Assembly: GCA_030167145.1 (NCBI GenBank)
Contig: CP126532.1
Coordinates: forward strand, 256,504-320,503
Source of the DNA: Ktedonobacterales bacterium
Lineage (GTDB): Bacteria; Chloroflexota; Ktedonobacteria; Ktedonobacterales; JADMIN01
Direction: 5' to 3'
Length of the DNA: 64,000 nt
Below are positions 1 to 64,000 of this stretch, piece after piece. A program made the position numbers and the translations under genes. Every line of letters starts with the position of its first letter. Position 1 is the first letter of the stretch. The notes below the pieces were generated by a model, which saw only the letters and a list, made by a program, of their open reading frames with translations, did no database searches and was not told the origin of the DNA.

Positions 1-8
1 CCGAATAC

Positions 9-953
9 TCACTCAGTAATAGTGCGTATTTTACTCAGCTCGCTCGCAAATCGCCCAGCCCACATCGCGTTATTCAGCAACAACGCACGGTTTGCCGCCA
101 CACTCTCGCCACCGGTTAACTCCGCCACTCGCGCCAGCAGGAACGGCGTGGTCGCTGGTCCATGCACCCCCTGTTCCACAGCCTCGCGCAGCGCCGTCGT
201 GATCGCCTTCTCGATTGCATCAGATGGCAGCGCAAATGCTTCGGGAATCGGACATGTGACGAGCAAGCCACCACCTACGCCACTGGCCCACTGCGCATAT
301 GCGGTCGCAGCCACCTCCTGCGCCGTATCCGCGCGATGCGGCGTCCGCAGCCCGCTTGCCCTGCTGTAGAACGCGGGCAACTCATCCGTCTGGAACCCCA
401 CCACCGGCACACCATGCGTCTCCAGATACTCAAGCGTCAGCGGCAGGTCGAGGATAGCCTTCGCTCCTGCGCAGACCGTGAGCACAGGCGCGCGCGACAG
501 TTCGATCAGGTCGGCCGAGACATCAAAGCTACTCACCGCGCCGCGATGCACACCGCCTATTCCGCCAGTCGCGAACACACGAATTCCTGCGAGCGCGGCG
601 CATGCCAGCGTACCCGCCACAGTCGTCGCAGCGGTTGCCCTCCGGGCGAGCGCTGGCGCCAGGTCACGGCGGCTGGCCTTCAGCACCTGTTCTTCGCTCC
701 CCAGCCGTTCGATCTCGGCGTCGTTCAACCCCACGACGATCTGCCCATCCAGCAGCGCAACTGTCGCGGGCACAGCGCCCTCCGCCCGCACTGCATCTTC
801 CATCGCCCGCGCTACCTCCAGATTCGCCGGACGCGGCAGCCCATGCGCGATGACCGTGGATTCCAGTGCCACAACGGCGCGGCCCTCCACCAGCGCGGCA
901 CGCACCTGCTCGGCAACACGCAGATAACTGTGAGATGTTGACACAGACATCAT
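9..953 (-). CDS. psuG: pseudouridine-5'-phosphate glycosidase (IndA/YeiN family)
   Basis: 314-aa ORF. Motifs VALESTVIAHGLP, FATGGIGGVHRG and FDVSADL match my memory of the PsuG/IndA family. Confidence 0.8.
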   Translation of the reverse strand: MMSVSTSHSYLRVAEQVRAALVEGRAVVALESTVIAHGLPRPANLEVARAMEDAVRAEGAVPATVALLDGQIVVGLNDAEIERLGSEEQVLKASRRDLAPALARRATAATTVAGTLACAALAGIRVFATGGIGGVHRGAVSSFDVSADLIELSRAPVLTVCAGAKAILDLPLTLEYLETHGVPVVGFQTDELPAFYSRASGLRTPHRADTAQEVAATAYAQWASGVGGGLLVTCPIPEAFALPSDAIEKAITTALREAVEQGVHGPATTPFLLARVAELTGGESVAANRALLLNNAMWAGRFASELSKIRTITE

Positions 954-1139
954 AGAGTCAGAATTCCTCTCAGATACGGATGGACGTGGATCAGATGTAT
1001 TTCACCATAGCACCAAGAACGCTCAGCCGTCCTGCCCGCCCCGCGCAATACGCATCAGACAGTTGAAAGTAACGCGCCAGCACCACACCAATGTGTAGCT
1101 ACCGGCGCGTCTACAGCTCGTGTTCGCCTTGCTGGCAGG

Positions 1140-1382
1140 CTAGTGAGCCTGACCCAGCGCCTTCATCACATCTTTTGGTCCATTGAAGGAATCGGCGGGA
1201 AGCCGCCGGATTGTCTGCACTACCTCATCTGAAGCGTGGTTGTGTTGCGCCTGCTGCACCAGGTCAACCTTCGAGGCGGGATAATTCACCCCTTTCAGGT
1301 GCTTTTGCAGCTCAATCGGCGAGAGCCGCTTACCATTGCCCTGCCCGCTTCCCGCTGTGCCATCGGTCTGGTGTGTTGCCAT
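1140..1382 (-). CDS. DUF2795-like small protein
   Basis: 80-aa ORF. The pattern LQKHLKGVNYPASKVDLVQQAQ...VVQTIRRLP...FNGPKDVMKALG is typical of DUF2795 proteins. Confidence 0.6.
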   Translation of the reverse strand: MATHQTDGTAGSGQGNGKRLSPIELQKHLKGVNYPASKVDLVQQAQHNHASDEVVQTIRRLPADSFNGPKDVMKALGQAH

Positions 1383-1504
1383 GTCTATCTGATCCTTTCC
1401 TGCGTAGACGCACGAGCCACAACCGGCCGAACCGGTTCAGTGCGCCCACTGCAAGTTATGGGCCAGAATAATGTTCGCCTGACATCCACGGCACTCACAT
1501 CAAT

Positions 1505-2980
1505 TCACAACATAGGAATGCGTTCGAGCACCGGCAGCAGCAATGCCTCGGCTGATCCACCAGCAAGGGCACGCACACGCTCGCTCGCCACCACACGGAT
1601 TCGGCGCTGATGCTGCTCATAAACCCCCAAATCGCTCGGACGCTGCCCTGTCGCTTCGGCCCACGTCATCAACGACACCATGCCGATTGGCGGCTGTGCA
1701 AAGCGTACCTGCACATCCATTTCCCACTTCTCAGGCTTCGGCACATCCACCAGCGTCTCATACGGCGCCACTGATGCCCCCAACCCCTCGGCCAGCGCCG
1801 CCGCCAGCTCAATCTCCACACGCCTCCGCTTCGCCTGATCCCAGAACAGTGCATCAAGCTGGCTGAAAAGCTTCCCAGCGCGAGCGCTGACTTCGAGCAG
1901 CACTTTATAGGGCTGTCGCATCCGCAGTCCGCTCACCAGCGCCCGCGCTCCCTCCGGCATTCCCTCGCCCCCAAGCAACGCCAGCAGCGAGCTATCGTCA
2001 TGCCCATACAGGTCCGTAGGCATAATCGCATGCGCCTCAAGCGCCTCTTGCACCGCGCGCAGCAGCATCGCCATCATCGCACGATTCGTATGATGCCAGT
2101 AGACGTTATCGAACATCTCCTGCCGCGCGTGCAGCAACGAATTCAGCGGACTAATGCCCTTGTCGCTCACGCCCAGTCGCGCCCCATCAGTCGTTTCCAA
2201 CACGCGCAACGAGCCGAGCAGCCGCGTCACATCCACACCACCGTAAGGCACATTACAGGCCCGCGCATCGCGTGGCAGGTAGTCCAATTTGTCCACATCC
2301 AGCGCCCCGCTTAGCAGCCGTATCAGCAGCGAATCCTCCGCTAGCAGGGGCCGGTCGCGTGGCGGGTCCACCAGATCAGCGACGCGCCCTGGCTGGAGTC
2401 CGTGCCGCGACAACACAGCCGAGATCGCAGGAGCTTCAATCAGCAGGCGGCCAACCTTCTCGTGCGGCAGCACCGGGTAACCCAATTCTTCGATGGCATG
2501 CGAAAATGGATAGTGCCCCACGTCATGTAGCAACGCCGCCGCCAGCAGTGTCTGCGGCGTGGTGTCATCCCCGCTGAGCAGATCGGGCGCCTGGGAACGC
2601 AACGCATGGAGCGCACGCAACATCAAGTAATAGACGCCAAGGCTGTGCTCAAACCGCGTATGTGTCGCCCCTGGCCACACACGATACACAAAGCCAAGTT
2701 GCTTGACACCCTGCAAGCGTACAAACTCCGGCGTTGCAATCAACTCCACCTCAAGCGCGCTGAGTGGTATCAGGTCGTAGAGACTATCGCGAATCGTGCT
2801 CACCAGCGCACGCTCGGCCAGCACTGGCTCGCCGGCCAGAGCAGCATCCCAGAGTGAGGGGCGCGACGCAACGGCATCCAGTTCGCTCGCCTCTCGCCTG
2901 GCGCGGCCACTCGATTTCGGTGCCTTGGTGGCGCGATGGCCCGTAACATCAGATGGACCAGCAGTATCAGAAGTTGGCAT
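1505..2980 (-). CDS. HD-domain phosphohydrolase (dNTP triphosphohydrolase / SAMHD1-like)
   Basis: The track ORF is 1505..3085. I placed the start at the internal Met (MPTSDTAG, ATG at 2980). HD signatures are RFEHSLGVYYLM, LLHDVGHYPFSH and DVDKLDYLPRD. Confidence 0.75.
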   Translation of the reverse strand: MPTSDTAGPSDVTGHRATKAPKSSGRARREASELDAVASRPSLWDAALAGEPVLAERALVSTIRDSLYDLIPLSALEVELIATPEFVRLQGVKQLGFVYRVWPGATHTRFEHSLGVYYLMLRALHALRSQAPDLLSGDDTTPQTLLAAALLHDVGHYPFSHAIEELGYPVLPHEKVGRLLIEAPAISAVLSRHGLQPGRVADLVDPPRDRPLLAEDSLLIRLLSGALDVDKLDYLPRDARACNVPYGGVDVTRLLGSLRVLETTDGARLGVSDKGISPLNSLLHARQEMFDNVYWHHTNRAMMAMLLRAVQEALEAHAIMPTDLYGHDDSSLLALLGGEGMPEGARALVSGLRMRQPYKVLLEVSARAGKLFSQLDALFWDQAKRRRVEIELAAALAEGLGASVAPYETLVDVPKPEKWEMDVQVRFAQPPIGMVSLMTWAEATGQRPSDLGVYEQHQRRIRVVASERVRALAGGSAEALLLPVLERIPML

Positions 2981-3560
2981 AATACGCGCATTGTACCGCT
3001 TTGCTGGGCAGAGCGTCCAGCGCCCTGTGGAAGGAATCGCGGCAAAGCTGCACCCCCCACGCCCCCGACGCGGCGCACCAGGCACACCGGTCTATGAAAT
3101 GGCAGCGTGCACGCCCAACGAAATCGAGTAGCACTATCAATAAGTAATAGAGAGCATTGTTCCTTGTGCTATTTGGTTGTATGATGACGCCTGTACGCTA
3201 ACATGTCACCAGCGCGATTAACAAGGTGGCTGATCTCTATAGCGGATCACATTCTTCAGGTACGTGGAAACATCATGCCTGATTTTTAGCGTATCGCGCG
3301 CCCATATGATGGGCGAAGCACCGCGACGTGAGTCACAACCATGGTCGTGACTGCGCTGCATGTATCTCGCGTCGCGATAATACCGTGGCCCGTGACGGTG
3401 ATGTGAAGGGGTGTCGCGCATGCGAAACATAGGTCCGGAATTGCTGAGTACAAATACTGGGCGCAACGAAGAGAAATGGTACGTGCGCGGTGCGCGTTGG
3501 TGGCTGCGAATGACCAGTTTCCGTTGGCCAACGCCACACCCGACAATCGAGGCCCGTGAG

Positions 3561-4655
3561 ATGACACGGCGCAGCAGGCTGGCGTCATGGCTCATCCTCG
3601 GTCTGGCGGCATCGCTGATGATACTGTTGCCTCTGGCAAGTAGCAATGTGAGTGCGCGCTTCGCCTTCTCAATCTTCGCTATCGGCCTGGTTGCCGCCGC
3701 CGTGCTGAATCGCCGGGGCTACATCTCAGCAGCAGGAACGTTGCTTGTGGTCCTCATCGTGTTCGCCATCCTCGGCCCGACCATAGCAAGTCCCATCGGC
3801 CTCACAATGGGCCTTCTGCCCAACTACGATGCCCTGGCCGTATCAGTCCTCGTCGCCGCGACACTGCTCCCTCGCCCGGCCATTTTTCTGGTTGCGTTCG
3901 CCAACACCGCGTTGATCGTCGCGGATTATCTTCTAGAGCCGCACAACGCCAACATCACCATTGACGCCAAACTCTATTCCAGCGCTACCATGCAAGCGGT
4001 TTCACTGCTCGTGCGCCCCATCGCCTTGGAACTGATTATCGCGGTCATCTCGTACCTGTGGATACGCGGCACCGATCAAGCTATCCGCCGGGCAGACCGC
4101 GCAGAGGAAGTGGCGTACATGCGCCAGCGCGAGGCCGAGCAGAAGCGCGAACTGGAAGAAGGCGTAGAGCAGTTGCTCCAGGTGCTCGTGCTCTGGGCCA
4201 ACGGCAACACTCAGGCGCGCGTGCCAGAAATGCGCGATTCGCTCCTCTGGCGCGTCGGCCATGCGCTCAACACCTTCATTGGCCGGCTAGAGCAATTCAC
4301 TCAGGCCGAAGTCGTACTCCGCCACACGCAAGACGAAGCAGTACGGCTTGCCGCAGCCATCACCGAATGGCTGCATGGCCGCGCGCCTATTTGGCCAGCG
4401 CCCATCGGTACGCCGCTCGATCCAGTCATCGCCACCTTGCGTGGCGCCGCTCCTGAGCCTACCAGCATGGAACCCGGCTTCTACGGCGATAACTGGACTC
4501 CGAACAACCAGCCACGTTCGTTTCCCTCACGCGGACCAGCCCCAACCTCACAGCCTCTACCGCCGAACTACCCAAACAATGTCCCTGGTAGTGGCGACAA
4601 TCCGCGCCCCCGCAATCCAACACACCCACCAGAACGCTTCTGGCCACCGGAGTGA
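3561..4655 (+). CDS. hypothetical polytopic membrane protein with Pro-rich C-terminal tail
   Basis: The track ORF is 3411..4655. The start was moved to MTRRSRLASWLILGL (3561). About 6 hydrophobic helices are followed by a charged coiled segment (REAEQKRELEEGVEQLL). The tail is rich in P, N and S. I recognise no family. Confidence 0.5.
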   Translation: MTRRSRLASWLILGLAASLMILLPLASSNVSARFAFSIFAIGLVAAAVLNRRGYISAAGTLLVVLIVFAILGPTIASPIGLTMGLLPNYDALAVSVLVAATLLPRPAIFLVAFANTALIVADYLLEPHNANITIDAKLYSSATMQAVSLLVRPIALELIIAVISYLWIRGTDQAIRRADRAEEVAYMRQREAEQKRELEEGVEQLLQVLVLWANGNTQARVPEMRDSLLWRVGHALNTFIGRLEQFTQAEVVLRHTQDEAVRLAAAITEWLHGRAPIWPAPIGTPLDPVIATLRGAAPEPTSMEPGFYGDNWTPNNQPRSFPSRGPAPTSQPLPPNYPNNVPGSGDNPRPRNPTHPPERFWPPE

Positions 4656-4661
4656 CACAAC

Positions 4662-4997
4662 CTATTCGACATTCTTCGCCTTGTTGTAATAGGTCAGCAC
4701 TTCGTCCTTGGTGCGCGCGTAGGCGTCGCGGCCCAGTGCCATCGCATCGCTTGCGCGCTCACGCAACTGTGACGAGAACTGCTCATAATTGAACTGCCCA
4801 CGCTTACGCGCTTGTGTCGTCTGCTCGCTAAGCTGCTGGCGCGTCTCCTCGCCACTCTGCGGCGCGAAAAGCACAGCCACCGCCGCGCCCACAGCCAAGC
4901 CAAAGACGAAACCCCAGAAAAACCCGCCACCCGATTTCCGCTTGCCATTCTTAGCCACGTCCACACCTACCTTTTCCGGGGGTATGCGCCAAGCCAT
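4662..4997 (-). CDS. YtxH-domain protein
   Basis: 111-aa ORF. A hydrophobic helix is followed by FAPQSGEETRQQLSEQ, which is the YtxH pattern (LAPKSGKEtR). Confidence 0.6.
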   Translation of the reverse strand: MAWRIPPEKVGVDVAKNGKRKSGGGFFWGFVFGLAVGAAVAVLFAPQSGEETRQQLSEQTTQARKRGQFNYEQFSSQLRERASDAMALGRDAYARTKDEVLTYYNKAKNVE

Positions 4998-5015
4998 ATC
5001 ACTTCGCTGCCATGG

Positions 5016-5414
5016 CTATAGCGTTGGCGCGACCCCGAGCACCTGCTGCACACGCCCCAAGAGCGCCTCCAGCTCAAATGGTTTCTGCAACACCGACGTA
5101 TTGCCATAACGCCCCGGATTGCCCTCGATCAAGTTCGCCACCGATTCCGCGGCCAGCGGCGCCGCCGTGTACACGATGATCGGAATCTCCGCTGTGCTCT
5201 CCTGCGAGCGCAAGCCTTCCAGAATATCCACACCCGAGGCATCGGGCAACCGCAGATCCAGCACGATCAAGTCCGGTGGATTCTCGCGTACCCGTTCGAC
5301 AGCCTCGCTGCCGCGCTCCAACACCGACACCTGATAATGCTCGTCTTCCAACAGCATCCGCATCAGTCGCAACAGGTCAGGCTGATCGTCAATCAAAAGG
5401 ATGTGCTTGCTCAC
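5016..5414 (-). CDS. single-domain response regulator (CheY-like receiver)
   Basis: 132 aa. Motifs are ILLIDDQPDLLRL, DLIVLDLRLPDASG (phospho-acceptor Asp context) and LQKPFELEAL. There is no output domain. Confidence 0.8.
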   Translation of the reverse strand: MSKHILLIDDQPDLLRLMRMLLEDEHYQVSVLERGSEAVERVRENPPDLIVLDLRLPDASGVDILEGLRSQESTAEIPIIVYTAAPLAAESVANLIEGNPGRYGNTSVLQKPFELEALLGRVQQVLGVAPTL

Positions 5415-5772
5415 CGTTGTTCCTTCTTGTGTGCAGCGAACGACCTAACGAATAGCCTATTGCCACGTGCAATCTATCCGAGCTAACCCGCGAAACGCGC
5501 GGCCAGTGCATCTCAGAAAATCGCCAGACAACGCCATCCGCTTGCCATTGAGAACGCCAGGCAACTCTGCCGCGGACTGTAGCAGAAAACATACCAGAGT
5601 CCATCAGCGAACGCCTGTTGACCAGATCACGTAGATCGCTGTCGCAACTCTCTAGTGATACAACGCAGCGCGCTCCCCAGATGGTCACATTTCCCGTCAG
5701 CGGGACTATCTGGCTACACAGGCCGCCAGGGCGCGTGGTAGTCTCTGTGCAGAGCATATCAGGAGGATGACC

Positions 5773-6018
5773 ATGGACCCGCACAACCTCAAACGCCCGC
5801 CAGCCATGGGCGAAATGAAGCGTGTCGCCGAAGCGCAAGCGCTCACCTTGCGCGCGGAACTACGCGCCGCGATGCAGGTGGATCATCTCAACGCCGAAGA
5901 CGTCGCACGGCAAGCACGGCTCGAACCTGCCGCCATCCAAGCATTCCTCGATGGCAACGCTCTCAATCCCCGCTGGCAGGCCAAACTCGAACACTGGCTC
6001 ACCACCAGGCCAAGCTGA
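5773..6018 (+). CDS. small hypothetical protein, possible HTH
   Basis: The track ORF is 5767..6018. AGGAGG lies at 5761-5766, which favours the second ATG at 5773. LNAEDVARQARLEPAAIQAFLDGN resembles an XRE-type helix-turn-helix. The call is weak. Confidence 0.35.
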   Translation: MDPHNLKRPPAMGEMKRVAEAQALTLRAELRAAMQVDHLNAEDVARQARLEPAAIQAFLDGNALNPRWQAKLEHWLTTRPS

Positions 6019-6240
6019 CATCTTGCCGCCTGCTATCAACGCGACCACATTGTCTTAAGTCTCATCGCCCTTACTCATCCGCATCTCGTGTCCGCATCCG
6101 ACCGCACTTGTCCCCGCCTGACCACCTATCCCCACTCCTCCCACATGCTACACTTCCCGACAGGACATCCCGCTCCATCACCAGAAACACCAGGAGCACC
6201 TCGTCTCATATGCGCCTGCAACCGCTTCGCTACCGCCATA

Positions 6241-6303
6241 CATCGGCCACATCGGCCACTGGTCTTCACGCACAATCCAAAATTGCGGCGAAAACGGCGA
6301 AAA
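6241..6303. repeat. inverted copy of the intergenic repeat modules seen at 17.7-18.0 kb
   Basis: 6280-6303 (AAATTGCGGCGAAAACGGCGAAAA) is the exact reverse complement of 17806-17829. 6241-6259 (CATCGGCCACATCGGCCAC) mirrors GGCCGATGTGGCCG at 17688-17700. Confidence 0.7.
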
Positions 6304-6500
6304 TTTTGCGCCATGTCTGGTCACATCTTCTCGCCATCGCGGTCACATCGGCCCCTCTCCGGCATTTATGCCCTTGCTACTGTGCTCCACCAATGAAGGC
6401 CGAGACCGTGGCGTTTGTGCTTCCGCCATGTATGGCCGAGACGGTCACAGTTGCCAAGCTTGCAGCAAAATCGGCAACCTTGAGCAACATATCAGGCACA

Positions 6501-6530
6501 TTGACAGCGGCGCGGCGCACTCCCTATACT
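6501..6530 (+). promoter_or_regulatory. sigma70-like promoter upstream of the serC-like/serA pair
   Basis: TTGACA (6501-6506), an 18-nt spacer, then TATACT (6525-6530), about 100 nt upstream of the ATG at 6637. This rests on sequence pattern only. Confidence 0.5.
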
Positions 6531-6636
6531 ACAGGAGAAATCCGGCCACAGTACGGCGGCGCGACGGTGCCCCGCCCCAGCGGCATCGCACGCAATGACC
6601 GCGTGCGGCAACCGTGTTGAGGAGGCAAGCACCGCA

Positions 6637-7755
6637 ATGGAACAAAACCTGCGTATTCCCGGCCCAACCCCGATTCCGCCAGAAGTCTTGCATGCGCTCA
6701 GCCGCCCGATGATCAACCATCGCGGACCAGAGTTCGCCGCCATCTTGGAGCGCGTCGAGACACAGCTACAGCACTTCTTCCAGACCACACACCCAATCCT
6801 CTTTTTCCCCTCAGCGGGTAGCGGAGCAATGGAAGCCGCCATCGTCAATTGCTTCTCCCCCGGCGACCACGTACTCGCCGTCACTATCGGCGTATTCGGC
6901 AATCGCTTCGCAAAGATCGCCGAAACGTTCGGCCTGCGCGTCACACGCCTGGAAACTCCCTGGGGCCACGCGGCAGACCTCGATCAACTCACTGTCGCTC
7001 TCGCGGACCAACGTGATCTCCGTGGCGTGCTACTCACTCACAACGAAACCTCCACTGGCGTCACCAACGACATCGCCGCGCTTGCCCGCATCATTCGCCA
7101 ACGCCAGCCTGATGCGTTGATCCTCGTAGACGCGGTTAGCTCGCTCGGATGTGTTGACCTTCAAATGGACGCATGGGATCTCGATGTCGTCTTCACTGGC
7201 TCGCAAAAAGGTTGGATGGTGCCACCAGGGCTGGCGATGGTCGCAGTTAGCCCCCGCGCCTGGGCGGCTGCGGACCGCGCAACTTTGCCACGCTTCTACT
7301 GGGACTTCCGCATGGCAAAGAAATCGCTTGACAAGGGACAAACCCCCTACACGCCGCCGGTCAACATCTTCTTTGGGCTTGATGTCTCGCTTGAAATGAT
7401 GCGCACCGAGGGCCGCGACGCCATCTTCGCCCGCCACCAGCGCGTCGCCGACCTCACCCGCACCCGCGCCCGCGCCCTCGGCCTCGCCCTCTTCGCCGAC
7501 CCCGCATATGCCTCCAATACCGTCACGGCGATCATCGTCCCAGACGGCATTGATGGCAAAGCACTGACAAAGGCTTTGCGCGAACAGGAGAGAGTAGTCA
7601 TCGCGGGCGGCCAGGAGCGGTTAGAAGGCAAGCTGCTCCGTATCGGTCATCTCGGCTACGTCCACGATACTGACATCAGCGCATGTATGGACGCCCTCGA
7701 ACGCCAGCTCGCCGCCCTTGGCTACCGAGCACAAGAACCCGCCTACGAGCAGTGA
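6637..7755 (+). CDS. class-V PLP aminotransferase (serine-glyoxylate / phosphoserine aminotransferase-like)
   Basis: The track ORF is 6595..7755, with the start placed at MEQNLRIPGPTP. GPTPIPPEVL and FTGSQKGWMVPPGLA (PLP-lysine context SQK) are typical of AGXT-type aminotransferases. It lies immediately upstream of serA. Confidence 0.8.
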   Translation: MEQNLRIPGPTPIPPEVLHALSRPMINHRGPEFAAILERVETQLQHFFQTTHPILFFPSAGSGAMEAAIVNCFSPGDHVLAVTIGVFGNRFAKIAETFGLRVTRLETPWGHAADLDQLTVALADQRDLRGVLLTHNETSTGVTNDIAALARIIRQRQPDALILVDAVSSLGCVDLQMDAWDLDVVFTGSQKGWMVPPGLAMVAVSPRAWAAADRATLPRFYWDFRMAKKSLDKGQTPYTPPVNIFFGLDVSLEMMRTEGRDAIFARHQRVADLTRTRARALGLALFADPAYASNTVTAIIVPDGIDGKALTKALREQERVVIAGGQERLEGKLLRIGHLGYVHDTDISACMDALERQLAALGYRAQEPAYEQ

Positions 7756-7873
7756 TGATGAGCACGGAGGAGCAGCATCCGAAATCGCCGCAGCTTCTCC
7801 CTGGTGCCGTAGCGCGCTTTAATATGTCATACTAAGATAGAGAACACTTCTACAAATGTGCAGGGAGGAACTG

Positions 7874-9556
7874 GTGGCGCAACAGCAGGACGGCGATATC
7901 ACCAAGTTACAACAACCGCGTGTGTTGGTGGCGGACCCCATCGCGGCGGAGGGTATAGCATTCCTGCGCGGAGTGGCACATGTAGAGGAGCGGCACGGCC
8001 TGGGTCAGGCGGAACTTATCGCGAGCATCGGTAATTTTGATGCCCTGCTGGTGCGCAGCGAGACGCGCGTCACCGCCGACGTTATCAGGGCCGGAACGCG
8101 GCTGCGTATCATCGCCCGCGCGGGCGTTGGCACCGACAACATTGACCTTGACGAGGCAACCCGGCAGGGCGTCATCGTGGTCAATTCGCCCACCGGAAAC
8201 ACTACCGCCGCCGCCGAGCATACCCTGGCGCTGCTTCTGGCACTGGCTCGCCACATCCCAGAGGCCAATGCTGCTCTGCGCGACGGCCGCTGGGAGCGCG
8301 CAGCCTTTGTCGGCACCGAATTGCGCGGGAAGACGCTCGGCATTGTCGGGTTGGGCAAAATCGGTGCTGAAGTCGCGCGCCGCGCTGGCGAAGGTGGTCT
8401 CGGCATGCGCTTGCTCGCCGCTGATCCCTACGCCTCGCCGGAGACCGCACGCAAGCTGCAAGTAGAACTCGTTTCACTTGACGAGATGCTTCCCCAGGCT
8501 GATTTCGTGACACTACACACCGCATTGACCAACGCCACGCGCGGGCTGCTAGGTCCGGCGGAACTGGAGCTTATGAAACCGGGCGCACGCATCCTCAACT
8601 GTGCGCGTGGCGGAGTAATTGATGAGCCTGCCCTGCTAGAAGCCCTCAATTCTGGGCATATCGGTGGCGCTGCCCTCGATGTCTTCGCCAAAGAGCCGCC
8701 CGCTCTCAACACGCCATCTGGTGCACTCGTGGCACACGCGAAGGTGATCGCCACCCCACATCTTGGCGCCTCGACCGAGGAAGCTCAGGTAAATGTCGCG
8801 CTGGAGGTGGCCGAGCAGGTGGCTGAAGTGCTGCGTGGCGGCACCGCGCGTGCGGCGGTCAACGCGCCGCTCATTCTACCGGAAACCCTGCGCGAGCTTC
8901 AACCCTGGATGGATCTGGTGGAGAAGCTAGGGCGGCTCTATACACAACTCCATCCCGGTCCTCTACATCGCGCCGAGCTAACCGTCAGCGGTGAGATCGC
9001 TGGACTGGACACCCGCCCGCTCAGCGCCGCGCTTGTCAAAGGGTTACTGGAATCCGTCTCCGAAGCGCAAGTAAATTTGGTGAACGCGCAAGTGTTGGCG
9101 CGCGACTGGGGCCTGGAGATCACCGAGAGCCGATCAACCGAGCCAGAGCAATATGCCAATCTGGTGACAGTACGGGTAAGCGGCGATGGCGGCGGAGTGC
9201 TGCCCTTTATGCTGGCGGCGACCATCGCCTGGGGTGAAGAGCGCATCGTACGGGTAGATCAATATGCAACCGACTTCGTACCCAAAGGCCACATCCTCAT
9301 CTGCCGCAACCTCGACCGCCCCGGCATGATTGGGCGCATCGGCACCATCCTGGGCGACGCTGGCGTCAACATCGGCCACATGGATGTCGGCCCCATCGCC
9401 AGTGTCCCACCTGATACCACCGTAAACCATGGCCAGCGCACACCAGGCGGCGAAGCACTGATGATCCTCTCACTCGATAACCCCGTCCCCGACCGCGCCA
9501 TTGAGCAGATTCGCAACACCCAGGACATCTTCAGCTTCACCAGTGTCACGCTGTAG
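7874..9556 (+). CDS. serA: D-3-phosphoglycerate dehydrogenase, long form with C-terminal ACT domain
   Basis: The track ORF is 7856..9556. An in-frame GTG at 7874 follows GGGAGGA, but ATG 7856 is also possible. Motifs are GVGTDNIDLDEATRQGVIVVNSP and the NAD motif GIVGLGKIGAEVARRA. The C-terminal segment ICRNLDRPGMIGRIGTILGDAGVNI is ACT-like. Confidence 0.85.
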   Translation: MAQQQDGDITKLQQPRVLVADPIAAEGIAFLRGVAHVEERHGLGQAELIASIGNFDALLVRSETRVTADVIRAGTRLRIIARAGVGTDNIDLDEATRQGVIVVNSPTGNTTAAAEHTLALLLALARHIPEANAALRDGRWERAAFVGTELRGKTLGIVGLGKIGAEVARRAGEGGLGMRLLAADPYASPETARKLQVELVSLDEMLPQADFVTLHTALTNATRGLLGPAELELMKPGARILNCARGGVIDEPALLEALNSGHIGGAALDVFAKEPPALNTPSGALVAHAKVIATPHLGASTEEAQVNVALEVAEQVAEVLRGGTARAAVNAPLILPETLRELQPWMDLVEKLGRLYTQLHPGPLHRAELTVSGEIAGLDTRPLSAALVKGLLESVSEAQVNLVNAQVLARDWGLEITESRSTEPEQYANLVTVRVSGDGGGVLPFMLAATIAWGEERIVRVDQYATDFVPKGHILICRNLDRPGMIGRIGTILGDAGVNIGHMDVGPIASVPPDTTVNHGQRTPGGEALMILSLDNPVPDRAIEQIRNTQDIFSFTSVTL

Positions 9557-9669
9557 AAAAGCATCGAACACTATATCATTCAGATGGGAACCAGCAATGC
9601 AGCAGCATTGTCTTCCTCTCTGGGATCTATGTTGATGTGGAAGACGGAACTGGTATGGGCAATCCAACG

Positions 9670-10863
9670 CTACAACGTCAGCTCTGGTGGCGCAAAGATC
9701 GCCCGCACAAGCCGGTCAGCGTCATGGCGCACCAGATGTCCCTGATGCACCGCCAGTAGCGCATCTACGATCACATCCGGCACGAGTTGGCTCACTGCCT
9801 CCACATCAGGCTCGACGGGATATTGCTGCTGCGCCTCGTAGCGTTCTACCAACTCTTCCGGGAGCGAGCCATCATGCAGAATCACCCGGTCCACTCTCCC
9901 GCCAAGGTAGGTGTGCAGTTCGCGCACAAAGTCGGACGCGCGGAAAGCGTCTGTCTCGCCATGCTTGGTCATCAGATTGCAGATGTACACCTTACGCGCT
10001 TCAGATCCGCGAATAGCCTCCGCGATGTCACGCACCAGCAAATTCGGCAGGATGCTCGTATACAGATCTCCCGGCCCAAGCACGATCACATCGGCCCGGC
10101 GGATCGCGCGCAACGCCTCGGCGCAGGCTGGCGTCTCCTCACGCAGGAAGATACGTTGGATCGGCGACAGTGACCCGGCGTCGTGCAAGCCCCGTGTATC
10201 AATCTCTGTCTCACCGCAGATGACACCGCCGCCGGCCAGTTCGGCGCAGAGTGTCGCATGCTCCAGTGTGACAGGCAGCACCTTGCCAGCGGTATCCAGC
10301 ACTTCCTGCGCATCTTCAATTGCCAGCAAGAGGTTCCCATCGTTCAGTTCTTGCAGCGCCGAGAGGATCAGATTGCCCAGACTATGCCCCGCCACACCGG
10401 CTTCACGCCCCAACATCTGCGCCTTCGAGTCGTTCGGGTCACCAGCGATCAATGCATCGGGGCGCGTCCCCTGCCCCTGGCGAAAGCGAAAGCCGAAGAT
10501 TTCGCGCCAGAGCACCCCTTTGCGCGAGAGCGCCACCAGCGCCTGCCTCAGGTCACCATACGGCAGCGTGCCGAACTCATCCATCAGCCTCCGCGAACTG
10601 CCGCCGCTATCAGACATCGTCACAATCGCGGTGATCGCACATGGATAGCGCTTCAGGCTGGATAGTACCGCGAACGGACCTGTACCGCCGCCAATCGTCA
10701 CCACTCGCTTCTCGACCATCTGCCGCAATGTCTGGCGCTCCCGCTCAGGGTCACGCCCCTCAAGTGTCCGCGCCACAATGCTTGCTCTTTCTCTTGCCCA
10801 TCGCTCGCTAACCACACCGCTTCCACACTCCATCAGCATGAATGCTGCCATGATCGGGTGCAA
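9670..10863 (-). CDS. yvcK: YvcK/CofD-like gluconeogenesis factor family protein (UPF0052)
   Basis: VVTIGGGTGPFAVLSSLKRY...ITAIVTMSDSGGSSRRL is the hallmark N-terminal motif of YvcK. The exact start is uncertain. Confidence 0.8.
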   Translation of the reverse strand: MHPIMAAFMLMECGSGVVSERWARERASIVARTLEGRDPERERQTLRQMVEKRVVTIGGGTGPFAVLSSLKRYPCAITAIVTMSDSGGSSRRLMDEFGTLPYGDLRQALVALSRKGVLWREIFGFRFRQGQGTRPDALIAGDPNDSKAQMLGREAGVAGHSLGNLILSALQELNDGNLLLAIEDAQEVLDTAGKVLPVTLEHATLCAELAGGGVICGETEIDTRGLHDAGSLSPIQRIFLREETPACAEALRAIRRADVIVLGPGDLYTSILPNLLVRDIAEAIRGSEARKVYICNLMTKHGETDAFRASDFVRELHTYLGGRVDRVILHDGSLPEELVERYEAQQQYPVEPDVEAVSQLVPDVIVDALLAVHQGHLVRHDADRLVRAIFAPPELTL

Positions 10864-10976
10864 AGCTCCAATGCGAAGTGTTCGGCCCGCCTATCACTGC
10901 TGAGCACGGCCGGATTGCTTCAAGGGTGTGCCATGCCGTGGATCCCCAGCTTACGTACATGCCCGTCACCTATGCA

Positions 10977-11002
10977 AACAGCAGTAGAGCCTCGCTCCGT
11001 CT
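10977..11002 (+). promoter_or_regulatory. candidate ECF-type (autoregulated) promoter
   Basis: AAC (10977-10979), an 18-nt spacer, then CGTCT (10998-11002), about 55 nt upstream of the ECF sigma start. This resembles the AAC-N16/17-CGT ECF consensus, but the spacer is 1 nt long. Confidence 0.3.
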
Positions 11003-11055
11003 GAAAGATACAGAAGAGCAACAGCGGGGCCGCATCCCGCGAGAGAGGTGGAGCG

Positions 11056-11676
11056 ATGGAGCGGAACGGGAACGTGAACACTGGCGCTTCCTGGGGAGGC
11101 GGTGCGACAGCCTCGCAGCATGCTGAGCCAGCGGATTATGCGCAGTTTGTCGCGTTAGTGCCAATGCACATGGGTGCGGTATTGCGAGTCGCGGCGGCGC
11201 TGATTGGCCCGGCTGACGCCGAAGATGCCGCGCAGGAAGCCATGTTGCGCGGCTGGCAAGCATGGCCAGCAATGCGCAATCCCGCGGCGGCACGCGGCTG
11301 GCTGCTGCGCATCGCGGTCAATGTTTGCAAAGACTGGCAGCGAGGGCGTTATGGCACCCATAAACGGCTCGACCTACCCTTGCGCGACGATGCAAGCAAC
11401 ATCGAACCCGCACTTCTGGACGCCGACCCCGGCGCCAGTGACGCTGCCGCCTCTATGGACCTGCGCGCCGCCATCAACGAGTTGCATCCAGAGTTGCGTA
11501 TGGTCGTCTTGCTCCGCCACTACGTGGGCATGGACTCGAACGAGATAGGTGCGGCGCTTGGTATCCCGCCTGGTACCGTCCGCACGCGACTGCGTCGTGC
11601 GCTTGCGCTGCTCCGCGAGCGGCTCAGCCGGTCGGGCCACTGGCCATCGGCCTACACCCAGGAAGGCGGCAGGTAA
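11056..11676 (+). CDS. ECF-subfamily RNA polymerase sigma-70 factor
   Basis: 206 aa. Region 2 is AEDAAQEAMLRGW...RGWLLRIAVNVCKDW. Region 4 is LHPELRMVVLLRHYVGMDSNEIGAALGIPPGTVRTRLRRA. Confidence 0.8.
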   Translation: MERNGNVNTGASWGGGATASQHAEPADYAQFVALVPMHMGAVLRVAAALIGPADAEDAAQEAMLRGWQAWPAMRNPAAARGWLLRIAVNVCKDWQRGRYGTHKRLDLPLRDDASNIEPALLDADPGASDAAASMDLRAAINELHPELRMVVLLRHYVGMDSNEIGAALGIPPGTVRTRLRRALALLRERLSRSGHWPSAYTQEGGR

Positions 11677-13241
11677 TGTCCGACTATTACGATGGCGAAA
11701 ATGCTCCAAATCCTACCGGTGATCTGTTCGCTCTACCGCCTGAGTTGCGCCCCTTTGCCCGCCGTCTGGACCACGATGGAGCCAACTGGCGCAATGCCCT
11801 GCCAGATGACTTCGTGCTCGCCCAGCACGTCATTGCGCGTATCGCTCCACCGCCGCAGATGGAGGCTACATCCACATCACCGCATAATCGCGATTCGCGC
11901 CCCACTCTTCCTGAAACGCAGCAGTCTCGCCCCCCCTCGCGAAACCCGCGTTCCGGGGCTGGGCGAGGCTTCATTGCAGTCGCGGCGATGCTGGTCGTGG
12001 TAGTATTGCTTGCCATGGTGCTGAAGTCATTTGTCCGTCCGCATGTGGGTGCATCTACGTCCACTATCAACACACGCACACCGATTACCACAGCCACACC
12101 GTCGTTCGCTGGCAAATGGAAGGTCCTTTCGCGGTTCTCTGGCATTCCTGCCCCACAGCCCGACGACAAGAATCCGTCGCTGGTGGTCGCGCCCAGCAAC
12201 CCACTTATCGCGTACCAAGTGACGTTTGCCCGGAGTGGTTCGAAAAGCGCAAGTATCTCGATCCAGCGCACCGACAACGGCGGCGCATCATGGAGTAAGA
12301 TCGCGCTACCAACTGCTCTTTCGGTAGATGGCAATGTGGCGGGTGTGCATCTTCTGATCAGCCCACTCAACGCATCATATCTCTTTCTCTCTGTGGATTG
12401 GTTTACCCCTGGATGCTCCACGTTTGCCCAATATGGCGTCTGTTCCGGCCAATATATGAGCCAAGATAGTGGCAGCGGGCCATGGGTATCGCCATACATG
12501 CCTACGTTGGGTGATCTTTGGAGTCTACAAGTGGGCGACGATGGTCATCTTCTGTACGGAACTGTGTACACACCTACCTACAGCAGCGGCGCTTCGCCCG
12601 CCAACGGACTGATGGTGAGCGACGACGGCGGCATGCGGTGGAGAGCCGCAGACAGCGACCTCGCTACCGCTGGCCTGGGCATCAGTAGCAGCGCAGCCTC
12701 GACAAGTGGGCCGACGGTGTATGCGGTTACTGAGCCTGCGAAGCCCGACCCACAGCACGATCCAACCTATCAGCTCTGGCGCAGCGATGATGCTGGTGTA
12801 CACTGGTCGCATGTAGGCGGTGCGCCGCCCAATGTGCCGGGCATCCTGCTGGCAAGTGGCGGTTCCCAATCCATCCTCTATTTCCAGCAATCGGCGTCGC
12901 CTAACCAGCCAAGCCCGCAACTCACCTTCAGCATAGACGGGGGGTACACCTGGAATCCCGTTCCGCTTACTGGGATTGATCCTCTAGACCCGCAAGGTAA
13001 TACGCTGCCTCTCGTGCTGAACGATGGCTCGCTGCTTGCGACCTTCCGCGATGGCAACGACACGCGCTTCTTCGGCTGGGCGCCCAGTGGTTCCTGGCGC
13101 GAGGTGGCCCCACCGGTGCATCTCCAATCCGTCGCATCCATGTGGGCAGTCCGGGACAGCAGTTCAGGCAAGACCACCTTGTTTACACTCTTCAACTCTG
13201 GAACCAAAGACAGCGGCGTGGAAAGTTGTCCGCTATCCTGA
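11676..13241 (+). CDS. membrane-anchored BNR/Asp-box beta-propeller protein, probable anti-sigma factor
   Basis: The start ATG overlaps the sigma stop (TAATG at 11674-11678). A roughly 100-aa N-terminal region precedes one TM helix (FIAVAAMLVVVVLLAMVL). Four Asp-box motifs follow: TDNGGASWSK, SDDGGMRWRA, SDDAGVHWSH and IDGGYTWNP. Confidence 0.6.
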   Translation: MSDYYDGENAPNPTGDLFALPPELRPFARRLDHDGANWRNALPDDFVLAQHVIARIAPPPQMEATSTSPHNRDSRPTLPETQQSRPPSRNPRSGAGRGFIAVAAMLVVVVLLAMVLKSFVRPHVGASTSTINTRTPITTATPSFAGKWKVLSRFSGIPAPQPDDKNPSLVVAPSNPLIAYQVTFARSGSKSASISIQRTDNGGASWSKIALPTALSVDGNVAGVHLLISPLNASYLFLSVDWFTPGCSTFAQYGVCSGQYMSQDSGSGPWVSPYMPTLGDLWSLQVGDDGHLLYGTVYTPTYSSGASPANGLMVSDDGGMRWRAADSDLATAGLGISSSAASTSGPTVYAVTEPAKPDPQHDPTYQLWRSDDAGVHWSHVGGAPPNVPGILLASGGSQSILYFQQSASPNQPSPQLTFSIDGGYTWNPVPLTGIDPLDPQGNTLPLVLNDGSLLATFRDGNDTRFFGWAPSGSWREVAPPVHLQSVASMWAVRDSSSGKTTLFTLFNSGTKDSGVESCPLS

Positions 13242-13336
13242 GCCAGATCGCACTGTGAGCTTGTTCACAGCCGTTTGCCCGCCTGGCGCGTCTTTCCATA
13301 CAGATGAGTAGTTCTGATTTGGAGGGATGAAATCGG

Positions 13337-14689
13337 ATGGGCAAACGGATCATGCGGCGTCTTTGGGCGCGGGTTGTCTATATCGCACTCATGGCGCCGC
13401 TGCTCGCTGCGCTGGCGGGCTGTGTGAGTTCTGGCGCTCAACAACATTCCACCTACACATTTGCTGGCCCTCGCGGTCAGTGGATCAAGCTGGATGGCCT
13501 CACTGGCGGATCATCGGTGAGCATTGCGCCGAGTGATCCCCGTGTAGTGTATGAGGTGTTCGGCCTCCATCCAGCCTATGATGTGTCGCAGGCATCGCTA
13601 CGCCGCACCGATGACGACGGCAAGACGTGGCACACGCTTACGATCCCGCTCCCGCAGGGCGGCACACTGGCTGATTACGGTGGCGTGATCACGTATGTTG
13701 ATCCGGTGAATCCTGCTATCGTGTTTCTTGCTATCGCCAAATCGTATCCAAAATCCTGCCCTACGTGGCCAGCAGATGGCACTCCTTTCGCCGACCGCCC
13801 GTCATCGCCTGCCGGGCATCTCTACGCGGGCTATGTCGCCTGCACCTGGATGTATCGCAGCGCCGACAGCGGCGAGCACTGGACCGAGATTGCGCTGCCA
13901 CGCGGCGGGGCGTTTCGCATCCCAATGGGTAGCTCCCAGACGCGCTGGAATACGCATACCCTGCATGCGCAGGACAATCGCCTCTTTGCACTCGACGGCG
14001 TGGATTGGTACTCCGACACGAACCCTGATCGCCTGATTGTAAGTGATGACCAGGGAGCTACGTGGCGCACGATTGACGATATGTTCATCCGTCAGCGGCA
14101 AGAGGTCTTTGAATATATGCCTACGCCTTCTGGCTCGACGCTCTTTGCGATTACCGTGCTTCAGGACGCGCCTCCCAGGACACCTCTCAATCTTTGGCGA
14201 AGTGACGATGGAGGAGCATCCTGGCACATGATCCGGACACTGCCCGAATTCGAACGCAACGACCTCCTGCTCGCACCAATCGGCTCTTCGGGTCAGTATG
14301 TACTCTACCTGGACTGCCCCATTACGCCGCAAGATGCTCAGAACACCCCGCCTATCGCAATGGCGAGTACCGATGGTGGGGCTACATGGAAGCAGGCTCC
14401 ACAGGCTGGATTGCCACCGCAGGATGACCCTGGCACAGCAGTTGGCATAGCAGGCGTACTGAGCGATGGCAGTCTGCTAGTCCAGTCGCCTGGCTTCACG
14501 CCGCAAGGGCCGACCAATGTAAGCTACTATCGTTGGAAACCTGGAGACGCAGCCTGGACTCAATTCGCGTCACCCGCTGTGGCCACCAATCTATTATTGG
14601 TCTCGCCTGCTGGCCCCGATGGACCTGAGGCGCTGTGGAGCATCGCGGCTGGTCCCAATCTTTCAGTTTCGCGCTACATCCTCCCCTAG
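13337..14689 (+). CDS. BNR/Asp-box beta-propeller lipoprotein (paralog of the 11676 gene ectodomain)
   Basis: It has a lipoprotein-type signal (LLAALAGCVSSG). Asp-boxes are TDDDGKTWHT, SADSGEHWTE, SDDQGATWRT, SDDGGASWHM and STDGGATWKQ. NLWRSDDGGASWHM parallels QLWRSDDAGVHWSH in the upstream gene. Confidence 0.65.
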   Translation: MGKRIMRRLWARVVYIALMAPLLAALAGCVSSGAQQHSTYTFAGPRGQWIKLDGLTGGSSVSIAPSDPRVVYEVFGLHPAYDVSQASLRRTDDDGKTWHTLTIPLPQGGTLADYGGVITYVDPVNPAIVFLAIAKSYPKSCPTWPADGTPFADRPSSPAGHLYAGYVACTWMYRSADSGEHWTEIALPRGGAFRIPMGSSQTRWNTHTLHAQDNRLFALDGVDWYSDTNPDRLIVSDDQGATWRTIDDMFIRQRQEVFEYMPTPSGSTLFAITVLQDAPPRTPLNLWRSDDGGASWHMIRTLPEFERNDLLLAPIGSSGQYVLYLDCPITPQDAQNTPPIAMASTDGGATWKQAPQAGLPPQDDPGTAVGIAGVLSDGSLLVQSPGFTPQGPTNVSYYRWKPGDAAWTQFASPAVATNLLLVSPAGPDGPEALWSIAAGPNLSVSRYILP

Positions 14690-14755
14690 CAAAATTGGCC
14701 CACGCTGGCCCCTGAAGTGCGTACGGCCTCACGGGGGCAGCAGCGGGGCAACACG

Positions 14756-17539
14756 CTACTGCCTAGCCATAGCCTCACTGGTTGCGGGAACTTTCGCGCG
14801 GACGTTGCGTCGGGCACGTGTAGCTGCCATACCCTTGCCGTTGGTTTCGGGCGCTAGTCGTGATTCGAGAACTTCCAGACGTTCGCGCAGTTTGCGGTTC
14901 TCGTCGCGGACCTCTTCGAGGCCGTGACGCAGTTTGCGGGACTCTTCGCCCGCGCTACGGCCCTTTCGCAAGCGCCGGGCGGCTTCGCGCGCTATGCGGA
15001 CACCACGCTGATCCAATGCGCTCGCCGCCATGCGCTCCAGCGCGGGGATCGCTCGCTGATCGCCCCAAGCAGCCAGCGCACTGGCTGCCGCATACACCGC
15101 CATTTCCCACGGGTCATCCAGGGCGGCGATCAGGGCTTCGACGGCACGAGTCTGCGCTTCGCCCGGATCAATGCGCCTGGTCATTGCTAGCTCGCGCAGA
15201 CCAGCGGCGGCGGCGGCACGAGCATCCATCGGCTTGGTGCGGTCGGTGGTCCAGCGGGCCAGCACCTCTACGACACGAGGATCACCCAGTTCGCCCAGGC
15301 CCGCGAAGACTCCGGCGCGAATGGTCTCGCGCCATGAGGGCGTGTCCACCTTCGCCAGCAGGGTCTCATAGGCGCCAGCGGTGCGCGTCCGGCCAAGTGC
15401 AGTCGCCGCCGCAGCTTCCACGAAGTAGCTCGGATCGCCCGCAGTGACGATGCGCGTCAGCGTCTGCGCCGCACGCTCGGCAAGGTCGAACTGCTCGGGC
15501 GCGCGGAATGCGCCAAGCGCCTCGACTATGGCACGGCGCGCTTTCGGCTCGGCGATATGATCCAGTCCGCGCAGGAGCGCATCGAGCGCTCGCTCGGACT
15601 TCTGGCTGGCCAGCGCGCCAGCGATAGCGCCGCGCACCGCCCAGAACGGCTCATCGAGCAGCGCCTGTGCCAACGTGGTGAAGCTTCTCCGGTCGGCCAG
15701 CTTGCCCAGTGCCTCCGCTGCTTCGATGCGTCCCAGCACATCGGGATCATGCCGCAACTGGAAACGCAGCATGTCGGCTGGGCGCTCGAAGTCCAGGGTT
15801 TTGAGTAGCCAGCCACCCTGATCGAAGCGCACCGAGAAGGGACGGCGCGGAAGTGGGAAGTAGAATGTCTGGCTCTCCTCCTCAAGCGTGACTCGGACCG
15901 TGCGCATAGTGAACGCGACATCGTGGTCGCTCGCCTGCGCGCCATCCGCATCGGGAACGAGAAAGGCGATGTCTACGGGAGTCACGAAGAGGGGCGTTTC
16001 GTCGTCAATTTCCTGGGTTTGCGCGATGGAGACACGCGCGGTCTTATGCTCGTCATCCCAGGAATAACTAACCTTGAACTCAGGGTGCCCAGACTTGTAG
16101 TACCACTGCTCGAAGAAGCGCGCCATGCTGCGACCGGTCGCCTCTTCCATTGCGCGTTCCAGGTCGGCGGTGATGACCTCGCGCCCGGCGTTGCGCCGTG
16201 TGTAGAGTTGTATTCCGCGCCAGAATGGCTCGTCGCCCAGCACATAGCGCATGGTGTGCAGCGCGTGGGCGGCCTTCTGATAGACGTGCCTGTCGAAGAG
16301 TTCGTCGGCATTCTTGCGGTAGACGTTGTAAACGATGGGGCGGCGGCCCTGCTTATCGGCGCCGAGATAGGCGTGCAAGTAGTCACGCATCATGACCTGC
16401 CGCTCATCTACACCCAAGTCTTCTTCGGTCCACGTGGCCTCGAAATACGTGGCAAAGCCTTCCTTCAGCCAGGTGTGCGACCAGTCGCGCACGGCCAGCA
16501 GGTCGCCATGCCATTGATGCACTAGTTCGTGCGCGACAACGTCTTCGGAGCTGAAGTCCAGAGCGGCGCGCTGGTCGCCCAGCAGGCGGTAGCTGTGCGT
16601 GGTGGCGCTGGCGTTCTCCATCGCGCCGAGGAAAAGTTCGGGCACGATCTGCCCGTATTTCACATAGGGATAGTCCACGCCGAAATGGGTGCTGAAGTAT
16701 TCGATCATGCGCGGCGTCTTGCCAAGCATGCGCAGGCCGTCGTCTTCGCGCCCCGGACGCACGTAGTAGTTTACCGGAATGTCGCGCCAGTTGTCCTGTA
16801 TCTCGATGAATTCACCCGCGACCAGTGTCACCAGGTAGGCTGGATACGCTACGTCCATGCGCCAATGATAGGTCTTTGTGCCGTTGCGATGCTTCTTGAT
16901 CTCTTCGAGTTGGCCGTTGGAGAGCACGAAGAAAGCGCCAGGTACGGTGGCGTGCAACGCGGTTGTGGCGCGATCGTTGGGGAAATCATGGCAGGGGAAC
17001 CAGAAGTGGTGGTACTCGGTCTCGCCCTGACTCCAGGCCTGTAGGGGCAGGTCGGGATCGCCATCCGTTGACGAGACGAAGGTGAGGCCGATGCGCGGGG
17101 TAGCGCTATAATTCACACGCACTGTGAAGTCCTCGCCATGGGTATATTCGCGGTCCAGGCGGATATGCAGCTTTTCGCCCTGGGTCCAGAAATCCAATGC
17201 AGCGTCGCTGCTGACCAGGGAAACGGAAGCGATGTCTAGTTCGCCCGCGTCGAAAGTGATCTCGCTGATGCGCTCGAAGAGGGTGGTGAAGTCAGTAGTG
17301 ACGATGCCATGCAGGCTCTTGTGCTCGAAATCCAGCGTGACGGCAATATCTACGTGACGCACGTCGGCGGGACGGTCGGGGGCATAGCGCGGCTGGTCAC
17401 CAGGGAGTGAGAACGCGGGCGCGCTGTCGGCCTGAAACTCAGCAGAGCAGCCGAGGTTGGCGAGCAGTTGCGCAAGCTCACGGTTGCCACAGTAGTGCAT
17501 GAACAGTGCTCCTTCGGGCGGGTGTCGCAGTGCGGGCAT
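14756..17539 (-). CDS. pepN: M1-family aminopeptidase N with C-terminal HEAT-like repeats and coiled-coil tail
   Basis: GAMENASA exopeptidase motif, HELVHQWHGDL zinc motif and WLKEGFATY. The C-terminal half has HEAT-like repeats (VRGAIAGALA, ARRAIVEALG, RAAAAAGLRE). The start could instead be the Met at 17500 (MHYCGN). Confidence 0.85.
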   Translation of the reverse strand: MPALRHPPEGALFMHYCGNRELAQLLANLGCSAEFQADSAPAFSLPGDQPRYAPDRPADVRHVDIAVTLDFEHKSLHGIVTTDFTTLFERISEITFDAGELDIASVSLVSSDAALDFWTQGEKLHIRLDREYTHGEDFTVRVNYSATPRIGLTFVSSTDGDPDLPLQAWSQGETEYHHFWFPCHDFPNDRATTALHATVPGAFFVLSNGQLEEIKKHRNGTKTYHWRMDVAYPAYLVTLVAGEFIEIQDNWRDIPVNYYVRPGREDDGLRMLGKTPRMIEYFSTHFGVDYPYVKYGQIVPELFLGAMENASATTHSYRLLGDQRAALDFSSEDVVAHELVHQWHGDLLAVRDWSHTWLKEGFATYFEATWTEEDLGVDERQVMMRDYLHAYLGADKQGRRPIVYNVYRKNADELFDRHVYQKAAHALHTMRYVLGDEPFWRGIQLYTRRNAGREVITADLERAMEEATGRSMARFFEQWYYKSGHPEFKVSYSWDDEHKTARVSIAQTQEIDDETPLFVTPVDIAFLVPDADGAQASDHDVAFTMRTVRVTLEEESQTFYFPLPRRPFSVRFDQGGWLLKTLDFERPADMLRFQLRHDPDVLGRIEAAEALGKLADRRSFTTLAQALLDEPFWAVRGAIAGALASQKSERALDALLRGLDHIAEPKARRAIVEALGAFRAPEQFDLAERAAQTLTRIVTAGDPSYFVEAAAATALGRTRTAGAYETLLAKVDTPSWRETIRAGVFAGLGELGDPRVVEVLARWTTDRTKPMDARAAAAAGLRELAMTRRIDPGEAQTRAVEALIAALDDPWEMAVYAAASALAAWGDQRAIPALERMAASALDQRGVRIAREAARRLRKGRSAGEESRKLRHGLEEVRDENRKLRERLEVLESRLAPETNGKGMAATRARRNVRAKVPATSEAMARQ

Positions 17540-17680
17540 GCGCGGCGACGCGGGCGTTAGACGGCTATCTTACTCAGTGTACCATGAACGTCCAGCCTTT
17601 GAAATTGCTGTATTCCTGATTTTTTGATGGCGAAGGGTGCAGGCAATCGCGTATGGACTGGGCGCGAGGTCGAGAGTGGC

Positions 17681-18220
17681 CTGAGTGGCCGATGTGGCCG
17701 AATTCCTCTTTGCTCTGTGGTCGCAATTGCCGGAGTTGCCGATTCTGCCGATTCTTGCGGTGGTAGGGGGCAGATGACGTCTTGTGGCCGGAAATGGCCG
17801 GAGATTTTTCGCCGTTTTCGCCGCAATTTCGCATCGCGGCAGTGGCTGCAGCGGCCGATTTCGCAATGGGGCGGGGCAGTTGCCACAGTTGCCGATTCTG
17901 CCGATTTGCGCGGTGATGTTGAGGGGATTTGACCGGATATGACGGGAAATGGGGGGGATTTTCGCCGTTTTCGCCGAAATTGCGTATGTACACACGAATG
18001 CCAGTTGCCGATTCTGCCGATTTTGACAGATAGGCATGTCTGCCCCACCGTAGCCAGAATGGCGGGACGATTATGCCTGTGGTCGAAATGGCCGATTTCA
18101 CAGGGCGGGCAGACAGGAATGTCCGCCCCACCAGCACAGCGGCAGACAAGAGTGTCCGCCCCACCAGAGGCCAGCGGGACGCTGGCGGTACAGATGGTCG
18201 TAGTTGCCGATTCTGCCGAT
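17681..18220. repeat. intergenic cluster of short dispersed repeat modules
   Basis: AGTTGCCGATTCTGCCGAT occurs 4 times (17734-17752, 17887-17905, 18003-18021, 18202-18220). TTTTCGCCGTTTTCGCCG occurs twice (17806-17823, 17959-17976). GCAGACA(G/A)GA(A/G)TGTCCGCCCCACCAG occurs twice (18109-18135, 18141-18167), with a variant at 18038-18049. GGCCGATGTGGCCG is at 17688-17700. The region lies in a roughly 1-kb gap with no convincing CDS. Confidence 0.75.
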
Positions 18221-18455
18221 CTGGGGATTTGCGCCACAGATGGTAGTTGCTCATGTGGCCGACGTTTCATAGCTGTGCGGTACTCCTGGCGCGGTGTGGG
18301 CTATCCTATCGGGTAGTGTAGCATGTGAGGAGGCGGCGGCAGACGGTCAGATGGGGTCAAGTGCAGTCGGGTATGGACATGAGGATGCACGTGGGGTGGT
18401 GGCCGCATAGATTAGCGTCTACCTATGGGATGACGGCCCGTGGAGACGTGCCCGA

Positions 18456-18484
18456 ATGAGGAGCGGATGAGGAGCGGATGAGGG
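18456..18484. repeat. 11-bp tandem repeat ATGAGGAGCGG, about 2.6 copies
   Basis: Read directly: ATGAGGAGCGG ATGAGGAGCGG ATGAGGG. It shares the core GGAGCGGATGA with the array at 50048-50094. Confidence 0.7.
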
Positions 18485-18578
18485 CCGAAGGGTAGCATGA
18501 CACGAAGTTCACATGGTTGAATAACGGAAGAGCCAATTCGTTCCCGAAGTCAGCGCTCGAAGTGCCAATGTCGGCATC

Positions 18579-19514
18579 TTGATGAGTGGACAGACTATTC
18601 ATTTTCGAGCTACGAAAGGACAAAGCTCAATGGATGTACGCTTCGACCTCTCACGCTTCGAGCCAGTGAATGGACAGAAACCTTTCCGTGTGCTGGATCG
18701 CCACCGTAGTGGCCGCGCAATTGCACTGCAATATGGTGGTGGGTCGGACAACGCCGCAGGTATCTGGGATTACGAGGCGGGCAAATTGCTTGGAGCAGGC
18801 GAAACAGCACTACCCATCTATACGTCCGGTAGCACTGTGCCCGCGCTCTGCTGGTCGGCTGATGGCAGGCAGGTCATCCTGTTGCGCGATCAGTATCATT
18901 ATCAACCGGAATTGCATCACATCATTGGATCGCCACTCCAGAGCGAATACACCCATTATTTGGAACGTTGGAGTTGGCCAGATTTAGAGCAGGTTGCCGT
19001 ATGTACAATTCAGCCACCAACGGGTTGGATGGAAACCATTGCCGTTTCACCTGACGGCGACCTTGCGGCCTTCACGTGGTGTGACCAGGATGGCACGGGC
19101 TTCGAGCTTGTGCGCCTCAGCTCTGATGGAGACGAACAGTTGCCAGCGGCGACATGCCAGCGCCAATACGAGTTGATCTATGAATTGGCGTTCAGCCCTG
19201 ATGGGCGCTATCTCGTGCTGACTGGTACCGGTTGGGAGATTCAATGGTGGACTGATGGTGGGGATCGCCTGGGGATGCCGTCAGAAGGCGGGCGACGTGA
19301 GGCTGGTTTCGTCGCCGTCTTCGATCTGGGGAAACGCACCTTGAAAGAACAGCGAATTGTCATAGATGTTCCGGCCGGCTGGCTCCCTTCTAACGAGAAC
19401 GCAACTGCGTTCTATACTCCTGGCCAGCCTCGATTTATCAACAGTGCAGAATTTGCTGTGCCACTGCAAACGGGGGAGGAACGGCTCTTCAGCATTGGAT
19501 TGTATCCTGCGTGA
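18579..19514 (+). CDS. hypothetical beta-propeller-like protein (repeated SPDG / WD40-like blades)
   Basis: 311-aa ORF. Recurrent blade-like motifs are CWSADGRQVILL, AVSPDGDLAAFTW and AFSPDGRYLVLTG. The real start is possibly MDVRFDL. The region looks AT-richer than its surroundings by eye. Confidence 0.5.
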   Translation: MMSGQTIHFRATKGQSSMDVRFDLSRFEPVNGQKPFRVLDRHRSGRAIALQYGGGSDNAAGIWDYEAGKLLGAGETALPIYTSGSTVPALCWSADGRQVILLRDQYHYQPELHHIIGSPLQSEYTHYLERWSWPDLEQVAVCTIQPPTGWMETIAVSPDGDLAAFTWCDQDGTGFELVRLSSDGDEQLPAATCQRQYELIYELAFSPDGRYLVLTGTGWEIQWWTDGGDRLGMPSEGGRREAGFVAVFDLGKRTLKEQRIVIDVPAGWLPSNENATAFYTPGQPRFINSAEFAVPLQTGEERLFSIGLYPA

Positions 19515-20787
19515 TCGCCGATGCGATGTGTTCCGCAGGTTCGCCGACGCCGAGGAGCAGGCCGGTTTGCTGCGAGGGCAGCCAGGGCATGCCGACGAAG
19601 TAGAGGCCAGGATGTGCTGTAACGCCGCGCGACTGGATAGGGAAGCCGTCGCCATCGAGCACGGGCAGCTTGATGAGGCTGAAATCGAAGGTGTAGCCGA
19701 TGGCCCAGATGATGGTATGGATGCCAGCGGCGCGCAGATCCAGGGAGGTGCGTTGCTCAGCCGCAAAGCCGTCGCGCAACTGTGATGATAGGTCGTCCCT
19801 GGCATCGGCAGGAGCATCCAGTCCAGTGCGCGCCACGTAGTCGTCTACCATCTTGAGAAGGTCGGTACCAAAATTATCGGCTTTGGCGAGATTCTCGTGT
19901 AGATCAGGCGCGAACGTCATGCTACTTTCGTCCGCGCCACGCACACGCCCTAGTAGTGTCACGCCGTCGCGGGCGAACTGGTGCAAGTTGAGCGAGTGGC
20001 CGCCAGCCTTCCCCGAAAGCTGGGGATTGCCCGCGAATTTGGGGCGGGAGGGCGGCAATTGATCTGCGGGACGAGCCAGGAAGCCGGTCTCGTGCAGCCA
20101 GGTGTACATGTCCTTGCCACGATAGCGCCGGGGGAGGCGGCCCGCGCTGCCAGTGGCGAGGTAGACTTTGCGCCCGCTCTGATATAGCTCTTCGGCGATT
20201 TGGCAGCCTGATTGGGCCGAACCGAGCACCAACACCGCGCCATCGGGAAGCGCGGCGGGGTTGCGGTAGGCGCCGGCATGGAGTTGGAGGATGTTGGCAG
20301 GCAAATCGGCGCTGAACGCGGGTATCTTGGGGCGTTGGAAGAGGCCAGTGGCGACGACGACATGCGCGGCGAGGAAGATGAGTGGCTCGCCGTCGCGCGT
20401 CTGGGCGTACACGCGATATGTTGGCCGGTCGCCACGGTTTGATTCAGGCGCAACTTCGGTGACACGCACACCATAGCGGATGGGCAGATGATGCTCGGCG
20501 ACGTAGCGGTCGAAATACGCGGTGAGTTGCTCGCGTGGAAGATAGCCATCGGGATCGTCGCCAGCATAGGCCGCGCCGGGCATACGGATGGACCAGTTGG
20601 GCGTGACGAGGGTGAAGGACTCCCAGCGGCCTGTATGCCAGATGTGCGCGGGACGGTCTGCCTGCTCAAGTACGAGATGCTCGTGGCCGCGCTGCGCCAG
20701 GCAATAGCTGGTGGCGAGGCCCCCCTGACCACCGCCGATGATAAGTGTCTCAATGCGCTGGGACTGCTCCATGTGCGCACCTCCCAA
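19489..20787 (-). CDS. FAD/NAD(P)-binding oxidoreductase (CzcO / flavin monooxygenase-like)
   Basis: First dinucleotide fold TLIIGGGQGGLATSYCLAQRG and second fold AVLVLGSAQSGCQIAEEL. The start is possibly the Met at 20772. The 3' end overlaps the convergent 18579 gene by 26 nt. Confidence 0.75.
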   Translation of the reverse strand: MGGAHMEQSQRIETLIIGGGQGGLATSYCLAQRGHEHLVLEQADRPAHIWHTGRWESFTLVTPNWSIRMPGAAYAGDDPDGYLPREQLTAYFDRYVAEHHLPIRYGVRVTEVAPESNRGDRPTYRVYAQTRDGEPLIFLAAHVVVATGLFQRPKIPAFSADLPANILQLHAGAYRNPAALPDGAVLVLGSAQSGCQIAEELYQSGRKVYLATGSAGRLPRRYRGKDMYTWLHETGFLARPADQLPPSRPKFAGNPQLSGKAGGHSLNLHQFARDGVTLLGRVRGADESSMTFAPDLHENLAKADNFGTDLLKMVDDYVARTGLDAPADARDDLSSQLRDGFAAEQRTSLDLRAAGIHTIIWAIGYTFDFSLIKLPVLDGDGFPIQSRGVTAHPGLYFVGMPWLPSQQTGLLLGVGEPAEHIASAITQDTIQC

Positions 20788-20940
20788 ACAGGCGACAACC
20801 GCAGCCGCGCCACAGGCGTCCGCCGACGCCCCTACGGATGGACGTGCAACGTGTCACTGTATATTGCGAACGCTAAGATGCAAGGCAGGGCAGGATAGCC
20901 GGAATGACGAGTCAAACGGAATAGGCTCTGCGCCACATTA

Positions 20941-22272
20941 CTATGCCACCCATTTTGGCACGTCGGCATCGGCAATTGCACTGGGAGCGCTCGCTGCGCC
21001 TGGGATTGAGGCGAGCTGCGGAGAACCGGGAACCTGGCGCAGTGGCAGCATTCCGTAGCGGATTTTGAGCATCAGGATGCGGCGGACCGATTGGTTGATG
21101 CGGTCTATGGTGATGCGACCGGAGGAGATGGCCTGCTTCAGGGCGGCGATCATGGCGCTCATCGAAGTGGTATCGTATGCGCCTTCGAGCAGGTCATCGC
21201 CTGCGATGACCGCCAGCACGCCCGCCTCTGGCAGTGAGTAGCGGTCGCTGATGCCTTTCATGTAGAGGCTGTCGGTCATGACGACGCCCTGATAGCCCAG
21301 TTGCCCACGCAGCACGCCATCCACGAGCTTGGGCGAGAGCGTCGCGGGCATGGTGGGGTCAATTGCGGAGACGATGATGTGCGTCACCATAATCATGCCG
21401 GGATTCAGGGGTAGCAGCGCCTTGAACGGCGCGAAATCCACCGATTGCAACTGCGCGAGGGTGCGGTCGTTGGTGGGCAGCGTTTCGTGAGGGTCAAGAG
21501 CGACATCGCCTAAGCCGGGCCAGTGCTTGACACAACCGATCACGCCGTTCGACTGAAGCCCTTGCAGAAACGCGCCCGCATAGGTGGTGACGGTCTGGGG
21601 GTCGTCGCCGAAGATGCGGGTGTATTCGACGGCGTAGGGATTTGTACGCACGTCGGCGACGGGGGCGAGGTCGGTATTGATGCCAAGGGCGATCATTTCT
21701 TTGGCGGCGGCAGCGCCCGCCCGCGTGGCGTTGTTGGGGTTGCCGCTGGCGGCAAGGTCTTGAGCGGCGGGCAGTGGAGGTTCGAAACCTAGGTAGCCCA
21801 GCCGATCTACGACGCCGCCCTCTTCATCCATGCTCATGAGCAATGGGATCTTGGCGTGCGCCTGGATGGCGGCGATGTAGCTCTGAAGCTGGCCGTAGGT
21901 GGCCATGTTCTGCTGGTAAATAATCATCGCGCCAGCATGCATGCCCGCGACCATGTTGTCGGTGTCGCCGTTATAGTTCTGCCAGCCAGTCTCAATGAGA
22001 AACATCTGGCCGAGCTTCTCATCCAACGACATGCGGCTGAGATACCAGTTGGCCGATGTGCTGAGACGCTGTTCGGCGCGGGCACGGCTCTCTACGGCGC
22101 TGTGCGACGACGATGCGCCGCCACCGCTGGGTGTTGCGCCAGGGGTATTGCCCGTCACCACCAGCGCATGGCCACTGGATGACGTGCCGCGCGCACAGGC
22201 GGAAAGCAACAAGCAGAACAAGGCGAGCAACACTACGCCCCGCAGCCTCAATTGCCGGATTCTATGCATCAT
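20941..22272 (-). CDS. glycoside hydrolase family 3 (beta-N-acetylhexosaminidase NagZ-like) lipoprotein
   Basis: The track ORF is 20941..22458. The start was placed at MMHRIRQLRLRGVVLLALFCLLLSACARG (lipobox). GH3 motifs are MSMDEEGGVVDRL and KHWPGLGDV. Confidence 0.8.
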   Translation of the reverse strand: MMHRIRQLRLRGVVLLALFCLLLSACARGTSSSGHALVVTGNTPGATPSGGGASSSHSAVESRARAEQRLSTSANWYLSRMSLDEKLGQMFLIETGWQNYNGDTDNMVAGMHAGAMIIYQQNMATYGQLQSYIAAIQAHAKIPLLMSMDEEGGVVDRLGYLGFEPPLPAAQDLAASGNPNNATRAGAAAAKEMIALGINTDLAPVADVRTNPYAVEYTRIFGDDPQTVTTYAGAFLQGLQSNGVIGCVKHWPGLGDVALDPHETLPTNDRTLAQLQSVDFAPFKALLPLNPGMIMVTHIIVSAIDPTMPATLSPKLVDGVLRGQLGYQGVVMTDSLYMKGISDRYSLPEAGVLAVIAGDDLLEGAYDTTSMSAMIAALKQAISSGRITIDRINQSVRRILMLKIRYGMLPLRQVPGSPQLASIPGAASAPSAIADADVPKWVA

Positions 22273-22536
22273 CCCACGCTCCCCGCCTTCTCTCACTGAT
22301 GTCTGGCTGTCATGATTGTGGCGAAATTGTGCTGCTATTGCGCTCGCAGCATGCATGCCGCGGCTCATCCTGCTTCGGTGTGCCTGCTGAATAGGCAAGC
22401 GACGCTGTTTGCCCTGGTGTGGGGCGACTACACGACGCTCAAACTTACCGATCCACACTGGGGTTTAGCCTGTTCCAAGAATGAGACGAATGGGATACGG
22501 TATATCACCATGATGCGCCAGTTACGGCTATGTGGC

Positions 22537-22773
22537 TCAGCGGCGACGCAACAAGATGAGCAGCAGATTGACGGCCACGGTGAGAACGAGGCTCAGGACG
22601 ATGCAGGTGACGATGGGGATGAAGATCGAGGTGTTGCCACGGCGGATGAGGATGTCGCCGGGGAGCCGCCCCAGGAACGGGATACGGCTGGCGACGAGGA
22701 AGAGCAGCCCCAGGGCAATGATGATGCCGCCGAAGGTCAACAGCATCTTGCCGAGATCGCTCAGTTCGGGCAT
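22537..22773 (-). CDS. DUF2905-family small membrane protein
   Basis: LGRLPGDILIRRGNTSIFIPIVTCIVLSLVLTVAVNLLL is the DUF2905 signature. The start was placed at MPELSDLG (22773) to avoid overlapping the HerA-like gene. Confidence 0.65.
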   Translation of the reverse strand: MPELSDLGKMLLTFGGIIIALGLLFLVASRIPFLGRLPGDILIRRGNTSIFIPIVTCIVLSLVLTVAVNLLLILLRRR

Positions 22774-22786
22774 GCTGGGTACTCCT

Positions 22787-24529
22787 TTACGTCTTGAAGA
22801 TTGAGAATCCGTCATTGTTGCGGGCGAGGATGGAGGTGTCGCGCTCGCGGGCTTCCGCCGCGTCTTCGCCGAAGTAGCGCTGCCACTCGTCCGGGGCGTC
22901 TTTGCTCTCGCCGCCGTGGGGCGTGATGCGCGTGCGGACGCGGCAGATGACGGGAGTATTGACGGCGCTGCCCGCGATGATGGCCTGGCCCTTGGAGAGC
23001 GAGGGCAGGTTGCCGAGCAGGTCGCGGCCTACCCCTTCTACCGCCGTCGCCACGCTCTTCTGGTCCACCTCGTTGACGATTCGCATGATGCACTGCGTCA
23101 GGCACTGGCTGAGCACGTCGGGGTCAAGCTTGCCAGGACGCTGGCTGATGAGGCCCATGCCGATGCCGAACTTGCGTCCCTCTGCAAGCACTTGCTTGAG
23201 AATATTGGTGGTGACGACCTCGCCACCGTGGGGGGCGAAGTGGTGGGCTTCTTCGAGCAAGACGAAAACGGGATAGGGCAGGTATTTTTCGTCGCCCTCA
23301 TGCACCTTGCCCTTTTCGGTGTCCAGCCGGGCGTTGTAGAGACGCCGCAGCAGAGTGGCGACGATAACTTGCTGGTCGCGCTCGTCAATTTCGTTGAGTT
23401 GCAGGACGGTACACTGGCCGGGCTGGAAGATTTCGCGTAGGTCGAGATGCTGGAAGGGATCGAAGACGAAGTTGTTCTCGCCGAGGCGCTCGTCAATCTT
23501 CCAACTGAGGGCGGCTTTGGTGCTGTTGCCGCTATCGTCGCCGCTCTGTTCGTTCTGTTCGTCCCCGACTTTGATGACGGCGTTCTTAAGGTCGGCGGCG
23601 GTCCAGGGTTGGCCTTTCTTGGCCTTCATCACGGCGTCATAGGCGCGGCCCAGGAAGTGATGCTGTTTTTCGGTGAGGCCGGGAAGCAGGTAACGCAGAT
23701 CGCCGATGGTGAGCGTGTTGAGACGGACTTTCACCTGATCGTGAAGGAAGACCTTGGCTTGCGCGCGGTAGCGGCTGCGGCGGCGCGAGCCGTTGGCCTC
23801 TGGCCCAGCGAATACGTTATGGTTAGGCAGTTCCTGGAGCGTGCCGTACTCGCCGTGGGGGTCCACAATCAGCACGGCGGCGCGATTGTAGGGCTTCATC
23901 AGTTCTTCGAGGAAGACGCTGGCCAGGTAACTCTTGCCGGAGCCGGTGCTGGCGATGATGGCGAGGTGGGTGCTGACGACATCTTTCACGTCCAGCACGA
24001 CGGGCACGGCGCCCTCGGCGCGGGTGAGCAGCGAGCCAACGGTGGCGCTGCCAACTCCGCCGCTGCGTTTGCGCGAGAGGACAGAGGCGAGCAGGGCATC
24101 ATCGGCAAGGAAGATAGGCGTGCCGGAGCTAGGCGGAATCCACGGGTTGACGAAGGTGCCAAGGGGAGCGTCATAGTAGCCGAGGATGGCGACATGCAAC
24201 TCGAAGAGATCGCTGGCACGGGAGTCGTAGCCGACGAGTTCGGCGACCTGGGCGGGCGGTACCTCTGGCTCGGAGAGGAAAGTGTCGGGATAGAGCTGCA
24301 CGGGCACGCGGTTGAGGATACGCCCCAGGACGCGGCGTGGCGTGGCGGGTGAAGATTTTGCGCCGTTGCCGCTGGGCGCATGGCCGTCTGCTGATTCTAG
24401 CTCGTAGTAGACGTACTCGCCATTTTTCAGCAGGCGCAGCTCATCGCGGGAGATGAAGGTGTATTCGTGGATGGTCTCGCCCGGCCCTTTGGTGATGCCG
24501 ACTGGCTTTTGGATACGTTCTTCTCGCAT
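22787..24529 (-). CDS. HerA-like (DUF87/COG0433) P-loop ATPase
   Basis: 580 aa. The N-terminal region is barrel-like. Walker A is IIASTGSGKSYLAS, followed by AAVLIVDPHGEY. Walker B is VFVLLEEAHHFAP. The C-terminal GLISQRPGKLDPDVLSQC is typical of HerA/FtsK-type hexameric ATPases. Confidence 0.8.
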   Translation of the reverse strand: MREERIQKPVGITKGPGETIHEYTFISRDELRLLKNGEYVYYELESADGHAPSGNGAKSSPATPRRVLGRILNRVPVQLYPDTFLSEPEVPPAQVAELVGYDSRASDLFELHVAILGYYDAPLGTFVNPWIPPSSGTPIFLADDALLASVLSRKRSGGVGSATVGSLLTRAEGAVPVVLDVKDVVSTHLAIIASTGSGKSYLASVFLEELMKPYNRAAVLIVDPHGEYGTLQELPNHNVFAGPEANGSRRRSRYRAQAKVFLHDQVKVRLNTLTIGDLRYLLPGLTEKQHHFLGRAYDAVMKAKKGQPWTAADLKNAVIKVGDEQNEQSGDDSGNSTKAALSWKIDERLGENNFVFDPFQHLDLREIFQPGQCTVLQLNEIDERDQQVIVATLLRRLYNARLDTEKGKVHEGDEKYLPYPVFVLLEEAHHFAPHGGEVVTTNILKQVLAEGRKFGIGMGLISQRPGKLDPDVLSQCLTQCIMRIVNEVDQKSVATAVEGVGRDLLGNLPSLSKGQAIIAGSAVNTPVICRVRTRITPHGGESKDAPDEWQRYFGEDAAEARERDTSILARNNDGFSIFKT

Positions 24530-24562
24530 GCTTGCCCCTCACACTTTTGGTTTCCAGCATGG

Positions 24563-25084
24563 CTACCTGTGGCACCAAACAGACACCGCCAGACATGATG
24601 GATATTGGCGAATCAACGAATAGGCCTTCTCTCTCAAATCATCCTTCTCTCTCAAATCTTGATTCTCATCTTCCGCTATGCTCCTTTTGTAGTCTTGCCA
24701 ATGCCAAATGCCATCGGCCGTAACGATTGCCGATGGGTCGAGGTCCATAGGAAGTTCTGGGACAGACCAGACATTTGTCTGCGAATCCAAGAAATCCCAA
24801 TCATCCCAATGCCCAACGGGGTTGGCGGTCATGATCCAGTATAGTCCGCCCTCATCTACTCCGCACTCGATGTGTCGCCGTACTTGTATCTGGCGACCTA
24901 TGTTCTCCAAGTCGCTGGTGGCTAACGACCATTGCCGGGCGAGATACTCAATGACAACTGCATCGAGATACTCTTTGTATGGTTCCACTTCGGTCATGAT
25001 GTCATATGGCTTCATGAGACGCTCGACCTCTGCCGTGATGTCTTCGGTGTCGCTGGAAACCAGCACTAGCGTCAGAAATTGCAT
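24563..25084 (-). CDS. hypothetical protein (173 aa), AT-richer insert in the HerA operon
   Basis: It is a clean ORF with an acidic protein-like sequence and a Trp-rich motif (ANPVGHWDDWDF...GIWHWQDY). An internal tandem duplication encodes DLREKDDLREK. I recognise no family. Confidence 0.5.
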   Translation of the reverse strand: MQFLTLVLVSSDTEDITAEVERLMKPYDIMTEVEPYKEYLDAVVIEYLARQWSLATSDLENIGRQIQVRRHIECGVDEGGLYWIMTANPVGHWDDWDFLDSQTNVWSVPELPMDLDPSAIVTADGIWHWQDYKRSIAEDENQDLREKDDLREKAYSLIRQYPSCLAVSVWCHR

Positions 25085-25185
25085 ATGATACTCACATTTT
25101 CTTCCGACAGCTATTAATCACAATACCCTCTCATGCGGCATTGCCTCCGGTATATCAAACATATAGGCACCGCGACAATGAAACA

Positions 25186-25920
25186 TCACCCTGCCGTCTG
25201 GACTTTGAGCTTCCAGGCGAAGTTGCGTTTGACGATGGAGAGCAGCGCGCGATTTTCGGGGAAGAGCCGTTCGAGCCGCTCAATGGTGCGCAGCATGGCC
25301 ATGGGCAGGAGCGGATTATCGAGAGCGATGGCGTGGGGCAGGTAGCCCATGTGCAGGTATGGGCGCACACCTCCGGGGGCGGCGTTGTCGGCAAAGTGGT
25401 GGAAGGCGCGCACGACTTCGTCGGGCAACGCGCAGACCTCAGCGCCAAGGTCGAGGGCGAGCGGCGGCACGCCATGCGCGACGTGCGGCGAACCGCCAGT
25501 GCGGGGCGTAAGCGTGCCGAGCAGCAGAATCGAGACGAGCACAGCGCGTTCGGAGATGTAGTCGGGGGCGAATAGCTCGTTCTGCTCGTCGTTGGAAAGC
25601 CGTGGGCCGAGGGAGCCAAAGGCGGGATTGACGAGAATAGTGTCGTAAATCAGTCCGATGGCCCAGCAGTCCTGGTGCGTTGTGTTGGCACGCCCGCGTG
25701 GCGCAGGCGGCGCAGGGAGGGTGTCGCTTGTGGGCGAGTCGAGCAGCGCGACATCGGCGCGGCCCGGCGAGATGCGCAACGGCATACGCACGAAACTGCC
25801 GAAGGCGTAGTCCGCTGGCTCTGGGGGAGCCGCGATCTCGCCCGCGCTGTAGACCTGGCACGTGTAGCGCACGTGCGATTCAGAGCGCACGATTTTGCCG
25901 ATAGCCACGCTCTCTGCCAT
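25186..25920 (-). CDS. hypothetical protein (244 aa), first gene of the HerA-like operon
   Basis: The track ORF is 25186..26223. Its Pro-rich N-terminal 101 aa overlap the amine oxidase gene, so I start at MAESVAIGKIVRSESHVRYTCQVY (ATG at 25920). The N-terminus resembles a small beta-barrel. I see no catalytic motif. Confidence 0.5.
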   Translation of the reverse strand: MAESVAIGKIVRSESHVRYTCQVYSAGEIAAPPEPADYAFGSFVRMPLRISPGRADVALLDSPTSDTLPAPPAPRGRANTTHQDCWAIGLIYDTILVNPAFGSLGPRLSNDEQNELFAPDYISERAVLVSILLLGTLTPRTGGSPHVAHGVPPLALDLGAEVCALPDEVVRAFHHFADNAAPGGVRPYLHMGYLPHAIALDNPLLPMAMLRTIERLERLFPENRALLSIVKRNFAWKLKVQTAG

Positions 25921-26002
25921 ACCCGTCGCCTCCCGCACAGATGTTCCAGTCCCTACCAGTATAGCATGTGGCAGGCGGCGCAAGGTACAGTGATTGCTCG
26001 TA

Positions 26003-27316
26003 TCAGGCGCTGAGGAAGGAGGAGGCGTGGTCGGCGGCGACTTTGCCGCTGATGAGGGCGCCTTCCATCCAGCCGGCCCAGCGGGTGGCGATGTCTGAGG
26101 TGGCGAAGGCGAGGCGGCCCTCGGGGGCGCGCAGCGCGGAGCCGAAGCGGGTGAGCTGTCCGGGGCGGTAGGCGACCCAGGTGCCGAGCGCGTAGGGGTC
26201 GGTACACCAGTCGTGAGCGTCAATGGCGAGGACTTCGGCGGTGGGGGCGAAGGCGGAAATGGCGCGCTGGACGGCGGGAAGCGAGGTGGTGTCCAGGGCG
26301 TCGGGATCGTGGCCGAAGCCGACCATCAGATTGCCCTCTGGCAGCACGGCATGAGTAGCGAGCCAGATCATGCCGGGGCCGTGTCCCGCGCCGTAGAAGG
26401 TTTCGGGCACGCCGTGGACCAGCGCCCAGACTTTGGCCATGTGGCCGGCGTGGCGTTCGGCGGCGGCGGTACGCTTGGCGTCGCTCAGCGGTGGGGAGAA
26501 TTCGATATTGGCGAGGCAGTTGAGCGGGACGGCGATGACGGCGGCGGACGCGGTGAAGGTTTCGCCGTCGTGGGTGGTGGCGGTGACGCCCTGGGCGTCC
26601 TGGGTGACGGCGCGAACGGGTGTGGAGGTGTAGAGCGCGGCGGTAGAGTCGCGCAGCATGGCGGCGATGGCGCTGCTTGTGCCCTGGGCAAACATCTCGC
26701 TTTCGCCAAGGTAGACGGCGATGGCGCTGTAGTTATAGGCGGCGACCCAGGAGAGCACGCTGAGGGTCGAGACCTCGGCAGCGGCACAGCCGAACATATT
26801 GGCGACAAAGGCGGTGATATAGTCGTGGGTGGCGGGGGGCAGGGAAAGCGGCGCGATGAAATCGGTGAAGGGGGTATCCAGGTCGGCGGGCGGATTGACG
26901 AGCGGGGCGTCAGCATCGAGGCGTTTGGCGGCGGTGATGGCAGCGTGCATCACGCGCTCAAGATCAAAGACTTCGTCGGGCGGGACGGGAAGGGCGCTGG
27001 TGAGCCGTTGCCCGCCGACAAGGGAGACGTAGGCGGTGGGGTCTACGATGTGCGAGATGGGCAGTCTGTAGCGGGCGATCTCTGCGGCGATGTGCGGCTG
27101 CCAGCGTGGAGCGATCCACTGGCCGCCGATCTCGACGCTGTGCTGTGTGCCCGCGAACGGGCGATACCATGTGCGCCCGCCAAGGCGGTCACGCGCTTCG
27201 AGGAGCGCGACGGAGCGCCCTTGCTCGCTCAGCGCACGAGCCGCCGCGACACCCGCGAACCCGCCGCCGATGACGAGCACGTCGTGGTGGCGATCTTCGC
27301 GGGCGGGCTGATCCAT
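26003..27316 (-). CDS. flavin-containing amine oxidase
   Basis: VLVIGGGFAGVAAARALSEQGRSVALLEARDRLGGR is the classic FAD fold plus GG motif of the amine oxidase family. 437 aa. Confidence 0.8.
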   Translation of the reverse strand: MDQPAREDRHHDVLVIGGGFAGVAAARALSEQGRSVALLEARDRLGGRTWYRPFAGTQHSVEIGGQWIAPRWQPHIAAEIARYRLPISHIVDPTAYVSLVGGQRLTSALPVPPDEVFDLERVMHAAITAAKRLDADAPLVNPPADLDTPFTDFIAPLSLPPATHDYITAFVANMFGCAAAEVSTLSVLSWVAAYNYSAIAVYLGESEMFAQGTSSAIAAMLRDSTAALYTSTPVRAVTQDAQGVTATTHDGETFTASAAVIAVPLNCLANIEFSPPLSDAKRTAAAERHAGHMAKVWALVHGVPETFYGAGHGPGMIWLATHAVLPEGNLMVGFGHDPDALDTTSLPAVQRAISAFAPTAEVLAIDAHDWCTDPYALGTWVAYRPGQLTRFGSALRAPEGRLAFATSDIATRWAGWMEGALISGKVAADHASSFLSA

Positions 27317-27343
27317 GGACGATCTCCTACGCGGGTGAATAGA

Positions 27344-28471
27344 TTATTCTACGTCGTCGCCAAGCCGGGCAAGGACGTAGTCTACGAAGTCGCGAATGTG
27401 GTGCTCGAGGGGGGCGTAATTGCCGCCCTCTGCATAGGCTTTGGAGTCCATGCCCTGTTGCGCCAACTCGCAGACGACCCAATCCTGGCGGTTGACGAGG
27501 TCGAGGATTTCGACGGCGTCCATTGGATCGAAGTCGAGGCGGGCCATGGCGTCGGGGTCGAAGAGCCATTCGGAGGTGACGCGAGTCTGGGTTGGTCCGA
27601 GCGGTTCGAGCCAGTCAATGGCGACATGGTCGCTGAGCAGGTTGACAAAGATGCTGGGCAGACCGAAGAAACCGGCATAGCGATGGGTATCGTCGGGGAG
27701 CAGCCCAGGCAGGGGCGGGCGGCTGGCCTTGCCGGTGATAGTGAACGCTTCAACACCTTCGGCGAAGTCGGTGCCTTCGTTGCCGTCAATGACGCCGGTG
27801 CGATATTGCGGCAGCAGCGCGCAGAGTTCGGGGTGCATAGGGCCGCAGTGATAGCACTCGAGCGTATTTTCCATCACCAGTTTCCAGTTGGCCTGGACGT
27901 CGTAGGTGATGGTCTTGGCGACTTTGAGATCGGCGATACCATAGCGCTCAATGGGGCCGTTGCTGCCGAAATCGCGCACGGCGGGATCATCAAGCTGTGC
28001 GGCGAGCGACGGAGGATTGTCGGATAGGTTAAGCCAGATAAGGCCGTGCCAGACTTCCAAAGCGACAGGGTGCAGGCCGTAGAGGTCGCGCTCGAATCCT
28101 TCGTGATTCAGGACACCAGGCGCGCCGATGAGTTTGCCATCCAGGCCATAGGTCCAGGCGTGATAGCGGCACTGGATTGAGCCATTGAGGTGGCCGGAGG
28201 TTTCGGGGCAGAGTCGTGAGCCGCGATGGCGGCAGACGTTGAGGAAGGCGCGCAAATCGCCCTGCTTGGTGCGGACGACAATAACGCTTTCATTGGCGAT
28301 TTTGAGGGTGCGATAGTCGCCAGGTTTAGCGAGGCTGTTGGCGACGCCGCCGTAGACCCACATCCGGGAGAAGATGCGCTCTTGCTCGCGGGCGAAGATG
28401 GCGGGGTCGTAGTAGTAACGTCCTGGGAATGTGGAGAGAAACGGAGATTTTGCGTGCGTGGCCGTACTCAT
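27344..28471 (-). CDS. Rieske [2Fe-2S] non-heme iron oxygenase, alpha subunit
   Basis: The track ORF is 27344..28711, with the start placed at MSTATHAK (28471). The Rieske motif is CRHRGSRLC...CRYHAWTY. The C-terminal catalytic domain carries YHCGPMHPEL. Confidence 0.8.
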   Translation of the reverse strand: MSTATHAKSPFLSTFPGRYYYDPAIFAREQERIFSRMWVYGGVANSLAKPGDYRTLKIANESVIVVRTKQGDLRAFLNVCRHRGSRLCPETSGHLNGSIQCRYHAWTYGLDGKLIGAPGVLNHEGFERDLYGLHPVALEVWHGLIWLNLSDNPPSLAAQLDDPAVRDFGSNGPIERYGIADLKVAKTITYDVQANWKLVMENTLECYHCGPMHPELCALLPQYRTGVIDGNEGTDFAEGVEAFTITGKASRPPLPGLLPDDTHRYAGFFGLPSIFVNLLSDHVAIDWLEPLGPTQTRVTSEWLFDPDAMARLDFDPMDAVEILDLVNRQDWVVCELAQQGMDSKAYAEGGNYAPLEHHIRDFVDYVLARLGDDVE

Positions 28472-28760
28472 AGACGGCGAAGGAACCTTTCCGTTACGCC
28501 GGATTGGCGAGGCAGTGCAATCATGCGCGGCGCTGATCCGCAGAGGCGGGTTGGCCGGGTGGGAGGCGCTGCCCCGCGTGGAGATGGGTCCGGCGAAAAA
28601 CTGTAGAACCGCTCCACGAGTTCTCGCATGGAGCATACCACAAAGGGCCGGTTGTTCGGCGCGGCCAGCGTGTACAGCGGGGATTGGCGGGGATGGCCTA
28701 TCCCGCGACATGTCACATAGCGCGCCTGATCGGTCGCAATATCTCGGCCAGATTGTTTGC

Positions 28761-29552
28761 TCAGCCGAGAAAGAACTCGGTCAATATGGGAGCGAGTACA
28801 TTCGGAGCGACGGCATGCGTCTGGCCTGGCAGGGTGCGGCGCTGGGCAGCAGGGAGGATGTTCGCTAGCGACTGGGCGGCATGGTGCATCCAAGCTGGAC
28901 TGTCGCCGCCGTCCATGATAAGCGTGGGGAGGGTGACGGAGGGCCAGCGGTTGTCCGGCAGTGGCTTGCCGGACATGGTATCACCCATGATTGCGCCGTC
29001 ATAGGGTAAGGTATGCGCCACTGCCTCCATGGCAGGCCACATCGGCGTCTGGCGCATCTGGGCAACCATGTCGGCGGGTACGCTCACCGCCTCGGTCATG
29101 AAATATTCGACAGCGTCGCCCCGACTGCCAGCCGCCACCAACTCAGTGAGATGGCTGACATAATCGCTGGGTACTTGCGGACGCGTATTGTCGAGGATGA
29201 ATGGTGGCTCGTAGAGCGCCAGCTTGGTGATGGCGAGACGGTGATTCGCGGCTTCCAGCGCGAGAACCGCGCCAGAGGACATACCGTAGACGAATGCGGA
29301 GCCATCAGCTTCGGTGATAAGGGCTGCGATGTCTTCGATCTCGCGCTCGACCGCATAGGGCGGCGTGTCGCCACTATCGCCGCGTCCCCGGCGATCATAG
29401 GCGAAAACCCTGAAATGTGGCGCGAGCAGGGCAGCCAGTAGCGCACCTGCTGAGCGGTCGCTCAGTGCGCCACCAACCAGGATAAGCGCTGGCCCGTGGC
29501 CTGACTGGTCAAACGCGATGGTGGTGCCGTCTTTAGAGAAAACAGTGGACAT
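28761..29552 (-). CDS. alpha/beta-fold hydrolase
   Basis: The start was placed at MSTVFSKDGTTIAF (29552). Motifs are the HGPALILVGG oxyanion region and the nucleophile elbow VYGMSSGAVLAL (G-x-S-x-G). Confidence 0.75.
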   Translation of the reverse strand: MSTVFSKDGTTIAFDQSGHGPALILVGGALSDRSAGALLAALLAPHFRVFAYDRRGRGDSGDTPPYAVEREIEDIAALITEADGSAFVYGMSSGAVLALEAANHRLAITKLALYEPPFILDNTRPQVPSDYVSHLTELVAAGSRGDAVEYFMTEAVSVPADMVAQMRQTPMWPAMEAVAHTLPYDGAIMGDTMSGKPLPDNRWPSVTLPTLIMDGGDSPAWMHHAAQSLANILPAAQRRTLPGQTHAVAPNVLAPILTEFFLG

Positions 29553-29725
29553 AGGAACTCCTTGACGCAGGAATATGGCGTGACTGGACGCGCCGTGGAT
29601 GTTTTCGCTGGCAATTTGGCTCAGCAAGGTGGTTTGACCGCCAACAGTGATGTTGTTCTTCCGTTCTGATTGACGTTCAGAGTTGCGGAAAAATTGACAC
29701 TGGAAGGGCGGCTACATCGAGATCG

Positions 29726-30022
29726 CTACATGGTGCTTAATTCGCGGGACGATGCGCCGATGAACATCGTTATCAGAAACACGCAGGCTCCGGCCAGGAA
29801 GGCGACGCCCAGCCCAACGTTGGCGACAATGTAGCCTGCGACAACAAGCGAGAGCGGCTGGCTGATGCCACCAACTCGCAGGTTGGTGTGTGGGTAGGCT
29901 GCCGGACGGGGGCCGAGCACTCCAGCGGAGAGGTCGAGGTTCCTCTGGGGATCGGCGGTACTGGCAGTGACGTAGGTGACGTGAAGGATGCCGGGAATCG
30001 TATCGGCGACGCACGCCTTCAC
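29726..30022 (-). CDS. small hypothetical membrane protein
   Basis: 98-aa ORF packed between two operon genes. The C-terminal hydrophobic segment is ISQPLSLVVAGYIVANVGLGVAFLAGACVFLITMFIGA. A competing ORF in another frame (29712..30086) looks less protein-like. Confidence 0.3.
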   Translation of the reverse strand: MKACVADTIPGILHVTYVTASTADPQRNLDLSAGVLGPRPAAYPHTNLRVGGISQPLSLVVAGYIVANVGLGVAFLAGACVFLITMFIGASSRELSTM

Positions 30023-30031
30023 GTCTCACCA

Positions 30032-30973
30032 TCAACACGAAGGCGCTTCTTGCGGCGGCTCTATCCCAGCCAGCTCCTCCATCCAATGGATCGTCGCCGT
30101 GATGTCCCCATTCCCTTCGCTTGCCAGCTCTACGGAGGACAGTTGCTCAGCCGCGGCCGTGACGGGCATGGGAACCTGCAGCGACTCCGCCTCACGCATA
30201 ATCAGCCCGAAATCCTTGTGCATCAACTGCAGTGCGAAGGTCACTGGATAATCCTCGCGCCGGACATTGTCCAGGGCCAGCTTCTGTCGTGGCGAGATAA
30301 CCGCCGTCTGGGCCAATACGTCGAGGAGCCGCGCTTTCTCAAGTCCCGCCTTCTCGCCGAGCGCGAGTGCTTCGGCCAGCACCTGGATGCTCACGCCCAG
30401 AAGCGTGTTCACGACCAACTTCATCGTCGTGCCCATTCCACTCGGCCCCATGTAGAAGCAGTGTGGAGTCAATGCCGAGAGGATGGGCAACGTGCGCTCA
30501 TACGCCGCAGAGTCGCCACCTACTAGCAGAGTGATTGTCCCGGCCTCTACCTGGGGTGTGCTGCCCGAGATGGCCGCGTCTAGCAGATCAAGCCCACGCG
30601 CGCGGGCTGCCGCAGCCAGGGTCCGCGAGGTCTGGGGCAGAATCGTGCTCATCTCTACGAAGGTCGTGCCGGACCGCGCCCCCGCGAGCGCTCCCTTTCC
30701 ATCGTGGCCTTGTAACACATCCTCAACGGCATGATCGTCGCTGAGGGACGAGAACACGACAGAGCACTGCGCGGCCAGCGCTTGGGGTGTGTCGGCAACT
30801 TGTGCGCCCAGACGCATGAGCGGCTGCGTCTTCTCGCGCGTGCGATCATAGACCACCACGGGATAGCCAGCCTTCAGGAGCCGCGCGGCCAGGCGGCTCC
30901 CCATCGCGCCCGTACCCAGGAAGCCAAGCTGCAGGAGGCGCTCACTGCTCGTGTCGCCTTTGTGCTGTGTCAT
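30032..30973 (-). CDS. NAD(P)-dependent beta-hydroxyacid dehydrogenase (3-hydroxyisobutyrate / 6-phosphogluconate dehydrogenase-like)
   Basis: LGFLGTGAMGSRLAARLLKAGYPVVVYDRT Rossmann motif. The central GSTPQVEAGTITLLVGG and MKLVVN are typical of the family. Confidence 0.8.
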   Translation of the reverse strand: MTQHKGDTSSERLLQLGFLGTGAMGSRLAARLLKAGYPVVVYDRTREKTQPLMRLGAQVADTPQALAAQCSVVFSSLSDDHAVEDVLQGHDGKGALAGARSGTTFVEMSTILPQTSRTLAAAARARGLDLLDAAISGSTPQVEAGTITLLVGGDSAAYERTLPILSALTPHCFYMGPSGMGTTMKLVVNTLLGVSIQVLAEALALGEKAGLEKARLLDVLAQTAVISPRQKLALDNVRREDYPVTFALQLMHKDFGLIMREAESLQVPMPVTAAAEQLSSVELASEGNGDITATIHWMEELAGIEPPQEAPSC

Positions 30974-31025
30974 TTAACGCTCTCCTTCGCCATCAAGCCC
31001 ACGACGCGCCGGGTATCGCCGGGTC

Positions 31026-32447
31026 TCAAACAACCCAAGACGTGAACAACCCGTTGAGTCCCTCCATGAAGGTGGGGTGGGTGTACATTTCGTCGCGCAG
31101 CATCGTATACGGCACACCGAGGCGCATCGCCAGGTGGATGACGGCATTCATCTCGCTCGCCTCCGCGACGTAGAATGCCGTGCCAAGAATCCGGTCGTTT
31201 GCCGCATCTACGACCGCTTTGAGGAACCCCGTCGTCTGGCCGGTCGTCTGGGCGCGGGGCATGGCAATCGTATTGGCGGCCAGCCGCGCCACCCGCACGC
31301 GGTAGCCCTGGCGGCGCGCCTCCTTCTCGGTCAGCCCAACGCGGCCGAGTTCCGGATCGGTGAACACCGCATACGTGAGGATGCGGCCGGTGGTCGAGGT
31401 GTAGTCCCCAATGCCACTGATCTGAGCTTTGAGGATGCGGTAATCGTCGAGCGAGACGTGGGTAAACTCGGGCCCTCCCGTGACATCGCCCACCGCCCAA
31501 ATGCCGGGGACTACCGTTGCCAGATGCTCATTCACTGGAAGGAAGCCACTTTCGTTGAGGGCGAGCCCGGTTGCCGCCACTTCGAGCTCGGCGGTCACCG
31601 GCTCTCTGCCCGTCACCGTCAGCACGTGGCTGCCTTCTACCGCTTCTACTACTGCGGCAGCAGCGGGTTGAATGTAGACGCGCACCCCCCCAGCGACTGC
31701 CTCCGCGCGCTCGGCAGAGGTGCCAAGGAGCACGTGGATTCCCTCGCGCTCGAAAGTCTGCCGCACGGCCTCCGCCACGTCAGGGTCCTCCGCTGGCAGC
31801 AACTGCGCGCCGCGATGGATCAACGTGACCCGGCTGCCAAAGCGATGGAACATCTGCGCAAACTCCACCCCTTCAAACCCGCCTCCGATAATGATGAGAT
31901 GCTCCGGCAGGACGTCCAGTTCGAGGATCGTCTCACTGGTCAACGGAGACACGTCGCGCAGCCCTTGGAGCGCCGGAACCTTCGGGCGTGTACCCGTGTT
32001 GATCACCACGTGTTTTCCGAGCAGGATCCGGGCGCCTCCTTCTCTCAAACGGACCTCCACAACCTTGTGGCCGACGAAGCGAGCTTGCCCAAGCATGAAC
32101 TCAAGTCCGGCGGTGCTCGTAAACTGCTTATAGTTCCCCCCACGCATGAAGGCAACGACCTGGCGCTTGCGTTCGCGGATGGATGGCATCGCAATGCCCG
32201 TGATCTCGGCCTCGATACCGTATTCCCTGGCGCGGCGCACCCAGTCAGCGATCTTCGCGCTCTGAACCAACGTCTTGGTCGGAATACATGCGACGTTAAT
32301 ACAGGTACCGCCAATCCTGTCGGGATCACGCTCGATGAGCGCTGCTTTGTACCCCTGCTTTGCCAGGTCAATGGCAAGCGTCTTGCCACCCTTGCCGCCG
32401 CCGATGACCACCACATCAAACGGTTCTGGTGTTCCCTGTCCGGCCAT
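31026..32447 (-). CDS. FAD-dependent pyridine nucleotide-disulfide oxidoreductase (class I, dihydrolipoamide dehydrogenase / mercuric reductase-like)
   Basis: The start was placed at MAGQGTPEPFD (32447). Motifs are FDVVVIGGGKGG, the redox-active disulfide GGTCINVACIPTK (C-x4-C), the second fold LIIIGGGFEGVEFAQ, and the C-terminal dimerisation segment HPTFMEGL. Confidence 0.8.
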   Translation of the reverse strand: MAGQGTPEPFDVVVIGGGKGGKTLAIDLAKQGYKAALIERDPDRIGGTCINVACIPTKTLVQSAKIADWVRRAREYGIEAEITGIAMPSIRERKRQVVAFMRGGNYKQFTSTAGLEFMLGQARFVGHKVVEVRLREGGARILLGKHVVINTGTRPKVPALQGLRDVSPLTSETILELDVLPEHLIIIGGGFEGVEFAQMFHRFGSRVTLIHRGAQLLPAEDPDVAEAVRQTFEREGIHVLLGTSAERAEAVAGGVRVYIQPAAAAVVEAVEGSHVLTVTGREPVTAELEVAATGLALNESGFLPVNEHLATVVPGIWAVGDVTGGPEFTHVSLDDYRILKAQISGIGDYTSTTGRILTYAVFTDPELGRVGLTEKEARRQGYRVRVARLAANTIAMPRAQTTGQTTGFLKAVVDAANDRILGTAFYVAEASEMNAVIHLAMRLGVPYTMLRDEMYTHPTFMEGLNGLFTSWVV

Positions 32448-32901
32448 GATTGTGCCTCCCCTCGTGCCCTTGCGTCCTACATGTCTCGCCTCTGCCCGCA
32501 CCCGCGGCAGCCTCCAGGTGTTCGTGTCTGCTCTGTGAGCGGCACGGAAACTCAGTGCGCCATGCTCGCGCCTACCTGCCGCCGATGGAGCATACGCCCG
32601 TCGGCAGAAAGTGTGCCCGCATATCCCCGCGTACCAATATCACCACCTGCTCTGCCATTCCCACTAGGGGGAGCATTCAGTCGGACAACCACTTCCCCTC
32701 CCACGCACCGCGGCCCGCAGGATCGAGACCAGCGCAGGCGCTCACGTGCAGAGTGGTTGCTGGCTGTTGGTGCTATGGCGTTTGATGCCAGCGAGTTGAG
32801 AGGCTTACGCTCAGCTCATCGGTGCATCAGTCTGCGAGATGGCCGGCGAGGCGCGGTGCCGCGCGTCCTAGACTGGATGTTCGATGCGAAGCCATCGCCT
32901 C

Positions 32902-33696
32902 CTATGCGTTGCCGTGTGTGTCGTTGCCTGCGTCGTCGTGCTCGCCGCCACCACGGCGCTTGGGCTGGGGCGCTCGCCAGCCGTATCGGAGCGCGGCGAG
33001 CCGCAGGACGAAGACGAAGAGCGCGGCCAGTCCGGCCGTCAGCGAATCGTAGAGGTGCATGTGCTGCAGCACCACGATGATCGCGGCGCCCAGCATCGCG
33101 GGAACCGCGTACAGCTCACTCTCCGCCCGCAGCACGTCCGGTTGCTCGTTGGCAAGCACATCGCGCATGATGCCCCCGCCCACGCCTGTGATTGTGCCGA
33201 GCGCGACGGCCTCGACCGGACCCAGCCCGTAAGCGAGCGCCTTCGCCGCGCCAGCCACACAGAATACCGCCAACCCTGCGGCGTCGAACACGAACACCGC
33301 GACCTGGATCTGGGTCCGGTATCGCCGAACGAGGGCGGCCGGGAGACGGGTCCGAAAGTGCTGCATGCGGGTGGTCTGATCCTGCTCATGCTCGTAGTCC
33401 TGGTCGTGGCGATGCATAATAAACCGATACACCACGAAGGTGATCGCCACGGCACCTAGCGGTATCAGGAGGGTGACGTGATCGGTGAAGGCGGCCGGAG
33501 GCACCGCACCGAGAATCAGATCGCGCAGCACACCGCCGCCGATCGCGGTGATCTCGGCAAGCACAATCATGCCGACGATGTCGTAGCGTTTATGAACCGC
33601 CAGCAAGGCGCCAGACATCGCAAAGACGAAGGTGCCGATCAGGTTGAGGGCTTCTTCCAAGCCCGCGTTGAAGACGGCCGGCTGCATGCTGATCAA
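32902..33696 (-). CDS. TRIC/UPF0126 (YadS-like) cation channel family membrane protein
   Basis: Two UPF0126 repeats are present (FAMSGALLAV...GGGVLRDLILG and FCVAGAAKAL...GGGIMRDVLAN). They are separated by a His/Asp/Gln-rich loop (HRHDQDYEHEQDQTT). Confidence 0.75.
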   Translation of the reverse strand: MISMQPAVFNAGLEEALNLIGTFVFAMSGALLAVHKRYDIVGMIVLAEITAIGGGVLRDLILGAVPPAAFTDHVTLLIPLGAVAITFVVYRFIMHRHDQDYEHEQDQTTRMQHFRTRLPAALVRRYRTQIQVAVFVFDAAGLAVFCVAGAAKALAYGLGPVEAVALGTITGVGGGIMRDVLANEQPDVLRAESELYAVPAMLGAAIIVVLQHMHLYDSLTAGLAALFVFVLRLAALRYGWRAPQPKRRGGGEHDDAGNDTHGNA

Positions 33697-33805
33697 CCTA
33701 CCTAACGCCGTGTAGCAAGCTCAGCGTTCAGGCAGAGCATACGCGCGCCAAGACTGCCACGTCAATGGCGAGCGGCCGAATCGTGGTCCCGCGCGGGACG
33801 TTGCC

Positions 33806-35128
33806 TCAAGACGCCAGCCAGGCCAGCGCGGCGACGACCAACGCCTCCACGCCGGTCTCCAACGTTGGGTGGATGACGGGCGCGAAGCCAGGGTTATGAT
33901 TGGTCGGGATCTCGTTGAGCTTGTCAGCCGCTTTCGCCTTCGCGTACCGATCGGGGTCGGTACAGCCAACAAACCAGAAGACCGATGGTGTATGCCATTC
34001 GGCTCCGTACAATCCGAAGTCCTCACTCGCCGACGCTGGCTCCGTTTCTACCACACGCATGTCCGAGAATTGCTGACGAAAGGCGCCCACGACGCGCTTG
34101 GTCGCCTTGGCGTCGTTCGTGACGAGCGTATAGTGGTCCAACGACGTGAACTCTGGCGACTTCGGTGCCCCGGATGCCTCCGCTTCGGCGTTGACAATGC
34201 GCTTGATCGCGGCGAGCACGCGCTTGCGTACCCCCGCATCGAAGGTGCGGATGTTCAGTTTGATGATCGCATCGTCGGGGATAACGTTCTCTTTGGTGCC
34301 AGCTTGCAACGCGCCAATGGTGACCACGGCGGCCTCGGACGGGGCGACCTCCCGCGAGACGATAGTTTGTAGGCGCAGCACCGTCGCTGCGGCCATCACG
34401 ACGGGATCAATGCTGGCCTGTGGCATCGAGCCATGGGCGCCACGGCCGAACAACTGAATCTGCATGCTATCGGCGGCGGAGGTGATAGTGCCTGTACGCC
34501 AGCCAAGGTCGCCAGCAGGCCCAACCATGACGTGCTGGCCAAGCACGACCGCAGGTTTGGGGAAGCGCTTGAAAAGTCCATCGTCAATCATCGCCTGAGC
34601 GCCTTGCGCCGTCTCTTCCGCTGGCTGGAAGAGCGCCAGTAGCGTGCCCTGCCAGGTGTCGCGGGCCTGGGCGAGGAGGGTAGTCGCCCCCACAAGGCAG
34701 GCGACATGCATGTCGTGGCCACAGGCATGCGCCACGGGCACAGTCTTGCCTTCGCTGTCGGTGGTGGTGACGGTGCTGGCGTAGGGCAGGCCAGTCGCCT
34801 CATTGATGGGCAGTGCGTCCATGTCGGCGCGCAGCATGACGGTTGGTCCGTCGCCGTTACGCAGAAGACCGACGACGCCCGTGTTGCCGACACCGGTGGT
34901 TACCTCAAAGCCTGCGGCGCGCAGCCGCTTTGCGGCGAGGCTCGCCGTCCGGGTCTCATGCATAGACAATTCAGGATGCGCATGGACGTCTTTATAGAGC
35001 GCTTCTAGGTCCGGTAGCAGGTCGTTAAGATGGGCAAGCGCCGAGGACCTTGGAGGTTTCGCTGCTATCTGGGCCACAGATCTATCCTTCCGCTGGTCGG
35101 GCCACCGCCTGTGGCAAGGTGTGGCCAT
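33806..35128 (-). CDS. M20D-family amidohydrolase (hippurate hydrolase / N-acyl-amino acid amidohydrolase-like)
   Basis: The track ORF is 33806..35542. Conserved sequence starts near LYKDVHAHPELSMHE, so I start at the Met at 35128. The metal motif is VAHACGHDMH, with FQPAEE. Confidence 0.8.
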   Translation of the reverse strand: MATPCHRRWPDQRKDRSVAQIAAKPPRSSALAHLNDLLPDLEALYKDVHAHPELSMHETRTASLAAKRLRAAGFEVTTGVGNTGVVGLLRNGDGPTVMLRADMDALPINEATGLPYASTVTTTDSEGKTVPVAHACGHDMHVACLVGATTLLAQARDTWQGTLLALFQPAEETAQGAQAMIDDGLFKRFPKPAVVLGQHVMVGPAGDLGWRTGTITSAADSMQIQLFGRGAHGSMPQASIDPVVMAAATVLRLQTIVSREVAPSEAAVVTIGALQAGTKENVIPDDAIIKLNIRTFDAGVRKRVLAAIKRIVNAEAEASGAPKSPEFTSLDHYTLVTNDAKATKRVVGAFRQQFSDMRVVETEPASASEDFGLYGAEWHTPSVFWFVGCTDPDRYAKAKAADKLNEIPTNHNPGFAPVIHPTLETGVEALVVAALAWLAS

Positions 35129-35529
35129 GCGGTCGACATCTGCCGCAAGCACAAGTCGGGATTCCTGAAGGCGGAGCAGAATATGTGCCACAGGAGGAGG
35201 CAGGAACCTGGATATTGCGCAACACTTGGCACTACTTCGCGGACCAACAGCGGTGCGCTCAGCAAGCGACGAATGCCATATGCGATGTATGGATCGGGGA
35301 CACCTTATTTGGCCAAGCAGATTGGCAACGGTTGTGGACCAAGCGAAAGATGGCCCGTCAGTCGCATGAAAGTGGACTTCGAAGCCAGCTAACAGTGTTT
35401 CAGTGGCCTGTTGCAGGCGGGCGAGATCATTCCACCAGCGTGACAGGCCAGTTTGTCTTTGAGATAGCGCCGATGCGCTCAACAAGAGGGTGTTAGGAAC
35501 TCGATGTTGATGGGTGGTAGGATGCGCGT

Positions 35530-36027
35530 ATGTCAAACACACACATACTCTATCCCACGGATGTGAGCGACGACGAATGGGCCTTCGTCTTTGCAGACCT
35601 GACCTTGGTGTTGGTGCCCGATGATGCTAGTTAACGCCGCCACAGTTTGCGCGAGGGATTCAATGCCCTGCGCTCTCTGGTGCGCGGCGGCATTGCCTGG
35701 CGCCTGCTGTCGCACGGCTTTCTGCGCTGAGAACTCGTCTACCAACAATAGCGTTGCTGGCTGGCGGCAGGCTGCTTCAAGGCGATTGTACCTGACCTAC
35801 GGGTTCTGCTGCGCCTAAGCGCTCAGCGGAGGGGGCAGCCGACGGTGGTTATTTCGGCACGAGCACGCTCGGTGTTCTGTGGTGGATTCGGCGTTCGCCG
35901 GAGCTACCCCGGCCCGTTCTCCGGTAGGGAAGGGGAGTGCGTCGGGCACACGCCGTGCGCTCCTACGAACGTGGCGTGCGGTCCCTACCAGGGAAGAGAT
36001 GCTTGGGACTGGTCGAAAGTACCATAG
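35530..36027 (+). pseudogene. decayed IS5-family (IS427/IS1031-like) transposase N-terminal relic
   Basis: One reading frame gives MSNTHILYPTDVSDDEWAFVFADL...*RRHSLREGFNALRSLVRGGIAWRLLSHGF..*..*..GQPTVVISARARSV. This parallels the IS5-type pattern YPSDLTDAEWALI...REIVNAILYVLRTGCQWRMLP...AAIIDSQSVKT. The frame is broken by three in-frame stops, the first a TAA at 35632. There is no DDE domain, and no inverted repeats were identified. Confidence 0.5.
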
Positions 36028-36054
36028 GGGTAGAAGTTACGAGGAGACGGAAAT

Positions 36055-36753
36055 ATGGCTGAACTACACGCTGATCTTGCGCTGGCGCACCTGACACGCG
36101 CGCCCCTGACGGAAACGGCGGACGGTGCGATGCCGCCGCTGCTGGCGCTGCTGCACGGTGTCGGGAGCAATGAGCGTGATCTGTTCCGTCTCGCGCCAGA
36201 GTTGGATGCGCGCTGGCGGATCGTGAGTCCGCGCGGGCCGCTGGTACGCGGGCCGGAGAGCTTCGCCTGGTTCAGCTTTCAGCCGCTGCCAGGGGGCACG
36301 GTGATCGCCGCTGAGGAGCTTGCCGCAAGCCGAAACCGGTTGAGCGCGTTTTTGGGCGAAGCAGTGGAGGCGTATAATTGCGATGACGAGCGGGTGTATT
36401 TGCTGGGCTTCAGCCAGGGGGCGATTGTGGCGGTGACGCTGGCGCTGACGCAGCCGCGTCAACTGGCGGGCGTCGTCGCCAATTCGGGGCGCATCCCGCC
36501 GGAGGTGACGCCCTTGGCGAGGCCAGCGGAGGAGACGGCGGGATTGCCAATGCTGGTGTTGCATGGGCGGCAGGACGCAGTGATTGCGGTGGAACGCGCG
36601 CACGACGCACGCGCAATTCTAGAGCGCCAGAGAGTCGCGCTGACATACCATGAGTATGACGCGGGACATCAGATCACCGCCGCAATGCTGGCAGATGCGA
36701 ACGCCTGGCTCGCGGCGCAGTTGGATGAGCCGCTGTGGGATACACGTCCATGA
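36055..36753 (+). CDS. phospholipase/carboxylesterase-family alpha/beta hydrolase
   Basis: 232 aa. Motifs are LLALLHGVGSNERDL, the nucleophile elbow LLGFSQGAIVA, and the late VLHGRQDAVI...H pattern of the esterase family. Confidence 0.75.
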   Translation: MAELHADLALAHLTRAPLTETADGAMPPLLALLHGVGSNERDLFRLAPELDARWRIVSPRGPLVRGPESFAWFSFQPLPGGTVIAAEELAASRNRLSAFLGEAVEAYNCDDERVYLLGFSQGAIVAVTLALTQPRQLAGVVANSGRIPPEVTPLARPAEETAGLPMLVLHGRQDAVIAVERAHDARAILERQRVALTYHEYDAGHQITAAMLADANAWLAAQLDEPLWDTRP

Positions 36754-36887
36754 TGGAGTGCGCTAGGGGATAAGGATTTTGGTTCATCGCGACTGTGCGA
36801 TTCGGGGGCCATCGTGTATCATGGGCACACACTGGCTAACCGCCGCAGCCATCGCTGGTCGGCATACAGGTGAAGAGGCGAGTAGAT

Positions 36888-37151
36888 ATGCAGATGATAG
36901 ATGTCGGGCTGATCCGCGAGCAGGTGCGCGACTACCTGCGGCAGAACTTTCTCTTCGGCGCGGATGTGGGCAACCTGGATGATAGCGCGTCGTTGATCGA
37001 GCAGGGTGTAGTGGACGGAACGGGCGTGCTGGAGCTGGTGCTCTTCGTTGAGGAGACCTACGGCCTCACCATCGAAGAGCAGGATTTGACGCCCGAACAT
37101 TTCGATTCGGTGGATAACATCGTGGCATACGTTGCCGAGCGGCTGAGGTAA
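36888..37151 (+). CDS. acyl-carrier-protein-like protein lacking the canonical Ser
   Basis: The track ORF is 36870..37151 (GTG). ATG at 36888 is preferred. The sequence parallels EPS-type ACPs (...LIEKGIIDSTGVLELVAFLEE...), but here it reads LIEQGVVDGTGVLELVLFVEE, so DST has become DGT. Confidence 0.6.
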   Translation: MQMIDVGLIREQVRDYLRQNFLFGADVGNLDDSASLIEQGVVDGTGVLELVLFVEETYGLTIEEQDLTPEHFDSVDNIVAYVAERLR

Positions 37152-37169
37152 TCAACCGCTCGCTTGCAC

Positions 37170-38579
37170 TCATACGGCGTGGGAGATCCAGATATTGCCG
37201 GGTCCGGCATAGCTTGGGCCTTCGCCAAAGGTGGCCTGGGTCTGGTTGTCCTCATCTACGGCCATCTGGAAGTAGTCACCGTAGGGCAGGGTGAAGCCCG
37301 CGCTGCTGAGGTAGCTGTAGCCAGGGATGAAGCTGGAGATGCGGACGGTTGGGGTGAAGGTGCGGCCACCGTTACTGCTGGCGCGATAGAAGACGTTCCA
37401 TGCGCCGGTGCGCTCGTCCATCCAGCCGATACGCACATCGCCGGGGCGTGTGCCGACGGTTACGGCAGGGAAGCAATGTTCTGCTCCTACCGGCGCATCG
37501 GAAACATCAGTGCGGTCTGAATAGGTGCGGCCACCGTCGGTGGAGCGGACAAGGAAGATACGTTCAGGGGCAAAATTGGTTAGGTCGGTTGTGCCGTTCC
37601 AGAGAACGTAAATGGCATCGTCGGGGCCGATGGCCATGGCGTCTTGCGCGCTGAGGTAGGCGAAGCCGCAGGGATGGCAGGGCGGCGGCGCGCCGCTCTC
37701 GCCGATGATAGTGCGCGTCCAGTGCAGTCCGAGGTCGCTGGACTTCGAGATCCAGAGGGTGACAGGGCCATTGCCTTTCTTGGCGTGGGCAGCGTCGAAA
37801 CTGTTCCAACTGAAGAAGATATTGCCATGCGAATCGAAGCCACCGCCCGCCGAGAGCGAGGTGGCGAACTGGGCATCTGCCGCGAAAATCTCGTGTGTGA
37901 CCCAGTGGAGTCCGCCGTCGAAGGAGGTCGAGGCGAAGGTGTTCGCGCCGTCGTCGTAGGCGACGGCGACGCGCTGGCCGCGCACGATGAGCGTATCCTT
38001 ATCGAGTGTGTGGGGCTGATCGGAGACACTGACTTCGCGGCTCCAGGTGAGGCCGAAGTCGGTGGACTTGACGACGGCGACGAAGGCATGTGGGTAGTTC
38101 TGAATAAATGAGGCGTAGAGTGTGCGGCCGTCACCTGGGTCAACCGCAATCTGAGGGTCATCTTGCCCGGAGTGGTAGACGCGAACGGGCGCAACCATGC
38201 GCGGCGCGCTCCATGTCTTGCCGCCATCGTCGGAGCGCTGGAAGAGCATGTGCAGATCGCAACCAGCGCAGGTCTGGCCGCCGGTGACATCGTAATGCTT
38301 GTACATGACATAGACATGGCCAAAGCGGTCGGTGGCGATGGATGGTTCCCAGTCGTCGCCGGACTGGAAGCCAAGGCGGTGCTGCTGGCTGAAGCGGAGG
38401 GTGGCATGCTGCGTAGTGATGGCCTGTGCGGCGGCGGAGCTACTCCAGGGGCAAATGATGAGCAGTGGCGCGAAGGCGATGAGGATACCCAAGAAGACGA
38501 CGAGCGCGCGGGATAACCGCCGGGGCAAGCGTGCTAGCAATGCGTTCGACATAGCGGCGCTCCTGTCATTGTGCGGCAC
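37170..38579 (-). CDS. BNR/Asp-box repeat (sialidase-fold) secreted protein
   Basis: It has an N-terminal signal/TM (LVVFLGILIAFAPLLII). Six Asp-boxes follow: SDDGGKTWSA, STDFGLTWSR, SFDGGLHWVT, SSDLGLHWTR, STDGGRTYSD and SSNGGRTFTP. Confidence 0.7.
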   Translation of the reverse strand: MPHNDRSAAMSNALLARLPRRLSRALVVFLGILIAFAPLLIICPWSSSAAAQAITTQHATLRFSQQHRLGFQSGDDWEPSIATDRFGHVYVMYKHYDVTGGQTCAGCDLHMLFQRSDDGGKTWSAPRMVAPVRVYHSGQDDPQIAVDPGDGRTLYASFIQNYPHAFVAVVKSTDFGLTWSREVSVSDQPHTLDKDTLIVRGQRVAVAYDDGANTFASTSFDGGLHWVTHEIFAADAQFATSLSAGGGFDSHGNIFFSWNSFDAAHAKKGNGPVTLWISKSSDLGLHWTRTIIGESGAPPPCHPCGFAYLSAQDAMAIGPDDAIYVLWNGTTDLTNFAPERIFLVRSTDGGRTYSDRTDVSDAPVGAEHCFPAVTVGTRPGDVRIGWMDERTGAWNVFYRASSNGGRTFTPTVRISSFIPGYSYLSSAGFTLPYGDYFQMAVDEDNQTQATFGEGPSYAGPGNIWISHAV

Positions 38580-38764
38580 AGGCGATGTCGCCTGTTTGTT
38601 CCCATAAGTGTAGCAGAAGCGCCGTATGTCGTCTATACGCTATGGTTGCCCATAACCTTCGGCCAGCGTGTATGGTGGTTGTGTGAGCATGTTGCCACTC
38701 GTGACGGCGTCCAGCATATGCTCGCATGAAACTTGCTGGCTGCACACAATGTGGAGCAAGAAGG

Positions 38765-38800
38765 ATTGCCCCTTCCCGCAAATCGCAAGGAAGGGGCAAT
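38765..38800 (-). terminator. stem-loop immediately downstream of argS
   Basis: A perfect 12-bp inverted repeat, ATTGCCCCTTCC (38765-38776) / GGAAGGGGCAAT (38789-38800), with a 12-nt loop. It starts 10 nt after the argS stop. There is no clean U-tract. Confidence 0.45.
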
Positions 38801-38810
38801 GGAAGTAGAG

Positions 38811-40586
38811 CTATGCTTCGACCCTTTCCACAGTCTCCGCGCGCTCCATGCGGTCGGGCGCAGTCATGCCGAGCAGGGTGAGCGTGCGGGCAAGGCCGGC
38901 CTGGGCGGCGCGCAGCAGCCGCAGCCGCGCGTTGCGCACATCGAGCGGTATGTCCGCGCCTTGCTTCAAGATTGGGCAGTGGTCATAGAACTGGTGGAAG
39001 GCATCGGCGAGATCCATGCCATAGCGCGTCAGATGGTGCGGTTCCAACAGCAGTGCGGCACGCTCGACAACTTCTTCGAGGCGGAGCAACTGGCGAATCA
39101 TGGCTAACTCGCGGTCAAGCTGCTCTGGCGGGTCGCCGGCCAGCGCGGTCACGTCGGCTGTGGCATAGTCGCTCTCGGTGATGCCCTGCTCGTGCGCTTT
39201 GCGGAAGACGCCGGAGGCGCGGGCATGGGCGTACTGCACGGAGAGACCGGGATTCTCGTCGGTCTGCTTGCGCGCAAGGTCAAGGTCGAAATCCAGGTGG
39301 GTATCGCTAGAGCGCATGAGATAGAAGAAGCGGGTCACATCGGGACCAACCTCCTCGTAGATCTCGTCCAGCGTGATGATATTGCCGAGGCGCTTGCCCA
39401 TGCGCTGGCCCTTGATAGTGACGTTCTGATAGATGAGGATGTGCATATCGTCGGCAGCGTGGCCGAGCATCTGAGCAACAGCTTTGAGCCGCCCAATGTA
39501 GCCGTGATGATCTGGGCCGAGGATCATGATGAGCCGGTCGAAGCCGCGCAGAAATTTGTTCCGCATGTAGGCGACATCAGAGGCGAAGTAGGTTGGCTCG
39601 CCGTTTGAGCGCACAATCACGCGCCCGCGCTCGTTGCCCTCGCGATCCTTGTCGTCGCCGAAGAGGTTGGTTTTCGCCCACTGCGCCCCTTCGTATTCCT
39701 CGATGTAGCCCGCCGCGCGTAGTTCATCAATGCTCGCTTGGAGTTCGCCCGAAGGGCCGAGCGACGCCTGATTGAAGAAGACGTCGAACTCGACGCGCAT
39801 CTTGGCCATCGTCTGGCGGATATCATCCATGATGGCGGCGGCGGTAGCTTCGCCGATGGCGGAGGCGCGTTTCTGCTCCGGCAGCTTGAGCAGCTTCTTG
39901 GCGCCGCTAGCAATCATTCGCTCGGCCACGGTCTCGTAATAGGGGCCGAAGTAGCCTTCGTCGGGCTTTGAGGGGTCGGCTTCACCGAGCGCCAGTCGCA
40001 GGTAATACTCCATCGAGCGACCCAGTTTGTCTATCTGGCCACCCGCGTCGTTGAAGTAATATTCCTTGGTGACATCGTAGCCCGCCGCGCGCATCACCGC
40101 CGCAAGGGTATCGCCGATGAAGGCGCCACGCCCGTTGCCAACGGTGACAGGTCCGGTGGGGTTGGCGCTCACGAACTCGAGGTTGATCTTTTTGCCACGC
40201 CCGACATGTACAGAGCCGAAACTGTTGCCCTCGTCAATGACGCGCCCAGTCTGGGCAAGCAACCACGCGGGGCGCAGCCGTAGATTGATGAAGCCTGGGC
40301 CAGCGACCTCGACGGTTTCAACGAGATCGTAGGCAGGGACGACGGCGACGGTCTCGCGGATGCGCGTGGCGATGATTTCGGCGATGGCGCGCGGGTTGGA
40401 TTTCTCTCCCGCTGCCTTGGCGGCGGAGGCCAGTTTCATAGCGACATTGGTGGCGTAGTCGCCATGTGATGCGATCTGTGGGCGCTCGATCTCGAAGGCA
40501 GGCAGCGCTACATCGGGCAGATCGCCATTCTCGCGCAGGGCGGCTACGGACCGCGCCACAATGTCAAAGATTGTGTCTCGAAGCAT
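38811..40586 (-). CDS. argS: arginine--tRNA ligase
   Basis: 591 aa. It has the N-terminal Add-1-like region, INLEFVSANPTGP in the signature position, RMGKRLGNIITL (the MSK-like loop), and the C-terminal anticodon-binding DALR-type domain ending ...RM. See the finding on the HIGH motif. Confidence 0.9.
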   Translation of the reverse strand: MLRDTIFDIVARSVAALRENGDLPDVALPAFEIERPQIASHGDYATNVAMKLASAAKAAGEKSNPRAIAEIIATRIRETVAVVPAYDLVETVEVAGPGFINLRLRPAWLLAQTGRVIDEGNSFGSVHVGRGKKINLEFVSANPTGPVTVGNGRGAFIGDTLAAVMRAAGYDVTKEYYFNDAGGQIDKLGRSMEYYLRLALGEADPSKPDEGYFGPYYETVAERMIASGAKKLLKLPEQKRASAIGEATAAAIMDDIRQTMAKMRVEFDVFFNQASLGPSGELQASIDELRAAGYIEEYEGAQWAKTNLFGDDKDREGNERGRVIVRSNGEPTYFASDVAYMRNKFLRGFDRLIMILGPDHHGYIGRLKAVAQMLGHAADDMHILIYQNVTIKGQRMGKRLGNIITLDEIYEEVGPDVTRFFYLMRSSDTHLDFDLDLARKQTDENPGLSVQYAHARASGVFRKAHEQGITESDYATADVTALAGDPPEQLDRELAMIRQLLRLEEVVERAALLLEPHHLTRYGMDLADAFHQFYDHCPILKQGADIPLDVRNARLRLLRAAQAGLARTLTLLGMTAPDRMERAETVERVEA

Positions 40587-40646
40587 TACTGTTGACTCCT
40601 CGCTAGAGATTCTACACGCATAGTTTTGTCGGCCTTGGCATGTGAA

Positions 40647-40693
40647 AGCGGTGTCCGGGGCCGACTAGACTATCTGGCCCACCGGACACCGCT
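40647..40693 (-). terminator. strong stem-loop between the upstream membrane-protein gene and argS
   Basis: The 12-bp perfect arms AGCGGTGTCCGG (40647-40658) / CCGGACACCGCT (40682-40693) are extended by GGCC/GGCC. On the transcribed (minus) strand the stem is followed by TTTCACA. A TAGAAT -10-like hexamer lies downstream toward argS. Confidence 0.45.
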
Positions 40694-40737
40694 CTGCTGC
40701 ATTGCGGCACACACTCTGCTCGGCGTGAGACGGTGGG

Positions 40738-41451
40738 CTATCCACCACCGCGACGCTGTTTCGCATTCTCGTCCAATTGTAGAGAAAGAACGTATTCGAG
40801 CGCGGCCAACTCGTCGAACGAATTATCAGAGGCGACGACGACCTCGCGGTCGGTGCGTAGATCCACGAACGCGAGTGTTGGCGTTTGCTTTTTCTGTCGC
40901 CGCTCATTGGCGGCGGCGATGCTGTGCATCAGGCGATCTACGCCGCCCTGCGGATTGGAGAGCGCGCCACCGTAAACGGAGTTGGTCTGGGTGAGCGCAG
41001 ACTTCGGCCCGCGCAAGGTGATGTAGCCAACGTTCTCCATCGGCACATGGGTGACTTTGCCGCGCGGTTCAGATTTGACGTAATCATCTGGCGTCATCAC
41101 AAGCAAATAGTCGTCGGCATGCAGGAGACGCCAGCTATCGTAGATGGCGATGGCAAGCGCACCGAAGGCCACCGCGCCAAGCAGCAGCAATAAGATGCTG
41201 GTCACGAGAATGGCGAGTTGTCCGCGCTCGAAGTTGCCAGGGACGGTGCTGAACACGGCGGGAATGAACAGCACGAAGCCCAGGAGTGAGGCGGCAAGCC
41301 ATTTGAGAATCGAGCGAACGATGTAATCACGGCGCAGCGGCCACACATGCCAGTAATTGGGCAACTCTTGGGGGGAGCGCGCGCGCGCCAGAATTTCCTG
41401 TGCGTCCATCGTTGCGATCCTCATGATGTGATCCATAGTCCGATGTGCCAC
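40738..41451 (-). CDS. hypothetical membrane protein (two TM helices plus PH-like C-terminal region)
   Basis: 237-aa ORF with TM helices LAASLLGFVLFIPAVF and LAILVTSILLLLLGAVAFGALAIAI. I recognise no family with confidence, and the start is uncertain. Confidence 0.45.
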   Translation of the reverse strand: MAHRTMDHIMRIATMDAQEILARARSPQELPNYWHVWPLRRDYIVRSILKWLAASLLGFVLFIPAVFSTVPGNFERGQLAILVTSILLLLLGAVAFGALAIAIYDSWRLLHADDYLLVMTPDDYVKSEPRGKVTHVPMENVGYITLRGPKSALTQTNSVYGGALSNPQGGVDRLMHSIAAANERRQKKQTPTLAFVDLRTDREVVVASDNSFDELAALEYVLSLQLDENAKQRRGGG

Positions 41452-41558
41452 TTTGCCTGATATGTGCTGCGGTTATGCGGCTACCCACGCCGTGCCGCGT
41501 CAAACTCGCCCAATTATAGCACAGGATAATGCATGATTTGCTATGATTGCTCGTCATA

Positions 41559-42437
41559 TCAGAAAGTCAGTCCAAGTGCGGCGCGCATGGTGGCGAGGGG
41601 CGCGGATTGACCGGTCCAGAGGGTGAAGGCCGCTGCGCCCTGATAGAGCAGCATGGAGTGGCCACCAGCAGCACGTAAGCCGCGAGCGCGGGCAGCGCAC
41701 ACCAGGGCGGTTTCGGGTGGATTGTAGACCATGTCGAAGACGATAGCATCTGGCGGCAGGTGCGCGAGCAGTGACGCAGGTAACGGCAGGGCATTCGGGT
41801 CGCCAGTGCCGATGGGAGTGGCGTTGATGAGCACGGCGGTATAGGCCAGCGCGCTGGCGAGTTGTGGTGTATCGTCGAGGGCGAGCGCATGAGACGTGAC
41901 GGTATCCAAGCGAGAAGGATCGGCATTGGATACGGCAAGCAGCGCCTGAGCGGCGGTGATGCGGCGCGCAGCCACGTAGATTTCGGCCTCTTCGAGGCGA
42001 GCGACGGCAAGCGCGGCGCGTGCCGCGCCACCCGCGCCAAGGATAAGCATGCGCCGCCCACGCAGCGCTGCGCCGCAGGCATGAAGGGCGATACGCAGGC
42101 CGACGGTGTCGGTGTTGTAGCCGATGAGCCGGATGCCTGTGGGAAGTTGCTCGCAGACGATTGTGTTGACTGCGCCGGTGCGATGGGCAGCATCGGGGGC
42201 GAGGTCATCGAGCAGGGGAAGGATGGCGGTCTTGTATGGGATGGTGACATTGGCGCCGAGTATATCGGGAGCGCGAAGGCTGGCGACACGCTGCGCAAGC
42301 TGGTCGGCGGGCGTGTCCCATAGCTCGTAACGCGCGGAAATACCAAGCGCATCGAACGCGGCTTGTTGCATGGCGGGTGAGCGCGAATGGCCGATTGGGT
42401 GGCCGATTAGTCCGACACGGGATACTGGCAGTGTCAT
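41559..42437 (-). CDS. aroE: shikimate dehydrogenase
   Basis: GLIGHPIGHSRSPAMQQAAF, NVTIPYK and the NAD(P) fold MLILGAGGAARA. Confidence 0.85.
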   Translation of the reverse strand: MTLPVSRVGLIGHPIGHSRSPAMQQAAFDALGISARYELWDTPADQLAQRVASLRAPDILGANVTIPYKTAILPLLDDLAPDAAHRTGAVNTIVCEQLPTGIRLIGYNTDTVGLRIALHACGAALRGRRMLILGAGGAARAALAVARLEEAEIYVAARRITAAQALLAVSNADPSRLDTVTSHALALDDTPQLASALAYTAVLINATPIGTGDPNALPLPASLLAHLPPDAIVFDMVYNPPETALVCAARARGLRAAGGHSMLLYQGAAAFTLWTGQSAPLATMRAALGLTF

Positions 42438-42668
42438 CGCTCAATGTCCTCTGTCAATGGCGTACTTCACGCCTATTGTAGCGCGTCCACATGCCAGATT
42501 GAGGAGTATACGATGGTCCCACCAGCGGGTAGTGAATGCTGGCGTTTCGTCTAGAGTGATGGCGACACGAGCGGACTACGGGGGATTGCCGATACGCCGG
42601 GATACTGCCTCATGAGACGGCGTCACACCTACGGTTTGGCATGCCGTGCGCTTCGCTGCATACCAGAC

Positions 42669-42698
42669 TTGACGGATTTCCCTGAAACAGGGTAAGCT
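42669..42698 (+). promoter_or_regulatory. candidate sigma70-like promoter for the 42771 gene
   Basis: TTGACG (42669-42674), an 18-nt spacer containing the palindrome CCTGAAACAGG, then TAAGCT (42693-42698). This rests on pattern only. Confidence 0.3.
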
Positions 42699-42770
42699 CA
42701 GCAGCGTGCCCATGAGCGAGCGGCTGAAGTACGGCATGAGGGATAAGATTTAGACGAGGAGTTATGAACG

Positions 42771-43457
42771 ATGGCGGCGCGGAAACAGGCGGCACATTCG
42801 CACACGGTGCGGAAAGCGCAGGCGGCAAGAACGCCGATGTCTGCGCCTGCGCATCGTGGGCACGAATCCGCCGCTGCTCCTGTTGTCGCCGGTGTTGCGC
42901 ATCCGGTGGCAGAGGCGTCCGCGCTGGTCATGTCAGATGGGCAGCGCGCAACGAAGCGCCGCACGGAGAGTGTGGGAGGGACGCGCGGGAGGGCAGCGAT
43001 CACGCGGCAACCTGACCGGCCAGCGGTGGCGCACTGCGCGGAGTTGGAGACGCTGCGGGCGCTATCGGCCGAGCAGGCGCGCGAGCATGTAGACACGTAC
43101 TTGCATACGGTGATGTCCGCACGCGAGGCGCACGCTTTTGAGGCGCTGAGTTATCGGTGGGAGCTACACCTGGTGGCGCTGGACCAGCTTTGCCTGCTGC
43201 GCACAGTGGATCTGTCGCAGACGAAGTTGCGCCGCTACCGCACGGTGCTGCGCAAAGATGGCGGATTTCCGCCACTGGTGGGGCTGGGCGGCGAAGGTCA
43301 CGAGCCGACGCATGCGGTGCTGCTTTGCGACGGCTATCACCGGGCAGTGGCGATGCGCGATGTGGAGCTGTCGTTCGCGTGGGTGTGGCTGGCGGTGGCG
43401 CCATGGCGAGATGAGGATGAAGCCGATATCGTTGTAGGCGCGGGAGCGGAAGCATAA
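42771..43457 (+). CDS. hypothetical protein with ParB/Srx-like C-terminal domain
   Basis: 228 aa. A basic, disordered N-terminus is followed by FPPLVGLGGEG...AVLLCDGYHRAVAMRDVELSFAWVWL. This resembles the ParB N-terminal-domain core (pP..v......y.l.DGhHR..Aa...g...i.a). Confidence 0.45.
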   Translation: MAARKQAAHSHTVRKAQAARTPMSAPAHRGHESAAAPVVAGVAHPVAEASALVMSDGQRATKRRTESVGGTRGRAAITRQPDRPAVAHCAELETLRALSAEQAREHVDTYLHTVMSAREAHAFEALSYRWELHLVALDQLCLLRTVDLSQTKLRRYRTVLRKDGGFPPLVGLGGEGHEPTHAVLLCDGYHRAVAMRDVELSFAWVWLAVAPWRDEDEADIVVGAGAEA

Positions 43458-43517
43458 ATAAGTGCCGCGCATCCATCCACTGAGCAAGAATACGCGGCAT
43501 GCTGCGGGGTTGTATCG

Positions 43518-43859
43518 TTAGCGAGCAAACCAATTCTGGAATTGCATCAAGTCCATGGCGGCGGAGGCAGGGGCGACTTTGATCTTGCCGCTCATGAAGA
43601 GCGTAACCGGGTTCTGCTCGCCACGCAAGACCTTGAGCCAGTCATCGGAGTCTACGGTGACGGTGGCGTTGGGGCTGGCTGCCGCACCCTGCTGATAGGC
43701 AAGCGTGCCGTTGTTGACGGTCAGTGACCAGCTTCCGGCTTCGCGGCCAGTGAAGTCGAACTGGATGGTGCGGTTTACGCCTGCCGCTTTTTCGGGCAGG
43801 AACGAGCTTTGTAGGGCGGCAAACGAGCCGGCGATGCTATCCATGGACGGGCTAGCCAT
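43518..43859 (-). CDS. SCP2 sterol-binding-domain protein
   Basis: The track ORF is 43518..44114. Its N-terminal 85 aa overlap the neighbouring gene, so the start was placed at MASPSMDS (43859). ...TVDSDDWLKVLRGEQNPVTLFMSGKIKVAPASAAMDLMQF matches the SCP2 C-terminal pattern. Confidence 0.7.
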   Translation of the reverse strand: MASPSMDSIAGSFAALQSSFLPEKAAGVNRTIQFDFTGREAGSWSLTVNNGTLAYQQGAAASPNATVTVDSDDWLKVLRGEQNPVTLFMSGKIKVAPASAAMDLMQFQNWFAR

Positions 43860-43959
43860 GCGTGTGTCTCCTCTTGCTACTCGTCGGTTCCACGGCGCTT
43901 GAGACGAACTATCCGCGTGGAACGATAGCACATCCACCACACCACCGCCACGTAGCTGG

Positions 43960-45186
43960 CTACACTTCGGCTTGGAGGCCAAGGAGGCGGCGGCCCGCGC
44001 CAGACACGCCGCGCTGCTGGATAAGCACGCGGAAACCACCCAGCCCGTGAGGATCGAGGAGCGGAGCGACCGCGCCAAGCAGCATGCGCTTGCGGAGATA
44101 GTCGGCCTGGCCACGGTCGGTATGGCGCTCGGTGTCGGCGGCGGGATAGAGGCGCGCAGCCACCGCTTCGGCTTCCGCGCGGATGCCCAGGCGACGCAGG
44201 AAGTCCGCCTGAGTGGTGAGGCCTGCCAGCCGCAATCCTACCGCGCGTCCAGCGGCGATGAGTGCGGTGAAGTTGACGTGCGCGGTCAAGTCTTGCTGGC
44301 CTGGATGGGCAAGGGGATCCTCACCGAGGGTGTGGCGCATATAGACGGCCAGCGTGCCACGTCGCCGGTTGGGGGTGTAGAGATGGCGCGCGATGTCGCC
44401 GTAGTCAATCGTCAGGACGAAGCCACGGGCCAGGACGACGGAGATGTCGCGCAGCCACAACGCGGCTGCCGGGCAGACTTCGCAGCGCCAGCCGTCAGGG
44501 AAAGCACGCCAGGGAACCTTGTACGCATCGAGATATGCCGCCACCTCTTGCGACGACGGCGCACCTATTTGCTCGATGAACTGGCCGGTAGCGCGGCCCA
44601 GCGCGACGTAGCGCTCGCTGAGGGTGTCACCATGCTTTTCGAGCAGATGGACGGGGAGGGCATCCACCAGCTCATTCGAGACGATGCAGCCGGTGAGCGA
44701 GCGCGGCGCAATGTGCGCGACATCGGCAGCCCAGGTGACCGCGCTGGAAGGGGCGCCAAGCCCGGTTAGCTCGCCCGCAAGGCGTTGTTCGCGGGCAGCA
44801 CGAAGTGGGGATTGCTCAGGTGCGCGATCCAGCAGCGTGTAGCGCAGTGCAGCGGCCCATTCCGGCGCACACTCAATCGCGTAGCGCCAGATCTCGCGCG
44901 CCAGCAGGCCGCGCCCGGCGCCCGCTTCAATCACGTCGAAATGCCGCGGGCTGTTCAGCAGTTGCCACATCTGGTGAAGCTGGCGGGCGATGGTCCATCC
45001 CCAGAGCGGATGAAGGTCGCCGCTGGTGATATAGTCGCCGCTCCAGCCGAGCGGCTCGCGTCCCTGGCCGCCGCCCGCATAGTAGCCATAGAGTGGATGA
45101 TAGAGCGCGAGCGCCATGAAGCGCGCGCACGTGATCGGGCCAGTGGTTGCGATCTCGTCGCGAATGAGAGTTTCGAGTGGTTCCAC
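43960..45186 (-). CDS. MidA/NDUFAF7-family (DUF185, COG1565) SAM-dependent methyltransferase
   Basis: FMALALYHPLYGYYAGG...GDYITSGDLHPLWG...VIEAGAGRGLLA is characteristic of the family. Confidence 0.75.
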   Translation of the reverse strand: MEPLETLIRDEIATTGPITCARFMALALYHPLYGYYAGGGQGREPLGWSGDYITSGDLHPLWGWTIARQLHQMWQLLNSPRHFDVIEAGAGRGLLAREIWRYAIECAPEWAAALRYTLLDRAPEQSPLRAAREQRLAGELTGLGAPSSAVTWAADVAHIAPRSLTGCIVSNELVDALPVHLLEKHGDTLSERYVALGRATGQFIEQIGAPSSQEVAAYLDAYKVPWRAFPDGWRCEVCPAAALWLRDISVVLARGFVLTIDYGDIARHLYTPNRRRGTLAVYMRHTLGEDPLAHPGQQDLTAHVNFTALIAAGRAVGLRLAGLTTQADFLRRLGIRAEAEAVAARLYPAADTERHTDRGQADYLRKRMLLGAVAPLLDPHGLGGFRVLIQQRGVSGAGRRLLGLQAEV

Positions 45187-45347
45187 GCCGCCTCCTCGTA
45201 TACAGCTTCTGTGTCAGATTATAGGACGGTAACAATTGGATAAGGATGGTGAACCTGACGTGATAGGATATACAGGCCCACGTGATGATACGCCGTGTGT
45301 TTGACGAAACGTGACTACATCGCGATAGGGCAAGTGGCGAGGCGAAC

Positions 45348-46175
45348 ATGGACGGGATTTTGCGGGATGCAACGCGCGAGGCGGTTATCGCGGCAATTGA
45401 GGAGAACGAGGTAGCCTACTGGCTCTACCGGGCGCGCATCGCGGGCTGGCAGGTGCATGAGGACGCGGAAATCACGTGGTATCAGAGTGGCGGAGGTTCT
45501 GCGTCGGTCAACGGCGTGTTGCGCACACACCTGAGCAAAGAACACGTGGAGGAGCGCATCGCGGGAACAATCGCGCACTTCGCCACGCAGGGACTGCCGT
45601 TCACCTGGTGGAGCAGTCCGTCGCGCATGCCTGCCGATCTGGGGCAGCGTCTCTGCGCGGCGGGACTGGCATTCGAGGGTGACGATCCCGCCATGGCCGC
45701 TGATCTCACGCGGATGGCCGAGAGCATTCCCGCGCCTGAGGGTGTGACTATCGAGCGAGCGCGGTCTGACGACGAGGTGTATCAATGGCGGCTAGCGTTC
45801 CGCGCGGCAAACAGTGTGCCACCCAATCCAGAGGCGGCGCAGCTACGGCAATATGCGCCCGCAAGCTATGGAGACGACGAGCCATTTCGCTTGTATACGG
45901 CATGCCTGCATGGTGAGCCAGTGGCGACCTCGCAGTTGCAGCTTGGCGCGGGCGTCGCGGGTATTTATTGTGTGGCTACCGCGCCCCACGCACGGCGGCG
46001 CGGCATTGGCGCGGCGGTGACGCTGGCAGCGATGCGCGATGCGCGAGCGCTGGGCTATCAGTTCGCGGTGCTGGGCGCGACGGAGATGGGCGCACGGGTC
46101 TACCGGCGGATCGGCTTCGAGCAGTACTCGACACTCAGCTCGTATACGTGGCATCCTGATGCTGATGTGCTCTGA
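45348..46175 (+). CDS. GNAT-family N-acetyltransferase
   Basis: The C-terminal acetyl-CoA motif is [50 protein letters not shown]. Confidence 0.75.
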
Positions 46176-46195
46176 GTCGGCGGAGAGGAGACGAT

Positions 46196-47212
46196 ATGCG
46201 ACTGGGACTCAGTCTTGGGTATTGGGGGGCACGACCGGCGGATGCGCTGCCGCTGGTGCAGGAGGCGGAACAGCTTGGCTTCGATTCGATCTGGACATCG
46301 GAGGCGTATGGCTCCGATGGCGTGACGCCGCTGGCATGGCTTGGCGCGCTGACCAGCCGGATCAAGCTCGGCACCGACATCTTGCAGATTCCGGCGCGCA
46401 CGCCCGCCATGACCGCGATGACCGCCGCCACGCTGGATCTGCTGAGCAACGGTCGCGTGCTGCTGGGGCTGGGAGTGTCGGGGCCGCAGGTGGTGGAAGG
46501 CTGGCATGGCCGTCCGTATGGCAAGCCGCTGGTGCGCACGCGCGAGTATGTCGAGATATTGCGGCGCATCTGGGAGCGAAAGGATGCGTTAACCTATGAC
46601 GGTGAAGAATATCAGATTCCCTACCAGGGCGGTACCGGCCTGGGCAAGCCGCTGAAGATCACGCTGCATCCGTTACGTTCGCGCATCCCAATCTATCTGG
46701 CAGCGATTGGGCCGAAGAATGTGGAGATGGCGGGCGAAATTGCGGACGGCTGGCTACCAATCTTCTACGCGCCTGAACGCGAGAAGCTGTTTCTAGGTCC
46801 GCTGGATGTGGGGCTGGCGAAACGAACCGCCGAGGAGCCGTTCGATATTGCGCCAACGGTGACGGTGGTGCTGGGTGACGATGTGCAGATGTGCCGCGAG
46901 ATGGTGAAGCCGATGCTGGCGCTGTATATCGGCGGGATGGGCGCACGTGGGAAGAATTTCTACAATGATCTCGCCTGTCGCTACGGCTACGAGGCGGCAG
47001 CGAAAGAGATACAAGATCTCTATCTGGATGGCAAGAAGAAGGGGGCAGCGGCAGCGGTTCCCGATGAGCTAGTGGATGCGGTGGCGCTGTGTGGCCCGAA
47101 AGAGCGTATCGCCGAGCGTCTGGAAATATGGAAGCAGTCGCGAGCGACGACGCTGATCTGCGGAACGATCCAGCCGGAGGCGTTGCGGGTGATGGCTGAG
47201 CTGGCGCTGTAG
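46196..47212 (+). CDS. LLM-class (luciferase-like) F420-dependent oxidoreductase
   Basis: [11 protein letters not shown]...[19 protein letters not shown]...[20 protein letters not shown] is typical of the LLM F420-dependent oxidoreductase subfamily. Confidence 0.8.
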
Positions 47213-47240
47213 GCTGAGTCGCTTGGAATGTACGCATGAA

Positions 47241-47268
47241 ATGGCCGGTCTCTCCAGAGACCGGCCAT
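47241..47268. terminator. perfect hairpin between convergent genes
   Basis: ATGGCCGGTCTC (47241-47252), loop TCCA, GAGACCGGCCAT (47257-47268). It lies between the stops at 47212 (+) and 47282 (-). There is no U-tract on either side. Confidence 0.5.
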
Positions 47269-47281
47269 ACGTGACATGACG

Positions 47282-48322
47282 CTAAATCTGTGGGGTCAGA
47301 TAAGTCGGCGTCGTGTCGGAGGCCAGTCCACTCGCCGTCTCGCTCGTTTCGCTCTCGGTCATGCGCTTACCCCAGATCCGCACATAGGTAACTATCGCAG
47401 CGACGAGCGCACCGAGCGTGAAGGCGCTCGCGCTGAGCCATGCGCCGCGCACACTATTGCGCGACTTGCGAGCGGTCTTGCGGACGGCTCTGGCCGTTTT
47501 GGCGGTCTGCCGTCGCGCTTGTTTAGCAGAGATAGTAGCTTTGGTGGTGGTCGCGCCCGCACGTTGGCCTGCGCGCCAGCCAGTGAGCGCGCCCATGGCC
47601 GCGCCGGTGGCGAAGGCCAGACGCCGTGCCTGTTCCTGCGTCATCCGAGTGGCGGCGCGTGACTGGTTCTGCGCGGCCCTGGCCATTTGAGCGCGTGTCG
47701 CGGCGCTCGCCTTCCAATAGCCGCGCATCTGGCCACGCGCGGTGTTGATTGTGTTGGTAGCCTGCGAGCGCAGCGCAGCCAAATCTACGGCAGTGAGCAT
47801 GGCTGCCGACCTGTCGCGCAGTGCGGCGGCTTGGGTAGGTAGTGTTTGCGTTGTCGCGCGTACCGAGCGCATGCCGCTCTGCCAGTTTTTCGCGGCATTC
47901 CTTCTGGCGCCAGCGCGCCGCGTCTGCCGCATCCAGCGCTGACCCTGGCGTGTCCAGCGCTGCGCCTGCCGACTGAGCCGGGTGGTCGTGCTGACGGGCT
48001 GGCGGCGCTGCCAAAGCAGCACACCACCAGCCACACCAGCGGCCACCGGCGCCACGACGGCGGGGATATACCACCAACGGAAGCGTGGACCTGGCTCACG
48101 CGCGGCCATACCTTGGTAGGTTTCGCCTGTTGGTATCACTTCAGTGGTCTCGACCGTCACAATCTCGACTACTCCCAAGGGTTCCCCCATCTCGCCGGCC
48201 ATCGCCTCGGCAGGCATCTCTTCGCGCTCAGGAGTGCCATCCCAGCCAAGCCGCATGCCATCGCCGTATGTCGTATCGTTCGTGTCCGTTTCACCACTGC
48301 TTCCTCGTCCCGGGTAGCCCAT
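47282..48322 (-). CDS. hypothetical membrane protein, Arg/Ala/Gln/Thr-rich low-complexity
   Basis: 346-aa ORF. An acidic N-terminus is followed by a TM helix (WWYIPAVVAPVAAGVAGGVLLW). A long basic repetitive region follows (RLSRQAQRWTRQGQRWMRQTRRAG...), then a second TM helix near the C-terminus. I recognise no family. Confidence 0.45.
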   Translation of the reverse strand: MGYPGRGSSGETDTNDTTYGDGMRLGWDGTPEREEMPAEAMAGEMGEPLGVVEIVTVETTEVIPTGETYQGMAAREPGPRFRWWYIPAVVAPVAAGVAGGVLLWQRRQPVSTTTRLSRQAQRWTRQGQRWMRQTRRAGARRNAAKNWQSGMRSVRATTQTLPTQAAALRDRSAAMLTAVDLAALRSQATNTINTARGQMRGYWKASAATRAQMARAAQNQSRAATRMTQEQARRLAFATGAAMGALTGWRAGQRAGATTTKATISAKQARRQTAKTARAVRKTARKSRNSVRGAWLSASAFTLGALVAAIVTYVRIWGKRMTESETSETASGLASDTTPTYLTPQI

Positions 48323-48456
48323 GTGCTTATTCCTCCTGTGGAATGGTGTGTTGGTTTATCATCTGCGCTCGTGCGTGCGGCATTGCCACCACGCCAAAGC
48401 AGGAAGCTATCCGCACATTCTATGCCGTATCAAGAGCAGACTCGGCGCGTGAGAGC

Positions 48457-49638
48457 TAGTGCGTGTCCAAGATAGGTGAACGAGAATGTGGTACGCTGGT
48501 GAGCATGAGACCACCGATCTTTGTTCGGCCGCTGAGCGAGGAGGAGCGGACGGCGCTCGAGAAGGGGCTGCACTCGACAGACGCCTTTGTCTTGCGGCGC
48601 TGCCAGATCCTCTTGGCCAGCGCCCGCGGGGAGCGTGCCCCCCGCATCGCCGGGTATTTGGGTATCGACGACCAGACGGTACTCGATGCCCTGCATGCCT
48701 TCAACGCGACCGGGCTCCAGGCGCTCGTCAAAGGCTCCTCACGGCCCAAACGCACGCGCTTGGCCATTGGCCCAGAGCAGGCCGAGCGGCTGCGCGGCCT
48801 CGTGCACCGCAGTCCCCGCGACTTTGGCAAACCGACCAGTGTCTGGACGCTGGATTTGGTAGCCGAAGTCAGTGTTGCCGAGGGCCTGATCGCCACGCGG
48901 GTGAGTGGGGAGACCATCCGGCAGACGCTGCTGCGGCGCGGCGTCAGGTGGGAGCGGGCCAAACACTGGATTACCAGCCCCGACCTGGCATATACCCGAA
49001 AAAAGGGCAGCGTGACCGCCTGATCGCTCGTGCCCAGCAGCATCCCGATTGGGTACTCGGATTCGCCGACGAGACCTGGTGGAGTCGGCTGGCCCGTCCG
49101 CAGATGCACAGTTGGACTGCGGCCACCGACGGGCCGCTCCGCCTGATTGAGCAGGAGATTCCCACAGCCGATCCTGACCCGAAGGCGTTGGCCTGCTATG
49201 GCGTACTGCTGCGGCAGGTTGGGCAGCGGGAACGGGTCTGGCTGCGCTTCGTGACGGGGCGACCGGTGAGCGCCATCACCGAGCAGTTCTTGGCGTGGTG
49301 CTGCACCCAGCTGCACGCAGCGGGCATCCGCGTCTGGGCGCTGATCTGGGACAACGCCTCCTGGCATGTCAGTAAACGGGTGCGGGCCTGGATTCGCGCC
49401 CACAACCGGCAGGTCAAGCAGCGTGGGCAGGGCGTGCGTATCCTGTTGTGCTACCTGCCCGTCAAGAGTCCGTGGCTCAATCCCATCGAACCCACATGGG
49501 TGCACGGCAAGCGGAGTATCGTCGAACCCACCCGCCTGCTTAGCGCTCAGGAGGTGGCCGACCGCGTCTGTGCCTACGTGGGTTGCTCCCATGAACCGCA
49601 CCTCACGATTCCCGACAAGGTAGCCTGATCTCGCACTA
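48457..49638 (+). mobile_element. IS630-family insertion sequence (about 1.18 kb) flanked by TA
   Basis: The termini are CTAGTGCG (48456-48463) and CGCACTAG (49632-49639), a short terminal inverted repeat with TA at both junctions (48457-58 and 49637-38). This is consistent with IS630/Tc1 TA target duplication. The element encodes an HTH plus DDE transposase. Confidence 0.75.
48505..49628 (+). CDS. IS630-family transposase, two frames joined by a -1 frameshift
   Basis: Frame A (track 48463..49023) gives the HTH part (LSEEERTALEKGL...RRCQILLASARGERAPRIAGYLGIDDQTVL). The -1 frame gives the DDE part (LGFADETWWSRL...LIWDNASWHVSK...LPVKSPWLNPIEPTW). The slippery heptamer A_AAA_AAG is at 48999-49005. 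Confidence 0.75.
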
Positions 49639-49754
49639 GGCATGTATGAGATGGGCTGTGGAAGGATGACGTGTGGAGTATCTGAGCCACAGGTATCGGG
49701 CATGGGATGTGCGTAACCGTCGCGTATCCGTCGAGGAATCGTGAGGAGGGTTGC

Positions 49755-49794
49755 GATGACCAAGATGAAGTTCAGATGACCAAGATGAAGTTCA
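49755..49794 (+). repeat. perfect 20-bp tandem duplication spanning the amphi-Trp gene start
   Basis: GATGACCAAGATGAAGTTCA occurs at 49755-49774 and again at 49775-49794. Confidence 0.9.
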
Positions 49795-50048
49795 AGAGAC
49801 AGGAGCGCGTGACGCGGAGCGAGGCAGCCGACCGACTAACGCAACTCGCGGAGGCGCTCAGGAACAGCGCGAAGTTCGACCTGGAACGCGGCGGGGAGAA
49901 GATTGAGCGTGAGCTCGACATATCGGAGGATGTGCTGCTCGAATTCGAGGTCGAGTTCAAAGACGGCGCGGCGGATCTCGAAGTGGAGATCAAGTGGCCG
50001 TCCATGATGTCGTCGGCTCCGCGCGCTGGGTCAGCGTCAGGGTGCTAA
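49776..50048 (+). CDS. amphi-Trp domain protein
   Basis: The track ORF is 49707..50048, with the start placed at MTKMKFKRQERV (49776). RSEAADRLTQLAEAL...FDLERGGEKIERELDISEDVLLEFEVEFKDGAADLEVEIKW matches the amphi-Trp pattern, which ends in a Trp. Confidence 0.6.
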   Translation: MTKMKFKRQERVTRSEAADRLTQLAEALRNSAKFDLERGGEKIERELDISEDVLLEFEVEFKDGAADLEVEIKWPSMMSSAPRAGSASGC

Positions 50049-50094
50049 GCGGATGACGGAGCGGATGACGGGGGGATGACGGAGCGGATGACGG
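50048..50094. repeat. 12-bp tandem repeat AGCGGATGACGG, 4 copies (third copy variant GGGGATGACGG)
   Basis: Read directly, starting at the last base of the amphi-Trp stop codon. The core GGAGCGGATGA is shared with 18456-18484. Confidence 0.8.
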
Positions 50095-50688
50095 CACAAG
50101 CGCCTTCCGCCCATCAGCACAACTTGGTCCACAACTTGTGCCAATCCGCTTAGCAGTTCCAGAGTTCGAGAAGCGACGTTAATTCTCTCGGCCCTCAATG
50201 TGCGTCCATTGCAGCAGGTGCTCGTGCTTGTAACCAATTATCAGCCGCAGATGATGAAGTCGAGAGTTGATCCTTTCGTGACCCCAAAGATGAGTTCATG
50301 GGCGCCCAAATGATCGATTTCCGTGCGGAAGGGATCGCGGAAAAGCCCGCCTTCATCTGAAGGCGGTGCAGCCGACGCTGTCTTTTTCCCGTTTCTGGAT
50401 TCTTCAAGTCCGAATGGACATTATGCCGATCGCTATTGGTCAGTGTTGATGCTGGCCGCACTTCTGGAGTAGTTGTCCTTCCAACATTTGCGGGATGTTC
50501 TCGTCAATCCAACATAAGGCAGTGATACTAGAGTGATCCAAATCCTCGACACTCCCCTCAGGCCCGATGTAACGCTCCCTGAGTAGCATCGCCTCATGTC
50601 GCCTAGATTCTTTCGTTCAAAAAAGCGCATGTTGGATTCCCATGCGCATGTGCCGGTTGAACGACCAGCACTTAAGGGGATCACCCGA

Positions 50689-53600
50689 TCACTGGGGAAG
50701 AGACTCCAATGCCTGCAATGCCTGTTCGATCTTTGTAGCGTAGAGCCGTTCGCCCAGTCGGTGGAGGATGACCAACGCCGCTTGGTAATTCTCTTGTGCC
50801 AGCTCCTTCTCGCCCTTCACGGCATGGAGTTGGCCGTAGACGGAGAGCACCTTGGCCTCCGCGTAGGGGTAGGGCATCGGGCGCGCCAGGGCGAGCGCTT
50901 CATCGAGCGCGGCTGCCGCCTCGTCCCACCGCCCACAACGCACATCGAGCAGCGCCTGTACGCGCAGGGCGTCGAGCAGCGCCAACTGATGCTGCTCGCG
51001 GCGGCACCGGTCCAAAGCCTCGGTCGTCACCGCTTCCGCCCGACGGAGATCGCCTGCCGCCAGGTGCGCCCAGGCGAGCAGCGGCAGCAGGGGCGTGGCG
51101 TCAATGCCCTCCCGGCCCTGGCCCGCTGGTGCTCCAAGGAGGGGATCAAGCCGACCGAGCGCATCGTCAGGATGCCCGGCGAGTAGATCTCGCTCAGCGA
51201 GACATCCCTGCACTGGCCGCAGCAGTCGCGGTGGCAGGCCGCGCCGCGCCAGGGCGAGCGCCAGTTCGAGGTAGCGGCCCCCACGCTCGTCCTCGCCCCG
51301 CGCACACGAGAGCTGTCCCAACCCAAGGAGCGCGTGGCCGGCCGCACTCCCACTCACCTCCGCGGTCGCTACCGGCTGGGCCACGACACGACCGTGTTCG
51401 AAGTACGCGTGTGCGCGCTGCCAGTCCCCCGTGTAGAAGGCATGCAGACCAGTCCAGTAGCATACGTACGCGATGTTGAGGGGATTGCCCGTGAGTTCAG
51501 CCACCTCGCCCGCATGCACGATGTGGACGAGAAACCGATCAAAACGTCCGAGGCAGGCATAGGACTCGCCAAGATGGACCAGCATCCAGCCAAGGGTATC
51601 GCCATCTCCCCCTGCTTCAATGGTCGGAAGCGCGGACTCCACGGGGGGAATGCTCTGGCTGAGGTGGCCCAGCATGAGCAGGGCGGCATGGTACAGGGAC
51701 TCCGCCCAGGCCACTGCTTCGCGGTCGTTGGCCAGCGTACGTGCTACCTCCAGGGCTCGCTGCGCTACGCTGGCCTGCTCGCGATACCTGGCGGCAGACC
51801 AATAGAGCATCGTCAGTCCGGTGTGTATGGCTAGCGCGCTGGGTGACGGTGGGTCCGGATCCACTGCCTGCGCCACGGATTCTAGGCTAAGAATGCCTGC
51901 GTCAATGCCCCCACTCCTTCCATAAGCACGCCCGGCCAGCGCCATCGCGCGCGCGTAGCTGTCCATATCGCCTGCGTCGCGATAGGCGCCGGCCGCTCGG
52001 CTCAGCAGCGCAATCGCCTCGTCGTCGCGCGCTACGGTCACGAGAACCGTGCCGAGCCGTTCGGCGGCACGGGCGGTGTCCAGTGGGTGCCCCAGCTCCT
52101 CATAGTGCTGCAGCAGTTCGCGGTAGATGTGCTCTGCCTCGACATTGGCGTAGCGCGCCTGCGCCAGCTCTCCGGCGCGCTCGAGATACGGCAGGGCGCG
52201 CAACGTCTCGCCGCCCCGCGCGAAGTGCTGAGCCAGCTCCGCAGCGCGCCGATCGCGCGCTGTCTCCGCAAGACTGGCCTCGAGCGTCTCAGCGATCACA
52301 CGATGGGCCGCGCGTCGGCGCCAGGCGCCGAGATCAGCCTCTGCCACCTCGCGAATCAGGTCGTGTGCGAAACGGTAGGCGTCGTCGCCCGCCTCCAGCA
52401 GCAGGCGCGCCTGAACCGCCGCTGTTACGATCCGAGTGGCCGCGTTGCGGTCAAAACTCAGCCAGGCGATCAGTGCCTCCAGCACCGATGGTTCAATACG
52501 CCGTCCCGCGATCGCTGCGGCCCCCAAAAGCTCGCGTGCGCCAGCGGGCAAGAGCGCAATCCGCTGGTGGATGCTCTGGGCCGCATCCCAGGGCACCGTA
52601 TCTCGCCCGGCAGTGAGATCCGCCTCTGCAGCACGAGCGCAACTCGCAAGGTAGAAGGGGATGCCGCCTGCGCGCTCCAGCAGCCGATCGATCAGCACCG
52701 CACGCCCCACAGTATCCACATCGCCCAACAGACTCTCTAACAGCGCGCGCGCCTCTGCTGGCGCCAGGGGCCCAATCGGCAGATTGTCCGCCAGGCCGTC
52801 GCGTGCGAGGTCAGCGAGCAGATCGGAGAGTGGGTGATCGGCACGTACTTCGGTCGAGCGATAGGCAGCAAGCAACAACAGCGGACGTCCAGACGCAGCG
52901 CGGGAGGCAGCAACGAGCGAGCCGAGCAGATCGAATGTGTCCGCACCGGCCCACTGGAGATCATCCAGCACAAGAAGCGTACCTGCAGGTCCGGCGATGT
53001 TGGCGAGATAGCGGGCGACAGCGGCAAACATCAGTCGGCGCTCCTGCTCTGGCGGCAGCGTCCAGCGCGGTGCGGGGACGGCCGCCAAGTCGGCAAGCTC
53101 GGGCAGCAGGCGCACCAGCCAGGATGCGCCCTGCAGAGCGGCTCGCACCTGCGCCCCAGAGCGGCTGGCGAGATCAAGTGCGAGGGCATCCAGCAATGGC
53201 GCAAACGGTGTCTGGCTGCCGCGCCGTTGGCACCCGCCTTCCAGCACTGTCCATCCCACCGTTCGCGCATTGGTGGCCGCTTCGCGTAGCAGCCGCGACT
53301 TACCGATTCCTGGCTCACCAGCCAGCACCAACAGGGGTGCCCCATCGCTCGTCTCGAGGCGCTGTTCCAGCGCGCGCAACTCCTGGCGGCGTCCTGTCAG
53401 TGGTGTGCTGGGTTGCCGAAATCCTGGTCTCGGCATGGGTAGTGCGCTGACTGGGGCGGTCTGATGTGTCGTATCTGGAAGCCAGGGACGTGCGGAGATC
53501 TCTAGCAGTGCGCGCGCTGCAGCGTTCAAGCTGAGGGCGTTGGCCAGGAGGGTGATGGTCTCGCGGTGCGGCGAGAGGCGCTCGCCGGTTTCGAGGGCGC

Positions 53601-53742
53601 CAATCGCCCGGCGGCTCAGCCCGGCGCGCTCCGCCAGTTCCTCCTGCGTCAGCCCGGCGGCGACACGATAACGCCTGAGGAGATCACCAAATGATCGTGG
53701 CTGGCTGCCGGCCATGATCTCCTCGCTCCACTTCCTCGCCAC
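50689..53742 (-). CDS. STAND-type regulator: XRE HTH + AAA/NB-ARC-like ATPase + TPR array
   Basis: The N-terminal HTH is FGDLLRRYRVAAGLTQEELAERAGLSRRAIGALETGER. Walker A is LVLAGEPGIGKSRLL and Walker B is TLLVLDDLQWAG. The roughly 600-aa C-terminus consists of TPR-like helical repeats. The start may be the Met at 53715. It is divergent from the Tc toxin gene. Confidence 0.8.
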   Translation of the reverse strand: MARKWSEEIMAGSQPRSFGDLLRRYRVAAGLTQEELAERAGLSRRAIGALETGERLSPHRETITLLANALSLNAAARALLEISARPWLPDTTHQTAPVSALPMPRPGFRQPSTPLTGRRQELRALEQRLETSDGAPLLVLAGEPGIGKSRLLREAATNARTVGWTVLEGGCQRRGSQTPFAPLLDALALDLASRSGAQVRAALQGASWLVRLLPELADLAAVPAPRWTLPPEQERRLMFAAVARYLANIAGPAGTLLVLDDLQWAGADTFDLLGSLVAASRAASGRPLLLLAAYRSTEVRADHPLSDLLADLARDGLADNLPIGPLAPAEARALLESLLGDVDTVGRAVLIDRLLERAGGIPFYLASCARAAEADLTAGRDTVPWDAAQSIHQRIALLPAGARELLGAAAIAGRRIEPSVLEALIAWLSFDRNAATRIVTAAVQARLLLEAGDDAYRFAHDLIREVAEADLGAWRRRAAHRVIAETLEASLAETARDRRAAELAQHFARGGETLRALPYLERAGELAQARYANVEAEHIYRELLQHYEELGHPLDTARAAERLGTVLVTVARDDEAIALLSRAAGAYRDAGDMDSYARAMALAGRAYGRSGGIDAGILSLESVAQAVDPDPPSPSALAIHTGLTMLYWSAARYREQASVAQRALEVARTLANDREAVAWAESLYHAALLMLGHLSQSIPPVESALPTIEAGGDGDTLGWMLVHLGESYACLGRFDRFLVHIVHAGEVAELTGNPLNIAYVCYWTGLHAFYTGDWQRAHAYFEHGRVVAQPVATAEVSGSAAGHALLGLGQLSCARGEDERGGRYLELALALARRGLPPRLLRPVQGCLAERDLLAGHPDDALGRLDPLLGAPAGQGREGIDATPLLPLLAWAHLAAGDLRRAEAVTTEALDRCRREQHQLALLDALRVQALLDVRCGRWDEAAAALDEALALARPMPYPYAEAKVLSVYGQLHAVKGEKELAQENYQAALVILHRLGERLYATKIEQALQALESLPQ

Positions 53743-53813
53743 ATTGAAGCCAGATCAATTCGCGATGTTCAGGCCTGGATGGCGTTGAGTACGCACAAAT
53801 GAGGACTCAAGCT

Positions 53814-53835
53814 GAGGTATTTCCGAGGTATTTCC
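53814..53835. repeat. 11-bp tandem repeat GAGGTATTTCC, 2 copies, in the divergent promoter region
   Basis: Read directly. It lies in the AT-richest part of the 53743-54149 intergenic region. Confidence 0.8.
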
Positions 53836-53890
53836 ACTGAGATCATTATCGTACATAGTCTGTATATCTGCAATGGGAATGTCTGCGAGA

Positions 53891-53940
53891 TTGTGCGCAT
53901 GGTTGTGCGCATGGTTGTGCGCATGGTTGTGCGCATTGTG
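53891..53940. repeat. 12-bp tandem repeat GTGCGCATGGTT, 3 perfect copies plus 1 variant, each containing the palindrome TGCGCA
   Basis: Perfect copies are at 53893-53904, 53905-53916 and 53917-53928. The variant GTGCGCATTGTG is at 53929-53940. The array sits between the STAND regulator start and the Tc fusion gene start. Confidence 0.9.
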
Positions 53941-54149
53941 CCTGGAACTAGGAGCGAGTGCCTGGCAGACTTGTGGGTGAGGCGAGCGCCCGCCACATGC
54001 CATCGGCTGGCGTGTCCTTCGCAGCCAGAAGAACACAAGCCCTCAACGGGGTTCAACTCACTGACTGGGAGGTGCATACGTATGCTTGCTTGTCTACGCA
54101 TTGTGCCAGTTACTTTCATGCTCTGAGCAGTTGGCTGGGGGTGAGGAGT

Positions 54150-64000: not shown

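Follow-up and report, generated by a model that had tools for sequence, protein, structure and literature searches.

The conserved unit at this locus is a two-gene pair, in which a gene of the unstudied Pfam family DUF8166 is followed by herA, and on balance we favour the reading that DUF8166 serves HerA, or HerA-NurA, as a free-standing accessory subunit of HAS-barrel type, and that the operon has been fragmented in Ktedonobacteria. Because its predicted fold matches only HerA chains and its gene lies before herA, or between nurA and herA, DUF8166 is probably an unrecognised subunit of a DNA-break-repair machine and not a new defence system. The HerA linkage, the HerA-like predicted fold and the five-gene cassette described below are new here and absent from the literature searched.

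The window analysed is the whole 64-kb stretch of DNA, where positions 22,537–25,920 of the minus strand hold four co-oriented ORFs encoding a 244-aa protein, a 173-aa protein, a 580-aa HerA and a DUF2905 peptide, in the same-strand layout given by the preliminary description. The 244-aa ORF (25,186–25,920) has an ATG start and a GGGAGG Shine-Dalgarno sequence. An alternative reading of 345 aa runs into the upstream amine-oxidase gene, and the 244-aa start is favoured because homologues begin 1–4 residues ahead of the IGKIV motif. Six large flanking ORFs scanned against Pfam were metabolic wherever a family matched (one had no match), and a promoter and terminator scan of the locus returned nothing above chance.

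The 244-aa protein had been described as unknown, but its family is listed: by precomputed annotation it is a full-length member of DUF8166 (PF26500), since an identical database protein carries the PF26500 label, as do all 240 homologues among the matches listed (47–100% identity) and the distant homologues. UniRef names these homologues “DUF8166 domain-containing protein”, others being called only “hypothetical protein”. Searches with the protein gave no match in NCBIfam, PADLOC, PHROGs or a copy of Pfam without the PF26500 model, and searches of PDB sequences, using the protein alone and the family profile, returned nothing meaningful. A literature search on PF26500 and DUF8166 found no mention of either, and the sources give the family no function. 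In the family alignment only G135, H174 and Y193 are invariant, no catalytic constellation is conserved, and the conserved motifs are the family’s own (NPxxGxxGPRLS, F-x-PDY and FH). Fragments of unrelated proteins are joined in two apparent fusions (P0194 and P0270), which most likely reflect chimeric contigs or gene calls and are uninformative.

The AlphaFold (AF2) model of DUF8166 (pLDDT 88, pTM 0.84) predicts a beta-rich, HerA-like N-terminal part (residues 6–190), which includes a lineage-specific Pro-rich loop at about residues 50–85, followed by two long C-terminal helices (residues 205–243). A Foldseek search of the PDB, the check that had been proposed for this protein, returned HerA chains for all of the best 50 matches (best E = 1.8e-7), with modest query-normalised TM-scores of 0.33–0.39 and with the aligned HerA residues unreported by Foldseek. 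Apparently, then, the modelled fold is that of HerA’s own N-terminal HAS-barrel (HerA-ATP synthase barrel). By hhalign, residues 12–210 of DUF8166 run co-linear with HerA residues 2–180 in strand and motif pattern, in an alignment that is weak and not significant, and the DUF8166 profile showed no significant similarity to the cognate HerA, either full-length or N-terminal. Unlike the HAS-barrel of HerA, DUF8166 is free-standing, lacks an ATPase domain, and carries its own motifs and a predicted C-terminal helical hairpin.

The pairing of DUF8166 with herA extends far beyond this genome. On the same strand, herA directly follows DUF8166 at 97 of the 98 loci from Ktedonobacteria, with a median gap of 64 nt, and at 49 of the 53 distant ones, with a median gap of 24 nt; on three haloarchaeal plasmids the two genes overlap by 1–4 nt. 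These counts bear out the view of the 244-aa protein as conserved, uncharacterised and HerA-linked. Exceptions are a distant locus with nurA-DUF8166 and no herA within 6 kb (L008) and a Ktedonobacterales locus with DUF8166 and no herA (L005/L012). Since the flanks vary among Ktedonobacteria genomes while the pair is kept in 168 species representatives, its inheritance looks vertical and core-like. In a second lineage (L112-type loci), the pair stands alone between housekeeping flanks.

Distant relatives usually have the gene order mre11-rad50-nurA-DUF8166-herA, seen in an Anaerolineae MAG, unassigned metagenome contigs and haloarchaeal plasmids. Pfam or RefSeq labels give this five-gene order for the Anaerolineae MAG, for Halobellus and for plasmids of Natrinema, Halobaculum and DL31. 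The cassette Rad50 is an SMC/Rad50 protein with a zinc hook, Mre11 matches Metallophos and NurA matches PF09376. A nurA gene lies upstream of DUF8166 at 29 of 45 distant loci, and at 16 of the 21 whose upstream sequence spans 5 kb or more. NurA was found near DUF8166-herA at none of 95 Ktedonobacteria loci, and tblastn and HMMs built from cassette homologues detected no NurA, Mre11 or Rad50 across the 64-kb window. Two Ktedonobacteria loci (L020 and L065) carry Rad50 and Mre11 of the cassette type as isolated genes.

The HerA of this locus (22,787–24,529, minus strand) is the canonical DUF87 ATPase that had been reported, a hexameric DNA translocase of 580 aa matching PF01935 at 130.8 bits (gathering cut-off 23.2, E = 1e-37), with Walker A (GSGKS) at residue 196 and Walker B (LLEEAHHF) at residue 424. 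Its best NCBIfam matches are HerA models of double-strand-break repair, all below their cut-offs; the top-scoring one, NF040819, falls far short at 200 bits against 970. The closest PDB sequences are the HerAs of T. kodakarensis and Sulfolobus, both NurA-partnered, and the HerAs of Sir2 and DUF4297 anti-phage systems are further off (1e-27 to 1e-17). It is 50–56% identical to HerAs from the five-gene cassettes. Because distant relatives keep the mre11-rad50-nurA-DUF8166-herA order, this HerA is probably of the repair (NurA-partnered) type, with a fragmented operon in which only DUF8166 and herA are still linked. Its earlier designation as an orphan holds only locally, no NurA being found within the window: its orthologues sit in mre11-rad50-nurA-DUF8166-herA operons.

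Known arrangements include the archaeal herA-mre11-rad50-nurA operons and the nurA-herA operon of Deinococcus. Our system resembles the HerA-NurA resection complex with Mre11-Rad50 both in the type of HerA and in that relatives carry Mre11, Rad50 and NurA in one operon with this HerA clade. It differs in that these relatives add a fifth conserved gene, DUF8166, between nurA and herA, and in that this locus has herA unlinked from nurA, mre11 and rad50. In Sir2-HerA (Nezha) and DUF4297-HerA, a HerA hexamer likewise has a small partner encoded next to it, and in the solved complexes this partner docks on the HerA N-terminal face. DUF8166, in contrast, has neither a Sir2 nor a DUF4297 domain and no PADLOC match, and it resembles the N-terminal domain of HerA rather than an effector enzyme. 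To our knowledge, all known HerA partners (NurA, Sir2 and DUF4297) use this N-terminal face.

Structural work has treated HerA-NurA as a machine of two proteins, with six HerA and two NurA subunits, in which the HAS-barrel forms the ring where the NurA nuclease dimer docks. The HAS-barrel of HerA is the docking surface of NurA (PMC9960219). In the mechanism we propose, DUF8166 would be a non-enzymatic, paralogue-like copy of this barrel with a predicted C-terminal helical hairpin, and it would either bind the HerA hexamer at its N-terminal face or co-assemble with HerA. There, as an adaptor or gate, it would mediate between HerA and NurA during DNA-end resection. The five-gene operon would be the ancestral setting; in Ktedonobacteria, including this genome, it would have been broken up so that DUF8166 and herA alone stayed linked, with NurA, Mre11 and Rad50 presumably encoded elsewhere. 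More tentatively, and with a probability we put below even, DUF8166 could be an overlooked fifth core subunit in a Mre11-Rad50-NurA-HerA resection machine shared by bacteria and archaea, forming a free-standing HAS-barrel ring or cap stacked on the N-terminal face of HerA that controls NurA docking or DNA exit, within a cassette that is horizontally mobile between Chloroflexota and haloarchaeal plasmids and has been recruited there beside pAgo and Shango defence genes. If the accessory-subunit reading is true, a conserved HAS-barrel copy encoded on its own between nurA and herA, in bacteria and archaea alike, would imply that assembly or regulation involves an additional level. A Pfam DUF would then gain a context and a likely role, DUF8166 would be a concrete candidate to test as a subunit of HerA systems, and the “orphan” HerAs of Ktedonobacteria would be remnants of fragmented repair operons, not necessarily new defence systems.

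Among the alternatives, it is rather unlikely that DUF8166 and HerA are self-sufficient without NurA in Ktedonobacteria and other lone-pair lineages, with DUF8166 as a cap that regulates a DNA translocase, or recruits substrate to it, in another process, such as the handling of chromosome or plasmid DNA in these mycelial, spore-forming bacteria. The pair may act without NurA in Ktedonobacteria because NurA is adjacent at 0 of 95 loci and missing from the 64-kb window; DUF8166-herA is, moreover, the sole linkage to survive the break-up of the operon, and L112-type loci hold it alone among housekeeping genes. Orthologous pairs are nevertheless embedded with nurA in a resection operon in many lineages, and this HerA is nearest to NurA-partnered HerAs. 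Cassette-type rad50 and mre11 persist in Ktedonobacteria, and a dispersed nurA is therefore plausible as well. Far less probable, and indeed very improbable, is that the 244-aa protein is itself a NurA that has diverged strongly, or a nuclease effector of some other kind. Its gene holds the slot that nurA occupies directly upstream of herA in simple bacterial nurA-herA operons, but in many operons a genuine NurA (PF09376) is encoded immediately upstream of DUF8166 as a separate gene. The protein has no NurA match in Pfam, its model matches HerA chains instead of NurA or RNase-H-like nucleases, and the family has no conserved acidic catalytic set; a diverged NurA, which the preliminary description had named as a refuting outcome, is thus not what we find.

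A defence role is unlikely, more so than action without NurA. Here, the five-gene cassette, and by extension the pair, would serve or support anti-mobile-element defence, for example by degrading invading linear DNA or by feeding DNA fragments to pAgo. Haloarchaeal cassettes are carried on megaplasmids or a conjugative element, where either a pAgo (PADLOC, 4.5e-51) or Shango SngB/SngC (2.5e-170 and 1.5e-272) directly precedes them, and PADLOC HerA models match the HerA of this locus; the haloarchaeal plasmid copies may have such a role. For this genome, the suggested new defence module is not indicated: the flanks are metabolic, neither DUF8166 nor NurA is hit by any PADLOC model, the 173-aa and DUF2905 proteins are likewise without a PADLOC match, and no Sir2 or DUF4297 effector lies next to herA. 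The core-like retention of the pair in Ktedonobacteria, despite differing flanks, also argues against defence.

The idea of a previously undescribed HerA partner at this locus survives for the 244-aa protein, as a conserved HerA-linked protein, and falls for the 173-aa protein. The latter (24,563–25,084, minus strand) is acidic and Trp-rich as described (pI 4.4, 8 Trp) and is co-oriented between two conserved genes, ending 33 nt upstream of herA, an arrangement that would suit a new partner or effector. We give that reading almost no weight. The ORF lies in an insert between the DUF8166 gene and herA (24,530–25,185) whose GC content is 50%, compared with 61–67%, and where relatives have a spacer with a median of about 64 nt; its GC3 is 0.59, compared with 0.79 for its neighbours. 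Among 5.8 billion proteins it matched only itself, tblastn gave no match across about 170 related loci, and nothing was found in Pfam, NCBIfam, PADLOC, PHROGs or PDB sequences; a single-sequence AF2 model (pLDDT 38) was unusable. As the ORF has no homologue and the low-GC insert is missing from all relatives, it is not a conserved partner but foreign DNA that entered the spacer recently. A search around the insert revealed neither terminal nor target-site repeats, and in other genomes unrelated small inserts fill the same spacer.

The DUF2905 gene (22,537–22,815, minus strand), which had been included in the operon, had 0 matches in the approximately 170 related loci and is an incidental downstream neighbour outside the conserved module. 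It encodes a small membrane protein of 92 aa that passes the PF11146 gathering cut-off of 22.2 with 73.6 bits (E = 1.5e-20), and, when read from its first ATG, the ORF shares 29 nt with the end of herA.

Four same-orientation open reading frames (ORFs) span positions 22537-25920 on the minus strand of the window, encoding a 244-aa protein (25186-25920), a 173-aa protein (24563-25084), a 580-aa HerA (22787-24529; Pfam DUF87, E = 1e-37; Walker A GSGKS at residue 196, Walker B LLEEAHHF at residue 424), and a 92-aa DUF2905 protein (22537-22815; Pfam match 1.5e-20). ORF calls, Pfam matches, and motifs bear out the arrangement in the preliminary description, a HerA-like ATPase with two upstream ORFs and a DUF2905 gene on one strand. 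The 244-aa start is favored because it is preceded by a ribosome-binding site (GGGAGG) and agrees with the equivalent starts of homologues; an alternative 345-aa reading runs into the upstream amine-oxidase gene. Neither the 244-aa protein nor the 173-aa protein (8 Trp, pI 4.4) matched local Pfam, NCBIfam, PADLOC, PHROGs, or PDB sequences. Pfam-matched neighbors are metabolic (flavin monooxygenase, GH3 hydrolase, amine oxidase, Rieske oxygenase, and alpha/beta hydrolase), and one neighboring ORF has no Pfam match. A 311-aa ORF at 18579-19514 (+), with no Pfam match at E ≤ 1e-5, resembles a repeat/beta-propeller protein in sequence.

Searches of a 5.8-billion-protein collection found 1074 homologues of the 244-aa protein (E ≤ 1e-3), and all homologues among the matches listed carry the PF26500 (DUF8166) label. 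The protein, which originates from a Ktedonobacterales MAG, is, by these labels, a member of a listed but unstudied family: our literature search found no paper naming PF26500 or DUF8166. Among 1.84 billion cluster representatives, exhaustive scanning with HMMER recovered only 230 clusters. Members are typically ~195-200 aa long, and the window protein has an additional Pro-rich loop (~residues 50-85) modeled at low confidence. Conserved motifs include IGKIV-S-SH-Y, DYAFG-FV, VG-IYDT-L-NP--G--GPRLS, F-PDY, and FH; only G135, H174, and Y193 are invariant in the family alignment, and conservation reveals no acidic set of catalytic appearance.

Scanning GTDB species representatives turned up a relative in 168 genomes, and the best 80 of the 168 all belong to the class Ktedonobacteria, among them Ktedonobacter, Dictyobacter, Ktedonosporobacter, Ktedonospora, and Thermogemmatispora. 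A same-strand herA lies directly 3′ of DUF8166 in 97 of 98 assessable Ktedonobacteria-type loci from genomes and metagenomes (median gap 64 nt) and in 49 of 53 loci of distant members (27-41% identical; median gap 24 nt). The two genes are probably translationally coupled, and three haloarchaeal plasmids show an overlap of 1-4 nt between them. Flanking genes vary between genomes, so that only the DUF8166-herA pair is kept together. The earlier proposal is partly right: the 244-aa protein is a putative, previously undescribed partner of HerA, and the pairing is conserved outside the source genome. Only one Ktedonobacteria locus, L005/L012 (DASVAA010000228.1, a Ktedonobacterales MAG), departs from this order; in the place of herA it has an unrelated gene (7003-8859), encoding a 618-aa membrane protein that is alpha/beta-hydrolase-like by eye and has no recorded Pfam match.

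We modeled DUF8166 with AF2 from a 69-sequence alignment (pLDDT 88, pTM 0.84). The model is beta-rich over residues 6-190 and ends in two long C-terminal helices (205-243). The best 50 Foldseek matches in the PDB were all HerA chains, led by T. kodakarensis HerA-NurA (E = 1.8e-7) and including E. coli Sir2-HerA, DUF4297-HerA, Sulfolobus HerA, and Deinococcus HerA, with query-normalized TM-scores of 0.33-0.39 and ~10% identity. Sequence similarity to HerA is not significant, and a local profile alignment that runs co-linear with HerA residues 2-180 is suggestive only, given its P of 0.14 (aligned pairs FGSFVRMPL/NGEYVYYEL, IGLIY..DTILVNP/LGRIL..DTFLSEP, ILLLGT/VAILGY, and P..LGAEV/PPSSGTPI).

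Distant relatives place the pair in a larger operon. The distant homologue P0129 ends a run of Metallophos (Mre11/SbcD-like), SMC_N/AAA_23 (Rad50/SbcC-like), NurA (PF09376), and DUF8166 genes. A metagenome scan with the distant DUF8166 class returned 531 relatives, from which 80 loci were kept. NurA lies 5′ of DUF8166 in 29/45 assessable distant loci, adjoining it in 25; among the 21 distant loci whose upstream sequence reaches 5 kb or more, NurA is 5′ in 16, Rad50-like genes occur in 12, and Mre11-like genes in 9. The order mre11-rad50-nurA-DUF8166-herA, labeled by Pfam/RefSeq, was found in an Anaerolineae MAG, in Halobellus clavatus (where the Rad50-like protein has a zinc hook), and on plasmids of Natrinema zhouii, Halobaculum marinum, and halophilic archaeon DL31. 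The window HerA shares 50-56% identity with its counterparts in the bacterial cassettes and 39% with the one in Halobellus. Three features appear to be previously undescribed: the obligate linkage of DUF8166 to HerA, the five-gene cassette across Chloroflexota and haloarchaeal plasmids, and the predicted HerA-like fold of DUF8166. One locus (L008, 191-12603), on a 1.97-Mb contig (ENA ERZ25069191), carries mre11-rad50-nurA-DUF8166 but lacks a herA within 6 kb; its next co-oriented gene encodes a giant (>1680 aa) DEAD + UvrD double-helicase fusion, which may replace the HerA motor.

The solved HerAs closest in sequence to the window HerA are those of T. kodakarensis (3.6e-50) and Sulfolobus (1.4e-37), both NurA-partnered, ahead of the Sir2- and DUF4297-associated anti-phage HerAs. 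Judged by sequence, the window holds a repair-type HerA locus, with the same kind of HerA as HerA-NurA systems plus DUF8166 as an extra putative partner. We propose that DUF8166 would bind, or co-assemble with, the HerA hexamer at its N-terminal face and there adapt or gate NurA docking or DNA exit, which would make it an accessory subunit of a machine for DNA-end resection. Alternatively, DUF8166-HerA could be a machine independent of NurA in Ktedonobacteria, where NurA is 5′ of DUF8166 in 0/95 loci; HMMs made from cassette homologues likewise found no NurA, Mre11, or Rad50 in the 64-kb window. The five-gene operon appears to be fragmented in this class: an isolated cassette-type Rad50 (L020, 1138-4425 (-), 1095 aa) and Mre11 (L065, 1449-2762 (-), 437 aa) lie 3-5 kb from DUF8166-herA on the opposite strand among unrelated neighbors, and may be broken-operon remnants. 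In a second, non-Ktedonobacteria lineage (L112-type loci), the pair also stands alone among housekeeping genes. As the pair alone persists in both, DUF8166-herA is the minimal unit resisting separation, which argues that the tightest functional coupling would be between DUF8166 and HerA. In L112, a family 10 baeRF (bacterial archaeo-eukaryotic release-factor-like) gene (10282-11541) follows herA by 21 nt on the same strand.

Haloarchaeal gene contexts raise a further reading, in which the five-gene cassette has a defense or defense-supporting role: a pAgo gene (PADLOC 4.5e-51) precedes the Halobellus clavatus cassette by 25 nt on a conjugative element, and the Natrinema zhouii cassette lies directly downstream of Shango SngB/SngC, with a same-size trio in identical order in strain DL31. 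In the window itself, no PADLOC-matched partner gene and no Pfam-matched neighbor suggests defense. The earlier leaning toward a NurA-less new defense module is probably wrong. For structural work on HerA-NurA, DUF8166 is a concrete candidate subunit that can be tested.

In the Halobellus locus (L170, 397-10265; Logan SRR4164008), the pAgo gene is co-oriented with the cassette and its Pfam Piwi match is weak; archaeal conjugation genes (TrwB/TraG-like, TraC-like, and TrbL) lie just 3′, and the locus could be a pAgo + end-resection module on a mobile element. On the Natrinema plasmid (NZ_CP084885.1; locus L172, 1-12273), Shango (TerB-N protein; SngB, 2.5e-170; SngC, 1.5e-272) is directly 5′ of the cassette on the same strand, and another SbcCD-like pair ("DNA repair exonuclease" and "AAA family ATPase") lies ~5 kb downstream. 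The DL31 trio (plasmid CP002989.1; locus L174, 1-12318) corresponds to these Shango genes in size and order and is a putative Shango.

The 173-aa protein, also put forward as a candidate HerA partner, matches only itself among 5.8 billion proteins and had no tblastn match in ~170 related loci, and is ruled out as a conserved module member; so is DUF2905, described as the operon's tail, which has a homologue in none of the related loci. The 173-aa ORF lies within a 656-nt segment (24530-25185) with ~50% GC, against 61-67% on either side, and reversed GC skew; its GC3 is 0.59 vs. 0.79 in neighbors, and in the closest relatives (DUF8166 74-76% identical) herA begins 20-45 nt after DUF8166. With no homologues, low GC and GC3, and a short spacer in relatives, these compositional and comparative features mark the ORF as a lineage-specific foreign insert. 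Within the segment, positions 24625-24660 hold an 18-nt tandem duplication (DLREKD/DLREKA in the encoded protein). A search for terminal repeats around the segment found none, and a single-sequence AF2 model of the protein was unusable (pLDDT 38). In other genomes, too, the DUF8166-herA spacer has repeatedly taken in small, unrelated ORFs, whose family names we assigned by eye from their sequences: four-helix-bundle/23S-IVS-like (L116, 8690-9347), GxxExxY-like (L017, 8672-9205), GIY-YIG-like (L016, 3325-3865), and, in two distant loci, an EamA-like membrane protein (L099, 1259-2264; L102, 2204-3153).
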